A stretch of DNA of 64,000 nucleotides from Bacillota bacterium. Its GTDB lineage: Bacteria; Bacillota; JAAYKD01. A program made the translations under genes and the position numbers. Positions 1-64,000 of this stretch are shown here, piece after piece. Position 1 is the stretch's first letter, and each line of letters starts with the position of its first letter. The stretch spans positions 2,272,001 through 2,336,000 of the forward strand of contig OY762825.2 in NCBI GenBank assembly GCA_963666425.2, given 5' to 3'. Below the pieces are notes generated by a model. It was not told where the DNA came from, searched no databases, and saw only the letters and a program-made list of their open reading frames with translations.

Positions 1-2
1 AA

Positions 3-329
3 GCCCGCTTTCAATACTTGAAGGGGTGTTACGACCTGACGCGCAATGATGTCAACGAAGCGCTGCCTGCCTGGCAGAAAGCTTACGCGCTCAATCCGGA
101 GATTTTTGTGACCTATGCGACTCAAGTGCAGCTTCTGCTGACGGATGAGAAATACGAACACTTAATTGCCGCCGCCGGGGCGGACGATCGCGCTATGCTG
201 CAAAAATTACAGGATGTGAAAAGCGGTCAGGCGGTCAAGCAGGTTTTGGAGCAAGCCAAGCGACAGGCAACGGTGCAGCAGGAAGAAAAAAAGAGCCTGA
301 TGCAAAAAGTAAAGAATTTATTTAAGTAG
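3..329 (+). CDS. C-terminal part of a TPR-like helical protein (5'-truncated by the window edge)
   Basis: Frame is open from position 3 (ARFQYLKGC...EALPAWQKAYALNP, a TPR-like helix pair); TAG stop at 329. Confidence 0.5.
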   Translation, partial: ARFQYLKGCYDLTRNDVNEALPAWQKAYALNPEIFVTYATQVQLLLTDEKYEHLIAAAGADDRAMLQKLQDVKSGQAVKQVLEQAKRQATVQQEEKKSLMQKVKNLFK

Positions 330-340
330 GCGGACAGAGC

Positions 341-2500
341 ATGGATTTAATCAGACAAATAGCCAGAGAAAGCAAATTGCCGGAAAAATATCTGAATGCC
401 GCGCTGCAGTTGCTGGATGAAGGCAATACCGTTCCCTTTATTTCCCGTTACCGTAAAGAAGTAACCGGTGAAATGGACGAAAATCAGCTGCGCTTCTTAG
501 AAGAACGCATCGCTTATCTGCGAAATTTGGAAAAGCGCAAACAAGATGTGCTGGCCAGTATTGAGGAACAGGGAAAATTAACCGCCGAGCTGAGTGACAA
601 AATCACCCAGGCTGCCATTCTGCAGGAAGTGGAAGATCTTTATCTGCCTTACCGTCCCAAACGCCGGACTCGAGCCAGTATGGCCAAAGAAAAAGGCTTG
701 GAACCGCTGGCAATCTTATGCCTGCAGCAGTTTTTTACAACGGAAGCATTACAAAAAACAGCGGCAGGATTTATCACCGAGGACGGTTCCGTACAGGATG
801 TGGCTGCAGCGCTGGCAGGTGCGCAGGACATTCTGGCGGAGAAAATTGCCGAGGATGCCGAACTGCGTACCTGGGTACGGAATTACAGCTTTAATCAGGC
901 AATTCTGAAATCGCAAGCCGTTGCTGCGGAAAAGATCAGCGACTTCAGTGATTATTATGAGTATGAAGAACCGGTTTTACGCCTGCCGCCGCATCGTGTT
1001 CTGGCCTTGAACCGCGGAGAAACAGAAGGCTTTTTAAAGCTGAAACTGCTGACGCCCAGAGAACAGATTCTCAATCGGCTGCAGCTGGCTTATCAGGCGC
1101 CAAGTGGTTCTGCTGCAGCGGAGTTGGTGGCAGCTGCCGCAGCGGATGGCTATGATCGCTTGATGACCCCTTCCATCGAACGGGATATTCGTACTGCGCT
1201 CAGCGAAAAAGCAGAAATCCATGCCATTGAGAGTTTTGCAGAAAATGTGCGCAACTTATTGCTGCAGCCGCCTGTGCGCAATCGGGTCGTCATGGGAGTG
1301 GACCCGGCGTTTCGCACGGGATGCAAATTGGCAGTTGTCGATGGCACCGGAAAATTGCTGGATTTGGCTGTGATCTATCCAACGCCGCCACACCGCGAAA
1401 CAGAGCAATCCGCTGTCAAAATGACAGCGCTGATCGAAAAACACCAAGTCGATTGCCTGGCCATTGGCAATGGCACTGCTTCCCGCGAAACTGAAACTTT
1501 CGTGGCGGAGACATTGAAAAAAATCCCGCGCTCTGTTTTTTATACCATCGTCAACGAAGCGGGGGCTTCGGTCTATTCCGCATCGAAATTGGCAGGCGAA
1601 GAGTTCCCTGCTTTGGATGTCTCGGAGCGCAGTGCAATTTCAATTGCCCGTCGTTTACAGGACCCTTTGGCGGAATTGGTGAAAATCGATCCGAAGAGCA
1701 TTGGGGTTGGTCTATATCAGCATGATGTCAATCAAAAACAATTGGGTAAAAAGCTGGATATGGTAGTGGAAAGTGTTGTCAATCATGTGGGAGTCGATTT
1801 GAATACCGCCTCACCCTCACTGCTGCAATATGTTTCCGGTTTGAAGGCGAATGTCGCTAAAAATATCGTTGCTTATCGGGAAGAAAACCAGCGCTTCAAG
1901 AAGCGAGCGGAATTGAAAAAGGTCGCGGGTTTGGGTGCACAAAGTTTTGTGCAGGCTGCCGGTTTCCTGCGGATAACGGACGGTGACGAACCGTTTGACA
2001 ATACTCCAATTCATCCGGAGAGTTATCCTGCCGTGAAAAATTTATTGGCGATGTTAAAAATCCATTGGAACAAGGCGGGAATTACGGAATTTACGGCCAT
2101 CCAGAAAACGCTGACCGATCAGGATATCGAACAATTAGCAGCGGCTTTACAGATCGGTATTCCTACTCTGCGTGATATTTTGGAAGCACTGGCTCGTCCC
2201 GGCCGGGATCCCCGAGATGATTTGCCGCCTGTCGTATTTTCCCGCGATGTGCTGAATATGGAAGATGTGAAGATTGGCATGATCCTGCAGGGTATTGTTC
2301 GTAATGTGGTTGATTTTGGCTGTTTTGTGGATATTGGAGTGCATCAGGACGGCTTAGTGCATGTATCGGAAATTTCCTATAGCAGGATCAGTCATCCATC
2401 CAATGCGGTGAAAGTAGGCGATCACGTTCAGGTAATGGTAATCTCGTTGGATAAGCAACGAAATCGGATCGGATTGAGCATGAAGCAGGCAAAAAAATAA
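341..2500 (+). CDS. tex: Tex family RNA-binding transcriptional accessory protein
   Basis: GNTVPFISRYRKEVTG N-terminus, YqgF-like GVDPAFRTGCK, HhH repeats, C-terminal S1 domain (NVVDFGCFVDIGVHQDGLVHVSEIS). Confidence 0.97.
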   Translation: MDLIRQIARESKLPEKYLNAALQLLDEGNTVPFISRYRKEVTGEMDENQLRFLEERIAYLRNLEKRKQDVLASIEEQGKLTAELSDKITQAAILQEVEDLYLPYRPKRRTRASMAKEKGLEPLAILCLQQFFTTEALQKTAAGFITEDGSVQDVAAALAGAQDILAEKIAEDAELRTWVRNYSFNQAILKSQAVAAEKISDFSDYYEYEEPVLRLPPHRVLALNRGETEGFLKLKLLTPREQILNRLQLAYQAPSGSAAAELVAAAAADGYDRLMTPSIERDIRTALSEKAEIHAIESFAENVRNLLLQPPVRNRVVMGVDPAFRTGCKLAVVDGTGKLLDLAVIYPTPPHRETEQSAVKMTALIEKHQVDCLAIGNGTASRETETFVAETLKKIPRSVFYTIVNEAGASVYSASKLAGEEFPALDVSERSAISIARRLQDPLAELVKIDPKSIGVGLYQHDVNQKQLGKKLDMVVESVVNHVGVDLNTASPSLLQYVSGLKANVAKNIVAYREENQRFKKRAELKKVAGLGAQSFVQAAGFLRITDGDEPFDNTPIHPESYPAVKNLLAMLKIHWNKAGITEFTAIQKTLTDQDIEQLAAALQIGIPTLRDILEALARPGRDPRDDLPPVVFSRDVLNMEDVKIGMILQGIVRNVVDFGCFVDIGVHQDGLVHVSEISYSRISHPSNAVKVGDHVQVMVISLDKQRNRIGLSMKQAKK

Positions 2501-2515
2501 GCAGAAGGTGATAAT

Positions 2516-3187
2516 TTGGCAAAACGCAAAAAGAAAGATGCGGCTGAAAATTCAAAGCAGACAAGTGCAGCGGCCGGCAAAAAGGGACAGATCCGTGATG
2601 AAAAAGGAAAAATCGGCTGGACAGAAGTACCCGGCGAAATATTACTGGACTGGAAAGGCCGACCTTGGCGGGCTCGACCTAAAAAGTTAACCGTTCTGAC
2701 GCTTTTTTATGTTTTTCTCTTCCTGCTGGCAATTAAAGTACTCCCAGAATTCGGGATTTTTCTGGCTGTCATTCCTTTGGTTCTGCTGGGGAATTCTTCA
2801 TCCCATCTGGTGAACAGCTATTATGTGGTAACAACCGAAGGTGTCTATTGGAAAAATTTTGCGAACCAAATGTTTAAACCCTGGATCGCGATCGAAGGCT
2901 TTATTTTTGAAGATGAAATGGCAGAATTATTTTTTGAACGCGGTAATATCCGGGCACGCATTCAGCGCAGCATGCCGGTCTATTATGATCAGAACAGAGA
3001 AGAAGTGGAACGCGTGATTCGGGAATATCACGGCGCTGTTTGGAAGCAAATCCGGGAGCGCGTGGAGAGCGAGGATGCTCGGATCAGGGAAGAAGTGGTT
3101 GCGAAACTTGAGGGGAAGACAGAAGAAGAAACCGTAGAAAAAACCGTAGAAAAATCGGATGAGAAAGGAGTGGAGACGAATGAGTAA
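2516..3187 (+). CDS. Hypothetical membrane protein (2 TM helices plus PH-like domain)
   Basis: TTG start after AAGGTG RBS; hydrophobic stretch followed by YVVTTEGVYW...PWIAIEGF, a bPH-like pattern. Confidence 0.6.
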   Translation: MAKRKKKDAAENSKQTSAAAGKKGQIRDEKGKIGWTEVPGEILLDWKGRPWRARPKKLTVLTLFYVFLFLLAIKVLPEFGIFLAVIPLVLLGNSSSHLVNSYYVVTTEGVYWKNFANQMFKPWIAIEGFIFEDEMAELFFERGNIRARIQRSMPVYYDQNREEVERVIREYHGAVWKQIRERVESEDARIREEVVAKLEGKTEEETVEKTVEKSDEKGVETNE

Positions 3188-3593
3188 AAATAATGACGAG
3201 AAAATTCCTGCCAGCCCCAATCCGATTTTAGAACCGGATTACTACGAACTGGATCCTACCCGCCGCGATTTTATCGTAGACTATATGGCCAAAAAAATTG
3301 ATAAATACCAAATGGCGACGCCGGCTATCATATTTTTGGAAGCCGGGCGTCCGGTAAGTTTTATCGGCGGTTCTCTTGTTTGGGGCGCAGCTCCGTTTTT
3401 GAATATCTTTGTCAATGATCAATATGTTCGCGAAATTGCGCTCTTTCTCGAAGACAGAAAGAACATCGAACTGCTGATTGAGAAAATTGAAAGCATGGAA
3501 TATGAACGTGTCGCACGCGAGAAAATTGAAAAACAGGAAGCAAAGAAACGCGCGATTGCGGAAGGCAGAAAACCCTGGTGGAAGTTCTGGTGA
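3180..3593 (+). CDS. Conserved hypothetical protein (PAIIFLEAGRPVSFIGG motif)
   Basis: AAGGAG RBS before ATG 3180; overlaps the upstream stop. Confidence 0.65.
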   Translation: MSKNNDEKIPASPNPILEPDYYELDPTRRDFIVDYMAKKIDKYQMATPAIIFLEAGRPVSFIGGSLVWGAAPFLNIFVNDQYVREIALFLEDRKNIELLIEKIESMEYERVAREKIEKQEAKKRAIAEGRKPWWKFW

Positions 3594-3787
3594 TTGATGC
3601 AGTCGTAAAAGCTCGAAATTGACTAGCAAAGCGTGTGTAAATTGATACTATTAGTTTCTTTTTCAACATGGAAGGGTTTTATCTCATAAAAAGCGAAAAG
3701 AGTTTGGTATTTAACGGCAGCTTGTTTCATTTTCGTAGTCCTACGGAAAAGTCAAGTGTGCCATTAAGGTAAGAAGGAGGAACGTTC

Positions 3788-5662
3788 ATGGCTCATGAAG
3801 TGAAGCGAGAAGCAATAACTCGCGAGATCAATTCCATTATTGCCACGGACTGCGGATCGACAACAACAAAGGCAATCTTGATTGAAAAGGTTGACGGCGC
3901 GTATCGTTTGATCAATCGTGGTGAATCCCCTACAACCGTCGAGGCACCTTTCGAAGATGTTACCGCAGGTGTCCGCAATGCAGTTCATGAATTGGAAGAA
4001 CTGGTAGGCCGTATATTTTTAGGCCCTGACGGTGTTGTTACACCCAGACAAGCAGACGGCACAGGTGTTGACATTTATTTGTCTACTTCTTCCGCCGGTG
4101 GTGGTTTGCAGATGATGGTTGCCGGTGTTGTAAAATCAATGACCGCTGAATCTGCCCAACGTGCTGCTCTAGGCGCCGGTGCTATTGTTATGGATGTCAT
4201 TTCCATTGATGATGGCCGCAAAGCCTATGAGAAAATCCAACGAATTCGTCAATTGCGTCCGGATATGATTCTTTTATCCGGTGGTATTGACGGAGGCACC
4301 ATTACGCACGTTGTTGAAATCGCCGAGTTGATTTCTGCTGCAGAACCGAAACCGCGTCTTGGTATTGGCTTTAAACTTCCGATTATTTACGCCGGCAACA
4401 AAGAAGCCCGTAAGTACATTACCGACATCCTGGAAAAGAAAGTTGACTTACGTATTGTAGACAACCTTCGTCCTGTTCTGGAATCGGAAAACCTTGGACC
4501 GGCGCGTGAAGAAATTCATAACCTGTTCATGGAGCATGTTATGGCTCAGGCTCCTGGCTATAATAAATTAATGCAATGGACCGAAGTGCCGATCATGCCG
4601 ACGCCTGGTGCAGTTGGTAAAATCATTCAAACATGCGCAGCTGAGTACAATATCCATATCATTGGTGTGGATATCGGCGGTGCTACTACCGACGTTTTCT
4701 CCGTCTTCGGCGATGATCATGAGTTCTTCAATCGTACCGTTTCTGCCAACCTTGGTATGAGCTATTCCATTTGCAACGTTTTGTTGGAAGCAGGCGTAGA
4801 CAATATCATGCGTTGGGTTCCTTTCGATATCGATGAAGCCGATCTTCGCAACCGTATCCGTAATAAAATGATTCGTCCTACCACCATCCCGCAGACTTTG
4901 GATGAACTGGTAATTGAACAGGCAGTTTCCCGTGAAGCATTGCGCCTTTCCTTTATCCATCATAAATCCTTAGCCACCGGTCTGAAGGGCGTTCAAAAAG
5001 TGCGTGATATTTCCGAAGCTTTTGATACTTCCTCTTCCAGTGATACCGTTATCAATCTGATGGACCTTGGTATGATCGTCGGTTCCGGCGGCGTTTTATC
5101 GCATGCTCCCCGCCGTCAACAGACAGCTTTGATGATGCTTGACTCCTTCCAATTAGAAGGCTTCACCGAGTTAACCGTTGACTCCATCTTCATGACTCCG
5201 CAATTAGGCGTTTTATCCGAAGTGCTTCCGAAGGCTGCTGCCGAAGTATTCGATCGTGACTGCTTGATCTTCTTAGGTACCGCTATCTGCCCGGTAGGCA
5301 ATGCGCAAAAAGACGGCGAAAAATGCGTCACCGTCAAAGCGACCATGCCGAATGGCGAAGTGATCACCAAAGAAGTAGCATATGGTTCTTTGGCTACCAT
5401 CCCATTGGGAGAAACAGAATATGCCGAAGTGGAAGTAACTCCTTCCAGCAATTTCGATATGGGCAACGGTAAAGGCAGAGCCATCAATAAAAAAGTGCGC
5501 GGCGGTGTAGCCGGTGGTATCATCATTGATGCCCGCGGTCGTCGTCCTTTCAGTTTACCGACCGACAAGAGCGCTCGTATCGCGAAATTGTTTGAATGGT
5601 TCAAAGCTCTGGACATCTATTCCATGGATGTTCTGGAACGCTATATGAAGACATCGAAGTAA
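3788..5662 (+). CDS. GlmL/MutL-family (glutamate mutase L-like) ASKHA ATPase, long form
   Basis: Phosphate-1 motif TDCGSTTTKA, TSSAGGGL, SGGIDGG, phosphate-2 motif VDIGGATTDVFS, RTVSANLGMSYS, VGSGGVL; AAGGAGG RBS. Confidence 0.85.
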   Translation: MAHEVKREAITREINSIIATDCGSTTTKAILIEKVDGAYRLINRGESPTTVEAPFEDVTAGVRNAVHELEELVGRIFLGPDGVVTPRQADGTGVDIYLSTSSAGGGLQMMVAGVVKSMTAESAQRAALGAGAIVMDVISIDDGRKAYEKIQRIRQLRPDMILLSGGIDGGTITHVVEIAELISAAEPKPRLGIGFKLPIIYAGNKEARKYITDILEKKVDLRIVDNLRPVLESENLGPAREEIHNLFMEHVMAQAPGYNKLMQWTEVPIMPTPGAVGKIIQTCAAEYNIHIIGVDIGGATTDVFSVFGDDHEFFNRTVSANLGMSYSICNVLLEAGVDNIMRWVPFDIDEADLRNRIRNKMIRPTTIPQTLDELVIEQAVSREALRLSFIHHKSLATGLKGVQKVRDISEAFDTSSSSDTVINLMDLGMIVGSGGVLSHAPRRQQTALMMLDSFQLEGFTELTVDSIFMTPQLGVLSEVLPKAAAEVFDRDCLIFLGTAICPVGNAQKDGEKCVTVKATMPNGEVITKEVAYGSLATIPLGETEYAEVEVTPSSNFDMGNGKGRAINKKVRGGVAGGIIIDARGRRPFSLPTDKSARIAKLFEWFKALDIYSMDVLERYMKTSK

Positions 5663-5693
5663 TTCAAATTGTGTATGAAAGGAGCGGCAATCA

Positions 5694-6815
5694 ATGGCTA
5701 ATGCTTATACCCCAGGACTTAAGGTAACGGCTGCCTCTATAATTTCCAAGAAGCGTCGTTTGCCTATTTTAGGCGAAGTGCTGGTACAAAAAGGTTCCAA
5801 AGTGAGCCCAGAGACCCCTGTAGCCAAAGCATATATTCCCGGCAATCCCCAATCGATAAACGTTGCGAATATCCTCGGCTGCGAAGCGGAAGATATTGAA
5901 GGTTACATGAAAAAAAAGGCGGGAGACACCATCGCAAAAGATGAAGTTCTTGCCTCTTCAAAAACATTCTTTGGTCTGTTCAAGACCGAATGCAAGTCTC
6001 CTGTTGCCGGCACAGTAGAACATGTATCAGAAGTTACCGGTCAGGTTATTATTCGTGAACCGGCAATGCCGATTGTGATCAATGCCTATGTCACTGGTAC
6101 CGTTACCGAGATTATCGACCGTGAAGGCGTTACCGTAGAAACCAAAGGTGCCTTTATTCAAGGTATTTTCGGTGTTGGCGGCGAGCGTGAAGGCGTTCTG
6201 AAAATGATCAGCCAGAATCACGATGAAGTCCTTGACGGACCTGCGATTACTGCGGATTGCAAGGATAAAATTATCGTCGGTGGTTCCTTGATGACTGCGG
6301 CTGCAATCAAAAAAGCAGCTTCTGTCGGTGCCCGTGGTATTGTAGCCGGCGGTATCATCGATAAAGATTTGGTGGACTTCCTTGGCTTCGATATTGGTGT
6401 TGCCATTACCGGCCATGAAGATATTCCTCTTACCTTAATCGTCACCGAAGGCTTTGGTAAAATCCCGATGGCCAACAAGACATTTGATCTTCTAAAATCA
6501 CTGGAGGGCATGACTGCTTCCATCAATGGCGCCACGCAAATTCGTGCCGGCGTTATGCGTCCGGAAATCATTGTTCCCAACGAAACGGCTGTGGTTCGCG
6601 AATCCACCATCGACTTGGAAGGTAATTTGGATTCCGGCACGGTTGTTCGCTGTATCCGTGAACCATATTTCGGTCAATTGGCCGAAATCGTGGATTTGCC
6701 GCCGGAATTGGTTGTCATTGAAACCGGCGCCAAAGTACGTATTATGCATGTGAAATTGCGCAATGGCGAAGTCGTTGTTGTTCCGCGTGCCAACGTCGAG
6801 TTAATTGAAGAGTAA
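5694..6815 (+). CDS. Conserved hypothetical partner of the GlmL-like ATPase (barrel-sandwich hybrid motifs, C-terminal KOW-like domain)
   Basis: GEVLVQKGSKV and SPVAGTVEHV hybrid motifs; C-terminal GTVVRCIREPYFGQLAEIV...VPRANVELI; AAGGAG RBS. Confidence 0.7.
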   Translation: MANAYTPGLKVTAASIISKKRRLPILGEVLVQKGSKVSPETPVAKAYIPGNPQSINVANILGCEAEDIEGYMKKKAGDTIAKDEVLASSKTFFGLFKTECKSPVAGTVEHVSEVTGQVIIREPAMPIVINAYVTGTVTEIIDREGVTVETKGAFIQGIFGVGGEREGVLKMISQNHDEVLDGPAITADCKDKIIVGGSLMTAAAIKKAASVGARGIVAGGIIDKDLVDFLGFDIGVAITGHEDIPLTLIVTEGFGKIPMANKTFDLLKSLEGMTASINGATQIRAGVMRPEIIVPNETAVVRESTIDLEGNLDSGTVVRCIREPYFGQLAEIVDLPPELVVIETGAKVRIMHVKLRNGEVVVVPRANVELIEE

Positions 6816-6824
6816 TTGAACATT

Positions 6825-6858
6825 AAAAAACCTCACTATTTCGGTAGTGGGGTTTTTT
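6825..6858. terminator. Intrinsic terminator, bidirectional
   Basis: AAAAAA-CCTCACTA..TAGTGGGG-TTTTTT. Confidence 0.85.
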
Positions 6859-6950
6859 GCGTGTACAGACGTGAAAATACCGGCTTTTTCAGCTGAACAA
6901 AATGATATAGCTGATCGATAGAACAAAAATAGAGGTAATGAAAAGGGGAT

Positions 6951-7787
6951 TCATTTTCCTTTTAGCTCTATCAATTTCAAATCTGTCTCAATTTGCTGAA
7001 TGCTTTTCTCCGGAGTGGAAAGATTTTCTGGCATAGTACCGCCAATATCCTTGATTGCTTTCCGAACTTTCTTACCAACTTCGAAGTGTGTTTTATTAGC
7101 AGCTGTTTTATCGGTAATTCCATCCTTGTTTAATTTTTCTTCGGTTTGTGTTGCACGGAAAAGATTCGCTGCAAGCTCGGTGCTGCCCATATGATCCAGT
7201 ATTTTTTGACTTGATTTCAACCCTTTATTTTTATGAATTTCCTTAACACCAAGACCACCGTATAAACCCTGATAACCCTTGTTTTGGAATATGGCATAAT
7301 CCTGAGGTGTTGCAACTACTGCGGTTTTTGCGATTTCAGCTAGGGCTTTGTTATGTGAGATCATTTCATTGCGGATGGCCAAGCGTTTTTGATTCTCGGA
7401 AAGTTGATCATAATTGTCAATCAGTTCTTGTTGCCTGGTTTTTACGGCAAAATAGGTTTGACCAAGTGCAATGACGTCTTTGCGTGGATTACCGTTTTGG
7501 ACAATGAGATAGCAAGCATAGCGGGAAAGCATATAATCGTTGATCGGTTTAGGAGCAACACCTGCAGCAACCATTTTGCTGACCTTAGCAAAATGGGCAG
7601 AAACGATATTTTTACTCTTCTCACAAGCGGTTTTGGCTTTTTCAATAACTAATTCGAAATTACGCCATTGTGAATATTCTAAAATTGGTTGCAGTTCTCT
7701 GGCTGACCAATATTCATTACCTCCCTCTGTATAATGCTTTATGCTCTCAAAAATCTCTTCGGAATAGTTTTGTATCGGTCCCATCAA
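6951..7787 (-). CDS. dinD: DNA-damage-inducible protein D (Bro-N domain)
   Basis: EYWSARELQPILEYSQWRNF, LSRYACYLIVQNG, QTYFAVKTRQQE, ILDHMGSTELAANLFRATQ. Confidence 0.92.
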   Translation of the reverse strand: MMGPIQNYSEEIFESIKHYTEGGNEYWSARELQPILEYSQWRNFELVIEKAKTACEKSKNIVSAHFAKVSKMVAAGVAPKPINDYMLSRYACYLIVQNGNPRKDVIALGQTYFAVKTRQQELIDNYDQLSENQKRLAIRNEMISHNKALAEIAKTAVVATPQDYAIFQNKGYQGLYGGLGVKEIHKNKGLKSSQKILDHMGSTELAANLFRATQTEEKLNKDGITDKTAANKTHFEVGKKVRKAIKDIGGTMPENLSTPEKSIQQIETDLKLIELKGK

Positions 7788-7913
7788 ATCGTTTCCTCCC
7801 TATTACTACCGGTTGATTATTTGTATCAAGTGAGTTGATCTTGTTCTACGTAGCTAAATTAATAGGAGTAAAGCAAGGATTATTCATAATTTCCTCTTCA
7901 TCTGAGTAATCTT

Positions 7914-8087
7914 TTACTTCATACCAAATAAGTGCAGAAAAAAATTACCTACCTTTTTTTCACGTCCGGACTTAGTCAGCGGTATTCCTATTGCTCGGGA
8001 GATCTTGCGTTTTGCAGAACTTATGCCTAACGCTCGTTTGATAGAAAATGATACGCCGGGAATCTTAAAAAAAGACTTTCTTGCCAT
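7914..8087 (-). CDS. Small basic hypothetical protein, 57 aa (not in the ORF track)
   Basis: MARKSFFKIPGVSFSIKRALGISSAKRKISRAIGIPLTKSGREKKVGNFFLHLFGMK; AAGGGGG RBS. Confidence 0.7.
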   Translation of the reverse strand: MARKSFFKIPGVSFSIKRALGISSAKRKISRAIGIPLTKSGREKKVGNFFLHLFGMK

Positions 8088-8114
8088 GATTATTCCCCCT
8101 TGTTTTTGTTTAGC

Positions 8115-8616
8115 TCATTCAACTCGTTCATTAAAGATGATCAAAGCAGACAATAAAATATAACCGAAGGCCAAAGTAGCTACTGCGATAAGTGGATCCT
8201 TTTGTTTACGAAGTACATTGATTATTAGTGTAACGCTTTTTGAATAGCGCAATAATTTGAAAACACGAAACACACGCATTGTTCGCAACAGGCGTAAAAT
8301 CTTAAGAATACGAAAACCGCTGCTCAATGCCGTAACTGAAGGTAAAATACAAAGAAGGTCAACGATGGCCATTGGAGTCAGCGGATATTTAACAAAGGGG
8401 AAAATTCCTTGCTTGTTCATTGCGTAATCAGCCGTAATCCACCTCATCAGATAATCAGCGATAAATATCACAAGGGCAATGTGGTCTATCCAAATAAACA
8501 GGGGTAGTTGCGTATCTTTAAAAGCCAACGGAACCAAACTTACTACAATGACAAACATCATCGTGAAGTCATAAATTTTATCGGTCAACCCATCGCCGAA
8601 TGTGCTTTCTTCTCAT
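8115..8616 (-). pseudogene. Truncated ion-transport (voltage-gated K+ channel-like) gene
   Basis: S1-S5 helices with an S4-like RILKILRLLRTMRVFRVFK; stops at IIFNERVE before any TVGYG pore; likely original ATG (MRRK, 8616) is out of frame. Confidence 0.75.
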
Positions 8617-8877
8617 GCTTTTGAACCGAGATCACGTTTTTATTGACTGCTTTGTAAAGTTAATATTGTATTAAAAAGTAAAAAAAAAAAATCCCTGCCA
8701 GCACCCTATGTTGGGTTACCGGCAGGAGGAAAAAAGAGGCTGTTTATAACGAAAGAATCAACGCGAGCAGCTGATCATTTCACCCTGCAAAAGGAAAGCG
8801 ACGGAGGGTGAAATGGCAGATAATCAGGCTGCCGGATTCTTGTGAATGACGAACAAAAAAGCGCCAACCTTTTGGTA

Positions 8878-9945
8878 TTAAGTAATATAGCTGCTGATGA
8901 TTGGGATACGCCGCAGCAGCCAGGTGATGAGGAAGCTGCAAACAAACACGAGGAGCGCAAAAAGAGGAATGGTGGTAAACGGATTGCTGAGATAAGCGTA
9001 GATATTCATTTGTATAAAGAAAGCAAGGATAAATGGATGCACGAGATACATGCCAAAGCTGCAGGAAGAGAGCACAGAAATGATCTGAAGCAGTTTTGGC
9101 GAGTAATTGCGGTTCGAAAATATAGATTGAAAGAAAACGAAAACAGCAATACTTTGCAGAACGACGGTTGGCGAATTATACTGGTAGAATGTCATATCAC
9201 CGAAACCGGTTTGTTCGGAAAGGCATTGGGTCAAGAGGAAAGTAGCCAGGAAGCCGAGTACTCCCAACGCATAGAGGAATAGACGCTTCTGATGGTTGAT
9301 CGCATACTGAGCGAGATAATGGCCGGCCACAAAATAGCCTACATTGCCTAGCACGAATTTAAAATCCGCATACGAGAGGATAATATTGAAGGTTGATTTG
9401 AGCAGTGGGCTGCTGCGCAGGACGATGAGCGGCACAACGGAAGCGAAGATAAAACAGAGCAAGAGAAAATATTGTGTGCTGGTTTGATCATGCAGCACGA
9501 TTTTACGTAAAAACGGTGTGATAGCGTATAAGCCGGCAATCATATACAAAAACCACAGGTGATAATGACCGGTCAGGAAGGATATGATTGCTTGCTTTTG
9601 CATGCTCCAATCAATGGGTAAGTGATTGCTCCATTGCAGAAATAAAGGAGCAACCGCATAGGCAGCAGACCAAAAGAGAAAAGCAACCGCAACCCGCAGA
9701 ATATATTTCAGGTAGATTTTGCGATAGCTCAAATTTCTTTCGGGATCCAAGAAAAACATGCCGCTGACCATGATAAAAATAGGCACACAGAAACGCACCG
9801 CGCTGTTATAAAGGTTCATGACATGCCATTCGGTAGAGAATACACTTGCCGTATCCCAGTGACCGGCAGCGATATGGAGCAGCATGACTGCAAAGGTGGC
9901 TGTAATCCGAAGCAGATCCGCAAAAATAACACGTTCTTGTTTCAT
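8878..9945 (-). CDS. Acyltransferase family 3 (WecH/OafA-like) membrane O-acyltransferase
   Basis: DLLRITATFAVMLLH, RFCVPIFIMVSG, YHLWFLY, SFGMYLVHP. Confidence 0.9.
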   Translation of the reverse strand: MKQERVIFADLLRITATFAVMLLHIAAGHWDTASVFSTEWHVMNLYNSAVRFCVPIFIMVSGMFFLDPERNLSYRKIYLKYILRVAVAFLFWSAAYAVAPLFLQWSNHLPIDWSMQKQAIISFLTGHYHLWFLYMIAGLYAITPFLRKIVLHDQTSTQYFLLLCFIFASVVPLIVLRSSPLLKSTFNIILSYADFKFVLGNVGYFVAGHYLAQYAINHQKRLFLYALGVLGFLATFLLTQCLSEQTGFGDMTFYQYNSPTVVLQSIAVFVFFQSIFSNRNYSPKLLQIISVLSSCSFGMYLVHPFILAFFIQMNIYAYLSNPFTTIPLFALLVFVCSFLITWLLRRIPIISSYIT

Positions 9946-10164
9946 TTTTTCTCCTAACAGATAAAGTGTTCGGAATGAGTAGAAATTGGATGCTGATTCA
10001 TTATAAGAGAAGATGCTTGCTCTGTCAATCGCGAGAGCCTTCTCTGCTTTTTACGATAAAAACAGCGGTTGCCGGATCGGAAAGGATTTCCTGCTTTGTT
10101 CTGCGAATCAAAGAGACAAACCGTTGCGGCCACTGGTATAGGATTTCGAGAAGGAGGGATCAGT

Positions 10165-11040
10165 TTGAGAGATTATCACATGCATCTCGAAAAAGGAGAA
10201 TATCGGCAGGAATACTTAAAGGAGTTTGTCGCTGCAGGTGCCAAACGCGGCGTGACCGAGTTGGGCATCAGCGAGCATACCCATCATTTCAAGGAATTTC
10301 AGGAAATCTATTTTCGGCATGTGATCATGGATGATTCGGCGATCGGGAACTATCAAAGAAAGTGGCTGCAGCAGAGCCCCAAGTCTTTTTGTTACACGCT
10401 GGATCAGTACGTATCACTGATTGAAGCCGGTAAGCAGGCGGGACTGCCTTTAAAACTCGGCCTGGAGGTTTGCTATTTTCCCGGCGAAGAGGAAGCGATT
10501 CGCACGATCCTCCAACAATATCCGTTTGATTATTGTATTGGCTCGGTGCATTGGCTGCAGGGCTGGGGATTTGATACCAAAGCGGAACTGTGGCAAGGTA
10601 AAAACGTAAACGAAGTGTATACTATTTATCAGGAAGTTTTACTGCAGGCGATTGAGAGTGATTTGTTTGATGTGATCGGACATGCTTTTTCCTGTAAGGC
10701 TTTTCAGCATTGGCCGCAGGGAATTGCCATGCAGCCCTGGTATGCAAAAATTGCAGCTGCTTTGTTGCAGCATCAGACAGCGCTGGAAATCAACACAGGG
10801 CTGCTTTACCGTTATCCTGCCGCAACAATTTGCCCGCCGTTGGGTTTACTGCAGGCCGCCGCTGATTTAGGCTGTCAGATCAGCTTTGGCTCCGACGCCC
10901 ACCTCAGCAGCGATTGCGGACGTGCTCTGGGGTATGCGGTGCAGCTGGCCAAAGAAGCGCAGATCAGAGAACAAATGAATTTTGAAGGCAGAAAAGGCAA
11001 CCGGGTTTTATTGGAAGCGCTGCCGGTCAATACTCTTTAG
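10165..11040 (+). CDS. PHP-domain histidinol-phosphatase-like (HisJ family) phosphoesterase
   Basis: DYHMH, GISEH, GLEV, IGSVH, EINT, GSDAH; TTG start after AAGGAGG. Confidence 0.85.
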   Translation: MRDYHMHLEKGEYRQEYLKEFVAAGAKRGVTELGISEHTHHFKEFQEIYFRHVIMDDSAIGNYQRKWLQQSPKSFCYTLDQYVSLIEAGKQAGLPLKLGLEVCYFPGEEEAIRTILQQYPFDYCIGSVHWLQGWGFDTKAELWQGKNVNEVYTIYQEVLLQAIESDLFDVIGHAFSCKAFQHWPQGIAMQPWYAKIAAALLQHQTALEINTGLLYRYPAATICPPLGLLQAAADLGCQISFGSDAHLSSDCGRALGYAVQLAKEAQIREQMNFEGRKGNRVLLEALPVNTL

Positions 11041-11155
11041 AGAAATTGCTGTGGCGGTGCAGGAATTATTTCGCATAACGGATAATATAACAAGGAGCCA
11101 TTGCCGAATGAGTCGGCAAGGCTGTTGAACGAAAAGCACAGGAGGTACTTTTAAG

Positions 11156-11590
11156 ATGAGTAAAGCTGTAATTGAAATGGAAAAAGGCGGCAGCATCGAA
11201 ATCGATTTTTTTGATGATGCCGCACCGAACACCGTGAAGAATTTCTGCGATTTAGCCAAAAAAGGATTTTACGACGGCCTGACCTTTCATCGCGTGATCA
11301 AAGGGTTTGTTGCTCAAGGCGGCTGCCCCAATGGCACCGGCACAGGCGGTCCCGGTTACACCATCAAATGTGAGACAGTTGGCAACCCCTATAAACATGC
11401 CCGGGGTCGCTTGTCGATGGCGCATGCGGGTAAGGATACCGGCGGCAGTCAATTCTTCATTTGCTTTGACGCCTTTCCGCACTTGGATGGCGTTCACACC
11501 GTGTTTGGTGAAGTCAGCAAAGGGATGGAAGTTGTTGATGCGCTCAAGCAGGGAGATAAGATGAAAAAGGTCACGGTAACGGCAGAATAG
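11156..11590 (+). CDS. ppiB: Cyclophilin-type peptidyl-prolyl isomerase
   Basis: [47 protein letters not shown]. Confidence 0.93.
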
Positions 11591-11750
11591 CCTGAGAAAA
11601 TGGCAGAGTAGGGCTTAGCTGCGCTACGAAAAAGGCACTTCAGAGTCGGCAAAAGAGCAAGGGAAACAGGCATAGACTATCTTTTCTGGTCAGAGTGTTT
11701 TCAATGCCGCAAGGCGTTTGAGAAATAGAGTAAGCAAAGGAGTTGTTTTG

Positions 11751-13142
11751 ATGAACGAAATCGCATTAAAGACGATCGAAGCAAGACGCAAAGAATTGAT
11801 TCAAATCAGCGACTACATCTGGGAGAATCCCGAGCCGGCTTATGTGGAATACAAAGCGGTTGCTGCCCTGAAAAAATTTCTGGTGGACGATGGCTTCCGC
11901 TTGCAAGACGAAGTCGCCGGCATGCCCACTGCTTTTATGGCTTCCTGGGGCTCAGGCAAGCCTGTCATCGGTTTTCTGGCCGAATATGATGCTTTACCCG
12001 GGCTCAGCCAAAAAGCCAGCACAGAGCTTGATCCGGTGATTCCTAATGCACCCGGTCAAGGCTGCGGCCATAATTTGCTGGGCGTAGCCACCTTGGGTGC
12101 TGTGATCGGCTTAAAGCAAGAGATGATTGAAAATCATCTGCCCGGCACGATCATCTTCTATGGCTGCCCTGCCGAAGAAGTACTGACCGGAAAAACTTTC
12201 ATGGCACGCGGCGGTGTCTTTGATGGTCTTGACTTGGCTTTGGCCTATCATCCCGGCCGTGGCAACAATGTCGGTTTGGATAGCTCCAATGGTCTCAATT
12301 CTGCCGTCTTTCACTTCAGAGGCCGCACTGCCCATGCCGGCGGTGATCCGCATAACGGCCGCAGTGCGCTCGATGCCGTGGAATTAATGAATGTCGGCGC
12401 TAATTATTTAAGAGAACATGTCACCACAGACGTGAGAATCCACTATGTCATCAAAGAAGGCGGCATGGCGCCCAATATTGTGCCGGATAAGGCCTCCGTT
12501 TGGTATTATGTCCGTGGTCCGAAACGCAGTGTGATTGATGAAGTCTATGCACGGCTGATCAAAGTGGCCAAAGGCGCTGCGATGATGACCGAAACGGAAA
12601 TGGAAATCGAATTCCTGGGCGGCTGTCATAATACGATGCCAAACAAGGTGCTGGCCAATGTCTTGTATGACAGCATGAAAGCAATTCCGCCGGAAACCTG
12701 GACTGCGGAAGAATTGGCTTTTGCCAAACGTCTCAATGACCAGCAGCCGGTCCAGTATCCCGCCGCCTTGAAACAGATGAATCTGCCGGAAGGTACAGAG
12801 ATCGCCGCCGGCGTCAGTCCCATGATTGCCACCGGAAGAATCGGCGGCGGTTCTACCGACGTTGGTGACGTGGAACATATCGTGCCCTGCGCTTCGTTCG
12901 GCACTGCCACCGATAATCTGGGTGCTCCCGGTCATAGTTGGCAGATCACTTCCTGCTCCGGTATGAGCATCGGTCATAAAGGTATGATCTATGCCGCTAA
13001 AATAATGGCGGATGCGGCTGGCAACCTGCTGCGTGATCCGGAAACCGTCGCCAAAGCCAAAGCGGAATTCCTGGAAGCAACCGGCGGTAAGCCCTATCAA
13101 TGCCCGATTCCACCGGAAGTAAAAGCTCCCGGTCAGAAATAA
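11751..13142 (+). CDS. M20 amidohydrolase, AbgB-like
   Basis: EYDALPGLSQ, GCGHNLLG, GCPAEE, GRSALDAVELMN, GSTDVGDV, HSWQ. Confidence 0.88.
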   Translation: MNEIALKTIEARRKELIQISDYIWENPEPAYVEYKAVAALKKFLVDDGFRLQDEVAGMPTAFMASWGSGKPVIGFLAEYDALPGLSQKASTELDPVIPNAPGQGCGHNLLGVATLGAVIGLKQEMIENHLPGTIIFYGCPAEEVLTGKTFMARGGVFDGLDLALAYHPGRGNNVGLDSSNGLNSAVFHFRGRTAHAGGDPHNGRSALDAVELMNVGANYLREHVTTDVRIHYVIKEGGMAPNIVPDKASVWYYVRGPKRSVIDEVYARLIKVAKGAAMMTETEMEIEFLGGCHNTMPNKVLANVLYDSMKAIPPETWTAEELAFAKRLNDQQPVQYPAALKQMNLPEGTEIAAGVSPMIATGRIGGGSTDVGDVEHIVPCASFGTATDNLGAPGHSWQITSCSGMSIGHKGMIYAAKIMADAAGNLLRDPETVAKAKAEFLEATGGKPYQCPIPPEVKAPGQK

Positions 13143-13170
13143 TAGAATAACCTCAGCATGACCTAAGTAA

Positions 13171-13240
13171 TGAACTGCTCCCCATCGTGTAGTCTCGAAT
13201 CTTTTTAACTTCGAGTGTCTACCCTATGGGGAGCAGTTTC
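13171..13240. mobile_element. Miniature inverted-repeat element (about 70 bp) with IS3/IS150-like ends
   Basis: TGAACTGCTCCCCAT...ATGGGGAGCAGTT 13-bp terminal inverted repeat, plus inner GTAG/CTAC and CTCGAA/TTCGAG pairing. Confidence 0.55.
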
Positions 13241-13298
13241 GTTTGGCCATGTTGAGGCTTTTTTGCGGAATAAGCAGGAGAGCAGTTTTTCTAGTGGT

Positions 13299-13982
13299 TT
13301 AAATAATGAATTGGTAAATCAAGATAAAATGGCAGATGCTGCCGAGCAGAATAAAAACATGAAACACTTCATGAAAACCAAAACGGGGATGATCGCGGCC
13401 GGGCCATTTGAGCGCGTAAAGCACCCCGCCAAACGTGTAGAGGAGTCCGCCGCTGAATAACCAACCGAGGGCTGGCAAAGACAAGGTTTTCAGTAAGGGA
13501 CCGATCACGAAAATCGCCAGCCAACCCATAGCGATATAGATAGCAGAAGCAAGCCAACGCGGCATGCCGATCCAGAAAATACTGAGGACAGTACCGCCCA
13601 GCGCAATCAGCCAAACCACGGCGAAAAGCAGCTTACCACCGCTATTGGCCAGAGAAATTAAGCAGATGGGGGTGTAAGTGCCGGCAATCAGACAATAAAT
13701 CATGCTATGATCCAGTTTCCGCAAGGCCAGACGCCCGGGAATCCCTGTTCGCAAACTATGATACACCGTGCTTGCGGTATAAAGGCAGACAGCGGAGGTG
13801 CCGTATATCAGCAAAGCCAGCAAGGTCTGCAGCGGCAGCGACAGGCGCTGTGCTTTTTGCAGCAGCAGCAGTGTGCCAACAAAAGCGAGTCCCCCTCCAA
13901 TCCCGTGTGTCAATGCGGAGTAAAAACGCAAACCAATGTAAGGATCGCGTGCCGCTTCTCGAAATTGCTTTTTCAATGTCAT
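13299..13982 (-). CDS. Hemolysin III / PAQR family membrane protein
   Basis: SALTHG, STVYH, LDHSMIYCLIAGTYTP, FHEVFHVFILLGSICH. Confidence 0.92.
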   Translation of the reverse strand: MTLKKQFREAARDPYIGLRFYSALTHGIGGGLAFVGTLLLLQKAQRLSLPLQTLLALLIYGTSAVCLYTASTVYHSLRTGIPGRLALRKLDHSMIYCLIAGTYTPICLISLANSGGKLLFAVVWLIALGGTVLSIFWIGMPRWLASAIYIAMGWLAIFVIGPLLKTLSLPALGWLFSGGLLYTFGGVLYALKWPGRDHPRFGFHEVFHVFILLGSICHFILIYQFII

Positions 13983-14116
13983 AACCCCTCTCGAACCAAC
14001 AACCAAATTTATAGTGATCTGCTTTTAGCAACTAAAAACAAAGTATACCACAAGCAGAGCGGGCCTGCAATCAAACGGTTTCGATAATATTTTCTGGTAG
14101 AAAAGATCAGATTTGC

Positions 14117-14145
14117 TTGACATGCTGTTGGATTGGCATTATAAT
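14117..14145 (+). promoter_or_regulatory. Consensus sigma-A promoter
   Basis: TTGACA-17 nt-TATAAT. Confidence 0.8.
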
Positions 14146-14298
14146 GGTCGTAAAATTGATAATTCATCCATATTAGGTAAAATATTCTTTAGCGGATTTA
14201 TAGGAAACGAAATAAGGTGAATCCTATGTAAGCTGAACCGTGCCAAAGAGTTGTACCCTGCCTATGGAAACCTACCAAATGAAATGGAGGGGATTATC

Positions 14299-15141
14299 AT
14301 GCCTTGGTATCAAAGACTCATGAAAATCGATCAGCGTATCTTATACCTAACGATGTTTCTGGGAATTGCCGGAGTCATGTTTTTTCCGATCGGCTTACCG
14401 GTACCTGCGGAAGAATCTACGCTGGCCAGCTGGGATTACATCAATGCTCTACCGGCGGATAGCGTCGTACTCTATTCCTTTGATACGAGTGCTTCTGCCA
14501 TGACAGAAACAAAACCACCTGCGGAAGTGCTTCTGCGCCGTTCTTTTGAATTGGGACATAAAGTGGTAATGATTTCCACCACAGCGGATTCCAACAGCCT
14601 TTCCTCGCTTTGGATTGATCCCATCATAGAAGAGTTGGGGAAAGTTTATGGTAAAGATGTTGTGCATTTGGGATTCATTGTGAACTGGCAATCGTTTATG
14701 GAACAATCAAGAACAGATCTTTCCGGTGCTTTGGGCGGTATCGACAAATATGGCACGAAATTGTCGGAGCTTCCGATGATGAAAACAATCACCAAAGCAA
14801 CTGATTTTGCTTGTGTGTTTTCTTTTTATGGAACCGACCCCGGGCCGAACGGTTGGATCAATATGTGGAATGCAACGGAGGGTATTGATGTACTCACAGC
14901 TTGTACAGCGGTTTCTACACCGGTGTGCTACAATTACTATCAATCCGGCTTATTGAAAGGAGTCGTAGGTGGGATTGGTGGTGCTGCTTATTTGGAGATG
15001 CTGGCAGGACGCCCGGCTTCGGCTGTTTCCGCTATGGATGCGCAATCGCTCGGTCATATCATTATCATAGCTTTTTTGATTCTTGGTAATCTCAGCTATT
15101 TTATCAACAGGCATTATGAAAAAAGAAAAGTTACCAAGTGA
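14299..15141 (+). CDS. Conserved hypothetical membrane-anchored protein (N- and C-terminal TM; MDAQSLGH motif)
   Basis: GGAGGGG RBS; IDQRILYL-TM-PIGLP, alpha/beta middle domain, YYQSGLLKGVVGGIGGAAYLE, MDAQSLGHIIIIAFLILGN. Confidence 0.7.
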   Translation: MPWYQRLMKIDQRILYLTMFLGIAGVMFFPIGLPVPAEESTLASWDYINALPADSVVLYSFDTSASAMTETKPPAEVLLRRSFELGHKVVMISTTADSNSLSSLWIDPIIEELGKVYGKDVVHLGFIVNWQSFMEQSRTDLSGALGGIDKYGTKLSELPMMKTITKATDFACVFSFYGTDPGPNGWINMWNATEGIDVLTACTAVSTPVCYNYYQSGLLKGVVGGIGGAAYLEMLAGRPASAVSAMDAQSLGHIIIIAFLILGNLSYFINRHYEKRKVTK

Positions 15142-15190
15142 GAAATCGAATCACTGATCTATTTGAATCGATTCATCGAAGCAAACAAAC

Positions 15191-15247
15191 CTGTTCCAAC
15201 CTCTGCCGCTTGAAGATCGCGCCGGCAGAGGTTGGGGCAGGCTTTTC
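15191..15247 (+). terminator. Hairpin terminator after the 14299 gene
   Basis: CCAACCTCTGCCG / CGGCAGAGGTTGG 13-bp stem followed by a short T run. Confidence 0.6.
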
Positions 15248-15287
15248 TATGGGCAGCAGCGGCGGTAGCGCTGCAATAGCAGCTAAG

Positions 15288-15320
15288 TCTCTCTCTTTGT
15301 GGCGACCACAAAGAGAGAGA
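15288..15320. repeat. Perfect 15-bp hairpin downstream of trkA
   Basis: TCTCTCTCTTTGTGG-CGA-CCACAAAGAGAGAGA. Confidence 0.75.
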
Positions 15321-15341
15321 GCGTGCCCTGCTTTGAGTTTC

Positions 15342-15992
15342 TCAATTTTTCTGCAGCAGCTTGAGCAAATCTCCTTTACTGCCGCCAACCACCAAATGCT
15401 CCTCCTGAATTAAAATAGAATCCGGATCGGTCATTGGTGTCATTTGGCCGTTGCGTTTCATGCCGATGATGTTGATATGATGAGCAGTGCGCACATTCAA
15501 CGAGCGGATGCTCTTGCCAACCCAGTTTTCCGGTACCGCAACTTCTAAGATAGCATATTCCGGGGTCAGCTCAAAGTATTCAAAAGCATTGGCAATACTG
15601 TATTTGATGGCGGTGCGCTGTGCCATATCTCTTTCGGGATAGATGACATCATCCGCTCCGATTTTGCGTAAAAATTTCGCCTGAATCTCCCGGTCTGTTT
15701 TGGAGATGACATAGCGGGCACCGATTTCTTTCAGCAAAGAAGTAATCTCCAGGGAGGATTGGAAATTATCGCTGATGCAGACAAAACAGATATCAAAACT
15801 AGCGACATCAAGCGCTTGCAGTACCTCAATTTCCATACAGTCACCAATCTGGGCTCTGGTGACAAAAGGAGCGATTTTGTTCACCAGCTCCTCATCGATA
15901 TCGACTGCCATTACCTCATTGCCCAATTCGGCCAATTTGCGGGCTAGATTGCTGCCGAAATGACCAAGTCCAATTACCAGCATTGGTCTCAT
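15342..15992 (-). CDS. trkA: Trk/Ktr K+ uptake regulatory (RCK) subunit
   Basis: VIGLGHFG Rossmann motif, GADDVIYPERDMA, TrkA-C domain; AGGAGG RBS. Confidence 0.92.
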   Translation of the reverse strand: MRPMLVIGLGHFGSNLARKLAELGNEVMAVDIDEELVNKIAPFVTRAQIGDCMEIEVLQALDVASFDICFVCISDNFQSSLEITSLLKEIGARYVISKTDREIQAKFLRKIGADDVIYPERDMAQRTAIKYSIANAFEYFELTPEYAILEVAVPENWVGKSIRSLNVRTAHHINIIGMKRNGQMTPMTDPDSILIQEEHLVVGGSKGDLLKLLQKN

Positions 15993-16002
15993 GCGAATCC
16001 TC

Positions 16003-17340
16003 CTATCCAACGATGATTTTATCTTCCGGGTTTCTTAAGGGGTTAACGTTGCGGTGTTCCGTAGCGGCCAAAAAAATAGTTAAGCTGCCGACGCGGCCGG
16101 CATACATTAGCAGAAGGATGATCAGTTTTGAGAAGGGGAGCAGTGTACGGGTAATCCCTGTACTGAGTCCTACCGTGCCGATCGCAGAAAATGTTTCAAA
16201 CAGCGTATCTTTGAGTGTCAGATTTTGAGTCGCTAAAATCAACAAACTAGCCGAGCTCAATAAGATAAAGTAAAAAGCAGTACTGAGGAAGGCTCTTTTG
16301 ACAAGATTTGCTTCCAGACGGCGATGAAAGATTTCAACATCTTCCCGTCGCTGCAGATTTGCCCAAACAGCCAATAAAATCACAACAAACGTGGTAATCT
16401 TGATGCCGCCGCCGGTAGAGCCGGGAGCGGCGCCGATCGCCATCAGCAACATGGTGAGCAAAGATCCACCCTGGCTGAGCGCAGTGAGGTCGACCGTGTT
16501 GAAGCCTGCCGTTCTTGGAGTGACAGCCTGGAACAGAGCGGCGAGCAGTTTGCCTCCGCTGCTGAGGCCGGCGAAAGCCGCATCCCTTTCCAAAAAATAA
16601 AATAAAGCCGCAGAAACAAATAAAACGATGCCGGTAGAGACGAGAGTGACCTTGGTATGCAGCAGATACCTGGTGAAATGCCAGCGATTTTTCAACAGAT
16701 CGTCCCAGATCACAAAACCGATGCCGCCGATGATGATCAAACTAATGATGGTCAGGTTAACAAGAGGATCATTCACAAAGGGAATGAGAGAAGTGAATGG
16801 CTGGATGGAACCCATCAGATCAAAACCGGCATTGCAAAAGGCAGAAACGGAATGGAAGACACTAAACCAGATGCCATCAGCCAGACCAAAGCGCGGCCAA
16901 AACCGGCTGAAGAGCAGAATTGCACCCAGACTTTCAAAAAAAAGGGTGCCGAGCAGAATGTGTTTGGCTAATCTGACGATACCGCCCAGCTGCGAAGCGC
17001 TGACGGCTTCCATTAAATAACCGCGTTCCGTTAATCCGATTCGTTTGCCCAAAGCCATGGCAAAGAGAATGGCAAAAGTCATAAAGCCGAGTCCGCCGAT
17101 TTGAATCAGCAATAGGATGATCGCCTGACCAAACAGACTGAATTGCGTCCAGGTATCATAAACAACCAAACCCGTGACACAAGTGGCGGAGGTGGCGGTG
17201 AAGAGTGCGTTGAGGAAGGGAATGGATGCTCCATTCCTGCTGGACAGCGGCAGCATTAGTAACAAAGCGCCGCTGAGAATAATCAGGGCAAAACCGGCAG
17301 CTAAGATTTGCCTTGCGCTGAATCGCGCTTTGGATATCAT
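16003..17340 (-). CDS. trkH: Trk/Ktr K+ uptake membrane subunit
   Basis: SATCVTGL, SAFCNAGF, PRTAGF, SAIGTVGLS pore motifs. Confidence 0.95.
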   Translation of the reverse strand: MISKARFSARQILAAGFALIILSGALLLMLPLSSRNGASIPFLNALFTATSATCVTGLVVYDTWTQFSLFGQAIILLLIQIGGLGFMTFAILFAMALGKRIGLTERGYLMEAVSASQLGGIVRLAKHILLGTLFFESLGAILLFSRFWPRFGLADGIWFSVFHSVSAFCNAGFDLMGSIQPFTSLIPFVNDPLVNLTIISLIIIGGIGFVIWDDLLKNRWHFTRYLLHTKVTLVSTGIVLFVSAALFYFLERDAAFAGLSSGGKLLAALFQAVTPRTAGFNTVDLTALSQGGSLLTMLLMAIGAAPGSTGGGIKITTFVVILLAVWANLQRREDVEIFHRRLEANLVKRAFLSTAFYFILLSSASLLILATQNLTLKDTLFETFSAIGTVGLSTGITRTLLPFSKLIILLLMYAGRVGSLTIFLAATEHRNVNPLRNPEDKIIVG

Positions 17341-17371
17341 AGCAGTTCGTTCCTTTCTGGATCAGCAGGTT

Positions 17372-18286
17372 TCATTCGAGGTCGAATAAGGTTGGCTGCT
17401 TTTGCTGATCGTTCTGCCGATATGCGGCGATGATTTGCGGCATTTGATAGAGAATACCAAGCCGGTCACATTCTTTGGCAAAAAGAGCAAAGAGCAGACG
17501 AGCCTTCGGACTGTCACAGCGATAGCGATCGCCATACAGACTTTGGTAACGTCGACTTAAGCCCGGAAAACGGTCATCCAATTGCCGGTAATAGTATTCT
17601 CTCTGGTTGCTCCGTAAGGTCACGCCAAAACCGGGGTAGATGAATTTAGCGCCGCAGTCTGCGGCGCGATGTACAATGCCAAGTACATTTTCTGCCGTAT
17701 CTTCGAGAAAAGGTAAAATCGGCATCATCAGGATGCCGCTGAAAAGGCCGGCATCCGTCAACTGCTTGATGGCGGCAAAGCGGGCAGAAGAAGCAGCAAC
17801 ATGAGGTTCCACCTGTAGGCTGAGCGCATCCTCCGCAGCCGTGACGGTCAGTTTGCAGAGGACGGGGGAGTGCTGACTGATCTGCTGCAGCAGATCAATG
17901 TCACGCGTGATCAGGGGGCTTTTCGTGCAGATACCGATCCCGAATCGATACTGATTAATGCACTGCAAAGCCTGACGGGTCAGACGGTGGCTTGCTTCAA
18001 AGGGATTATACGGATCACTCATCGCACCGGTGCCGATCACACCGCTGCGCCGCTTACAAGCCAGGTTAGCGGCCAGAATAGCAATGGCATTTGCTTTGGC
18101 TCGAACCGTATCGAAGTGCTCTACATGGTAACAGTCACTGCGGCTGTCACAATAAATGCAGCCATGACAGCAGCCTTTGTAAAGGTTCATATTATAATTA
18201 TAACCAAACCACAAACTGCCGTCGGTTTCGGCGTAAGCGGAGAGAATATTTTTGGCTGGTATCAACGGCAGATTCCCATTTTCCAT
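17372..18286 (-). CDS. Radical SAM protein, spore-photoproduct-lyase-like (SPL) family
   Basis: NLYKGCCHGCIYCD (CxxxCxxC), GAMSDPYNPFE, TKS, MPILPF. Confidence 0.85.
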   Translation of the reverse strand: MENGNLPLIPAKNILSAYAETDGSLWFGYNYNMNLYKGCCHGCIYCDSRSDCYHVEHFDTVRAKANAIAILAANLACKRRSGVIGTGAMSDPYNPFEASHRLTRQALQCINQYRFGIGICTKSPLITRDIDLLQQISQHSPVLCKLTVTAAEDALSLQVEPHVAASSARFAAIKQLTDAGLFSGILMMPILPFLEDTAENVLGIVHRAADCGAKFIYPGFGVTLRSNQREYYYRQLDDRFPGLSRRYQSLYGDRYRCDSPKARLLFALFAKECDRLGILYQMPQIIAAYRQNDQQKQPTLFDLE

Positions 18287-18337
18287 GCTGCTTCCTCACA
18301 TCAATTTCAGCGTTGCTCTCGGTTCAGAGTCCTCTGT

Positions 18338-20518
18338 TCAGGGTTGTGGTTCCCCTTCGTTTGGCGCTTCCGCTGTAAAAGGGACTTTAAAACTGATTTT
18401 TCGCACCGTATCCAACAGATCAAACTGGATAACATAAGCCGCGAGATCACGGTCAATCCCGATCACTTCACCGGCGCCCATGATGCTGTGTACGATGCGG
18501 TCACCCGCCTGAAAAGCAAGATCGCTGTTTTTCGCCTGCAGCCGATTTTCGCTGTTACTGATTTGCCAAGTGGCATCTTTGATCAGACTGTCATCGAGTT
18601 CATGCGTATAGACCAGCAGAGATTTATCAATATTCAGCAGAAAACGCGACGGATAGCGGTATGAACCATCCAAATTGCTGCCTTCGGAATCGGTCAGGAA
18701 CAACGCTTTTTCCGCGCGGGTGATGGCGACAAAAGCCAAGCGGCGCTCTTCTTCCATGGCTTCCGGCGTAGAGGTTTTTTTGGACGGGAAGACCCCTTCC
18801 TCCAGGCCGCAGAGAAAGACATAAGGAAATTCGAGCCCTTTGGCCGTGTGTACGGTCATCAGTTTAACCGTGTTTTTACCGGTCACTGCGTCGGTATTGG
18901 TCAGCATGGCAACATGGGACAGATAGTGTTCCAGGGTGCTTTCTTCGCCGCAGGTGACCTCGTAATCATAGACCGATTGCTTCAGTTCCGCCAGATTATC
19001 CAAACGTTCCTGATTGCCTTCGGTGCGCAGCATGGTTTCATAGCCGCTTTGATCCAGCACATCGCTCAGCAAGACCGAGATCGCTGTCGTTTGATAACGA
19101 TCCGCAAAGTGTTCGACGAGTGAGAGCAGGTGCTTCGCTTTGGTGTTTTTAAAAATCTCCTCCTCAATACTGTCTTCCAGCGCGGCATAGAGAGAACAGT
19201 GGTTTTTTTCTGCATAATTCTGCAGAAATTTCATCCGGCGTTCCCCAATGTTGCGCTTCGGCAGATTAGCAACCCGGCGAAAGGAGAGGTCATCCTTAAA
19301 AACGATCAGGCGTAAATAAGCCAGGGTATCTTTGATTTCCATACGGCCAAAAAATTGGACGCCGCTGAAGATCGTATAAGGCAGTTCCTCTTTGAGAAAC
19401 ACTTCCTCCAAAGTGCGGGTCAGGAAATGAGCGCGGTAGAGAATGGTGATTTCATGCAAAGACGCACCCTGGTCGACCAACTGTTTGATCTGAGCCACGA
19501 TCCAGTGTGCCTCCAATTGTGCTGTTTTGGCATGATGGTAAATTACCGCAGCACCGGCAGGCAGGGTAGCGATCAGGTCTTTTTTGATCCTGGTTTGATT
19601 CTTGCCGATCAAAGAATTGGCAACAGCAATGATCTCTGGGGTGGAACGATAATTCTGCATCATCATAATCGTTTCTACATGGGGGAACTGGCGGTCGAAA
19701 TCGAGCAGCAGCTGCACATTGGCTCCCCGCCAGGTATAAATCGTCTGATCCGGATCACCGACAATAAAAAGATTTTTATGAAAGCCGCAGAGTACTTTCA
19801 TCAGACGGTACTGCAGGTCATCGATGTCCTGATATTCATCGATCATAATATATTCCAGCCGCTGCTGCCATTTTAAGCGGATTTCCTCATTGGTGTCAAA
19901 AATAAAAAGCGTATATTTAATCAGATCGTTGTAATCAAGCCCGAAGCATTTCTTTTCCTGATAGAGATAGCCATAAAAGATGATTTCAAAGGTTTCGGTG
20001 GCCTCCAGATATTTTTGATGCAGCTGATCAATCGACATGGCAATCATGGCCTCATAATAGTCCGGTTCTCGCAAGATTTTCCGGATCTCAATCAATTCAC
20101 GCGCGCGGGAAAAGGTCATATGGCGCAGCGTCAGATTGCGTTCTTCATAAATGATCTTCAGCATATCATCGATATCCGAATTATCCAGCACCAAAAAACT
20201 TTTAGGGTACGATACCGCATTGCTGTCTTCCTGCAGCACCGAGACACAAAAACTGTGGAAAGTACTGATGTAACCGGTATCGCTGTCACCGGTCAGCAAG
20301 CGGATGCGCTGCTTCATTTCATTGGCTGATTTGTTGGTGAAGGTAACGCAGAGGATATGGGAGGGCATGATCCCGATTTCATTGACTAAATAAGCAAAGC
20401 GGTGCGACAGAGCCCGTGTTTTACCGGAACCGGCGCCGGCAATCACCCGAATAAAGCCTTCGGTTGCAGTGACCGCCTGCAATTGCTGTTGATTGAGGTT
20501 TTTCAAAATATCACTCAT
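18338..20518 (-). CDS. UvrD/PcrA-family SF1 DNA helicase
   Basis: AGAGSGKT, TFTNKSA, IDEYQD, VGDPDQTIY, QNYRS, TVHTAKGLEF, EEERRLAFVAITRA. Confidence 0.93.
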   Translation of the reverse strand: MSDILKNLNQQQLQAVTATEGFIRVIAGAGSGKTRALSHRFAYLVNEIGIMPSHILCVTFTNKSANEMKQRIRLLTGDSDTGYISTFHSFCVSVLQEDSNAVSYPKSFLVLDNSDIDDMLKIIYEERNLTLRHMTFSRARELIEIRKILREPDYYEAMIAMSIDQLHQKYLEATETFEIIFYGYLYQEKKCFGLDYNDLIKYTLFIFDTNEEIRLKWQQRLEYIMIDEYQDIDDLQYRLMKVLCGFHKNLFIVGDPDQTIYTWRGANVQLLLDFDRQFPHVETIMMMQNYRSTPEIIAVANSLIGKNQTRIKKDLIATLPAGAAVIYHHAKTAQLEAHWIVAQIKQLVDQGASLHEITILYRAHFLTRTLEEVFLKEELPYTIFSGVQFFGRMEIKDTLAYLRLIVFKDDLSFRRVANLPKRNIGERRMKFLQNYAEKNHCSLYAALEDSIEEEIFKNTKAKHLLSLVEHFADRYQTTAISVLLSDVLDQSGYETMLRTEGNQERLDNLAELKQSVYDYEVTCGEESTLEHYLSHVAMLTNTDAVTGKNTVKLMTVHTAKGLEFPYVFLCGLEEGVFPSKKTSTPEAMEEERRLAFVAITRAEKALFLTDSEGSNLDGSYRYPSRFLLNIDKSLLVYTHELDDSLIKDATWQISNSENRLQAKNSDLAFQAGDRIVHSIMGAGEVIGIDRDLAAYVIQFDLLDTVRKISFKVPFTAEAPNEGEPQP

Positions 20519-20696
20519 CGAGCTGCCCCGCCTCCTTTGGAATTTACTGACATAATCAGCCTGTTTTGCTTGCTTATTTCCGCAAAGCCCTTGAAATCTC
20601 CTTTTTTACAGCGAAATTAAACAAATTTTTGCGAAGAAAACAAAAGGGTTCTGCCTTACGGGCAGCGAAATAAATTTCTCAATAGGGGGTGAATCG

Positions 20697-22133
20697 ATGC
20701 AGGAACAACTGAAAAATCTGCTGGCCTTGGCAAAACGGCGGGGAGCAAGTTATGCCGATCTGCGCTTTACTCAGGCAATCAGCAAACCGCTGCAGATGAA
20801 AAATGGCGAAGTACAGAGCCTAACCTCCACACAGGAAGAGGGAATCGGCATCCGGGTCATCGTCGATGGCGGTTGGGGCTTTGCTTCCACGCCATCCAAG
20901 CAGACGGAGGATCTGGAAAGAACGGTAGAGCGCGCGATTGCCATTGCTCAAGCGAGTGCTCGCTGTCAATTGCAGCCGGTTGAGTTGACCTATGTGGAAC
21001 CGGTGCAAGCAAAGAAAGCGATACCGGTGCAGCGAGACGCCTTTCAAGTCAGCAGCGAGGAAGTCAGCCATCTACTGCGCGATTGTCATGAGGCAATGAC
21101 ACAGGTAACTGCTGTCAAAAGTACCTCCGGCAGCGTCTTTATGAGCCGGGAAAACAAAATTTTCGCCAGTTCTGAGGGTGCTTGGATTGAACAGGAAATC
21201 AGCATTACCGGTGCAGGTTTCGATGTGCTGGCCAGAGGCAACAATGATGTGCAGCGCAGATCATTCAATATGAACAAGACCGGTGGATTTGAAGCAGTGG
21301 AACGCATGCACTTAGTGGAACGGGCCACGCTGATGGCGAAAGAGGCGGCTGTTTTACTAACGGCGGCAGAGTGTCCGCATCGGGTGGATCATCTGATTCT
21401 GGATAGTTCCCTTGCCCGCCTGCAGGTGCACGAATCCTGCGGTCACCCTATGGAACTGGATCGCGTCCTGGGTTCGGAAGATACCTATGCCGGTAAGAGC
21501 TTTCTGACACCGGATCTCTACGGCAAGAACTATCGCTTCGGCTCGGAAGCCGTGAATTTAACCGCCGATGCCACGCTTGAGGGTGCTTTAGGCAGCTTTT
21601 ACTATGACGACGAAGGGGTTCCTGCCCAAAGGACGGATCTGGTGGAGCAGGGGATTTTCAAAAATTATCTGACCTCGCGCGAAACGGCTGCCGACTACGG
21701 CGGCACTTCCAACGGTTGCATGAAAGCCATGAATTGGGCGAATATTCCCTTGATTCGCATGACCAATATCAATTTGGAGCCGGGTGATTGGTCATTGGAA
21801 GAAATGATTAAAGACACCAAATCAGGGATTTTAGCCTGTACACCCAAGAGTTGGTCTTTGGACGATAAACGCATGAATTTTCATTTTGCACCCGAAATCG
21901 CCTATGAAATCAAAGACGGTGAAATTGTACGCCCTCTGAAAAATGCTGCCTATACCGGCTTAACACCGGAATTCTGGGGCTCCTGCGATGCGGTTGCCGG
22001 CAAGCAGAAGGGCGAGTGGGAAGTTTGGGGCAGCATCAGCTGTTCCAAAGGAGAACCGCATCAAAATATCGGTCCCGGCCACGGCGTTGCGCCGGTTCGC
22101 TTTGCTCAGGTGCAGCTCGGTGTTGGTGAATAA
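20697..22133 (+). CDS. tldD: TldD-family metalloprotease, copy 1
   Basis: GIGIRVIVDGGWGFAS, HESCGHPMELDR, YDDEG, RMTNINLEPG, C-terminal CSKGEP. Confidence 0.92.
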   Translation: MQEQLKNLLALAKRRGASYADLRFTQAISKPLQMKNGEVQSLTSTQEEGIGIRVIVDGGWGFASTPSKQTEDLERTVERAIAIAQASARCQLQPVELTYVEPVQAKKAIPVQRDAFQVSSEEVSHLLRDCHEAMTQVTAVKSTSGSVFMSRENKIFASSEGAWIEQEISITGAGFDVLARGNNDVQRRSFNMNKTGGFEAVERMHLVERATLMAKEAAVLLTAAECPHRVDHLILDSSLARLQVHESCGHPMELDRVLGSEDTYAGKSFLTPDLYGKNYRFGSEAVNLTADATLEGALGSFYYDDEGVPAQRTDLVEQGIFKNYLTSRETAADYGGTSNGCMKAMNWANIPLIRMTNINLEPGDWSLEEMIKDTKSGILACTPKSWSLDDKRMNFHFAPEIAYEIKDGEIVRPLKNAAYTGLTPEFWGSCDAVAGKQKGEWEVWGSISCSKGEPHQNIGPGHGVAPVRFAQVQLGVGE

Positions 22134-22238
22134 CCGAAAAAAGACAGGCTGCAAGATATGTTTTCAATCAAGCGTAGAGGTGAGAGCTGCTTGCCGGCAA
22201 GCTAGAAGTGGCCAATCGTAAAAAAAGGGGGAGTCAGT

Positions 22239-23675
22239 ATGGAGGATCAATTTCAGGAGCTCATCGCTCTGGCGCAAAGAAAAGGCGCGTCTTACGCCGA
22301 TGTCCGTTTTACCAAGCAAATCAGCCGCCCTTTGTTCATGCACAACGGTGAAGTCGACAGTTTGTCGGTCAGTGAAGATAAAGGGATTGGCATTCGTGTG
22401 ATCGTGGACGGCGGCTGGGGGTTTGCTTCCACGCCATCCAAAGTAAAAGCGGAGCAGGAAGCAGCGGTGGCGCGGGCAATTGCCATTGCCAAAGCCTCCG
22501 CCAGCTGCAAAATCCGTAATGTTGAATTGAGTCCGCTGGCTGCGGTGCAGGTGAAAAAAGCGGTCAAAGTGCAGAAGGATCCCTTCCAGGTTTCGGTGGA
22601 TGCCATGTCTGATTTATTGCGGCAATGCCATGAGGCGATGGTCAAAGTTCCGCAAGTGAAAACTACCGCCGGCACCATCAGCATGCAAAAATTGCAGAAA
22701 ATTTTCGTCAATAGCGAAGGTGCCTGGATCGAACAGGAACTGACCAGCAGCGGGGCCAATTTAGAGGCTTATGCCAGAGGCAACAACGATGTGCAGCGGC
22801 GTTCTTATCTCAACGGCAAAACTGCCGGGTTTGAGGCAATCGAAGCAATGCAATTGGTGCAGCGGGCAGAAAAACTGGCTCAGGAAGCAGCCGATCTGCT
22901 GCAGGCCGCTGAGTGTCCCCGCGGGCTGAACACCTTAATTCTAGGCGGAGAAATCGGTCAGCTGCAGGTGCATGAATCCTGCGGTCACCCCATCGAATTG
23001 GATCGGGTTTTGGGTTCGGAAGATACCTATGCCGGCCGGAGTTTCTTAACGACCGATAAATTCGGCAAAAATTACCGTTATGGTTCCGCAGCGGTGACCA
23101 TCATGGCAGATGCCACCATCGAAGGTGCTAACGGTTCCTTCTTCTACGATGACGACGGCGTACCTGCCCAGCGCACTACCATCATTGATCAAGGCATCTT
23201 TACCAATTATCTGACGTCGCGTGAAACGGCCATCGATTTTGGCGGGACTTCCAATGGCTCAAATCTGGCCATGAACTGGGCGAATCTGCCTTTGATTCGC
23301 ATGACCAATATTAATTTGGAACCGGGCGACTGGACCCTGGATGAGATGATCAAAGATACGAAACAGGGCATTTTTGTGGATACACCGAAGAGCTGGTCCT
23401 TAGATGACAAACGGGTCAATTTTCATTTCGGCGGTGAAATTGCTTATGAGATCAAAGACGGTGAAATTGTGCGCTTATTAAAAAATCCGGCCTATACGGC
23501 CATCACACCGGAGTTTTGGGGTTCCTGTGATGCGGTCGCCGGCAAAGGTAAAGGAGAATGGGAAGTTTGGGGCAGTACGACTTGTGCCAAAGGGGAACCG
23601 GTGCAGCTCGTGCATCCGGGCCATGGAGCAGCTCCCTTCCGTCTGCGTAATGTAAAGGTAGGTGTAGGAGAATGA
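22239..23675 (+). CDS. tldD: TldD-family metalloprotease, copy 2
   Basis: HESCGHPIELDR, RMTNINLEPG, CAKGEP; same length as copy 1 (478 aa). Confidence 0.92.
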   Translation: MEDQFQELIALAQRKGASYADVRFTKQISRPLFMHNGEVDSLSVSEDKGIGIRVIVDGGWGFASTPSKVKAEQEAAVARAIAIAKASASCKIRNVELSPLAAVQVKKAVKVQKDPFQVSVDAMSDLLRQCHEAMVKVPQVKTTAGTISMQKLQKIFVNSEGAWIEQELTSSGANLEAYARGNNDVQRRSYLNGKTAGFEAIEAMQLVQRAEKLAQEAADLLQAAECPRGLNTLILGGEIGQLQVHESCGHPIELDRVLGSEDTYAGRSFLTTDKFGKNYRYGSAAVTIMADATIEGANGSFFYDDDGVPAQRTTIIDQGIFTNYLTSRETAIDFGGTSNGSNLAMNWANLPLIRMTNINLEPGDWTLDEMIKDTKQGIFVDTPKSWSLDDKRVNFHFGGEIAYEIKDGEIVRLLKNPAYTAITPEFWGSCDAVAGKGKGEWEVWGSTTCAKGEPVQLVHPGHGAAPFRLRNVKVGVGE

Positions 23676-25015
23676 TTGAACGTGAACAGGCTGAGAAAAT
23701 TCTCAAAACCGTCTTGGCTGCTTCAACGGCGGACGAAACCCAAGTCGTACTGAACAGTGAAGACTTAGCGCTGACCCGGTTCAATAATAATTGGATCCAT
23801 CAGCATCTTTTCCGCGAAACCTATACGGTGGAAATCAAGGTAATCAACCAAAAAAGAGTCGGCATCGCTACCGTCAACGCCTTGGATGAGGCTTCTTTAA
23901 GAAAAGGTGTCGCGGATGCCATGCATAACGCCAGTTTCGTCAAACCCAATGCCAATCTCGTGTCTCTGCCGGAGCCGCAGCCGATACGGGAGATCGACGG
24001 CATCAATCAGAATAGCCTGCATTTAACCGACATGGATCGCGCGGATTTGGTCGCTTCGATGATTGCGGTCGCCAAGGAAAACCATGTGGATGCTTCCGGT
24101 TCTTTCAGCAATGAGTTGGCCAGTGTGGCAGTTGCGAATTCTAAAGGTGTGATGTGCTATCATGCCGGCAATGTTCTGCGGCTGCGCAATATTATGGCCA
24201 ATGGTCTGCAAACCGGTTATGCCGAAGCGATGGCGGTCGATGTCAAGGATCTTGATTTTGTCGCGGTTGCCAAGGATGCATTATGGAAGGCTAAATTGAA
24301 GGCGGAACAAAGTTTAACCCTCGATCTGGGTTCCTATGATACAATTTTTGAAGCGCCTGCCGTTGCGGATTTACTGCGTTTTCCCGCATATATTGCTTTC
24401 CAGGGACAGTCTTTTCTGGATGGACGTTCCTTTATGAAAGAGGCGATCGGAAAACAGGTATTCAATCAGCAGGTCAGCATTTATGATGATGCTTACGAAC
24501 CGCGCCATATCGTGATGCCCTTTGATATTGAGGGGGTTCCGAAAAAGAAAGTCGCGATTTTTGAAAATGGCGTTGCTAAGGGTGTTGTTTATGACCATGC
24601 TACTGCGGTGAAACAAGGGGTGGAAAGTACTGGCCATGCCGGCGGCGGTCATCGACCCGGCCCGAATCCCAGTCATTTGCTGATGCTGCCCGGCCAATCC
24701 AGTCTGCCGGAGATGATTCGCAATACAAAGAACGGTGTCTATGTCACCCGCTTCCACTATACCCATTGTCCGGAACCCATGCGCTGTGTGGCTACCGGCA
24801 CCACGCGTGACGGCACTTTCCTGATTCGCGATGGGGAAATTGTCGCGCGCTTAAAGAATCTGCGCTTTACCGAAAGTATGATCGATGCTTTTGCTCATGT
24901 GGATGCTTTGAGCAGCCAGCAATATCTGGTGAAAGACTGGTGGTTCAGCTTCAATATGCTGTTGCCGGCAGTGAAAATCAACCAATTTACCTTCACCGGT
25001 AATACCACTTTCTAA
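23672..25015 (+). CDS. pmbA: TldE/PmbA-family non-catalytic partner
   Basis: LTRFNNN, PFDIEG, STGHA, TGTTRDG; no HExxxH; ATGA overlap with tldD. Confidence 0.88.
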   Translation: MIEREQAEKILKTVLAASTADETQVVLNSEDLALTRFNNNWIHQHLFRETYTVEIKVINQKRVGIATVNALDEASLRKGVADAMHNASFVKPNANLVSLPEPQPIREIDGINQNSLHLTDMDRADLVASMIAVAKENHVDASGSFSNELASVAVANSKGVMCYHAGNVLRLRNIMANGLQTGYAEAMAVDVKDLDFVAVAKDALWKAKLKAEQSLTLDLGSYDTIFEAPAVADLLRFPAYIAFQGQSFLDGRSFMKEAIGKQVFNQQVSIYDDAYEPRHIVMPFDIEGVPKKKVAIFENGVAKGVVYDHATAVKQGVESTGHAGGGHRPGPNPSHLLMLPGQSSLPEMIRNTKNGVYVTRFHYTHCPEPMRCVATGTTRDGTFLIRDGEIVARLKNLRFTESMIDAFAHVDALSSQQYLVKDWWFSFNMLLPAVKINQFTFTGNTTF

Positions 25016-25028
25016 ACAGGTTTTACTT

Positions 25029-25065
25029 GCGCCCATATCGCAAATTCTTCTATGGGCGCATTTTT
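25029..25065 (+). terminator. Intrinsic terminator of tldD-tldD-tldE
   Basis: GCGCCCATA..TATGGGCGC-A-TTTTT. Confidence 0.75.
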
Positions 25066-25100
25066 CGTGCTCACGGCTGCAGACAAATATCCGGTCCGGA

Positions 25101-25186
25101 AAAATCCGAACTAATTTTGTATAATTTAAAAAATCATTCGTATTTTTCGATTCGGGGCTTGAACTTTTTAACTTCTCTGTTACAAT
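25101..25186 (+). promoter_or_regulatory. Paired PurBoxes and promoter of the xpt operon
   Basis: AAATCCGAAC-N24-ATTCGTATTT (Bacillota PurR GAAC-N24/25-GTTC pattern); TTGAAC-16-TACAAT with extended TG. Confidence 0.7.
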
Positions 25187-25304
25187 GGAGACATGGAAAA
25201 GTCAAAGATAGCACAAAATTAACAGCACCTTGCCTGCGCGGCTGGTCTTCGGTTCTTTTGCGCAGCTGGGGATGATCTAAAAAACAGAGAGGCTGACTTT
25301 TTTT

Positions 25305-25880
25305 ATGAAATTACTACAGGAACGGATTCAGACCAGTGCGCAGATTGTCGATCATAATATTGTTCGGGTCGATATGTTCCTCAATCATCAGATTGATGTC
25401 GAATTGCTGGACCAAATGGGTGAGGAATTTTATCGTTTATTTGGCTCGCTGGGGGTAACGAAAATACTGACGGCAGAAGCATCCGGCATCGCCATCGCCT
25501 GCCTGGCCGCCTTGCATTTTAAAGTGCCGGTGGTTTATGCCAAAAAAGGCTTTGTCCGCACCCAGGGCAGCAATGTTTACAGCACGGAGATCTTTTCTTA
25601 TACCAGAAACAAGACAACCCAGATTTCTGTGGCGCAGGCCTATTTAAAACCGGAGGATCGTGTCTTGATTATCGACGATTTTCTGGCCTCCGGCAGTGCT
25701 GTGCTTGGCTTAAAAGAGATTGTCGATGCAGCCGGGGCAACCCTGGTAGGCGTTGGAATTGCGATTGAAAAAGGCTTCCAGGACGGTGGGCAAAAGCTGC
25801 GGCAGATGCAGATCAACCTTCGTTCACTGGCGATTATTGCTTCGATTGAAAATGGTAAAGTTATTTTCATGGAAGAATAG
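25305..25880 (+). CDS. xpt: Xanthine phosphoribosyltransferase
   Basis: VDMFLNHQID, ILTAEASGI, VLIIDDFLASG, IEKGFQDG. Confidence 0.95.
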   Translation: MKLLQERIQTSAQIVDHNIVRVDMFLNHQIDVELLDQMGEEFYRLFGSLGVTKILTAEASGIAIACLAALHFKVPVVYAKKGFVRTQGSNVYSTEIFSYTRNKTTQISVAQAYLKPEDRVLIIDDFLASGSAVLGLKEIVDAAGATLVGVGIAIEKGFQDGGQKLRQMQINLRSLAIIASIENGKVIFMEE

Positions 25881-25930
25881 TCGTTGTGAAATAGAACTAA
25901 TTCTTTAATATTTTAAGGAGGAAATCAAGA

Positions 25931-27061
25931 ATGAAGAAACTTTCCAAAGTACTGATCCTGATGCTGGTGTTGGTCACCTTGATTAGCATGACAGCCTGTA
26001 ACAAAACTCCAGAACCGGTCAAAGACCCTGAAGTAAAGTCTGCGTTTGCGGCGGTTGCCAAAAAAGACATTAAAGTTGGCATGATCTATATCGGTTCCGC
26101 AACGGATAAGGGTTGGACTTATTCTCATGAACAAGGTGTTCTTGCCATGCAGAAAACCTTAGAATTGAAAGATGAGCAGATCATCAGAAAAGAATTTGTC
26201 ACCGAAGACAGTGCCTGTGAAACTGCCATGCGCGAACTGATCGAAGCGGGCTGCCAAGTCATTTTCGGCAACAGCTGGGGCTACATGGATTATATGGCGG
26301 AATTAGCCACAGAATATCCCAAAGTGATTTTCTCCCACTGTTCCGGTTATAAGAACAACGGTGTCAATTTCAACAATTATTTTGGCGCGATCAACGATGC
26401 GCGTTACCTTTCCGGTATCGCTGCCGGTTTGAAGACCCAAACCAATAAAATTGGTTATGTCGGCGCTTTCAAAAATCCCGAAGTCATGTCCGGTGCGGAT
26501 GCATTTGCGCTGGGCGTAATGTCTGTTAATACGCAGGCAAAGATTTATTTTGTGGAAACACAAACCTGGTATAATCCGGATTTGGAAAAGTCTGCCGCTA
26601 TTTCTCTCCTGGATAAAGGCTGCGACGTGATCGCACAGCATCAGGATACCACCATGGCTCAAATCGCCGCCGAGGAGAGAGGCGTTTGGGGAATCGGATA
26701 CCATGTAGATATGACAGCCGAAGCGCCCAAAGCGGAATTGACCGCACCTGTTTGGGATTGGAGCGGTTATTACACCGATACCGTCTCTAAAATCATCGCA
26801 GGAAAATGGATTTGTGAAAATTATTATGGCACTCTGAAAGATGGTCTGGTCAATCTGGCTCCTTTAACCAAAAATGTGGCTGCCGGGACAGAAGAGAAAA
26901 TTGCTAAAGCCAAAGCCGCCATTCTCGACGGTTCTCTGGTTGTCTTCCGTGGTCCGGTGACCGATAATACCGGCAAAGAAGTGATTGCCAAAGGCCAAAC
27001 CTATCTGCGGGCTGATGTGGATGCGATCAACTGGTTTGCTTCCAACATTGTCGTAGAATAG
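25931..27061 (+). CDS. BMP-family nucleoside/purine ABC substrate-binding lipoprotein
   Basis: Lipobox SMTAC; DKGWTYSH, YLSGIAAG, DVIAQHQD. Confidence 0.9.
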   Translation: MKKLSKVLILMLVLVTLISMTACNKTPEPVKDPEVKSAFAAVAKKDIKVGMIYIGSATDKGWTYSHEQGVLAMQKTLELKDEQIIRKEFVTEDSACETAMRELIEAGCQVIFGNSWGYMDYMAELATEYPKVIFSHCSGYKNNGVNFNNYFGAINDARYLSGIAAGLKTQTNKIGYVGAFKNPEVMSGADAFALGVMSVNTQAKIYFVETQTWYNPDLEKSAAISLLDKGCDVIAQHQDTTMAQIAAEERGVWGIGYHVDMTAEAPKAELTAPVWDWSGYYTDTVSKIIAGKWICENYYGTLKDGLVNLAPLTKNVAAGTEEKIAKAKAAILDGSLVVFRGPVTDNTGKEVIAKGQTYLRADVDAINWFASNIVVE

Positions 27062-27087
27062 AGTAAATTTTAAAGTAAGGATGTTGC

Positions 27088-28650
27088 GTGATGGAGAAAG
27101 AGCAAGCCAATTACAGCAATGCCATCGAATTACGGGGTATCTGTAAAGCATTTGGCACCGTCGTCGCAAACAAAAATATTGACCTAACCGTTCGGAAGGG
27201 CGAGATTCTTGCTCTTCTGGGTGAAAACGGCTCGGGGAAAACCACGCTGATGAACATGCTGTCGGGGATTTATCACCCCGACAGCGGTTCTATTTTTGTT
27301 TATGGCCACGAAGTGCATATCCGATCTCCGCAAGATGCAATGGCACTCGGAATCGGTATGATCCACCAGCATTATAAGCTGGTGGATAACCTGACAGCGA
27401 CCGAGAACATCATTCTCGGTACCGATACCAAACGTCAAGCTGCGCGGACTTTAAGCGAAAAAGTGCGTCAGATCAGCAATCGTTTCGGATTGGAAATCCA
27501 GCCGGATAAGAAGATTTACGATATGTCGGTCAGTGAAAAACAAACGGTCGAAATCGTCAAAGTCTTGTATCGCGGCGCCAATATTCTGGTCCTGGATGAA
27601 CCCACTGCCGTTTTGACTCCGCAGGAAACAGAAAAACTCTTCGCAATTCTCCGGCGTATGAAACAGGATGACTGTGCCGTGATTATCATTACCCATAAGC
27701 TCAATGAAGTGCTGGAAATCAGTGATCGGGTGGCGGTATTGCGCAAAGGCGAAAGCGTCGCCACGGTGGCAACGGCCGGTTGTGATATCAATCAATTGAC
27801 GGAACTGATGGTGGGTCGTGCTGTGAATTTATCCATTGACCGGCCAAAAACCGCTCAGAAAACACCGATTTTAGAAATCGTGCACCTGGGTGTGAAAAAC
27901 ACAGATGGGATCGCCGCCTTAAAAGATGTGAATTTTGATTTGCGCAAAGGGGAGATCTTGGGTGTGGCTGGCATTGCCGGCAGCGGCCAAAAAGAATTGT
28001 GTGAAGCGGTAGCGGGGCTGCATCCGGTCGAAGAGGGCGCCATTCTCTTTCGAAAACAGAATTTGGTCGGTAGAACGCCCGAAGAAATCATCAAGTTGGG
28101 CATCAGCATGAGCTTTGTGCCGGAAGATCGTCTTGGCATGGGACTGGTGGCTGCGATGGGTATGACCGACAACATGATTTTAAAAAGCTATCGGGCAGGC
28201 AAAGGCTTTTTGGTTGACCGCAAACCGGGCCGGGCACTCGCTGCCCGCCTGATTCAACGTTTGGGGATTATCACACCGGATACCGAAACGCCGGTCAGCC
28301 GCTTATCCGGCGGCAATGTGCAGAAAGTACTGCTGGGCCGCGAGATCGAGTCGCAGCCCAATGTGCTGATCACGGCTTACCCGGTGCGGGGCTTGGATAT
28401 CAATTCCTCTTATCTGATTTACAGTCTGCTCAACGAACAAAAGGCCGCCGGTGTGGCGATCCTTTATATCGGTGAGGATTTAGACGTGCTTCTGGAATTG
28501 TGTGACCGTATTTTGGTCCTTTATGACGGCAGAGTACAGGCGATTCTGAAAGCAGAAGAGGCGACGAAGGAGATGCTGGGTTTGTTGATGACCGGCAGCC
28601 CATTAACGGCAGAGGGAGGCGAAAAGCATGCCACCGAAAGAAATTCTTGA
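27088..28650 (+). CDS. CUT2-type ABC ATP-binding protein (two NBDs)
   Basis: GENGSGKT, LDEPTAVL, LSGGNVQK. Confidence 0.93.
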   Translation: MMEKEQANYSNAIELRGICKAFGTVVANKNIDLTVRKGEILALLGENGSGKTTLMNMLSGIYHPDSGSIFVYGHEVHIRSPQDAMALGIGMIHQHYKLVDNLTATENIILGTDTKRQAARTLSEKVRQISNRFGLEIQPDKKIYDMSVSEKQTVEIVKVLYRGANILVLDEPTAVLTPQETEKLFAILRRMKQDDCAVIIITHKLNEVLEISDRVAVLRKGESVATVATAGCDINQLTELMVGRAVNLSIDRPKTAQKTPILEIVHLGVKNTDGIAALKDVNFDLRKGEILGVAGIAGSGQKELCEAVAGLHPVEEGAILFRKQNLVGRTPEEIIKLGISMSFVPEDRLGMGLVAAMGMTDNMILKSYRAGKGFLVDRKPGRALAARLIQRLGIITPDTETPVSRLSGGNVQKVLLGREIESQPNVLITAYPVRGLDINSSYLIYSLLNEQKAAGVAILYIGEDLDVLLELCDRILVLYDGRVQAILKAEEATKEMLGLLMTGSPLTAEGGEKHATERNS

Positions 28651-29725
28651 GGCGAACACCCGCGAGCCCTTGCTGCGGATTGTCAGTATCCCGGAAAGCT
28701 CCGAGCGAAGAGGGATCGTCCTGCGTATTTTGGCAGTCGTGGCAGCGCTGATTGCCGGCAGTTTTTTCATCGCTCTGCTCGGGCATAATCCGCTCACCGT
28801 CTATTTCGCCATGCTGAAGGGCAGTTTCGGCACGCCAATGAGCTTTCAGGGCACCGCTAAGATTGCCATTCCCCTGGTGATTTGTGCGCTTGGTGTCACA
28901 CCTGCTTTTCGGATGCGGTTTTGGAATATCGGCGGGGAAGGGCAGATGATAGTCGGCGCCATTGCCGCTTCTTATTTTGCCTTATTTCATGCCGATTGGC
29001 CGCATGTGCTCTTGCTTTTGGTGATGGCTGCGGCCGCTATTGTGGCAGGTGGTCTGTATGGTTTAATTCCGGCTTTTTTCAAAGCGCGCTTTAACACCAA
29101 TGAAACTTTACTGACCTTAATGGCCAATTATATCGCCCTTTATGTGGTGCAGTATTTGCGGGAAGGTCCCTGGAAAGATCCCGGTGCCAAAGGCTTCCCA
29201 CAGATTGCACGTTTTGCCGCAAGCGCCCGCCTTGGCATGCTGGGCGGAATCCATGTTGGTTGGGTGGTTGCTGTCTTACTCGTCCCGGTGATTTTTGTTT
29301 ATCTGAAATACAGCAAGAATGGCTACGAAATTGCCGTGGTGGGTGAAAGTGAAAAAACCGCCGCCTACGCCGGTATCAATGTGCGCAAAGTAATTATGCG
29401 CACCATGTTTCTCAGCGGCGCGATCTGCGGCTTGGCCGGGATGCTGCAGGCATCCGGAGCCGATCGCACACTGACCGATTCTGTGGCCGGTGGCATCGGT
29501 TTTACCGCCATCATCATCGCCTGGCTGGCCAATCTCAATGCGCCGGTCATTCTGCTGGTCTCTTTATTGTTTGCCGTTTTGGAAAAAGGCGGCGGTTATA
29601 TTCAGTCGATGTTCATGATCTCCTCTTCCGCTGCCGGTGTTCTGGAGGGAATCATTCTCTTCTTTGTCTTGGGATTTGAATTCTTTATCCGCTACAAAGT
29701 AGTGGTGCGCAGGAAAGGGGTGTAG
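28628..29725 (+). CDS. Nucleoside-type ABC permease 1
   Basis: WNIGGEGQ, GESEKTAAYAGI, multiple TM helices. Confidence 0.9.
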   Translation: MPPKEILEANTREPLLRIVSIPESSERRGIVLRILAVVAALIAGSFFIALLGHNPLTVYFAMLKGSFGTPMSFQGTAKIAIPLVICALGVTPAFRMRFWNIGGEGQMIVGAIAASYFALFHADWPHVLLLLVMAAAAIVAGGLYGLIPAFFKARFNTNETLLTLMANYIALYVVQYLREGPWKDPGAKGFPQIARFAASARLGMLGGIHVGWVVAVLLVPVIFVYLKYSKNGYEIAVVGESEKTAAYAGINVRKVIMRTMFLSGAICGLAGMLQASGADRTLTDSVAGGIGFTAIIIAWLANLNAPVILLVSLLFAVLEKGGGYIQSMFMISSSAAGVLEGIILFFVLGFEFFIRYKVVVRRKGV

Positions 29726-29727
29726 CC

Positions 29728-30690
29728 ATGCAAACAAATTATCTGGTGAGTTTTGTTTTCGCTGTGATTGTGGCCGGCACACCCTTGCTCTTCGCTACCC
29801 TGGGTGAGATCATTACGGAAAAAGTCGGCAACATGAACCTTGGCGTGGAGGGTATGATGTATATCGGCGCCGCGGCCAGCTTTGCTGCGGCCTATTATAC
29901 CGGCAGTGCCATTCTGTTTTTAGTGGCTGCGGTGGTGGCCGGCATCCTGGCCTCTTTGATTTATGCTTTGCTGACTGTCACCCTGAAGGCAAATCAATCG
30001 GTGACCGGTTTGGCTTTGACGATCTTCGGCACCGGCCTGGCGAACTTCGTGGGGGAGACCATCACTACCCGTTCCCCGACTCATACGGCAGTGTTGAATT
30101 CAGCGCTGGTCGATCGCTTTGATTCCATCTCAATTCCGGGTTTGAGCAACCTGCCGGTGATCGGCAAATTGCTTTTTTCGTATAACCCCTTTGTCTACTT
30201 TGCTATTCTTTGTGCTGTGATCGCAGGGCTTTTTCTTTATCGCAGCATTCGAGGCTTGAACCTCAGAGCGGTTGGGGAAAATACAGCCGCTGCCGACGCT
30301 TCCGGCATTAACGTCACGCTCTATAAATATCTCGGCATTGCTGCCGGCGGGGCTTTGAGCGGCATGGGCGGCGCTTACATTATTATGATTACCTGCGGTG
30401 GTACCTGGACGGCCAACTGTGTCAGTGGTTTGGGTTGGATTGCCGTAGCGCTGGTCATTTTTGCTGGTTGGAATCCTTATAAAGCCATTTTTGGCTCGGC
30501 GATTTTTGGCGCTTTACGCGTGCTGCGCTTCTATGTGCCGAAGAGCGTGATCAATATCCCCAATTCTTTTTATGCCATGCTGCCTTTTGTCGTCACGGCT
30601 TTGGTGATTATTTTTACCTCGATTCGCAACTCGCGCGAGATTCAGCAGCCTGCCGGCTGCGGAGTCAGCTATTACCGCGAGGAACGTTAG
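29728..30690 (+). CDS. Nucleoside-type ABC permease 2
   Basis: NLGVEGMM, RAVGENTAAADASGI, GWIAVALV. Confidence 0.9.
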   Translation: MQTNYLVSFVFAVIVAGTPLLFATLGEIITEKVGNMNLGVEGMMYIGAAASFAAAYYTGSAILFLVAAVVAGILASLIYALLTVTLKANQSVTGLALTIFGTGLANFVGETITTRSPTHTAVLNSALVDRFDSISIPGLSNLPVIGKLLFSYNPFVYFAILCAVIAGLFLYRSIRGLNLRAVGENTAAADASGINVTLYKYLGIAAGGALSGMGGAYIIMITCGGTWTANCVSGLGWIAVALVIFAGWNPYKAIFGSAIFGALRVLRFYVPKSVINIPNSFYAMLPFVVTALVIIFTSIRNSREIQQPAGCGVSYYREER

Positions 30691-30721
30691 CGCTGCTATG
30701 CTTTTTTATAGATTGAAAACC

Positions 30722-30758
30722 AAAAACAAGCTTCCGCTGATCTGGAAGCTTGTTTTTT
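30722..30758 (+). terminator. Intrinsic terminator
   Basis: AAAAACAAGCTTCC..GGAAGCTTGTTTTTT. Confidence 0.9.
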
Positions 30759-31056
30759 GAAACTCAAACTGCAAAGAGTAGCGCTATTTACTGAAAAAAT
30801 TAAATAATGACAGAAAATCTAGTTTATAAAAGGGTTGGCAAGATTTCAAATTCGCAGATTCCGGGTTATAATAGGAAAGGAATCTTCGTATCATAACAAG
30901 GTGTGGAAACGCTGAACGGCGAAAACAAGTTTCGCTGAACTGCAGCAAAGGCAATCATAAAAAGAAAACCCGCTGCATCGTTTGATTCACGGTTTTACTC
31001 CGTATTTACGGTAAAAATCGTAAAAAAGGACATGATCAAGAGAAAGAGGGCTAAAT

Positions 31057-31899
31057 ATGTTCGAAATTATCAGAAAAATCGAGTTGAACCCTACTGTTAC
31101 CCAACTGGATATCTATGCTCCGCTGGTCGCGAAAAAAGCAGAACCGGGACAGTTCATCATCCTGCGCGTGGATGCCGAAGGGGAAAGAATTCCTTTGACT
31201 GTAGCGGACTATGATCGCAGCAGCGGCAGCGTTTCCATCATCTTTCAAATTGTGGGTGCGACAACCGCCAAATTGAATCACCTCAAGGTGGGTGATTCCT
31301 TACAGGACTTTGTCGGTCCGCTCGGGAAACCAACCGAAACAGACGGATTAAAGAAAGTGGCTGTGGTCGGCGGCGGCGTTGGCTGCGCCATCGCCTATCC
31401 GATCGCCAAGAAACTGCATGAACTGGGTGCAGAAGTGCATACGATCGTCGGTTTTCGCAGCAAAGACCTGGTCATCCTGGAAGATCAATTCAAGTGTTCC
31501 TGCAGTTTATTGAAGATGATGACAGATGACGGCAGTTATGGTGAAAAAGGATTTGGCACCGATGCCTTGAAAGCCCTGATTGAGAGCGGCGAGCAATATG
31601 ATGAAGTGATTGCCATCGGACCTTTGATGATGATGAAATTCGTCTGTAAGCTGACGAAAATCTATGGGATTAAAACCATTGTCAGTATGAATCCGATCAT
31701 GATCGACGGTACCGGTATGTGCGGCTGCTGCCGATTGACGGTGGGCGGCAAAACCAAATTTGCCTGCGTGGACGGACCGGATTTTGACGGGCATCAGGTT
31801 GATTTTGACGAAGTCATCGCGCGCGCCTCGATGTATCAGGCGTTTGAGCGAACAGCTTTCGAGCATACCTGCAATCTCTTTCAATTGGAGGTAGAATAA
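31057..31899 (+). CDS. nfnA: NfnA, electron-bifurcating transhydrogenase small subunit
   Basis: PGQFIIL, GERIPLT, GGGVG, DGTGMCGCCR...FACVDGPDFD 2Fe-2S motif; adjacent to a GltD-like gene. Confidence 0.85.
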   Translation: MFEIIRKIELNPTVTQLDIYAPLVAKKAEPGQFIILRVDAEGERIPLTVADYDRSSGSVSIIFQIVGATTAKLNHLKVGDSLQDFVGPLGKPTETDGLKKVAVVGGGVGCAIAYPIAKKLHELGAEVHTIVGFRSKDLVILEDQFKCSCSLLKMMTDDGSYGEKGFGTDALKALIESGEQYDEVIAIGPLMMMKFVCKLTKIYGIKTIVSMNPIMIDGTGMCGCCRLTVGGKTKFACVDGPDFDGHQVDFDEVIARASMYQAFERTAFEHTCNLFQLEVE

Positions 31900-31900
31900 A

Positions 31901-33292
31901 TTGACGAATTTATCTTTAAAGAAAAATCCAATGCCTGCGCAAGACCCAAACGTCCGAAATAAGAATTTTTTGGAAGTCACCCTCGGCTATACGGCAGAGC
32001 AGGCGCTCGATGAAGCCAAACGCTGCCTGAACTGCAAAAACAAACCTTGCGTCAATGGCTGCCCGGTCAGCATCAATATTCCCGCTTTCATCAAAGAAGT
32101 GGAAGCAGGTCATTTTGCAGCTGCCTACGATGTGATCAATCAAGCCAGTTCCTTGCCGGCGGTTTGCGGCCGGGTCTGTCCGCAGGAAAGTCAATGCGAA
32201 AAATATTGCGTCAGAGGGATCAAAGGCGAACCGGTAGGGATCGGCCGTCTGGAGCGCTTTGTCGCCGACTGCTATCAGGCCGAAGCCAGTGGAAAAATTG
32301 AAAAGCCAGTGGCCAACGGGCACAAAGTTGCTGTGATCGGTTCCGGACCTTCCGGTCTTACCTGCGCCGGTGACTTGGCTAAAATCGGCTATGCTGTCAC
32401 CATCTTTGAAGCGCTGCATGTGGCCGGAGGTGTGCTGGTTTACGGAATTCCGGAATTCCGTCTGCCCAAGGCGATTGTGCAAAAGGAAATTGATGGCTTG
32501 AAAGCATTGGGTGTAAAAGTCGAGACAAACGTGGTGATTGGCAAAACCATAACGGTTGACGAATTGCTGGATGCCTATGGCTTTGAAGCCGTCTTTATCG
32601 GATCCGGTGCCGGTTTACCGAATTTCATGAATATTCCGGGTGAGAACCTCAAAGGAGTCTATTCTGCCAATGAATTTCTGACTCGCATCAACCTGATGAA
32701 GGCTTATCAGCCCAACAGCAGCACCCCGATCCAAAAAGGCAAAAACGTCATCGTGGTCGGCGGCGGTAATGTTGCCATGGATTCTGCCCGCTGCGCCAAA
32801 CGGCTGGGTGCCAATGTCACCATTGTTTATCGCAGAACAGAAAATGAATTGCCGGCCCGGCGTGAGGAAGTGGAACACGCCATCGAGGAAGGAATCCAAT
32901 TTAAATTTCTGCATAGCCCGCTGGAGATTTACAGCGATGAAAACGGCTTTGTCAATGGCGCTCTTTGCCAGGAGATGGTGCTGAGTGAACCGGATGCCTC
33001 CGGCCGAGCGAGACCGATTCCGCTGCAGGGCAGTGAATTTAGAATGGACTGCGATACCGTGATCATGGCCATTGGCACCTCTCCCAATCCATTGATTAAG
33101 TCCACTACGGAAGGTTTGCAGACCAATAAATACGGCTGCATTGTGGCCGACCAAAGCGGATTAACCTCTCGACCGGGTGTTTTTGCCGGCGGGGATGCGG
33201 TGACCGGCGCAGCGACGGTCATCTTAGCGATGGGTGCCGGCAAAATTGCGGCAGAAGCGATGCATCAATTTATCCAAGGTAAAAATCAGTAA
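31901..33292 (+). CDS. nfnB: NfnB, GltD-like large subunit
   Basis: EAKRCLNC..PCVNGCP, CGRVCPQESQCEKYC, GSGPSG, GGGNVAMD, GDAVTG; no gltB nearby. Confidence 0.85.
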   Translation: MTNLSLKKNPMPAQDPNVRNKNFLEVTLGYTAEQALDEAKRCLNCKNKPCVNGCPVSINIPAFIKEVEAGHFAAAYDVINQASSLPAVCGRVCPQESQCEKYCVRGIKGEPVGIGRLERFVADCYQAEASGKIEKPVANGHKVAVIGSGPSGLTCAGDLAKIGYAVTIFEALHVAGGVLVYGIPEFRLPKAIVQKEIDGLKALGVKVETNVVIGKTITVDELLDAYGFEAVFIGSGAGLPNFMNIPGENLKGVYSANEFLTRINLMKAYQPNSSTPIQKGKNVIVVGGGNVAMDSARCAKRLGANVTIVYRRTENELPARREEVEHAIEEGIQFKFLHSPLEIYSDENGFVNGALCQEMVLSEPDASGRARPIPLQGSEFRMDCDTVIMAIGTSPNPLIKSTTEGLQTNKYGCIVADQSGLTSRPGVFAGGDAVTGAATVILAMGAGKIAAEAMHQFIQGKNQ

Positions 33293-33411
33293 CCGATATC
33301 ATTGCAAAACGCAGCCGAGCCTTTGTTTAATAAGCACGGAACTGTCTCGTTCGGGAGTCAGGGCCGTGCTTTTCCGCAGAAAAAATCGAAAAGCGGCGTA
33401 CTGTGATTTTA

Positions 33412-33440
33412 TTGACAGGCAGAACAGTCAATGATACTAT
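33412..33440 (+). promoter_or_regulatory. Sigma-A promoter of the dlt-like operon
   Basis: TTGACA-17-TACTAT with extended TG. Confidence 0.65.
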
Positions 33441-33574
33441 AGTAAGAATAAGAAACGTGTGTCAAATGAAGGTCAACACTCGAAAAAAGTGATGACTGCA
33501 TGAGATTTACGGTGAATTTCTAAGCAATAAAGCCAAACGAATCAGCACTGCATCCAAGCAGTGGGGAGACAACA

Positions 33575-35089
33575 ATGACAAAGAGTGTTCTGGAGTATTT
33601 AGAGCGTTCGGCAGCACGGTTTCCGGATAAAACGGCATTTGAAGATGAAACATCTTCTTGCACCTACGGGGAACTATGGCAGCGTGCGCAAAGAATCGGC
33701 AGCGTTTTGGCGAATAAAATTCCTGCCGGCTCTCCGATTCCTGTTTTCATGGAAAAAAGCGTGACAGCGGTAACCCTGTTCATGGGTATTCTGTCAGCCG
33801 GTTGTTTTTATGTCATGTTGGATGTGAAACAGCCGGTCACCCGCTTGAATCAGATTGTCAAAACGCTGGAAGCGTCTGTCATCATTACTGACCGGACCAA
33901 TCAAAACGCCTTGGCCTGTTTGGATTTTACGGGAGAAATCCTTGCTTTCGAAGATCTGATGCCGGAGCAGCCGGATGAAATGCTCTTGGCGGCGCGAAGA
34001 GAACAGGCACTGGACATCGATCCGCTCTACGGCATTTTTACTTCCGGATCCACCGGTGTGCCCAAGTGTGTGGTGATCAGCCATCGTTCCGTCATCGATT
34101 TTATGGATTATTTTCCCGATCTGTTTCAGATCTCAGAGCAAGATGTCATTGGCAATCAAGCGCCGTTTGATTTTGATGTGTCGGTCAAGGATATTTACAC
34201 CACGCTCAAAACCGGAGCCACTATGGTGATCATTCCGCGCCGCATGTTTTCCATGCCGATGCAGCTGCTCGATTACCTGGCGGACAGAAAAGTGACGACG
34301 CTGATTTGGGCTGTGTCTGCTTTGTGTATCCTGACCACCCTGAATGCCTTTGAGTATAAGATTCCTCGTGATATCAAGAAAATTTTGTTCAGCGGCGAGG
34401 TGATGCCGATCAAGCATCTGAATAAATGGCGAGTGGTCTACCCCAAAGCACTGTTTGTCAATCTCTATGGTCCCACCGAGATCACCTGCAACTGCACCTA
34501 TTACATCGTCGACCGAGAATTTCAGCCGGGGGAAGTTCTGCCCATGGGCAAAGCGTTTCCCAATGAAAAGGTCATGCTTTTGGACGAAAACAACCGCCTG
34601 ATCACAGCGCCAAAACAAGAGGGTGAGCTCTGCGTTTCCGGAACCGCTCTGGCTTTGGGTTATTACAACAATCGGGAGCAAACCGAAAATGCTTTTGTGC
34701 AAAATCCGTTGAATCCACATTTTCTGGAACTGATTTACCGCACGGGCGATCTGGCTTATTATAATGAGCGCGGTGAATTCTGTTTTGCTTCAAGAAAGGA
34801 TTTTCAGATCAAACACATGGGGCAGCGGATTGAGTTGGGTGAAATCGAGACTTGTCTGGATCGAATCCCGGAAATCAAACGAGCCTGCTGCATCTTTGAC
34901 GCAGAGACAAATAAGATTGTCGCTTTCTATGAAGGCGATATTACCAAAGGTTTGATCATTCGGCAGCTGAAAATTGATTTACCCGTTTATATGCTGCCCA
35001 ATACCCTTCTGCGCGTGGAAGCCATGCCAATCAGTAAGAACGGAAAAATCGACCGGGTGGCTTTGAAAAATCTTCTGAAAAGGAGCTAA
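33575..35089 (+). CDS. Stand-alone amino-acid adenylation enzyme (DltA-like)
   Basis: FTSGSTGVPK, FDFDVSVKD, FSGE, NLYGPTE, YRTGD, QIKHMGQRIELGEIE, NGKIDR. Confidence 0.9.
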   Translation: MTKSVLEYLERSAARFPDKTAFEDETSSCTYGELWQRAQRIGSVLANKIPAGSPIPVFMEKSVTAVTLFMGILSAGCFYVMLDVKQPVTRLNQIVKTLEASVIITDRTNQNALACLDFTGEILAFEDLMPEQPDEMLLAARREQALDIDPLYGIFTSGSTGVPKCVVISHRSVIDFMDYFPDLFQISEQDVIGNQAPFDFDVSVKDIYTTLKTGATMVIIPRRMFSMPMQLLDYLADRKVTTLIWAVSALCILTTLNAFEYKIPRDIKKILFSGEVMPIKHLNKWRVVYPKALFVNLYGPTEITCNCTYYIVDREFQPGEVLPMGKAFPNEKVMLLDENNRLITAPKQEGELCVSGTALALGYYNNREQTENAFVQNPLNPHFLELIYRTGDLAYYNERGEFCFASRKDFQIKHMGQRIELGEIETCLDRIPEIKRACCIFDAETNKIVAFYEGDITKGLIIRQLKIDLPVYMLPNTLLRVEAMPISKNGKIDRVALKNLLKRS

Positions 35090-35091
35090 AA

Positions 35092-36267
35092 ATGGAACGC
35101 AGCGTGTTAGCGCGGATTGCGCAGGAATTTCCGACACCGGCTTATGTTTTTGAATTGGATGAATTAACGGCAAGACTGACCATGATCCGTGAACAATTAG
35201 GCGATGCGGCCGGGCTTTGCTTTGCAATGAAAGCCAATCCTTTTTTAGTCGATCATCTGAACGGCTTAGTGGACCGCTTTGAAGTTTGTTCTCCGGGTGA
35301 ATTTGCCATCTGCGAGCGAAACCAGATCCCGGCGGCGCGGATCGTCTTATCCGGTGTGAATAAAGAGCGGACGGAAATGGAACGCGTACTTCGCTGTTAT
35401 GACACAGCGGTGACTTTCACGGCCGAATCAGAGCAACAGCTGCAAATGTTGGCCAGCTGTGCCGAGGAACAGCAGAAAACAATCAAAATCATCCTGCGTT
35501 TGACCAGCGGCAATCAATTCGGGATGGATGAGGCAACCATCTGCCGGATTTTATCCCGCTGGCAGGAGTATCCCAACCTGCAGCTGATGGGTTTGCAGTA
35601 TTATTCCGGTACGCAGAAAAAAAAGATCTCGCTGATCGCCAAAGAACTGCACTATTTGGATGAATTTTGTATCCAACTGCAGAATTCATACCAAATTACC
35701 TTTCCGAACCTGGAATACGGCCCAGGTCTTTATACCCCTTATTTTGCCCAGGATGAAGCCGTGGATGACAGTGAGCTGCTGGCGGCTCTCGGCGATTTAC
35801 TGCGCAACATGCGTTTTGGCGGCAAGATCATGCTGGAGATGGGACGTTACCTGACGGCGCTCTGTGGTTACTATCTCACGTCCGTCGTTGATTGTAAGCG
35901 GAATCAGGATCAGAATTATTGCATCATCGATGGCGGCATCAATCACATTAATTATTATGGGCAAACAATGGCCATGAAAATGCCGCCGATCCTGCATCTG
36001 GCACAGCAGGACCGCGGACAGATAGAGAACTGGCATGTCTGCGGTTCCTTATGCACTGCCGGCGATGTCATTGTCAAGCAACTCCCCTTACGGCAGCTCA
36101 TGGTGGGGGATGTCTTGGTTTTTGGCAAATTAGGCGCATATTCGATCACGGAAGGCATCTACCTTTTCTTGAGCAGAGATCTTCCCGGCGTTTTGTTTTA
36201 TAATCAGGCCGAGGGGATTCGGCTGGTTCGCTCGAGTCTTGCTACTCACCCATTCAATTCGATTTAA
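35092..36267 (+). CDS. PLP-dependent fold-III decarboxylase (DAP-decarboxylase/BtrK/VinO-like)
   Basis: TPAYVF, FAMKANP (PLP lysine), EVCSPGE, EMGRY, GSLCTAGD, GAY. Confidence 0.85.
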   Translation: MERSVLARIAQEFPTPAYVFELDELTARLTMIREQLGDAAGLCFAMKANPFLVDHLNGLVDRFEVCSPGEFAICERNQIPAARIVLSGVNKERTEMERVLRCYDTAVTFTAESEQQLQMLASCAEEQQKTIKIILRLTSGNQFGMDEATICRILSRWQEYPNLQLMGLQYYSGTQKKKISLIAKELHYLDEFCIQLQNSYQITFPNLEYGPGLYTPYFAQDEAVDDSELLAALGDLLRNMRFGGKIMLEMGRYLTALCGYYLTSVVDCKRNQDQNYCIIDGGINHINYYGQTMAMKMPPILHLAQQDRGQIENWHVCGSLCTAGDVIVKQLPLRQLMVGDVLVFGKLGAYSITEGIYLFLSRDLPGVLFYNQAEGIRLVRSSLATHPFNSI

Positions 36268-36282
36268 GAGAGGAGAACCAAT

Positions 36283-36525
36283 ATGGAAAACTCAGAAGGA
36301 ATTAAAAAGATCATTGCGATTCTGGAGGACATCAATCCGGATGTGGATTATACAACTTGTACTAAGCTAATTGACAGTCAGATTCTCGATTCTTTCGCTA
36401 TTCTTTCGATTGTCGCCGAACTGCAGGAAGAATTTGATGTCTATGTGACGCCGATGGATATAAAACCGGCGAATTTCAACTCAGCCCAAGCTCTATGGGC
36501 TATGGTAGAGCGTCTGAGGGCGTAG
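36283..36525 (+). CDS. Acyl/aminoacyl carrier protein (DltC-like)
   Basis: Acidic 80-aa protein; ILDSF phosphopantetheine site; ANFNS. Confidence 0.9.
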   Translation: MENSEGIKKIIAILEDINPDVDYTTCTKLIDSQILDSFAILSIVAELQEEFDVYVTPMDIKPANFNSAQALWAMVERLRA

Positions 36526-36558
36526 TGTCTTGAGTAACGCTTCTAGATCTGGAGGCAA

Positions 36559-38103
36559 ATGATGTCGTTAGTTTCTTTGAAATTTGCACTCTTTCTGTTG
36601 GTTGCGGTCATTGGTTATTACCGTATACCAAAAAAATGGCAATGGATATGGCTGTTGGCCTTCAGTTACGTTTATTATGCGTCTGCCGGTCTGAAGATCG
36701 TACCTTTTTTGCTTTTTTCTACCGGCGTATCCTATCTGGCAGGCCGAATGCTGGACCAAATCAAAAACAGCCAAACCGAAAAAACTCTGAAACAGAAAAG
36801 GAAACGCTTTGTCTTATTGCTGACGCTGCTCCTGGATTTCGGCATGCTTGTGGTCATTAAATATACGAATTTCGCTTTAATCAACATGAATCGTCTGCTG
36901 GATCTGCACCTTTCCCTGCAGACTTTTCTGTTGCCGCTGGGTATCTCGTTTTATACCTTCCAATCGGCAGGTTATATCATCGATGTCTATTGGGAGAAAT
37001 ACGAAGCCGAAAGGAATCCCTTTCGGTTTGCTTTGTTTGTTTCCTTTTTCCCGCAGATTCTGCAGGGCCCCATCGGCCGTTTCGACCGGCTGGCGCGTCA
37101 GCTCTATGAAGAGCATGAGTTTAATTGGCCGCGCATGGAACGCTCCCTGCAGTTGATTCTCTGGGGATTCTTTAAAAAAATGGTGATCGCCGATAATGCA
37201 GCCCGCGTGGTTGGTGAGGTTTTCTGGGGCAACAATTATCAAAAATATACCGGCACCACGATTTTGGTGGCAGTCTTGGGCTATTCCATTCAGCTCTACG
37301 GAGATTTTTCGGGCGGTATGGATGTCGTCAAAGGGGCTGCCAATCTGTTTGGCATTGAGTTGGACGAGAATTTTAAACGGCCTTTTTTTGCAGTTTCCAT
37401 TGCGGATTTTTGGCATCGCTGGCATATTACGCTGGGCACCTGGATGAAGGATTATGTCTTTTATCCCTTATCGCTATCCAAAACGATGAATCGCTTTGGC
37501 AAATCTGCCCGAAAACTTCTGGGCAAAAACATGGGGCGCGCTTTGCCGATTTGCGTGGTGAATATCATTGTATTTTTCATCGTTGGTGCTTGGCACGGCG
37601 CGAATTGGAAATATATCGCTTATGGTTTGTATAACGGACTGATCATCGGCTTCAGCGGCTTGATGATGCCGACCGCCAGGAAATGGAAAATCGCTTGTCA
37701 TATCAATGATAAATCAACAGCCTGGCGCATCTTTCAGATTTTCCGAACTTTTATCCTAGTCAATATCAGCTGGTATTTTGACCGGGCCGATAATCTGACG
37801 CATGCCTTCGCGCTGATGCAGAAAACGGTGACCGATTTTCACTTTTCTGATTTCTTGGACGGCACGCTGATGTTGAAAGGGGTAAGCCAGATAGGGCTGC
37901 ACCTTTACAACATCGTCTTGCTTGGTTGTGTCGTGCTATTTATTGTCAGTTATTATCAGGAAAAAGGTGTTCGGATCGGCGAAGTGCTGCGCGCCAAACC
38001 GGTTGCTTTGCGCTTTGTCGTCTATCTGCTGCTTCTTTATGCTTTGCCGGCATTCGGAACACTGTCGTCATCCGGAGGAGGCTTTATCTATGCGCAATTC
38101 TAA
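36559..38103 (+). CDS. MBOAT O-acyltransferase (DltB/AlgI-like)
   Basis: LPLGISFYTFQ, FFPQILQGPI, DFSGGMD, FWHRWHITL, GAWHGA, C-terminal FIYAQF. Confidence 0.93.
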   Translation: MMSLVSLKFALFLLVAVIGYYRIPKKWQWIWLLAFSYVYYASAGLKIVPFLLFSTGVSYLAGRMLDQIKNSQTEKTLKQKRKRFVLLLTLLLDFGMLVVIKYTNFALINMNRLLDLHLSLQTFLLPLGISFYTFQSAGYIIDVYWEKYEAERNPFRFALFVSFFPQILQGPIGRFDRLARQLYEEHEFNWPRMERSLQLILWGFFKKMVIADNAARVVGEVFWGNNYQKYTGTTILVAVLGYSIQLYGDFSGGMDVVKGAANLFGIELDENFKRPFFAVSIADFWHRWHITLGTWMKDYVFYPLSLSKTMNRFGKSARKLLGKNMGRALPICVVNIIVFFIVGAWHGANWKYIAYGLYNGLIIGFSGLMMPTARKWKIACHINDKSTAWRIFQIFRTFILVNISWYFDRADNLTHAFALMQKTVTDFHFSDFLDGTLMLKGVSQIGLHLYNIVLLGCVVLFIVSYYQEKGVRIGEVLRAKPVALRFVVYLLLLYALPAFGTLSSSGGGFIYAQF

Positions 38104-39052
38104 AAGGGTCATCCTCTTTGCGGCATTTTTCACGGTCTGTCTGCTGCTTAACGTCATTTTGAATTATATTTTGATTCCGAATAATATCATGAGAATCAAG
38201 CTGCATAACCTGGAAACAACGACCTATGATGACTTATTCCTTGGTACGTCGCATGGCTTTTCGGCTGTGGATCCTCTGGTTGTAGACAGCATTACAGGGC
38301 GGAAAAGTACCAATCTCTGTATCTGGGGAGAGTATCCCAGAGATTCTTATTACCTTCTGAAAGAGGCATGCAGAGAGCACAAACCGGAACGCGTAGTTTA
38401 TGAGCTGGATCCCACTTATTGGATCAATAAGGATATTGATACCTATTATTATACGCAATTGTTTAATTATATGCCTTGGTCTCAGGTCAAGGCAGAGTAC
38501 TTCTTGGCGAAAATTACCTCGGCGGATTTTAGAGCTGTTTTATTCCCCTGGTTTAATTATCAATTGCAGTGGCAGCCGAATCTGGCCAATCTGGAATTAA
38601 AACAAACGGACAATTATAAAAACTACGGCCTTGATACATTTGATCTTTCCTATCAAACTTTGAAAGAAGAAGGATTCTTATTTTTCAAAGATACCAAGCG
38701 GACAAAGTCTCAATATGTCTCTCTTTGGGATGAAAAGAAAATGCTGGTGAATTCGTATCGGTATTTTGATAAAATGGTGACCTTCTGCCGGGAAAACGAC
38801 ATTGAACTGGTGGTTTTTACCACGCCCGTGCCACAGGAGACATTGGAGCTTTATCCGGAAAACTACCAAAAAGCATTCCAGTATTTTTCGAAAATGCTGC
38901 AAGGCTACGGTCTTACCTATTATAATTTCAATTACATCCAATTGGATGGTTTTGATAAGAGTCTTGTCGGTTATTCCGATTATGATGGACACATGTATGG
39001 TGATACTGCCGGTTCCTTCAGCAAATCCCTGGGAGACTATCTGAAAAAATAA
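38090..39052 (+). CDS. Membrane-anchored SGNH-like transferase (DltD/AlgJ-like)
   Basis: N-terminal TM; LFLGTSH nucleophile block; C-terminal DYDGHM; overlaps the MBOAT stop. Confidence 0.7.
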   Translation: MRNSKRVILFAAFFTVCLLLNVILNYILIPNNIMRIKLHNLETTTYDDLFLGTSHGFSAVDPLVVDSITGRKSTNLCIWGEYPRDSYYLLKEACREHKPERVVYELDPTYWINKDIDTYYYTQLFNYMPWSQVKAEYFLAKITSADFRAVLFPWFNYQLQWQPNLANLELKQTDNYKNYGLDTFDLSYQTLKEEGFLFFKDTKRTKSQYVSLWDEKKMLVNSYRYFDKMVTFCRENDIELVVFTTPVPQETLELYPENYQKAFQYFSKMLQGYGLTYYNFNYIQLDGFDKSLVGYSDYDGHMYGDTAGSFSKSLGDYLKK

Positions 39053-39078
39053 AGTCGGGCGAATCAATAAAAAGGTAT

Positions 39079-39117
39079 AAAAAAAAGCAGGCACTGTCAG
39101 GTGCCTGTTTTTTTTTA
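39079..39117. terminator. Bidirectional terminator
   Basis: A-tract-GCAGGCAC..GTGCCTG-T-tract. Confidence 0.85.
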
Positions 39118-39183
39118 TCGGAACTGTTTGCCTGCTTTCAGCCTTGTTTGGCTGCAAAATCCATTTGAGGCGGCAAGGAATCA

Positions 39184-39330
39184 TTAAATGACTCTTTTGC
39201 CCTGCACTAAACGGATGATCACCAAAACCACGGCGATGACTAAGAGAATGTGCAAAAGGCCTCCGCCCGTAGTAGTAACCAATCCAAGTAACCATAAAAC
39301 AATCAGGACGACTGCAATCGTGTATAACAT
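39184..39330 (-). CDS. Lmo0937-family small membrane protein, 48 aa (not in the ORF track)
   Basis: MLYTIAVVLIVLWLLGLVTTTGGGLLHILLVIAVVLVIIRLVQGKRVI; AAGGAG RBS. Confidence 0.85.
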   Translation of the reverse strand: MLYTIAVVLIVLWLLGLVTTTGGGLLHILLVIAVVLVIIRLVQGKRVI

Positions 39331-39384
39331 AATGCACTCCTTCTTCTTATGAGAATCATTTCTTTGCTTTTTCGATTCGATTTA

Positions 39385-39801
39385 CTAATCGGATAAGGTC
39401 TTCTTGACAGGGTAATCGACTGATTGATCCGCAGGATCAATCGGCGTGTATTCGACCCATTCCGGACGGACCCTTCTGGGCCTAACCAGTCCCAGGAGAA
39501 TCAGGCCAATGACACCGGTAACCAGCATCGCGATGAGGGTAGCGGGTTCCAAAAGCGGCAAGGCATCGATGGTGGTCAGGCTTACCGGAAAGATCCCATC
39601 AAAGATACCAACAATGTATTGCGTGACAGTGTAAATTCCTTTGACAAAAACATTGGTCGGATCCGCTCCCAGTAATTTGAAAAACAAGCGAAACGCCAGG
39701 GTGCATTCGAGCAAAGCTGTTAAGGCTCCGAACAGACGATATAAGAAAACATTTCCATCCACCGTTGTTTGCAGATCAGTTGAGTTAGTCTTTCTTTCCA
39801 T
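39385..39801 (-). CDS. YggT-like membrane protein
   Basis: LAFRLFFKLLGADPTNVFVKGIYTVT...FDGIF...EPATLIAM. Confidence 0.75.
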   Translation of the reverse strand: MERKTNSTDLQTTVDGNVFLYRLFGALTALLECTLAFRLFFKLLGADPTNVFVKGIYTVTQYIVGIFDGIFPVSLTTIDALPLLEPATLIAMLVTGVIGLILLGLVRPRRVRPEWVEYTPIDPADQSVDYPVKKTLSD

Positions 39802-39922
39802 TTTTAATTCCTTCCTTTTTTTTAACACTTGTTATTACAATTCCGCAGAAGACGGACCGTTTTTGGCGATTTTCCAACAATAACAGGTAGAAGAGGAAGT
39901 GACATGTCTTTTCCATATCCGT

Positions 39923-39951
39923 ATCATAACATAGTTATGATTAAATGTCAA
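39923..39951 (-). promoter_or_regulatory. Promoter with overlapping palindrome
   Basis: Minus strand TTGACA-17-TATGAT; ATCATAAC-ATA-GTTATGAT perfect inverted repeat over the -10 and spacer. Confidence 0.6.
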
Positions 39952-40109
39952 CATAATATAATAATTATTATTAATATAATAATACGAATTATCGGATGAA
40001 TAAAATAGCGCCTAATTTTACGTCTGTTCCGCATGACTTTTTAGCGGCAATTTAGGCGGGGAAATTTCCAGAGCAAGAAGAAAACATCAAAAAAAAAATC
40101 AGTAAATAG

Positions 40110-40162
40110 ATTGACAAAGTTCAATATGATGGTTATACTCAATATATAGATAAAGTTCAATA
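40110..40162 (+). promoter_or_regulatory. ars operon promoter with two putative ArsR operators
   Basis: TTGACA-17-TATACT; ATTGA-CAAAGT-TCAAT over the -35 and ATAGA-TAAAGT-TCAAT downstream of the -10. Confidence 0.7.
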
Positions 40163-40186
40163 AGTATAGATCGGGGGACTGTTAAG

Positions 40187-40513
40187 ATGAAATATTCCTA
40201 TGCAGAATTTGTGCCGGTGTTTAAGGCACTGGCTGACGAAACCAGGTTGAAAATATTGGAAATGCTGTCGTGCGGAGAAATGTGCGCCTGTGCAATTTTG
40301 GAGAGCTTTCGCATCAGCCAGCCAACGCTTTCTTATCATATGAAAATATTGATGGAGTGCGGTTTGGTGGATGGCCAGAAGGACGGCATTTGGATGCGCT
40401 ATACCTTAAATCAAACGCGTTTTCAGGAATTGCGGGAATTCTGTCATTTATTCTGTGGGGATCATGAGGACTGTATTTGTCATCACCCCAAGGCAGACGA
40501 GTGCTGCAAATAA
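40187..40513 (+). CDS. arsR: ArsR/SmtB family regulator 1
   Basis: FKALADETRLKIL, CGEMCAC, SQPTLSYHMK, Cys/His-rich tail. Confidence 0.9.
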   Translation: MKYSYAEFVPVFKALADETRLKILEMLSCGEMCACAILESFRISQPTLSYHMKILMECGLVDGQKDGIWMRYTLNQTRFQELREFCHLFCGDHEDCICHHPKADECCK

Positions 40514-40530
40514 CAAGGGAGGAGATTGGA

Positions 40531-41319
40531 ATGAAAGACAAAGAAGTAGTGCGGGAATCAATCAGAAAAAGATACGGCAGCATTGCGAAGAATAAACCTG
40601 CGGCTGGCTGCTGCAGCAGCGGCTGCGACTGCAATGGTGCCCCGATGGGTAGGACAGAGGCGTCCTTGCGCTTAGGTTATTCCGAAGAAGATTTGAAGAG
40701 TGTGCCGCTGGATGCCAATCTCGGGCTGGGCTGCGGCAATCCGCTGGCCATCGCCGCATTGAAATCAGGCGAAACGGTGCTCGACTTAGGCAGCGGCGGC
40801 GGTTTCGATTGCTTTTTAGCACGCCGACGGGTTGGCGAGCAAGGTTTCGTCATCGGCGTCGATATGACGCCTGCGATGATCAAACTGGCGCGCAAGAATC
40901 TGCAAAAGAGCGGGTATACCAATGTTGAATTTCGCTTAGGGGAAATTGAGCATTTGCCGGTGGCTGACGCGACGGTCGATCTGATTATTTCCAATTGTGT
41001 GATCAATTTATCCGTAGAAAAAGAACAAGTGTTCAAAGAAGCCTATCGGGTCTTAAAAAAAGGCGGCAGATTATCCATTTCCGATTCGGTTGCTACGGCA
41101 GAATTACCGCAAGAAGCGAAACAGAGTTTAGCCAAAATTATTGGCTGCATTGCCGGTGCTGAGTATATTGAAACCTTGAAAAGCATGATGCAAAGGGCGG
41201 GCTTTACAGACCTGGTATTCACGCCAAGAGACAACAGCAAAGAAATCATCGCTACTTGGATCCCGGGCAGCAAAATCGAAGATTATGTTGCTTCCTATCT
41301 GATTGAAGCAGTCAAATAG
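40531..41319 (+). CDS. arsM: Arsenite S-adenosylmethionine methyltransferase
   Basis: N-terminal GCC, GLGCGNP, LDLGSGGGFD, GVDMT, ISNCVINL, GCIAGA. Confidence 0.93.
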   Translation: MKDKEVVRESIRKRYGSIAKNKPAAGCCSSGCDCNGAPMGRTEASLRLGYSEEDLKSVPLDANLGLGCGNPLAIAALKSGETVLDLGSGGGFDCFLARRRVGEQGFVIGVDMTPAMIKLARKNLQKSGYTNVEFRLGEIEHLPVADATVDLIISNCVINLSVEKEQVFKEAYRVLKKGGRLSISDSVATAELPQEAKQSLAKIIGCIAGAEYIETLKSMMQRAGFTDLVFTPRDNSKEIIATWIPGSKIEDYVASYLIEAVK

Positions 41320-41355
41320 GATTTTCGGCGAAATATCGACAGAGGGAGAAAGGGG

Positions 41356-41643
41356 ATGCAAGCGATGGAAAAAGAATATGCCTTGCTGTTTAAAGCGTTG
41401 GCTGATCAAACCAGACTAGAGATTGTTGACCTGATTTCCTGTGGCGAGTTATGTGCCTGTGAAATTCTGAAGTCGTTTTCCTTCAGCCAATCCACCCTAT
41501 CCTACCATATGAAGCTTTTGACAGACAGTGGTTTGGTCAACGTGCGGCGCGACGGCAAAAAGATGATGTATTGCATCGACCCGGAAAAAGCGCTTGTTCT
41601 GATCGATTTTTGGGAAAATTTTGAAATTAAAGCAGAAAATTAG
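41356..41643 (+). CDS. ArsR/SmtB family regulator 2
   Basis: FKALADQTRLEIV, CGELCAC, SQSTLSYHMK. Confidence 0.88.
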   Translation: MQAMEKEYALLFKALADQTRLEIVDLISCGELCACEILKSFSFSQSTLSYHMKLLTDSGLVNVRRDGKKMMYCIDPEKALVLIDFWENFEIKAEN

Positions 41644-41658
41644 TAACGGAGGATCATT

Positions 41659-42036
41659 ATGGAAAAAGAACGCTATGGTTTTATTATGTGCGTCTGCACA
41701 GGCAAGTGTCCCGGTTTTCGTGCTATGGATATCTGGGATTTTATCAATCAGGTACGGGTGGAATTGCCGGTTGAATATGCTTTTATTCATCCGCAGCTTT
41801 GCGAAGAGGATGGCGATCGCTTTTTAGCCGATTTTCTGCAAGCCAAGCGTAAGGTTGTGATTGCGGCCTGCGCACCCAATATGCAAAAGAAAATGTTCAA
41901 ACAAGCCTTCCTGCAAGCCGGGATGAATATGGAGACGGATTGTGTGATGCTGGATATCCGCGATATGACGAACGACAAAGCTTTTCAAAAGGTGAAAGAT
42001 GCCTTGAGCCAGCTTGGATTTGAGGAGGATCTGTAA
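41659..42036 (+). CDS. Small Cys-rich protein resembling the HdrA N-terminal Fe-S domain
   Basis: CVCTGKCP, HPQLC, VVIAACAP, LDIR. Confidence 0.65.
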   Translation: MEKERYGFIMCVCTGKCPGFRAMDIWDFINQVRVELPVEYAFIHPQLCEEDGDRFLADFLQAKRKVVIAACAPNMQKKMFKQAFLQAGMNMETDCVMLDIRDMTNDKAFQKVKDALSQLGFEEDL

Positions 42037-42037
42037 A

Positions 42038-42331
42038 ATGAGCGAAAGCACATTTATGGGTGTGGAACGCAGTAAAATTGATTGGGCGCCGCGGATTGAC
42101 CCAACCAAATGCAATGACTGTATGGAATGTGATAAATTCTGTCCGCATCAGGTGTTTGCCGTGCGGGAAAATGCCAGCCCGAAACTGGTCGTGCAAAATC
42201 CTGAGAACTGTGTTGTTTTTTGCCGGGCTTGTTCCAAGACCTGTGGACCGGACGCGATCTCTTTTCCCGATAAAAAAGCGACGACAGCCGCCATCAAAGA
42301 ACTGCGCCAGGAGGATGAGAATCATGGCTAA
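42038..42331 (+). CDS. 2x[4Fe-4S] ferredoxin
   Basis: CNDCMECDKFCP and CVVFCRACSKTCG. Confidence 0.88.
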   Translation: MSESTFMGVERSKIDWAPRIDPTKCNDCMECDKFCPHQVFAVRENASPKLVVQNPENCVVFCRACSKTCGPDAISFPDKKATTAAIKELRQEDENHG

Positions 42332-43187
42332 ATCGTTTGCGGTGCTGCCATGCAATGGCTTGGATAAATCTGCCGGGTCACTTGCGAGAGAAGTGGCTCT
42401 GCGGCTTTGTGAAACGGGAGAAAACGAACTGATTTGTCCTGTGTTTTATCGGGTCGCTGAGGCAAAGTACAACAAGCTAACAGAAGAAAAACCACTTTTG
42501 GTGATTGACGGCTGTGCAGTGCGCTGTGCCAGTAAATTGGCGGCGGAAAAAGGTTTAAAAATCAGTGAGAAGATCAGCATCAGTGAAGAAGCAAAAGTCA
42601 ATGGTCTGGAATTACCCGATCATCTGCGCTTAACGGCGGCAGAAATTGAATTTGCCCATCAGCTTGCAGAAAAAATCGGCAGGCAAGCAAGCGGCGCGCA
42701 GCCGGTAGCTGCTGAAGAGGCATTGCAATTCCCTGCTGAGCTGCATTTTCAGACTTATACCAAAGACAAGTTTATCTTTAAAATACCCGATAATGAGGGA
42801 TTCTATTTCAATGAGAATGATGTTTGGGTCTATGTGATTGGTGACAAAGCAAGACTCGGTGTGACTGACTTTGTGCAGCACAGTCTGGCTGATATCATTT
42901 ACTTTACCCCGCCTGTGCTTGGCAGCCATGTGGAGCAATTTGAGGAAGCCGGCAACATCGAATCCGGTAAAGCCGTTTTTGAAATCGTCAGTCCGGTCAG
43001 CGGTGTGGTTACAGCGGTCAACGAGGCGCTGCTGGACGCACCCGAACTGATCAATCAAAGCCCCTACGAAAAAGGCTGGATTCTGGAAATGAACTTAACG
43101 GCATTTTCCGAAGATCAAGACCTGCTGCACCAATTTGCAGGTTACTTTCCGGTATTGAAAAGAAAGGTGGATGAGTTTCATGTCTAA
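42324..43187 (+). CDS. DGC putative zinc-binding domain fused to a glycine-cleavage-H (lipoyl carrier) domain
   Basis: N-terminal PCNG..C..IDGCAVRC; C-terminal NENDVWV, LGVTDFVQHSLADI, IESGKAV (lipoyl Lys), SPVSGVV, INQSPYEKGWI; GAGG RBS before ATG 42324. Confidence 0.85.
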   Translation: MAKSFAVLPCNGLDKSAGSLAREVALRLCETGENELICPVFYRVAEAKYNKLTEEKPLLVIDGCAVRCASKLAAEKGLKISEKISISEEAKVNGLELPDHLRLTAAEIEFAHQLAEKIGRQASGAQPVAAEEALQFPAELHFQTYTKDKFIFKIPDNEGFYFNENDVWVYVIGDKARLGVTDFVQHSLADIIYFTPPVLGSHVEQFEEAGNIESGKAVFEIVSPVSGVVTAVNEALLDAPELINQSPYEKGWILEMNLTAFSEDQDLLHQFAGYFPVLKRKVDEFHV

Positions 43188-43581
43188 AGTAATTGTGGTA
43201 CCCTGCAGCGGGATCGGTAAGGTTTACGGCTTAATGGCAAGAGAAGCTGCCTTGGCTGTCACCGGGCATTTGGCAAAAGCCGACGCCGAAACGGTTTGTT
43301 TGGCGCATATTGTGACCGGAGACGAGGAAGTAAGGGCGAAAGTTTGCGGAAAAAACTGTATTTCAATTGATGGCTGCGCTGCCCTTTGCTCTTTTCATAG
43401 TCTGGAAGCTGCTGGCGGTATCGTGCAAGGCAAATTTCGTTCCGTGGATGAGATGCGAAATCATCGGGGCGCGAATCCCGGCACCGGCAGTGATCTGACG
43501 GAAGAGGGTTGGCAGATTACCGATGAATTGGCAGCCAAAATAGCGGCGCGAGTGGAAGCGATCCAGAAGGAGGCAGAGTAA
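43180..43581 (+). CDS. DGC-domain putative zinc-binding protein
   Basis: VPCSG..G..AREAA, VCL, IDGCAALC. Confidence 0.85.
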   Translation: MSKVIVVPCSGIGKVYGLMAREAALAVTGHLAKADAETVCLAHIVTGDEEVRAKVCGKNCISIDGCAALCSFHSLEAAGGIVQGKFRSVDEMRNHRGANPGTGSDLTEEGWQITDELAAKIAARVEAIQKEAE

Positions 43582-43983
43582 ATGGCGGATAAAGTTGGAG
43601 TTCTTGCCTGCAGCGGAGAAGAATACTTAGGTGGCACTTTAGCCAGGTTAGCGGTTCGTCAAGTGATGAGCAAACTGCGTCCGGGCCGGGTATCGACGCT
43701 TTGTCTGCCTTTGTATATCGCCGGCGGTGAGGAAGAACGTGAATTTGCCAAGAAGTATCCTTGTATTGCAGTAGATGCCTGCAGCAAATCGTGTGCAGAA
43801 CGCGCTACCGTCAAATACAGCGGTGCGGTGAAAGATGTCCTGTTGGTCTCCGATGTGATCGGAACGGAGGCGGCTCTCAGCAAAACTGTTTCCGCTCGGG
43901 ATTTAAAACCGGAACATTATGCGATGATGGAGAAAATCGCCGCCGCAATTGCTTTGAAAGTCGATGCGATTTTAGCAGAATAA
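43582..43983 (+). CDS. DGC-like putative zinc-binding protein (DAC variant)
   Basis: LACSG..G..ARLA, LCL, VDACSKSCA. Confidence 0.8.
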   Translation: MADKVGVLACSGEEYLGGTLARLAVRQVMSKLRPGRVSTLCLPLYIAGGEEEREFAKKYPCIAVDACSKSCAERATVKYSGAVKDVLLVSDVIGTEAALSKTVSARDLKPEHYAMMEKIAAAIALKVDAILAE

Positions 43984-43988
43984 AGAAA

Positions 43989-44035
43989 AAAAGAAGTCTT
44001 GGCAGCATTACAGCTTGGTTGCCAAGGCTTCTTTT
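43989..44035. terminator. Bidirectional terminator ending the ars operon
   Basis: AAAAGAAGTCTTGGCA..TGCCAAGGCTTCTTTT. Confidence 0.8.
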
Positions 44036-44055
44036 GCATATTTGGTTTGATTTGC

Positions 44056-44769
44056 TTAGAATCGAAGCAAGTTGAGATACCATTGGATCAGATTGAGCAA
44101 CTGCGGCCGAAATAAAAGCCAAATCGCTGCTGCCAGACAAATATAAGGTCCTAAAGGACGGCTGTCGCCGATGTGCAGGCGCTTCAGCAGCATCAGAATC
44201 CCAAAAGTCAAACCGGCGAGCAGAAGCGTGGTGAGTAAGATAAACCCGACATCCGGCCAGCCGCAAAAAATAGCCAAAGCAGCCAGCAATTTGACATCCC
44301 CAAACCCAAGAGCTTCCTGATGACGCATAACAGACCAAAGACAGCCAACCAACCAGGGCAGGAGGGCTGCGATGGCGAGCCCGATGCCGGCGGCCCAGAG
44401 GGCAGCGGAGGTGTTGACGATCATCAGACGCAGGATACCTAACACCGCCAGACCGGTGCAGAATTGATCGGGAATGATACTAAAGCGGGCATCGGACAAA
44501 GCAATCATCCAAAGCAGCAGCAAGGCCAGCGTATTCAAAATCGGAAAAGTGATGCCCAAATAGACTTTTGCGATCAGTGCAGCCAGGGTAGCAAGCAGAA
44601 TGCAACTCAGCGGCAGCCAGGGCAGCCTTGGCCAGCGGATGGCTTTTTGCAGAGCCGCATGCGGTTCTTCACCGGTCTCCGCAAACCAGGCGGCCGGCAG
44701 CAGATTCATCAGATGGTAAGCCGCAAAGCCGCAGCCACCGCCCAAAACAGCAAAAATGAACTCCTTCAT
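44056..44769 (-). CDS. A24 prepilin peptidase family protein
   Basis: SDARFSIIPD, GFGDVKL, PLGPYI. Confidence 0.85.
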   Translation of the reverse strand: MKEFIFAVLGGGCGFAAYHLMNLLPAAWFAETGEEPHAALQKAIRWPRLPWLPLSCILLATLAALIAKVYLGITFPILNTLALLLLWMIALSDARFSIIPDQFCTGLAVLGILRLMIVNTSAALWAAGIGLAIAALLPWLVGCLWSVMRHQEALGFGDVKLLAALAIFCGWPDVGFILLTTLLLAGLTFGILMLLKRLHIGDSRPLGPYICLAAAIWLLFRPQLLNLIQWYLNLLRF

Positions 44770-44983
44770 GATTTAATCACCATTTCCTCTTGATCTCTTT
44801 TTTTTAGTATAGCAAAATTTTGTGGCAATGGCAAATTTTTTTGAGTGAGAATGCAATTACGCCGGAAATCTCGGCTGCATTGATAAATTCACGACGGAGA
44901 GTGCAGGTCTTTTCAGCCGCACAGGGAATTAAGGAAGTAAACAAGTTGACATGTTGCTGATGAGGAAAGGTGTGTATAGGAAG

Positions 44984-45214
44984 ATGTCAAGAAATCAATG
45001 GTTTATTTTGACTGTGGTATTTGTTTTCGTGCTTGTGGTTATCAGCAGCCCGGCTGCTGTGGTTGTGGCTGCAGTGAGTGCGGCGGAGAGTGTGGATGGC
45101 GGCAGCGGCGGCTTCCAGGCGATCGTGCAACGCTATTCTGCTTTTGCTCCCTTATTGGTCGGAATTGTGCTGATTGCGCTGCGGCGGAAATTTTTCCCCG
45201 GTAAACACGATTAG
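44984..45214 (+). CDS. Small hypothetical membrane protein
   Basis: Two hydrophobic segments followed by a basic RRK tail. Confidence 0.5.
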   Translation: MSRNQWFILTVVFVFVLVVISSPAAVVVAAVSAAESVDGGSGGFQAIVQRYSAFAPLLVGIVLIALRRKFFPGKHD

Positions 45215-45398
45215 CAGGTAAAATAGACAGAACGCAGCTTGATTCCAGAATACTAGAGGCAATCTACCGGCAGTAGCCTGCAAGAATGACTTGAAGTTTT
45301 GTTTGTTTTATGATAAAATAAAGGCAATACAAATAAAAACGATAGAGTCATTCAGAACAGGAATGAAATCACAGCGATGCAACGAAGGAGCTGGTGGG

Positions 45399-46292
45399 AT
45401 GCCGGTCATTGTACGTGCCAGAGGAAAGATTAATTTTACGTTAGATGTCTTGGGAAGCAGAAGCGATGGTTATCATGAAGTATCGATGGTAATGCAAAGT
45501 ATTTCTCTGTACGATGTTCTCACCTTTCAAGCAGGCGATAAGCTGGAATTGATCTGGGATCCACGGGGATCGCGTCCTCCTGCTTTGGCGTTGGATGAAA
45601 GCAACGATATCCTGCGGGCCGCCCGTTACTTGAAAGAAGTGAGCGGATGTCCGCGGGGCGCTTCGATTTGGTTGGATAAGCGTTTACCGATTGCTTCCGG
45701 CCTGGGCAGCGGATCTGCGGATGGCGCCGCTACTTTAGTTGGTTTGAATCGATTATGGCAGACGGGTTACAGTCAAACGGATTTAATGAAAATGGCAGCG
45801 GACCTTGGTTCGGATATGCCATTTTGTATCATGGGTGGAACAGCGGTCGCCAGTGGCCGCGGCGAGCTTGTAGAACAGCTTCCCTTTGCGGGGACATGGC
45901 ATCTGGCCTTATTTAAACCGCCGCAAAGCATCTCGACGAAATTGGTTTACACCTCATTACAGCAGGATCATTTGCCGGCGCCGGTGACGGAATTATTGGT
46001 CCGCAGCTTACAGGTGGGTGATCAGCGTTCTCTACCGGATTACCTGAGCAATCATTTGGAGAGTGTCACTTTTTCCATGCTGCCGGAATTGCAGCAATTG
46101 AAGGAACGTTTGATGTTTGCCGGAGCTGAAAAAGCTTTGATGAGCGGCAGCGGACCGACCGTTTTTGCCATCACCAAAGACGCTGAATTGGCAGCAAAAT
46201 TAGTGGACGAGTTGACGCCGCCGGGTTGGTGGAGCGGAGTAGCCGAAACTGCCGAGCTGGGCGCCGAAATAGAGGAAGAACCGGAAGAATAG
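45399..46292 (+). CDS. ispE: 4-diphosphocytidyl-2-C-methyl-D-erythritol kinase
   Basis: GKINFTLDV..DGYHEV, KRLPIASGLGSGSADGAA, GSDMPF, MSGSGPTVF. Confidence 0.95.
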   Translation: MPVIVRARGKINFTLDVLGSRSDGYHEVSMVMQSISLYDVLTFQAGDKLELIWDPRGSRPPALALDESNDILRAARYLKEVSGCPRGASIWLDKRLPIASGLGSGSADGAATLVGLNRLWQTGYSQTDLMKMAADLGSDMPFCIMGGTAVASGRGELVEQLPFAGTWHLALFKPPQSISTKLVYTSLQQDHLPAPVTELLVRSLQVGDQRSLPDYLSNHLESVTFSMLPELQQLKERLMFAGAEKALMSGSGPTVFAITKDAELAAKLVDELTPPGWWSGVAETAELGAEIEEEPEE

Positions 46293-46293
46293 C

Positions 46294-46326
46294 GAAAAAG
46301 AGCATCGAGAGATGCTCTTTCTTTTT
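46294..46326 (+). terminator. Intrinsic terminator
   Basis: AAAAAGAGCATC-GAGA-GATGCTCTTT-CTTTTT. Confidence 0.8.
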
Positions 46327-46439
46327 GTTCGGTTGGCAGTTCAGATCAAAACCATCCCAGTGCAGTCACTGGGATCTGCCGCAGTCCAATCGATGGGGCT
46401 AGCAAAATCAAATGAATCGAAGCGGAAAGAAGGTTCCTT

Positions 46440-47615
46440 ATGAAAGAAGAATTATTCCAGCAAATAGATCGGTCCGCCGATCAACTGATTGCGATGGCGA
46501 ATACCATTTTTGATCATCCCGAACTCGGTAATCAAGAAATCCTGGCCAGCACCCTCTTGTGCGATATGCTGCAGCAAAACGGTTTTACGGTTGAGAAAGG
46601 GGTAGGCGGTTTGCCGACCGCGTTTCGGGCCGTTTACCAAAACAAAGAAAACGGTCCCTCAATTGGGTTGCTGTGCGAATATGATGCGCTGGAAGGGTTG
46701 GGTCATGCCTGCGGCCATCATTTGCAGGGTCCCGCCATTCTGGGCTGCGCTGCAGCCATTAAGGAAAAATTAACAGAAATGCCTTACAAATTGGTTGTTT
46801 ACGGCACGCCTGCTGAAGAGACGACCAGCGGGAAAGTGACGATGCTGGCCAATGGTTGTTTTACAGATATTGATGTAGCTTTGATGCTGCATGCCAATCC
46901 CGGCACCACGGTTGACATCCGCTCTATGGCGCTGACGACGTTTACGGTAACGTTTCGTGGTGTCACAGCGCATGCCGCCGTCAAACCGGAAGCGGGCAGA
47001 AGCGCTTTGGATGCACTGCTGCTGGCTTTCCAGGGTATCGAATTTATGCGGGAACATGTGGCGGATGATGTGAGAATGCACTACACCGTAGTGGATGCCG
47101 GCGGGGCAGCCAACAGTGTACCGGCCAAAGCCGTTGGTCATTTTTATCTGCGCAGTTATCACCGCAGTCAATTGGATGATGTCATCCGACGTTTTGAGAA
47201 TGTGATGAAAGGTGCGGCCCTGATGACGGACACTACGGTCGAGATTCAAGCAGAAAAAGCCATTGACAGCAAGATTCCGGTCTATGCTTTGAACGACCTG
47301 ATCATGGCCAACGCCAGGCTGCTGCAGGCGCCGGATCTGTGTCCGCCGCGGGAGAAAACCGGTTCTACCGATTTTGGCAACGTCATGTACCGGGTTCCTG
47401 GCAGCTGCCTGCGCATGGGTTTTGTCAAACAAGGGACAGCTTCGCATTCGCAAGCCTATCTGGATGCGGGCAAAGGCGAAGCAGCTGTTACCGCTGTCCT
47501 GACAGGTGCAAAAATCCTGTCTGCTACGGCGTATGATTTGATTTGCGATGAAGAACTGATCAGCCGGGTCAAGACAGAATTTGCGGCAAATCAACGCGCA
47601 GAGGGAGGTTTTTAG
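46440..47615 (+). CDS. M20 amidohydrolase (Acy1L2-like)
   Basis: HPELGNQE, CEYDAL, HACGHH, GTPAEE, GRSALDA, GSTDFGNV. Confidence 0.88.
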   Translation: MKEELFQQIDRSADQLIAMANTIFDHPELGNQEILASTLLCDMLQQNGFTVEKGVGGLPTAFRAVYQNKENGPSIGLLCEYDALEGLGHACGHHLQGPAILGCAAAIKEKLTEMPYKLVVYGTPAEETTSGKVTMLANGCFTDIDVALMLHANPGTTVDIRSMALTTFTVTFRGVTAHAAVKPEAGRSALDALLLAFQGIEFMREHVADDVRMHYTVVDAGGAANSVPAKAVGHFYLRSYHRSQLDDVIRRFENVMKGAALMTDTTVEIQAEKAIDSKIPVYALNDLIMANARLLQAPDLCPPREKTGSTDFGNVMYRVPGSCLRMGFVKQGTASHSQAYLDAGKGEAAVTAVLTGAKILSATAYDLICDEELISRVKTEFAANQRAEGGF

Positions 47616-47658
47616 CAACGGGATTGAGAAATCTTCTCTGCCGAAAGGCTTTCTTTCC

Positions 47659-47706
47659 TTGACTTTACGGACATTTCAGTTATAATCTAAGTTGAATGTT
47701 CGTAAT
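47659..47706 (+). promoter_or_regulatory. purR promoter with overlapping paired PurBoxes
   Basis: TTGACT-16-TATAAT; TTACGGAC-N25-GTTCGTAA. Confidence 0.65.
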
Positions 47707-47762
47707 CTAAACTATTCCATTGCTGCTGTCATCAACGGAGGATGGAAAGAAAGAGGGAGTCT

Positions 47763-48602
47763 ATGGAGCGGATTCGCAGGAACGATCGTATCGTTGCCAT
47801 CACCAAATATCTTATCGATCATCCCAGTCAATTGATCCCCCTCACGCAATTTACACAAACCTTGAATTCTGCCAAGTCCAGCATCAGCGAAGATCTGGCT
47901 ATTATCAAAGAAGCGTTCACCCAGTTGAATATGGGACGCATTGAAACGCAGACAGGAGCGACCGGCGGCGTGATTTATACGCCGGTGTTTACCTTTCAGG
48001 AGTCAATCAGTTTAGCAAAAACCCTCTGTACGATGATTAATGCGCCGGAACGCATCCTGCCCGGCGGGTTTCTATATTTGACTGATCTGATTGGCGATCC
48101 GGCTTTGATGCAGCAGATCGGCTTGTTTTTTGCGCAGCATTTTCGTCATTTGAAACCGGATCTGATTGCTACGGTCGAGACCAAAGGCATTCCCATTGGC
48201 TTGATGACCGCCCGGCAGTTGAATGTGCCGTTGGCGATCGTGCGCAGTGACAGCCGGATCAGCGAAGGCACCAGCATTGGCATCAGTTATATTTCCAACA
48301 GTCAGAAGCGGCTGGCTACCATGTCTCTGCCGCGGCGGGCTGTTAAACCGGGCGCAAAAGTTTTATTTCTGGATGATTTTCTGCGCGGCGGCGGTACTGC
48401 CAAAGGTATCCTGGACTTAATGCTGGAGTTTCAGGCGGAGTGCGTGGGCATGGGCTTCCTGGTCAGCGCAGGCGACAGTCAAAAATCAGTGCATGAATTC
48501 ACTTCGCTCTTAATTCTGGAAAATGTAGATTCCGAGCGCAAACAATTAGTGATTCGGCCCGGTGAATGGGCCGAAAAACAGCCAAACGATTTGTTTAATT
48601 GA
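47763..48602 (+). CDS. purR: Pur operon repressor (Bacillota type)
   Basis: AKSSISEDL, TGATGGV, RILPGGFLYLTD, TVETKGIP, LDDFLRGGGT. Confidence 0.95.
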   Translation: MERIRRNDRIVAITKYLIDHPSQLIPLTQFTQTLNSAKSSISEDLAIIKEAFTQLNMGRIETQTGATGGVIYTPVFTFQESISLAKTLCTMINAPERILPGGFLYLTDLIGDPALMQQIGLFFAQHFRHLKPDLIATVETKGIPIGLMTARQLNVPLAIVRSDSRISEGTSIGISYISNSQKRLATMSLPRRAVKPGAKVLFLDDFLRGGGTAKGILDLMLEFQAECVGMGFLVSAGDSQKSVHEFTSLLILENVDSERKQLVIRPGEWAEKQPNDLFN

Positions 48603-48631
48603 AAACTACCAAGAACTCTTGAAACAAAAAG

Positions 48632-48660
48632 TTGCTTTTTCTGTCAGAGTACGATATAAT
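48632..48660 (+). promoter_or_regulatory. Sigma-A promoter of rplY
   Basis: TTGCTT-17-TATAAT. Confidence 0.65.
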
Positions 48661-48786
48661 TTTCCAGTCATGGGTGCATTTGCATTCAGTGCTTTGGTAA
48701 TTTGAATTCACACGCTAGAATGCCGGACGGCAAGTCTGCGCTTGCCAAAGACATTAAAAAAAAACTCGTGAAAACGAAAGGGGTTT

Positions 48787-49434
48787 ATGATCATGGAAAG
48801 ACCGATTTTACAAGCGGAAATCAGAAAAGAACTCGGCAAGAATCATATTAAAGCCGTACGCAAAGCAGGCAAGATTCCTGCTATCGTTTATGGTGCAGAA
48901 GTTGCCAATGGTTCCATGGATGTCTCTTTGGACAACGCGGAATTCGATAGAGCAATCGCCAAGTATTCTGCCAATGGTTTATTTGATCTGGAAATCAACG
49001 GAGAAAAAAAGACGGTCTACGTCGCGGAAATTCAAAAACATCCCGTTCGCCGTACCTATACCCATGTTGATCTGCATCAGATTGAGATGAATGTAGTGCA
49101 GAGCTTTAAGATGCCGATTTCCTTTATCGGCAGCCCGGTTGGTGTTAAAAACGGCGGCATCTTTGAAATTCAAATCCATCAAATCGAAATTTCCTGCCTG
49201 CCTGCCGCCTTGCCGGATCGCATCGAAGTTGACATCACGAATCTCGGTATCAACGAAGTGGTTTATGCCAAAGACATCGTCCTGCCGGCCGATGTAACGC
49301 TGGACAACGACGAGATGATGGTGCTCGCGATTGTAAGTTCAATGGCCGAAGAAGCAGCTGCCGTCGAAACCGAAGCGACTGCCGAGCCGGAAATGATCAA
49401 GGAAAAGAAGACAGAAGAGAAGAAGCCTGAATAG
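48787..49434 (+). CDS. rplY: 50S ribosomal protein L25/Ctc
   Basis: RKAGKIPAIVYG, QKHPV..HVDL, GVKNGG, LPDRIEVDI. Confidence 0.95.
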   Translation: MIMERPILQAEIRKELGKNHIKAVRKAGKIPAIVYGAEVANGSMDVSLDNAEFDRAIAKYSANGLFDLEINGEKKTVYVAEIQKHPVRRTYTHVDLHQIEMNVVQSFKMPISFIGSPVGVKNGGIFEIQIHQIEISCLPAALPDRIEVDITNLGINEVVYAKDIVLPADVTLDNDEMMVLAIVSSMAEEAAAVETEATAEPEMIKEKKTEEKKPE

Positions 49435-49472
49435 TGATCGGTTCGAAATAAGACGCAAAGGAACAATATGGT

Positions 49473-50051
49473 ATGGATCTGCTGGTTGGATTAGGAAATC
49501 CCGGCATTCAGTACACGCCTACCCGCCATAACTTTGGCTTTAAAGCTATTGAGCGGGTGGCTGGTGCGTACAAAATCACATTAAACGGTCATAAGAATAG
49601 TTCGATTTATGGAGAAGGGCTGATCGCCGGGAGAAAAGTGATTTTAGTCAAACCCCTCACCTTCATGAATGACAGCGGCCGTGCGGTTGGAGCCTGGCAG
49701 CGTTTTTATCAGCTGCCCCTGGAGAATATCTTAGTCATCTACGATGATATCGATCTGCCTTGCGGACGAATCCGCATCCGGCCGCAGGGGAGTGCCGGCG
49801 GACACAATGGCATCAAGTCTCTGATCGAGCATCTGCACGGCGATGACTTTCCCCGCATTCGTCTGGGCATCGGTCCTCAAACAACGGGAGTCGATTCAGC
49901 GGATTATGTTTTAAGCAGCTTTAAGCCAACAGAATGGGATACGGTGAACAGTGTTTTGGCTGTCATGCCCGACATTGTCGAGGTTTGGCTGAGCAAAGGA
50001 ACAGAAGCTGCCATGGCGCAGTTCAACGGTTTCAATGGCAAACAAAACTGA
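49473..50051 (+). CDS. pth: Peptidyl-tRNA hydrolase
   Basis: VGLGNPG, TRHNFGF, KPLTFMNDSG, YDDID, GGHNG. Confidence 0.97.
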   Translation: MDLLVGLGNPGIQYTPTRHNFGFKAIERVAGAYKITLNGHKNSSIYGEGLIAGRKVILVKPLTFMNDSGRAVGAWQRFYQLPLENILVIYDDIDLPCGRIRIRPQGSAGGHNGIKSLIEHLHGDDFPRIRLGIGPQTTGVDSADYVLSSFKPTEWDTVNSVLAVMPDIVEVWLSKGTEAAMAQFNGFNGKQN

Positions 50052-50090
50052 TAAAACAAGAAGCGGAATTTCCTCAAAGGAGGGCTTTTA

Positions 50091-53000
50091 TTGCTGAAGG
50101 CGTTTACCCCGCTCTATCAAACTGAACAAATGACGCAACTGACCCGGGCTGTGCATGCGCAGCGTGGGCCTGTTTGTCTGTACGGATTATCGGATACCGC
50201 TCAGAAATCGCTGCATGTGGCCTTATTGGCGGCGGAGGAATTGCCTTTTCTCTTAGTCAGTTATGGTCATAACCAGGCGCAAAACCTTTTTGATGACATC
50301 AGCGGTTTGCTGCCGGACAAACGCATCGGTTTCTTTCCGGCCAATGAGAGCTTCTTTTATGATTCTGCCGCAGCCAGCCGCGATCTCAGTAATCAGCGCC
50401 TGCAGGTGCTTTTGGACTTGCTGAATCATAAGCTGGACGGTGTGGTGACCAATATCGAAGCGCTGATGCTGCCGCTGCTGCCGCCCGAGATCATGGCTTC
50501 CCGTCAGCTGAATATCCACACGGGCGATCGGCTGGACTTGAAGGGCCTGATGGAATCGTTGGTTGCGCAGGGTTATGAACGGGTGGTTACCGTTGATACT
50601 CCCGGCAGCTTTGCCCGCCGCGGCGGTATCATTGATATCTACGCTGCGATTGACGCCCTACCGGTGCGCATCGAGCTTTTTGATGATGAAATCGATTCGA
50701 TCCGCTTATTTGATCCGGTCAATCAGCGCTCCTATGAACCGATTCAGGAATATACTCTTTCGCCCGGCGCCGAATTCATCCTGACGCCCGCAGCGAAACT
50801 GCATGGCCGCAAAGCCATCGCGGCTGATTTGGCCGACAGCCTCGAACGTTTGCGCAAAAGCGAAGCACCGGAGCGGGCAGCCGAACTGCAGCAGCGGGTG
50901 GAAGAATTGCTGCAGCGGCTGGATGCCAATGAAATCGACGAGCGCTGGGGCCCGTATTTGCCTTATTTTTATGCGCAGACCGTTTATCTGACGGATTATT
51001 TTTCAGAAAAACCGCTCGTGTTTTTGGATGAACCTTCCCGTCTGCAGGAAATAGCAGATCATCGCCTGGAAGAAATCCAGGAATATTGTCTGCAGAGCTT
51101 TGCCCGCGGTGAAATGCTGCACGGCAGATTGAAGCATCTGATCAGTTTTAATGATTTGCTGCCGGAGCTCAGTTCCGACCGCAGCATCAGCATGACGATG
51201 GTGCTGCGCCGTCCGGTCTGGCTGAAACCGGTGGATGTGATCAACAATCAGATGAAATCCTTACCGATGCTGCGCGGTGTGCTGCCCAATTTGATCTCCG
51301 AATTAACCCGCTGGCGAAAATTCGACTATCATATCTTAATCCTGGCGGAAGATGAAGCAAGGGCAAAGCAGATTCAGGAGCTGCTGCGGGAGTATGAATT
51401 GGAAAGCAGCTTGTCCACGGCAGAAATGCCCCCGCAAGCGGGTCAAATTCTCGTTCAAAAGGGTTTTATCAGCGAAGGCATAGAGATGTCTTCCATTCGC
51501 TTTACCGTCCTGCCGGACAGCGTATTTTTTACGAAAATCAAAAAGCGGCGCGGCAAAGCATCTGCCGAAGGACGGAAACTGCGCACCTACCATGAACTGA
51601 ACATCGGTGATCTGGTGGTCCATGTCAATCATGGCATCGGCCGTTATCTGGGCGTGCATTCTCTGATTCTGGAAGGCTTACAGAAGGATTATCTTTATAT
51701 CCAATACGCCGGTGAAGATAAACTGTACGTGCCGGTGGATCAAATCGGTTTCGTTCAGAAATATATCGGCAACAGCGAGAACAAGACGCAGCATCTCAAT
51801 ACTCTGAACAGTTCGGAATGGAGCCGCACCACTTCCAAGGTAAAAAAAGCAGTGGAGGATATGGCTGCGGATCTGCTGCGGCTTTATGCGCGGCGGCAAT
51901 CCGGCTTGGGTTATGCTTTTTCTCAGGATACTGTCTGGCAGCAGGAAATGGAAGATGATTTTCTCTATGAGGAAACCGAGGATCAGCTGCGCTGTATCGA
52001 AGAAATTAAACAGGATATGGAACAACCCCGACCGATGGAGCGTCTGCTTTGTGGCGATGTGGGTTTCGGCAAGACGGAAGTCGCCATCCGTGCCGCCTTC
52101 AAAGCAGTGGCCGATGGCAAACAGGTTGCTATCCTGGTTCCGACGACGGTCTTAGCTCAACAGCATTTTAATACTTTTCGGGAACGGCTGGCGAATTTTC
52201 CGATTAATGTTGCTTTGATGAGCCGCTTCCGCAACAACCGCGAAAATGAAGAGACCATCCGCAGATTGAAAAACCGACAAGTCGATATCGTGATCGGAAC
52301 GCATCGGATTCTTTCCAAAGATATCGAATTTGCTGATTTGGGTTTGCTGATTATCGATGAAGAACAGCGTTTTGGCGTGGCGGATAAAGAGAAACTGAAA
52401 GCGCTGAAAACGAATGTGGATGTGCTGATGCTTTCGGCCACACCCATACCCCGCACCCTGCATATGTCTTTAATTGGGATCCGGGATATGAGTACGATTG
52501 AGACACCGCCGGAAAACCGTTTTCCGGTGCAGACTTATGTGATGGAATGGAATCCCGAGCTGGTGCGGGAAGCCATCGAGCGGGAATTGGAACGCGAGGG
52601 TCAGGTTTTTGTGGTGCATAACCGCATTGCCGCGCTGCCGGTCCTGCAGGATATGCTGGAGCAATTGCTGCCGCACGCCCGCATGGTGATCGCGCATGGG
52701 CAGATGGCGGAGGGAAAACTGGCCGAAACCATGTCTGATTTTCTCGACGGCGAATATGATGTTTTAATCTCCACCACAATTATTGAAGCGGGTCTCGATA
52801 TGCCGAATGTCAATACCTTGATTGTCTGTGATGCGGACCGCTATGGACTCTCTCAGCTGCATCAGCTGAGAGGACGCATCGGGCGTTCAAACCGGGTTGG
52901 TTATGCCTATTTTATGTACACACGCGATAAACAATTGTCGGAAGTTTCCGAAAAACGTCTGGTAGCCTTAAAAGAATTCTGTCAATTGGGTGAGGGTTAT

Positions 53001-53606
53001 AAAATCGCACTGCGCGATCTTGAACTGCGCGGTGTGGGGAATTTACTGGGAGCGGAACAGCATGGTCATGTGGCTTCGGTGGGATTTGAATACTATTCCC
53101 AATTGCTGAAAGAAGCCGTGGAGGAATTAAAGGGCAGCGTGACGAAGAAGAAGACCGAAGCATTATTGGAATTGCCTGTGGATGCCTATATTCCGTCCGC
53201 TTATATTGCCGATACGGGACATAAGGTTGATTTCTACCGCCGCATTCAGGCGGCAGACGAAGCGGAATTAGCGGAATTGGTGGATGAATTGATTGATCGC
53301 TTTGGTGATATGCCGCTGCAGCTGCGCAATTTGCTTCAAATTGCCAAACTGCGGGTTAGAGCCTCCGCCTGTGGGGTCAGTCAAATCAGCTATAAACCGG
53401 ATGACGTGATTGCGATCAAAACGGAAAATGTCAGCTATTCACTCAATGATGCCGCTTTACTGGTGATCGGAATGAATGGACGGTTGCGGTATCAACCCGG
53501 AAAACCAACACCGTTCCTTTTAGATGCCAGTAATTTGAGCACATCCGGAATGTTACAGCAAATTGAAATTTTCCTGCAGGGCTTCCAACGTATTGCTAAA
53601 AATTAA
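50091..53606 (+). CDS. mfd: Transcription-repair coupling factor
   Basis: RGGIIDI, VHVNHGIG, GDVGFGKT, DEEQRFG, SATPIPRTL, QLRGRIGR, TRCF C-terminus. Confidence 0.97.
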   Translation: MLKAFTPLYQTEQMTQLTRAVHAQRGPVCLYGLSDTAQKSLHVALLAAEELPFLLVSYGHNQAQNLFDDISGLLPDKRIGFFPANESFFYDSAAASRDLSNQRLQVLLDLLNHKLDGVVTNIEALMLPLLPPEIMASRQLNIHTGDRLDLKGLMESLVAQGYERVVTVDTPGSFARRGGIIDIYAAIDALPVRIELFDDEIDSIRLFDPVNQRSYEPIQEYTLSPGAEFILTPAAKLHGRKAIAADLADSLERLRKSEAPERAAELQQRVEELLQRLDANEIDERWGPYLPYFYAQTVYLTDYFSEKPLVFLDEPSRLQEIADHRLEEIQEYCLQSFARGEMLHGRLKHLISFNDLLPELSSDRSISMTMVLRRPVWLKPVDVINNQMKSLPMLRGVLPNLISELTRWRKFDYHILILAEDEARAKQIQELLREYELESSLSTAEMPPQAGQILVQKGFISEGIEMSSIRFTVLPDSVFFTKIKKRRGKASAEGRKLRTYHELNIGDLVVHVNHGIGRYLGVHSLILEGLQKDYLYIQYAGEDKLYVPVDQIGFVQKYIGNSENKTQHLNTLNSSEWSRTTSKVKKAVEDMAADLLRLYARRQSGLGYAFSQDTVWQQEMEDDFLYEETEDQLRCIEEIKQDMEQPRPMERLLCGDVGFGKTEVAIRAAFKAVADGKQVAILVPTTVLAQQHFNTFRERLANFPINVALMSRFRNNRENEETIRRLKNRQVDIVIGTHRILSKDIEFADLGLLIIDEEQRFGVADKEKLKALKTNVDVLMLSATPIPRTLHMSLIGIRDMSTIETPPENRFPVQTYVMEWNPELVREAIERELEREGQVFVVHNRIAALPVLQDMLEQLLPHARMVIAHGQMAEGKLAETMSDFLDGEYDVLISTTIIEAGLDMPNVNTLIVCDADRYGLSQLHQLRGRIGRSNRVGYAYFMYTRDKQLSEVSEKRLVALKEFCQLGEGYKIALRDLELRGVGNLLGAEQHGHVASVGFEYYSQLLKEAVEELKGSVTKKKTEALLELPVDAYIPSAYIADTGHKVDFYRRIQAADEAELAELVDELIDRFGDMPLQLRNLLQIAKLRVRASACGVSQISYKPDDVIAIKTENVSYSLNDAALLVIGMNGRLRYQPGKPTPFLLDASNLSTSGMLQQIEIFLQGFQRIAKN

Positions 53607-53679
53607 GCAGACTTTTATAATGACTTGTGGTATTATGCTAAAGTACAGTGAAAACGAAGATGAATGGGAGTTGTAGAAA

Positions 53680-54768
53680 TTGAGCAATCAAGCAAAAGGC
53701 AATCTCGCAAAACCGTTGGCCTCTTGGGTGAAGTGGCTGATTCTGGTCCTGATGATTAGTATTTTAGGTGGAGCAATCTGGTTTGCTCTGGATCAGAAAA
53801 ATAACCTGGTGGTCGTCAACGGTGAAAAAATTACTGTTGCAGATGCCAAAGCACTCTTGGGTCAGTACTACTTATATGACACTACGGTAAAGGTAGATAA
53901 TGTCTATTATCAGGAAAATATCGCCCCTTATGCGGCTTTGGACAAATTACTGGTACAGGAAGCGACCGCACGCGGTTTAAAAGTGACCGACGAGGAGGTC
54001 AGCACATCCGCCGCCGATACGATAAAATCCTTGGAACAGTATTTCCTCTACCAGGCAGCTACGGACGCCAAATTGGAAATGGACAGCGTCACGCTTTATG
54101 GTACTGATGCGACGGCAGCGGCAGCGGAAGCGGCGCGTTTGGCTGAATTGCTCGGTAAAACAGGCGCTCAGATTTTAGATGAGAAATTGACTGCCGGCGG
54201 CATTACCCGCAATTACTTTACCGCCAGCGCCCGCACGAATTTACTGACTACTCAGTTATATGCAGCGATTAAAGCGGAACTTGTCTATACCGATGAAGAG
54301 ATCGCGGCATTCTATCAAAAACATTTACTGGATAAATATACTAAAAAAGACTCCAGTCACATCTTAGTGGCCGATGAAGCGACTGCGAATCTGATTTATG
54401 ATAAATTAGCCGCCGGTGAGAATTTTGTAACCTTATCCGATACCTACAGTACCGATACTACAGCGAAAGCCAATGGCGGCAAGATCGGCTATTACGGTCA
54501 AACCGGTTTGGTTGCAGAATATACCAAGGCATTGTTTGCCCTAACCGAAGTCGGTGAAATCAGTAAGCCGGTCAAAACAGAATTCGGCTGGCACATCATT
54601 CGTTTGGATGGTAATCAGGTGACACCGATGTCAGAAGCCATCGCTACCATCAAGACGGATATGGTTAACAGCAAGACAAATGCAGTCTTGCGCGCTGTTG
54701 TTGAGAAAGCCAGCATCCGTCCGACCAGCGCTAAAAATGCGATGCTCGGCATGTTGGAAGATAAGTAA
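53680..54768 (+). CDS. Parvulin-type foldase (PrsA-like, N-terminal TM anchor)
   Basis: VVVNGEKIT, SHILV, YSTD..NGG, GEISKPVKTEFGWHII. Confidence 0.85.
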   Translation: MSNQAKGNLAKPLASWVKWLILVLMISILGGAIWFALDQKNNLVVVNGEKITVADAKALLGQYYLYDTTVKVDNVYYQENIAPYAALDKLLVQEATARGLKVTDEEVSTSAADTIKSLEQYFLYQAATDAKLEMDSVTLYGTDATAAAAEAARLAELLGKTGAQILDEKLTAGGITRNYFTASARTNLLTTQLYAAIKAELVYTDEEIAAFYQKHLLDKYTKKDSSHILVADEATANLIYDKLAAGENFVTLSDTYSTDTTAKANGGKIGYYGQTGLVAEYTKALFALTEVGEISKPVKTEFGWHIIRLDGNQVTPMSEAIATIKTDMVNSKTNAVLRAVVEKASIRPTSAKNAMLGMLEDK

Positions 54769-54782
54769 TTCACTGACCGATC

Positions 54783-54819
54783 AAAAGACCGCTCGGGGTA
54801 CAAGCCGGGCGGTTTTTTT
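54783..54819 (+). terminator. Intrinsic terminator
   Basis: GACCGCTCGG..CCGGGCGG-T-tract. Confidence 0.8.
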
Positions 54820-54951
54820 CATGGTATTTTTCCGCTTTGTTAGGTCAAAAAGAAGGTCACCTGATGCCAAACAGCGAAAATACTACAATTATGAGCCAGC
54901 TTCCAAGCAGGATCAAACTGAAATTGAAAAGACAGACAGGTGGATAACACG

Positions 54952-56575
54952 ATGAAATCGAATCAAAAACCTTCCTTTTTATTGAATACGATGATTCTTA
55001 CCCTTGCCGGTGGTTTTGCCAGGGTCTTGGGGGCGGTTTATCGGATTTTCCTGACCCGCATCATCGTCCAAGACAAGCGGTGATGTGGGAATAGGGCTCT
55101 ACCAGATGGCCTATAACCTGGCACTTGTTTTCATGACGGTGGGGATGACGGGGCTGCCTTTGGCAATTTCTAAAATCGTCGCCGAGAAAACCGTCGAACA
55201 AGATGAAAAAGGGACCCGCAAAGTACTATGGCTCTCCATGCTGGTTTCCGGTGCTTTGGGTTTATTGATCGCCGCTTTGTTGGGCTTGGGGGCGCCTTAT
55301 TGGATTGAATTTAATTTAAAAGAGCCGCGCGCTTTATTACCGCTGCAATGTATTGCTCCGGCTGTTTTCTTTGTTTTCTTAATGGCACCGTTCCGCGGTT
55401 ATTTTCAGGGTAAACAGAATATGATCCCCCGTGCGATGTCTGACACCGTGGAACAACTGGTGCGGGTGGTCATGATTCTCGTGCTCGCCTTATTACTGAT
55501 TGGGCGCGGTCTGGAAACCGCCGCCGCCGGTGCAGCCATGGGGGTATCCTTAGGTGCAGCCGCCGGCTTCCTCTACCTTTTATTGATGTATCTGCGCACA
55601 AACCGCCAGAAAGATCGGAGCGGGTCGGTCAGCGCCGCTGCGTTGCCGGAAGAAAAAGCCGTCACCGTATTACAGCGTTTGCTGAAATTGGCCATCCCGG
55701 TGACCTTAGGCTCTTTGATTTGGCCATTGATGCAATTTATGGATACGCTCTTGATTACCGGGCGCTTGCAGTCTTCCGGCTTCAGTGTGGAAGAAGCGAC
55801 GACGCTTTTCGGACGTTATTCTGGGCAAGCCGGGCCGTTGATCAATATGCCCAGTATTCTGACCGTAGCGGTAGCCGCTTCTCTGATTCCCTCCATCACC
55901 GAAGCGATGGTGCGCAAAGACGGCGTCACCATGCGCAGCCGCGCCAATCTCGCTTTAAAAATGAGTGTTCTCATCGCTTTGCCGGCCGCCCTGGGATTGA
56001 ATCTGCTCAGTGGTCCGGTGGCGCAGCTGCTTTACGGTTCTGCCAATGCCGGTAATATCATTGCGGTTTATTCCTGGGTGATTCTTTTCTTGCTGCTCTA
56101 TCAAACATCGGCCAGTATCCTGCAGGGAATTGACCGCATCAGTTTGCCGGTATACAGCATGCTGGTTGGCGTCGCTGTGAAATCTGTTTTGACTTTTTTA
56201 CTCTGCGGCATTCCCTCCATTAATATTTATGGAGCGGCGATTGCCACCGGGGTTGGTTTTGCCATTGCCGTGGTCATGAATCTGCTGGCGGTCTATCGAT
56301 ATACCGAAATGAGACCGGACTGGCGCGGTTTGGTGATTGCGCCGGTAATCAGTTCCGCTTTGATGGGCTTGACGGTTTATTTTGGTTATCCGCTGCTGCA
56401 CCGTATCACTGGCAGCATTCTGATCTCCACCGGCTGCAGTGTGATGCTGGGTGTGCTGTTTTATGCGGTGGTTCTTCTGCTCAGCGGCGGCTTGAACCGG
56501 GAAGAACTCAGCAGTATTCCTAAATTAGGACCAGCCGTTTTAAAGATTTTAAACCGGTTTTCCAAACAGAAATAA
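54952..56575 (+). pseudogene. YabM/SpoVB (MurJ-like MOP flippase) gene with a frameshift near codon 39
   Basis: ATG 54952 gives MKSNQKPSFLLNTMILTLAGGFARVLGAVYRIFLTRII then TGA at 55081; the family continuation GDVGIGLYQMAY...GLPLAISK...RGYFQG is in another frame to 56575. Confidence 0.75.
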
Positions 56576-56626
56576 CTAAAAAAAGTTGCTGCCGCAGTGA
56601 TGATGAGAAAGGGTTTGAGAGCACAT

Positions 56627-57406
56627 ATGAGCAAAGGCGATTTACAGCCATTGCTGCAGATCATGCAGCGTTTGCGCGGTGAAAATGGCTGTCCTTGGGA
56701 TAGAGAGCAGACGCACGATAGTTTACGCCCTTATGCCATTGAAGAAGCATACGAGGTTGCGGAAGCAGTGCAGAAGGGGAATACGCTAGCCTTGGTGGAT
56801 GAATTGGGCGATCTCTTGCTGCAGGTTGTTTATCACGCCGCCATTGGGGAAGAGGAAGCTGCTTTTACGATGGATGATATCATCCAAGCGATCTGTGAGA
56901 AAATGCAGCGGCGTCATCCGCATGTGTTCGGTAATCTGCAGGTAAAAAACAGTGCAGAGGTAATGCAGAACTGGGAAGCCATCAAGGTAGTGGAGCGAAA
57001 GTCTCAACTGCGCCACTCAGCATTGGATGGGATTCCTCCAGCCATGCCGGCTTTAATGGCAGCTGCCAAACTGCAGAGCAAGGCGGCAAAAACCGGTTTC
57101 GATTGGACAGATATCCGCGATGTTTGGCAGAAAATCGAGGAAGAAAGCGCAGAAGTAAAACAAGCAGCCGCGCAAGACAGTCAGGCAGCCATCCAAGAGG
57201 AAGTCGGTGATTTTCTCTTTGCTGCCGTAAAAATGGCGCGCTTTCTCGAGGTGGAGCCGGAAACGGCTTTACTGCAGGCGAATCTGAAATTCAGCCGGCG
57301 ATTTCAAGCCATGGAACAGTTGGCAAAAAAACAAGGCAAGGTATTCAGTTCACTCACATTAACAGAGCAGGAAGAATTGTGGCAGCAGATCAAAACTGCA
57401 GAATAG
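56627..57406 (+). CDS. mazG: Nucleoside triphosphate pyrophosphohydrolase
   Basis: GCPWDREQT, EEAYEV, ELGDLLLQ, RRHPHVF, GFDW, EEVGD. Confidence 0.95.
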   Translation: MSKGDLQPLLQIMQRLRGENGCPWDREQTHDSLRPYAIEEAYEVAEAVQKGNTLALVDELGDLLLQVVYHAAIGEEEAAFTMDDIIQAICEKMQRRHPHVFGNLQVKNSAEVMQNWEAIKVVERKSQLRHSALDGIPPAMPALMAAAKLQSKAAKTGFDWTDIRDVWQKIEEESAEVKQAAAQDSQAAIQEEVGDFLFAAVKMARFLEVEPETALLQANLKFSRRFQAMEQLAKKQGKVFSSLTLTEQEELWQQIKTAE

Positions 57407-57415
57407 GGGGAAGCA

Positions 57416-57688
57416 ATGCGGCTCGATAAATTCCTAAAAGTTTCCCGTTTGATCAAACGGCGGACCTTAGCCAAAGAAGTTGCGGAGAGCCAGCGGATTG
57501 AACTCAATGGCAGAACGGTAAAACCGGCGGCGGAGGTGAAAGTGGGAGATGTCATCACCCTGCATTTCGGCTCCCGCACCTTAACCGTGGAAGTTCTCAG
57601 CATTACGGCAGCACCGAAAAAAGAAGAAGCAGCCGAAATGTATAAGGTTTTATCAGAAACACGGCAAGAAGTTACATTTGACTGGTAA
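57416..57688 (+). CDS. yabO: S4-domain RNA-binding protein YabO/RqcP
   Basis: MRLDKFLKVSRLIKRRTLAKE. Confidence 0.92.
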   Translation: MRLDKFLKVSRLIKRRTLAKEVAESQRIELNGRTVKPAAEVKVGDVITLHFGSRTLTVEVLSITAAPKKEEAAEMYKVLSETRQEVTFDW

Positions 57689-57790
57689 CAGGAAAATAAT
57701 TTTACGTATCTATATTTGAATTTTTGCTTGCACAATGAAGAATAGCATGCTAAACTGAAACTTAATGATATTTGAGAAGGAGGAGTCTGT

Positions 57791-58162
57791 ATGAAAGATC
57801 AAAAGAATCTGGAGACAGCCGCGCCAAGCGCTAGACCATCACACAGATTCTTTACCATCACCGGTAAAAAAACAGAGCAAAAGGCACCGCGCTTTCAAAA
57901 GCTCGGTGAAAAGTTGCTGCTGGTGATTGCTTCGATTACATTGGGTTATTTCCTGATCCAGGGCATTGCTACCGAAAAAAGCGTCAAGCAGGTGGAAGCA
58001 CAATACCGGATGATTCAGGAACAAAAAGCAGCATTGCTGCAGGAGCAAACGGAACTGAAAGAAGAATTGGCTTATTTGCAAACAGACGATTATGTTGCCG
58101 AAGCGGCTCGCTCCAAACTCGGCATGCTGAGAGCGGGAGAAATCATGTTTATCATCGAATAA
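57791..58162 (+). CDS. divIC: Septum formation initiator DivIC/FtsB
   Basis: Single TM, coiled coil, YVAEAARSKLGMLRAGE; conserved position. Confidence 0.85.
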   Translation: MKDQKNLETAAPSARPSHRFFTITGKKTEQKAPRFQKLGEKLLLVIASITLGYFLIQGIATEKSVKQVEAQYRMIQEQKAALLQEQTELKEELAYLQTDDYVAEAARSKLGMLRAGEIMFIIE

Positions 58163-58179
58163 AAAAGTAGCTAAAATTG

Positions 58180-58224
58180 AAAGCAATCACCGTGCTCTGT
58201 GTGAGAGAGCGGTGATTGCTTTTT
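58180..58224. terminator. Terminator between convergent units
   Basis: AAAGCAATCACC..GGTGATTGCTTTTT. Confidence 0.85.
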
Positions 58225-58291
58225 AGCATTTATAAGCAGACAAGCGTTTTTGTGGCATTGACAAGAACAAAAACGCGAGACAATTTCATTG

Positions 58292-59086
58292 TTATACTAA
58301 AAGTGCACGATCATTGGCAAATTCCCTGCCGCTGGCGCGCGAGAAAGCCAGCAGCAGATCTTCAACAGTCAGTGCCTGCTTCTCGCGACCGTTAACATCC
58401 AAAATAATCTCTCCGTTGTTCATCATGATCAGGCGATTGCCGTTGGCGATGGCATCCTTCATATTATGCGTCACCATCAGAACGGAAAGCTGCTCCTCCC
58501 GGATGAAATGATTGCTGATGGCCATGACTTTGGCTGCGGTTTTGGGATCGAGCGCTGCCGTGTGCTCATCCAGCAGCAGTAATTTTGGCTTTTTCAGCAC
58601 AGCCATTAACAGCGTCAGGGCTTGTCTTTGTCCACCGGAGAGCAGACCGGTTTTGCTGGTCAGCCGATCCTCCAGACCCAAATCTAGTTCTTTGAGCAGT
58701 TGTTTAAAATGCTCCCTTTCCTGACGGGTAATCGCCCGGCTTAAGCCGCGCCGCTCGCCGCGCCGATTGGCCAGTGCCAAATTTTCTTCGATCCAGAGCT
58801 CCGAAGCAGTACCCATCATGGGGTCCTGAAAAACTCTGCCCAGGAACGCGGCGCGTTTGGCTTCGGAAAGCTGAGTAAAATCGATTCCATCCATTTCCAG
58901 GCTGCCCTGATCGATCAGAAAGGTGCCGGCAATGGCGTTGAGCAGCGTCGATTTGCCGGCGCCATTGCTGCCGATCACACTGACAAACTCGCCGTCCTGC
59001 AGGGTGAGAGAAAGATGCTGCAGGGCGGTCTTTTCATTGACCGTAGCCGCATGAAAGGTCTTGCTGATGTTACGGATTTTTAACAT
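58292..59086 (-). CDS. ABC ATP-binding protein (aromatic-amino-acid-type transporter)
   Basis: GSNGAGKST, RVFQDPMMGTA, LSGGQRQ, LDEHTAALDP. Confidence 0.9.
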   Translation of the reverse strand: MLKIRNISKTFHAATVNEKTALQHLSLTLQDGEFVSVIGSNGAGKSTLLNAIAGTFLIDQGSLEMDGIDFTQLSEAKRAAFLGRVFQDPMMGTASELWIEENLALANRRGERRGLSRAITRQEREHFKQLLKELDLGLEDRLTSKTGLLSGGQRQALTLLMAVLKKPKLLLLDEHTAALDPKTAAKVMAISNHFIREEQLSVLMVTHNMKDAIANGNRLIMMNNGEIILDVNGREKQALTVEDLLLAFSRASGREFANDRALLV

Positions 59087-59991
59087 GCGGGTTTACCTCC
59101 TTTACTTGGATGCAGCATTAGATACTTGTCTTTTAAAAAAGGCACAGACAGAAAACAAGCGACGATGATAGCAGAGAACAACTTCAGATCCGTGGTGGAG
59201 AGGCCGGCAAAAATCACGATGGCCAGCACGATATAGTAAGCGATGCCGCCGCAGACTGTTGCGCTAAACCCGAGCGCCAAGTTTTCGCGTTTGCCCAGAA
59301 TTGCTTTGCCGATCACAACGGCGGCTAGGCCGATCACAATGGCGCCGCGGCCCATATTGATATCGGAACAGCCCTGGTACTGCGCCAGCAAGCCGCCGGC
59401 GAAGCCAACCAAACCATTGGAAAGAGCAAGCCCGATCACCTTGGCGGTGTTTGTATTAATGCCCTGCGCCCGTGCCATCGCTTCATTGTTGCCGGTGGCG
59501 CGGATGGCGTAACCAAGTTCTGTGCCAAAAAACCAAAAAAGCAAACCGATTACAGCAAGAGCTGCTATTGTCCCGACCAGAATAGCATGCCCCACTTCGG
59601 CGCTGGTCAAAATCAGCGTGAATTGGGTTCGGCTGATGGTCACATTCGATTTACCCATGATGCGCATATTAATCGAATAGAGCGCCAATTGGCTTAAAAT
59701 TCCGGACAGGATGGCGGGAATCCCCAACGCTGTATGTAAAAGACCGGTGACAAAGCCCGCCAGCAGACCGGCCAGCAGAGCAAACAGCAGCGCCAAATAG
59801 GGGTTGACTCCTGCCGCGATACAGACGGCGCAAACCGCACCGCCTGTACAAAGACTGCCGTCCACCGTCAAATCGGCGTAATTCAAGATTTTGTAACTAA
59901 CCGCTACCCCGAGCGCCAGAATTCCCCAGATCAATCCTTGTGCGATCGCACCGGGTAAAGAATTTATCAATGATAGAAGCTGCATGATCAT
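59080..59991 (-). CDS. ABC permease
   Basis: DLTVDGS, RATGNNE, GAIVIGLAAV. Confidence 0.88.
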   Translation of the reverse strand: MIMQLLSLINSLPGAIAQGLIWGILALGVAVSYKILNYADLTVDGSLCTGGAVCAVCIAAGVNPYLALLFALLAGLLAGFVTGLLHTALGIPAILSGILSQLALYSINMRIMGKSNVTISRTQFTLILTSAEVGHAILVGTIAALAVIGLLFWFFGTELGYAIRATGNNEAMARAQGINTNTAKVIGLALSNGLVGFAGGLLAQYQGCSDINMGRGAIVIGLAAVVIGKAILGKRENLALGFSATVCGGIAYYIVLAIVIFAGLSTTDLKLFSAIIVACFLSVPFLKDKYLMLHPSKGGKPAC

Positions 59992-60016
59992 TACCTTACC
60001 TTATCCGCGGAGCTTT

Positions 60017-60997
60017 TTACTTTAAAGTCTCCGGTATTTTAATCCCCAGTTCAGCTGCGTTGGCTTCGTTGATAAACAAAGTCAGGTTACTGGCATCAAA
60101 GGTAAAGATCGGGGTGCTGGCGGGTTTGGCGCCGTTGACTAAAATATCATAGGCAATCTTGCCTGCCTGACAGCCGAGGTCATAGTAACTGATAGAATAG
60201 GTAGCGAGAAAACCGTTTTCGCACATGCTTTGCTCCGCACAGATCACCGGTTTACCGGCCGCGGTGGTAATGTTGGACATGGTCGTCACATTGGAAGCAA
60301 TCAGATTGTCGCTGGGTTCATAAAAAGCATCGACTTCGCCGCAGGCTTTGGTTACTACCGTTTGAATCTCGTTGGAGTCAGCTACGGTATAGATCTTCAC
60401 GGCATAGCCTGCCGCTTCCAGAGCCGTTTTGGCTTCATCAGCTTGGATTCTGGAGTTCTCTTCTGCAGAACAAATAACGATTCCGACGGTTTTCACAGCC
60501 GGACAGAGCTTCTGCAGTAATTCGACTTGGACAGAGACCGGATTATTGTCGGAAGCACCGGTGACATTGGCACCGGGTTTGGCGTTGGAAGCTGCCAAAC
60601 CGGAATTAACGTAATCGGTCACCGAAGTGCCGACAATGGGAATCTTAGAAGTTGCTTCCCGGGCGGCTTTGACTGCATTGGTGGCGTTTGCCATGATCAG
60701 GTCGACTTTATCGCTGACGAATTTATTGACAATGGTGGTGCAATTGGTTTGTTCACCTTGAGCATTTTGCAGATTGAAGCTGACTTTATCACCGAGTTTT
60801 TCAGTTAGAGTGGCTTGAAAGCCTTCTGTGGCTGCATCCAAAGCGGGATGCTCTGCCAATTGAATGATGCCAATCCGATAGGTTTTTGCCGCGGAAGCAG
60901 CGGGTAAATTTCCGCTATTGCAGCCGCTCAGAAAAAGAGCAGTCACTGTGAGTAATACAAAAGTAATTTTCATGATAACCGAAGAATGTTGTTTCAT
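60017..60997 (-). CDS. ABC substrate-binding lipoprotein, TrpX/Tyr-binding-like family
   Basis: Lipobox LSGC; IGIIQLAEHPALDAA, NAQGEQ, NVTGASD. Confidence 0.88.
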   Translation of the reverse strand: MKQHSSVIMKITFVLLTVTALFLSGCNSGNLPAASAAKTYRIGIIQLAEHPALDAATEGFQATLTEKLGDKVSFNLQNAQGEQTNCTTIVNKFVSDKVDLIMANATNAVKAAREATSKIPIVGTSVTDYVNSGLAASNAKPGANVTGASDNNPVSVQVELLQKLCPAVKTVGIVICSAEENSRIQADEAKTALEAAGYAVKIYTVADSNEIQTVVTKACGEVDAFYEPSDNLIASNVTTMSNITTAAGKPVICAEQSMCENGFLATYSISYYDLGCQAGKIAYDILVNGAKPASTPIFTFDASNLTLFINEANAAELGIKIPETLK

Positions 60998-61067
60998 GCT
61001 TTCGTCTCCTTAAGTGATTTATATTGATGCCAGAATGGCCACTTCCGGCAAAAATAACGAGGGAAAT

Positions 61068-61100
61068 AAAAAACAGCCCCGTCGAAACCGACGAGGCTGC
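61068..61100 (-). terminator. Attenuator terminator in the transporter leader
   Basis: GCAGCCTCGTCG-GTTT-CGACGGGGCTG-TTTTTT, 70 nt before the SBP start. Confidence 0.9.
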
Positions 61101-61122
61101 ATTTGTTTATATTACTATAAAC

Positions 61123-61260
61123 CTAGTTTGCAGGTACTCTTCGCCGATTCCAAGGCAGGCTGCTAAAATAATAAAAATAGGTATAGGAAAACAGACTTGC
61201 AGAAGAATTGCAAGCCTTGGCAGCAACGGCAACTAAATAATCAGTCGGTAATGCGTGCAT
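61123..61260 (-). CDS. Phe/Tyr-rich leader peptide, 45 aa (not in the ORF track)
   Basis: MHALPTDYLVAVAAKACNSSASLFSYTYFYYFSSLPWNRRRVPAN; AAAGGGA RBS; lies between the promoter and the terminator. Confidence 0.8.
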   Translation of the reverse strand: MHALPTDYLVAVAAKACNSSASLFSYTYFYYFSSLPWNRRRVPAN

Positions 61261-61301
61261 GGTGTTTCCCTTTCCGTTCCGGTGACAGGTGATTTTTTGT
61301 C

Positions 61302-61330
61302 AGTATAAGGCTTTGGGCAAGCGATGTCAA
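61302..61330 (-). promoter_or_regulatory. Sigma-A promoter of the leader and ABC operon
   Basis: TTGACA-17-TATACT. Confidence 0.8.
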
Positions 61331-61625
61331 GAGAAAATTAAGACCTGCACCTGTCGGATTTGCAGAAGATCAAGAGAGAATGCCTAAAAACATGTTTGCC
61401 GATGCGCTAAAAACGCCGCCAAAGTGTAAGGCAGAGAAGGGGAGCGGTGCAACGGGAGCTGGCAGGCGGGCTGAAAAGAATGTTTCAAATTTGAGGAAAA
61501 CGATAGATTATTTCTTTACAAAGCAGTCGGGTTTTGTTATGATTTATCTGACAAAGCATGATTTGCCAAACGAAATGGTCTCGGGTAAGCAGAACGAGAA
61601 ACAAACAGGAGAGGGAAAGGGGCGT

Positions 61626-62969
61626 ATGCAGATGAATGTGCAGGAAATGAAAAAAGCAGCCTGTGCCGTAATCGACCGGCATGCAGAAGAATTGATCGCT
61701 CTCAATGACTCAATCTATCGGGAACCGGAGCTGGGTTACAAAGAATTCAAGACGGCGGCGAAAATGAAGGAGCAGTTGGATCGGCTGGGTTTGAAGTACG
61801 AGGATGGAGTCGCGATCACCGGCATTATTACACCGCTCAGCGGCCGCAGCCACGGGATCAATGTTGCTGTGATGGGGGAACTGGACGCTGTGCTGGTGCC
61901 GGGCCATAAATATGCCGACCCATTGACCGGTGCAGCGCATTGCTGCGGTCACTGTGCCCAGGCGGCTTCGGTGATTGGCGTGGCAGCGGCTCTGGTGGAA
62001 TCCGGCGTGATGCAGTATCTCGACGGCGATGTGACGCTAATGCATGTGCCGAGTGAAGAATTTGTCGAATTGGAATACCGCGAAAACCTGATTCAGCAAG
62101 GGAAAATTAAGCTGTTGGGCGGCAAACAGGAGTTTATTCGGTTGGGTAAGTTCGATGCGGTGGATATTGTGCTGACGCAGCATACGCTGGGAACGGAAGT
62201 GGATGCTGCCCCCGAAGGCCAGAAAGAAACGAAGCAGATTCAGATCAAAGCCAACTGCGGTGGTGCCATCGGCAAAGGTTTTGTTGGTAAAATGATTCAC
62301 TATACCGGAAAAGCCTCTCACGCGGCGCTGCCCAGTGAAGGCATCAACGCCCTGACCGCTGCCCGGCTCGGTTTTGCCGGTATGGATGCCCTGCGGGAAA
62401 CGTTCCGCGATGAGGATGGCATCCGGGTGCATCCCATCATCACCAAAGGAGGCAATCTCGTCAATGTCATCCCGGCCGATGTGCGGATTGAAACCTATGT
62501 GCGCGGGCAGAACATGCCGGCTATTCTCGATGCTTCCGAAAAAGTCGACCGCGCCTTTAAGGCCGGCGGTTATGTTATCGGCGCCAAATGTGAGATCACC
62601 CAGATCCCCGGTTATATGTGCCCCTATGAATCGCAGGAATTGAAAGATTTGGGCTTTGAAAATCTGAAAGAGATTTTCGGCGCTGACCACTGTGAGCGCG
62701 ACGGCATCGGCGCTTCCACTGACACCTATGATGTGGCGAATCTGCTGCCCACCCTGGCTTTCCATACCGGCGGAGCCAAAGGCACCTTCCACGGCGTGGA
62801 TTTTGACATCGTCCGGCTGGATTATGCCGTATTGGACGCTGCCAAGGTGATGGTTTGCACCTTGATTGATTTGCTGGCGAATGGGGCAGAAAAAGCGCAG
62901 TTTGTCAAAGAACGCTTCCAACCTGCCTTAAGCAAAGAACAGTATTTGCATGACTGGTGCAGACTATAG
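61626..62969 (+). CDS. M20 amidohydrolase
   Basis: EPELGYKE, GELDAV, HCCGH, VPSEE, GKASHA, STD; AAGGGG RBS. Confidence 0.88.
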   Translation: MQMNVQEMKKAACAVIDRHAEELIALNDSIYREPELGYKEFKTAAKMKEQLDRLGLKYEDGVAITGIITPLSGRSHGINVAVMGELDAVLVPGHKYADPLTGAAHCCGHCAQAASVIGVAAALVESGVMQYLDGDVTLMHVPSEEFVELEYRENLIQQGKIKLLGGKQEFIRLGKFDAVDIVLTQHTLGTEVDAAPEGQKETKQIQIKANCGGAIGKGFVGKMIHYTGKASHAALPSEGINALTAARLGFAGMDALRETFRDEDGIRVHPIITKGGNLVNVIPADVRIETYVRGQNMPAILDASEKVDRAFKAGGYVIGAKCEITQIPGYMCPYESQELKDLGFENLKEIFGADHCERDGIGASTDTYDVANLLPTLAFHTGGAKGTFHGVDFDIVRLDYAVLDAAKVMVCTLIDLLANGAEKAQFVKERFQPALSKEQYLHDWCRL

Positions 62970-62978
62970 AGTGAATTA

Positions 62979-63035
62979 AAAACACGGTCGTCCCGGAGAA
63001 CGCAATTGCGCAGCTCTCCGGGACGACCGTGTTTG
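62979..63035. terminator. Long hairpin between convergent genes
   Basis: AAACACGGTCGTCCCGGAGA..TCTCCGGGACGACCGTGTTT. Confidence 0.75.
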
Positions 63036-63049
63036 ATTGCAGACCGGTT

Positions 63050-63742
63050 TTAACGCTCAGCGCGATATTGCGCCGGTGAAAGCCCGGTGGTCTTGCTGAA
63101 AGCCCGGGTGAACGCCGCATGGCTATGGTAACCCACCTGCAGCGCAATTTCCATCATCGTATAATCGGTGGAGGCGATCAGTTCCTTTGCCTTCTCGATC
63201 CTCACTCGTTTTAGGTAATTCGCCGGCGTGCAGCCGGTCTGTCGCTTGAACCATTCATTGAAGTAAGAGATATTATAATTTTCCATTTTTGCCAGCTCCG
63301 TCACGGCGATGGCTTCTTCGAAGTGTTCCTGAATATAGCGGATGGAGTTGGTGCGGTGGTTTTCAATCAGTTTGTCATAAAGGTAGTAGAAAAGATAGCG
63401 AACCGAGTTATCATTTTTCCCGCCGGAAATTTCTTCTTTGATCAACTCAATCAGCGGGATCAGCGGACCTTTGATGGGAAAAACAATCTGATTGGATAAG
63501 ATCTGCATATCTTCTTTCTTGATCATATCGTTGGGGATATTGATGGTCAGCAATTGATTCTTGCACAGGCAGCGATGCACGGTATCGGGTGGAATGAAAC
63601 CAAGCTCATTGGGCAGAATGGTATAATCGGCATCCTTGCAATGCAGATCCAGGACGCCGGCCAGGGGCAGAAAAATCTGCGCATAGGCATGGGTGTGCTG
63701 CTCGGCCGAGTCATTGAGAATATAACAGTCCAATTTATTCAT
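63050..63742 (-). CDS. AraC family regulator (cupin plus HTH)
   Basis: HTHAYAQI cupin; YLKRVRIEKAKEL, IALQVGY..FTRAF..GLSPAQYR; start MNKLD after AAGGGCGG. Confidence 0.9.
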   Translation of the reverse strand: MNKLDCYILNDSAEQHTHAYAQIFLPLAGVLDLHCKDADYTILPNELGFIPPDTVHRCLCKNQLLTINIPNDMIKKEDMQILSNQIVFPIKGPLIPLIELIKEEISGGKNDNSVRYLFYYLYDKLIENHRTNSIRYIQEHFEEAIAVTELAKMENYNISYFNEWFKRQTGCTPANYLKRVRIEKAKELIASTDYTMMEIALQVGYHSHAAFTRAFSKTTGLSPAQYRAER

Positions 63743-63877
63743 GCTGCCGCCGCCCTTCCTCGTTTGCTGCGGATTTATTTCTCGTTTTGCCGTGGTTTTT
63801 CCTCTGTTTAGAAAAAAAGCGGCGCCGGTACATAAAAAAACCGCCGAAGCGGATTGCTTGGTGGTTTTAATTGACAA

Positions 63878-63953
63878 TGGTGGCGGAAGTCGGAATCGAA
63901 CCAACGACACAGCGGGTATGAACCGCTTGCTCTGCCAGCTGAGCTACTCCGCC
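63878..63953 (-). tRNA. tRNA-Met(CAT), elongator type
   Basis: GGCGGAGTAGCTCAG...GCGGTT-CAT-ACCCGC...GTTCGATTC..CGCCACCA, 76 nt. Confidence 0.93.
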
Positions 63954-63960
63954 AAAAGAA

Positions 63961-64000
63961 TGGTTGCGGGGATAGGATTTGAACCTATGGCCTCCGGGTT
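63961..64000 (-). tRNA. 3' half of a probable initiator tRNA-fMet (cut by the window edge)
   Basis: AACCCGGAGGCCATAGGTTCAAATCCTATCCCCGCAACCA; anticodon lies outside the window. Confidence 0.75.

Follow-up and report, generated by a model that had tools for sequence, protein, structure and literature searches.

A Dlt-like five-gene operon with a BtrK-like PLP decarboxylase: a candidate route to omega-aminoacyl decoration of the cell envelope

The operon and its products

The window, a stretch of 64,000 nucleotides from a Bacillota bacterium (contig OY762825.2), contains five packed + strand open reading frames between positions 33575 and 39052. As a sequence-only reading had proposed, these constitute a five-gene operon, with a promoter-like site before it and a hairpin terminator after it:

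33412..33440, + strand, promoter-like site: TTGACA, 17 nt, TACTAT, with TG before the second hexamer (10/12 matches)
33575..35089, + strand, adenylation enzyme gene (504 aa)
35092..36267, + strand, fold-III PLP decarboxylase gene (391 aa)
36283..36525, + strand, aminoacyl carrier protein gene (80 aa, stand-alone)
36559..38103, + strand, MBOAT gene (514 aa)
38090..39052, + strand, gene for a membrane-anchored SGNH protein, DltD-like by predicted fold (320 aa)
39088..39117, + strand, hairpin terminator: CAGGCAC / GTGCCTG stem, 6-nt loop, then nine T

The intergenic gaps are 2, 15, 33 and -14 nt, and a Shine-Dalgarno-like GGAG precedes each ATG. The promoter-like site, ~135 nt 5' of the first ATG (33575), is a consensus match only, with 16 such sites in the region against 10.8 expected. 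The hairpin itself spans 39088-39107; its sequence reads as a terminator both ways, and the site scan lists it on the - strand. An Rfam search of the operon's 5' region gave no leader or riboswitch, the sole match near the operon being a terminator-like Thr-leader that fell below gathering. For the fifth gene, a TTG start at 37922 is disfavoured and the ATG at 38090, where homologues begin, is most likely; the resulting 320-aa product is also among the called proteins of a public collection. The gene identities originally suggested (adenylation domain, fold-III PLP decarboxylase, carrier, MBOAT and anchored SGNH protein) were confirmed by Pfam and NCBIfam for four of the products, and by fold for the fifth.

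The adenylation enzyme matches Pfam AMP-binding and the amino-acid adenylation model TIGR01733 (339 bits, above cut-off), and scores 283-295 bits with the NCBIfam DltA models, under their cut-offs of 476 and 560. Among solved structures, LgrA module 2 is closest (E 3e-100), with DltA well behind (about 2e-54); HitB (1e-49) is weaker than DltA, and VinN is absent among the 60 matches listed, which suggests no specific relation to the VinN/HitB beta-amino-acid enzymes. The framework is DltA-like (QAPF-FD-SV-D-Y, LF[S/C]GE), and the pocket string FDVSVKD, including Lys205, is invariant in 80/80 homologues. At the same place DltA reads FDLSV[M/L/T], both in four canonical sequences that pass the NCBIfam cut-off and in two that narrowly miss it. 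The Lys noted earlier in place of the DltA Met is thus present, the canonical enzymes having Met, Leu or Thr; they also have Cys where the window enzyme's family has Ser, and five pocket positions differ in all. Positions other than 235, 236 and 239 were assigned tentatively by GrsA numbering. Lys at the position equivalent to Lys205 occurs in Glu-activating NRPS domains. VinN, however, binds its extra carboxylate through pocket positions 330/331, and since these are Cys and Asn in the window enzyme, contact between Lys205 and the substrate is a guess.

The decarboxylase carries both Pfam domains of fold-III PLP enzymes, Orn_Arg_deC_N and Orn_DAP_Arg_deC. Its closest solved relative is BtrK (E 6e-34 over residues 4-366), annotated by its depositors as L-glutamyl-[BtrI carrier] decarboxylase (PDB 7ru7). 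Among 81 decarboxylase sequences, K47 (the PLP lysine), E249-x-G251-R252, C321, D325 and G348-A349-Y350 are invariant or nearly so. The His of the diaminopimelate (DAP) decarboxylase motif CHIGSQ is replaced by Tyr or Phe in the window enzyme's family, and by Tyr in BtrK. The carrier protein has a weak PP-binding match (17 bits), with its phosphopantetheine serine, Ser37, in an LDS motif and invariant among homologues. It scores 33.6 bits with the DltC model, below the cut-off of 68, and among solved structures it is most similar to PigG-type carrier proteins (5e-6), with DltC at 3e-3.

The fourth product belongs to the MBOAT family of Pfam and NCBIfam, and scores 163 bits with the DltB model, below the cut-off of 375. 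DltB is its only solved sequence relative (1e-24), and both His motifs are kept, FWHRWH and AWHG aligning to FWNRWH and FWHG. Compared with a canonical DltB of 388 aa, to which it is 29% identical, the protein has extra C-terminal hydrophobic segments at 441-467 and 479-505 (by hydropathy), and ends in the hexapeptide FIYAQF (codons 38083-38100). This tail, overlooked in the sequence-only reading, takes the form x-[IVM]-Y-x-x-F in 71 of 72 MBOATs, the lone exception being cut by a contig end. PMC12148441 describes FXYXXF as the acyl-shuttle motif of DltX and PatA. In a canonical dlt locus, used as a positive control, DltX ends in FIYNEF and the 388-aa DltB lacks the tail; the present operon has no gene for a DltX microprotein. 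A FIYAQF tail placed after two extra hydrophobic segments therefore points to a DltX fused to the MBOAT, despite the presence of a carrier protein.

The fifth protein has a single N-terminal hydrophobic helix, and its catalytic domain is predicted to lie outside the membrane. G52, S54, D297 and H301 are invariant in 34 sequences, making Ser54 (GTSHG) the candidate nucleophile. No Pfam family was found by sequence, and hhalign against DltD gave a probability of 1%, i.e. no sequence-level relation, a point that had also been overlooked earlier. The structure model (pLDDT 90.7) nevertheless has the DltD structures 3bma, 6pfx, 7dxm and 6o93 as its top Foldseek matches (E about 5e-5, TM 0.46-0.51), with Z scores of 12.9-13.3 over 237-244 residues; other SGNH proteins tie with DltD in Z, aligning over fewer residues. 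Atlas clusters for the protein carry the names SGNH/GDSL. The modelled fold thus supports an SGNH, DltD-like assignment.

Conservation and genomic context

A decarboxylase relative is encoded in 320 of 375 candidate stretches, from which 80 loci of many genera were kept as the related-locus set. Adenylation and decarboxylase genes are adjacent in 80/80, a carrier gene was found in 75 and an MBOAT gene in 72, while fifth-gene homologues were detected at 45 loci by tblastn and at a further 15 by clustering of flanking ORFs. The order adenylation-decarboxylase-carrier-MBOAT-SGNH occurs at 60 loci, and MBOAT-(SGNH)-adenylation-decarboxylase-carrier at 12, so that the set moves as two blocks that stay together. 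No MBOAT was detectable in the fetched flanks of two loci, L044 and L080, at which adenylation and decarboxylase genes are present, together with the carrier gene in L080. Conservation of gene order, put forward earlier as a check, thus extends beyond chance across the 80 loci, and the organisms that have the operon include many gut and environmental Clostridia-type bacteria.

A same-strand two-component system, also missed previously, precedes about half of the related operons, in many cases within a few bases. An MBOAT ending in LIYAGF occurs in 41 sequences (40 loci); 35 of these have a HAMP histidine-kinase gene on the same strand ending 0-240 nt before the operon (at most 30 nt in 29 of the 35), with an OmpR-type regulator gene 5' of the kinase gene. 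Such a pattern is typical of envelope-stress control.

Canonical DltA above cut-off was found neither in the source genome (0/1) nor in five other genomes with the operon (0/5). This absence says little, because DltA is rare in the phylum, with only 4/151 genomes above cut-off. In the source genome, LtaS-type (PF00884) genes are lacking and TagF-like genes are limited to one, so that the acceptor used by classical Dlt systems is probably absent. It also encodes two ordinary MBOAT-SGNH pairs, with tails FIYFRF and FLYFRF, which have no ligase or carrier.

A proposed pathway and its alternatives

The earlier reading combined Dlt-type export with the logic of BtrK and VinO. The anatomy of that proposal fits all that was computed, whereas its substrate, decarboxylation on the carrier and its acceptor are matters of inference. 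With moderate confidence, we propose the following sequence of events. The adenylation enzyme would activate the side-chain carboxyl of an acidic amino acid, with L- or D-Asp most likely and Glu less so, and load the amino acid onto Ser37 of the carrier protein. The BtrK-like decarboxylase would then strip the free alpha-carboxyl from the carrier-bound substrate, yielding beta-alanyl-S-carrier (or 4-aminobutyryl-S-carrier). At the cytoplasmic face, the DltB-like MBOAT would accept this group from the carrier, and would transfer it to its own FIYAQF tyrosine outside the membrane; the next recipient would be Ser54 of the anchored, DltD-like SGNH protein. The latter would finally esterify an envelope acceptor, likely a glycopolymer or glycolipid. 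Of the beta-alanyl, aminoisobutyryl and 4-aminobutyryl groups originally considered, beta-alanyl is favoured: 4-aminobutyryl thioesters tend to cyclise to a lactam, against which the butirosin pathway guards through an extra, protecting enzyme step, and the present operon has no counterpart of that enzyme.

It is unlikely that the decarboxylase instead acts on a free metabolite independently of the carrier, e.g. converting meso-diaminopimelate to lysine, with an ordinary alpha-aminoacyl group being exported. The Orn/DAP/Arg decarboxylase fold is consistent with such a role, DAP decarboxylases being the next-best solved relatives (best 5e-24) and the lysA model matching at 171.8 bits. However, this score is below the cut-off of 297.9, a separate true LysA (475 bits against a cut-off of 298) is encoded elsewhere in the source genome, and BtrK beats any DAP decarboxylase by ten orders of magnitude. 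In addition, the Glu of CETGD in the DAP decarboxylase 2p3e is missing, the window enzyme having CTAGD. A Lys or Orn substrate would also meet the wrong charge in the adenylation pocket, where Lys is invariant and none of the assignable positions is acidic, and the decarboxylase gene lies between those for adenylation enzyme and carrier (80/80 and 75/80 loci, as above).

A comparably low probability is given to decarboxylation on the carrier followed by acylation of a membrane lipid or secreted small molecule, producing an aminolipid or natural product. No polymer-synthesis gene is conserved beside the operon, the source genome lacks LtaS-type genes, and the best solved relatives of the adenylation enzyme and carrier are NRPS modules and PigG-type proteins, respectively. 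Against this, the flanks of the 80 loci, with their top clusters annotated, show no conserved condensation, thioesterase or ketosynthase gene, and the fifth protein has a membrane anchor and a catalytic domain predicted to be extracytoplasmic. In addition, extracytoplasmic polymers are the targets of those bacterial MBOAT-SGNH pairs with a Tyr-shuttle tail that PMC12148441 describes.

Less probable again is a divergent Dlt system that loads alanine, in which the PLP enzyme would be a racemase or epimerase providing the D-form, whether free or on the carrier. The DltA-like framework of the adenylation enzyme would suit this, as would a Pfam Ala_racemase_N match of the decarboxylase (42.9 bits), the name 'alanine racemase' given by the NCBI pipeline to a public protein at least 90% identical to it, and the lack of canonical DltA in the genomes with the operon (present in 0/6), but that enzyme is rare in the phylum anyway. 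Moreover, the alr model gives 15 bits against 172-174 for the decarboxylase models, the C-terminal decarboxylase sheet domain is present with EMGR, the GSLCT Cys and GAY invariant or nearly so, and the pocket departs from DltA at five positions, among them Lys for Met and Ser for Cys. Least probable of all is envelope lysylation, with diaminopimelate loaded via one end and decarboxylated at the other to lysyl-S-carrier: in its favour are the decarboxylase's descent from DAP decarboxylases, a pocket Lys that could hold the distal carboxylate, and the two positive charges that a lysyl group would bring, but there is no acidic pocket residue for the distal amine, the CETGD Glu is lost, and the detour is hard to justify as lysine itself is available.

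If the beta-alanyl (or 4-aminobutyryl) pathway is correct, the surface would gain positive charge, as in D-alanylation, through an omega-aminoacyl ester, which should be more stable than its alpha-aminoacyl counterpart. In line with the original statement that no characterised example was known, a carrier-fed decarboxylase-MBOAT-SGNH system of this kind did not turn up in literature searches; it would thus be a surface decoration without earlier description.

Relation to known systems

The Dlt pathway of Firmicutes (DltX, DltA-D) carries out D-alanylation of teichoic acids, and shares with the present operon a compact arrangement, a stand-alone adenylation enzyme, a small carrier, a DltB-like MBOAT with its His motifs, an FxYxxF tyrosine shuttle, a membrane-anchored SGNH protein of DltD fold and, in many relatives, two-component control. 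Judged by sequence, however, the operon is not a canonical Dlt system: a PLP decarboxylase gene is added between those of ligase and carrier, all four NCBIfam Dlt models are below their cut-offs, the pocket has Lys for Met, the shuttle motif is part of the MBOAT instead of residing in a DltX microprotein, the fifth protein is unrelated to DltD in sequence, and the source genome has no LtaS-type gene.

The exosortase-A (PEP-CTERM) trio, linked to surface-polysaccharide loci, likewise comprises an AMP-forming ligase (TIGR03098), a fold-III PLP decarboxylase (TIGR03099) and a carrier, these being NCBIfam families of uncharacterised function. TIGR03099 is the top NCBIfam match of the decarboxylase, but both scores are far under their cut-offs (173.7 bits against 478, and 186.5 against 592 for TIGR03098 with the adenylation enzyme), and the trio is proteobacterial, with hydrolase partners and no known MBOAT.

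The PatA/PatB, AlgI/AlgJ/AlgX and WssH pairs resemble the export half, with two added C-terminal MBOAT helices, an FxYxxF end and a separate SGNH protein, as set out in PMC12148441. According to the same paper, these acetyl-CoA-fed pairs use acyl-CoA and 'lack a similar carrier protein', whereas the operon described here encodes both ligase and carrier, and the core of its MBOAT is closest to DltB.

The butirosin system BtrI/J/K and the macrolactam starter-unit systems VinN/L/O and FlvN/L/O resemble the other half, their ligases charging a stand-alone carrier with Glu, 3-methyl-Asp or Asp; in the Vin system a fold-III PLP decarboxylase acts on the carrier-bound amino acid, and the substrate of FlvN is listed as Asp (PMC11284099). 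Among solved proteins the window decarboxylase is closest to BtrK, while the adenylation enzyme is not specifically VinN/HitB-like. The products of those systems enter polyketide or aminoglycoside assembly, with a protecting-group step on the way, whereas here, with no protecting enzyme, the product would pass to an MBOAT-SGNH export pair.

Operon layout and distribution

A five-gene operon had been proposed from the sequence alone, and this proposal is borne out by the open reading frames (ORFs), their tight packing (intergenic gaps of 2, 15, 33 and -14 nt), a promoter-like site and a hairpin. A GGAG-type ribosome-binding site precedes each start. The start of the fifth ORF was placed at ATG 38090, since homologues begin there and a public collection contains a called protein identical to this product.

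Features of the operon (positions in the window)
33412-33440: promoter-like site, TTGACA-17-TACTAT with an upstream TG (consensus match only)
33575-35089, + strand: adenylation enzyme, 504 aa (ORF)
35092-36267, + strand: PLP decarboxylase, 391 aa (ORF)
36283-36525, + strand: carrier protein, 80 aa (ORF)
36559-38103, + strand: MBOAT, 514 aa (ORF)
38090-39052, + strand: SGNH protein, 320 aa (ORF with chosen start)
39088-39107: hairpin, then nine T (read from the sequence)

No leader RNA or riboswitch was detected by Rfam across 30000-42000 at E values up to 0.1, the only matches in this span being terminator-like Thr-leader hits below gathering. Directly upstream (31057-33292), inspection by eye points to a PyrK-type ferredoxin-reductase subunit-like protein (280 aa) and a GltD-like NADPH-dependent oxidoreductase (463 aa), with a hairpin and T-run at ~33333-33380 between this pair and the operon. 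On the other side, two small ArsR-type HTH-like ORFs (40187-40513 and 41356-41643, also by eye) flank a SAM-methyltransferase-like ORF (40477-41319), so that the stretch 40187-41643 looks similar to a unit for arsenic or metalloid methylation.

When contigs representing one genome per species were searched with the decarboxylase, a relative was encoded in 320 of 375 candidate stretches, and we retained 80 loci. These come from the Lachnospiraceae (Lacrimispora, Hungatella, Enterocloster, Blautia, Dorea, Anaerocolumna, Roseburia and others), with further examples in Clostridium, Oscillospiraceae, Erysipelotrichaceae (including Erysipelothrix) and MAGs labelled Paenibacillaceae. Using the window proteins as tblastn queries, the adenylation (ligase) gene was found adjoining the decarboxylase gene in all 80 loci, the carrier gene in 75, the MBOAT gene in 72 and the fifth gene in 45, to which clustering of flanking ORFs added 15. 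The order is A-Dec-ACP-MBOAT-(SGNH) in 60 loci and MBOAT-(SGNH)-A-Dec-ACP in 12. A contig end lies close by in six of the eight loci with no MBOAT match. Loci L044 and L080 combine an adenylation gene with a decarboxylase gene, joined in L080 by the carrier gene, and show no MBOAT match within 5-6 kb on either side; their upstream module may serve some other partner.

In the phylum of the window the decarboxylase family is rare and patchy: with E values up to 1e-60 it turned up in 4 of 401 genomes, the source genome (GCA_963666425.2) included, and it occurs in 3 of 41 relatives. Canonical DltA exceeds its cut-off in 4 of 151 genomes searched from this phylum and in none of six operon-carrying genomes; the idea that the operon replaces dlt is nevertheless weak, as most genomes of the phylum likewise lack DltA.

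The MBOAT, its fused tail and the SGNH partner

DltB chains are the sole solved sequence relatives of the MBOAT (1e-24), and its FWHRWH and AWHG motifs align to the DltB His motifs. It is 29% identical over 291 residues to a canonical 388-aa DltB, and scores 163 bits on the DltB model TIGR04091 (cut-off 375). This DltB-like core is followed by two hydrophobic segments (441-467 and 479-505) and a terminal FIYAQF. The tail x-[IVM]-Y-x-x-F is present in 71 of 72 MBOAT homologues from related loci, the lone exception being cut by a contig end. LIYAGF terminates 41 sequences (40 loci), FIYAQF 20 including that of the window (19 loci), and other tails 10; the first two hexapeptides define the LIYAGF and FIYAQF subfamilies. 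Upstream of the operon there is no ORF of at least 20 aa for a separate DltX-like microprotein. As a control, the canonical dlt locus of a member of the same phylum encodes a DltX ending in FIYNEF, a 388-aa DltB without a tail and a DltD with GSSE. An FxYxxF motif has also been described on two additional C-terminal helices of other bacterial MBOATs that belong to MBOAT-SGNH pairs (PMC12148441).

Two further MBOAT genes lie elsewhere in the source genome: L087 (C1:1943425-1944876, - strand; 483 aa, tail FIYFRF) and L088 (C1:2172897-2174309, + strand; 470 aa, tail FLYFRF). A partner gene of ~395 aa comes after each, and as no ligase or carrier gene is near, both look like ordinary acetyl-CoA-type MBOAT pairs. 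For the operon MBOAT, a ligase and a carrier are encoded, and are kept beside it in 72 of 80 loci, which argues for a carrier-bound donor, unlike the acyl-CoA donor of the PatA/PatB type.

The fifth protein, called 'hypothetical protein' by the public source, has no Pfam or NCBIfam family match. Among 34 aligned homologues, none matches PF04914 (DltD) and seven give weak Pfam matches to GDSL (Lipase_GDSL_2); the family profile, compared with a canonical DltD, likewise reveals no relation (hhalign probability 1%). An AlphaFold model built from the 34 sequences is confident (pLDDT 90.7), and its top Foldseek matches in the PDB are four DltD structures (E ~5e-5, TM 0.46-0.51). By VIA-align, SGNH fold matches span Z 11-13.4: DltD aligns with Z 12.9-13.3 over 237-244 residues, ordinary SGNH hydrolases tie with it in Z yet align over only 160-199 residues, and PatB gives Z 11.1-11.6. 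G52, S54, D297 and H301 are invariant in the 34 sequences, the nucleophile motif being GTSHG in the subfamily of the window and GDSE in the other, and there is one N-terminal hydrophobic helix. Fold, invariant residues and helix together match an SGNH partner with a predicted catalytic Ser/Asp/His triad outside the membrane, a feature of the PatA/PatB type. Taking the fold together with the missing profile match, it is DltD-like in fold and placement, and stands outside the DltD sequence family.

Following the Dlt/PatAB model, as set out in PMC12148441, transfer would proceed through the MBOAT tyrosine and the SGNH serine. As to the acceptor, the source genome (98.5% complete) contains no match to LpxC or Omp85, and is therefore taken as monoderm; a diderm host, suggested by one source that assigns a near-identical MAG protein to a 'Negativicutes bacterium', was rejected for this same reason. 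There is no match in this genome to LtaS-type PF00884, only one TagF-like gene was found, and the flanks of related loci hold no conserved polymer-synthesis gene beside the operon. An envelope glycopolymer or glycolipid is our preferred acceptor. That the MBOAT-SGNH pair acylates a lipid, or a molecule that is secreted, is considered unlikely.

Proposed activation and decarboxylation of the amino acid

The decarboxylase is a fold-III PLP enzyme (Pfam PF02784 and PF00278), whose best solved relative is BtrK of the butirosin pathway (E 6e-34 over residues 4-366), annotated by its depositors as L-glutamyl-[BtrI acyl-carrier protein] decarboxylase; the best diaminopimelate (DAP) decarboxylase follows at 5e-24. 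This comparison covers solved structures, of which VinO, the vicenistatin enzyme, has none. A literature match to 'btrK' in PMC8336468 was rejected, as the name there denotes a histidine-kinase gene. Invariant across 81 family sequences are the PLP lysine K47, G210/G212, E249-x-G251-R252 (EMGR), C321 and D325, with G348-A349-Y350 kept in 80 of 81, the remaining row being gapped. The His of CHIGSQ in the DAP decarboxylase 2p3e is replaced by Y or F in the operon family, and by Y in BtrK, and the Glu of the 2p3e CETGD motif is missing in the operon family. On the lysA model TIGR01048 the enzyme scores 171.8 bits, under the cut-off of 297.9; a true LysA elsewhere in the source genome scores 475 bits, so that the operon enzyme is not the sole copy. 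Below cut-off, too, are the scores on the exosortase-A-associated models, TIGR03099 for the decarboxylase (173.7 against 478.45) and TIGR03098 for the adenylation enzyme (186.5 against 592.35).

With 339 bits the adenylation enzyme exceeds the cut-off of the NCBIfam model for amino-acid adenylation, TIGR01733, and it falls under both DltA models (283 bits where 560 are required, and 295 where 476 are; for the equivalog TIGR01734, 283.4 bits, or 282 in the genome search, against 559.85). Among solved structures it is closest to the second module of LgrA (E 3e-100), followed by DltA chains (~2e-54) and, more weakly, HitB-type chains (1e-49); VinN is absent among the best 60 of its 77 solved-structure matches. 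The pocket string FDVSVKD and FSGE are invariant in 80 of 80 homologues, as is GPTEITCNC save for one T/S change. Six DltA-type sequences aligned to the family, of which four exceed the NCBIfam cut-off and two narrowly miss it, have FDLSV[M/L/T] and F[C/V]GE, which upholds the sequence-only reading that Lys takes the place of the DltA Met; in addition, the DltA pocket Cys is Ser in the operon family. Written as a code, numbered by the GrsA convention, the pocket is D-V-K-I-L-S-L-C-N-K against D-L-[M/L/T]-T-L-[C/V]-[T/L/G]-V-A-K in DltA, with positions 235/236/239 secure and others less so. Lys occurs at this same position in glutamate-activating NRPS domains, and a basic residue in the pocket would fit an acidic substrate, and poorly Lys or Orn. 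The carrier, whose phosphopantetheine serine in LDS is invariant, scores 33.6 bits on the DltC model (cut-off 68), and is nearer PigG-type stand-alone carriers (5e-6) than solved DltC (3e-3). Complex predictions for the decarboxylase dimer with the carrier scored 0.43, 0.01 and 0.10 in separate runs, with a median under the mark of 0.32, giving no verdict either way.

PLP decarboxylases of fold III take off the carboxyl on the amine-bearing carbon, so a thioester-bound substrate needs to be tethered via its side-chain carboxyl. Decarboxylation on the carrier would then yield beta-alanyl- or 4-aminobutyryl-S-carrier. The butirosin pathway needs a protecting enzyme, because the 4-aminobutyryl thioester cyclises. 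The FlvN pathway leads to a beta-alanyl product. Since the operon encodes no protecting-group enzyme, analogy with butirosin would favour aspartate as substrate and beta-alanyl as product. A precedent for the side-chain tethering is the action of VinO on 3-methyl-Asp-VinL (PMC11284099); among ligases of the VinN class, the same review lists FlvN as selective for Asp.

That the decarboxylase instead acts on a free substrate, for example converting DAP to Lys, is improbable in view of its relation to BtrK, the separate LysA, the loss of the DAP-type Glu and the basic adenylation pocket. Fainter is the prospect of a D-alanylation system that has diverged and includes a racemase: an NCBI source does name a near-identical protein (at least 90% identical to the product of 35092-36267) 'alanine racemase', yet the operon enzyme scores 15 bits on the alr model and 172-174 on decarboxylase models, and the adenylation pocket has changed from that of DltA. 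Decarboxylation of carrier-bound DAP to give a lysyl group appears slimmer still, and decarboxylation of carrier-bound aspartate remains the favoured route.

Possible regulation, significance and relation to known systems

A gene for a HAMP histidine kinase lies on the same strand, its end 0-240 nt ahead of the first gene of the operon, for 35 of the 41 LIYAGF-type sequences (40 loci), at a distance of 30 nt or less in 29 of these 35, where the adenylation gene comes first; in L076 it is the MBOAT gene that follows the kinase gene. An OmpR-type regulator gene precedes the kinase gene (for example L032:2162-4199, among loci L009-L076). This two-component neighbour is confined to the LIYAGF subfamily, the FIYAQF subfamily of the window being without it, and suggests that many carriers of the operon may undergo inducible envelope remodelling. 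Downstream, on the opposite strand, 25 loci have a class I/II aminotransferase gene (L043:11005-12225, - strand, and 24 others), which could supply Asp or Glu, although synteny that close genera have inherited is the likelier explanation. The source genome also has a second DltA-like gene, interrupted by an in-frame TAA that leaves fragments of 291 and 185 aa (L085/L086, C1:508292-509817, - strand). Its neighbours are by eye ketosynthase-III-like, acyltransferase-like and two short-chain dehydrogenase-like, and the locus is probably the remnant of a small cluster for a lipid or metabolite.

D-alanylation is the textbook route by which Gram-positive bacteria tune their surface charge and resist cationic peptides. 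We tentatively propose that monoderm Clostridia-type bacteria place beta-alanyl or other omega-aminoacyl esters, made from decarboxylated carrier-bound aspartate, on an envelope glycopolymer or glycolipid, and that this would be the first known carrier-fed MBOAT with its own tyrosine shuttle, under a dedicated two-component switch in Lacrimispora, Hungatella, Anaerocolumna and relatives, probably directed against cationic antimicrobials; the ester would be chemically stabler than a D-alanyl ester. The operon would give gut and environmental genera a different chemistry for the same surface-charge purpose. The predicted molecule can be searched for directly, as base-labile beta-alanine or GABA in envelope fractions, and the operon offers a four-protein system in which to study on-carrier PLP decarboxylation outside antibiotic pathways.

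In our literature search, which reached few subscription papers, we met neither a Dlt-like operon that includes a decarboxylase nor beta-alanyl esters on teichoic acids. The parts are known, namely Dlt export, on-carrier PLP decarboxylation and the fused tyrosine shuttle, while their combination is not described in the literature searched.

At the level of annotation, the closest parallel is a ligase/decarboxylase pair associated with exosortase-A and still uncharacterised (TIGR03098, TIGR03099), under whose cut-offs the operon proteins fall. With BtrK/VinO-type decarboxylases the operon shares the fold-III catalytic set and a gene set with ligase and carrier, and its decarboxylase is nearer in sequence to BtrK than to free-substrate decarboxylases; the substrate of BtrK is glutamyl-BtrI by PDB title, and the same tethering logic has been applied here. 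DltA has a D-Ala pocket of FDLSV[M/L] and FCGE, where the operon enzyme and all 80 homologues have FDVSVK and FSGE instead. DltB has ~390-420 aa and no shuttle tail, whereas the operon MBOAT has 514 aa with FIYAQF fused, although its core is still nearest DltB; in Dlt systems the FxYxxF end belongs to the separate microprotein DltX. The C-terminal FxYxxF on two extra helices is common to the operon MBOAT and to PatA/PatB-type pairs. With its DltB-like core, its carrier and its FIYAQF tail, the operon therefore joins features of Dlt to the fused tail of acetyl-CoA-type MBOATs.
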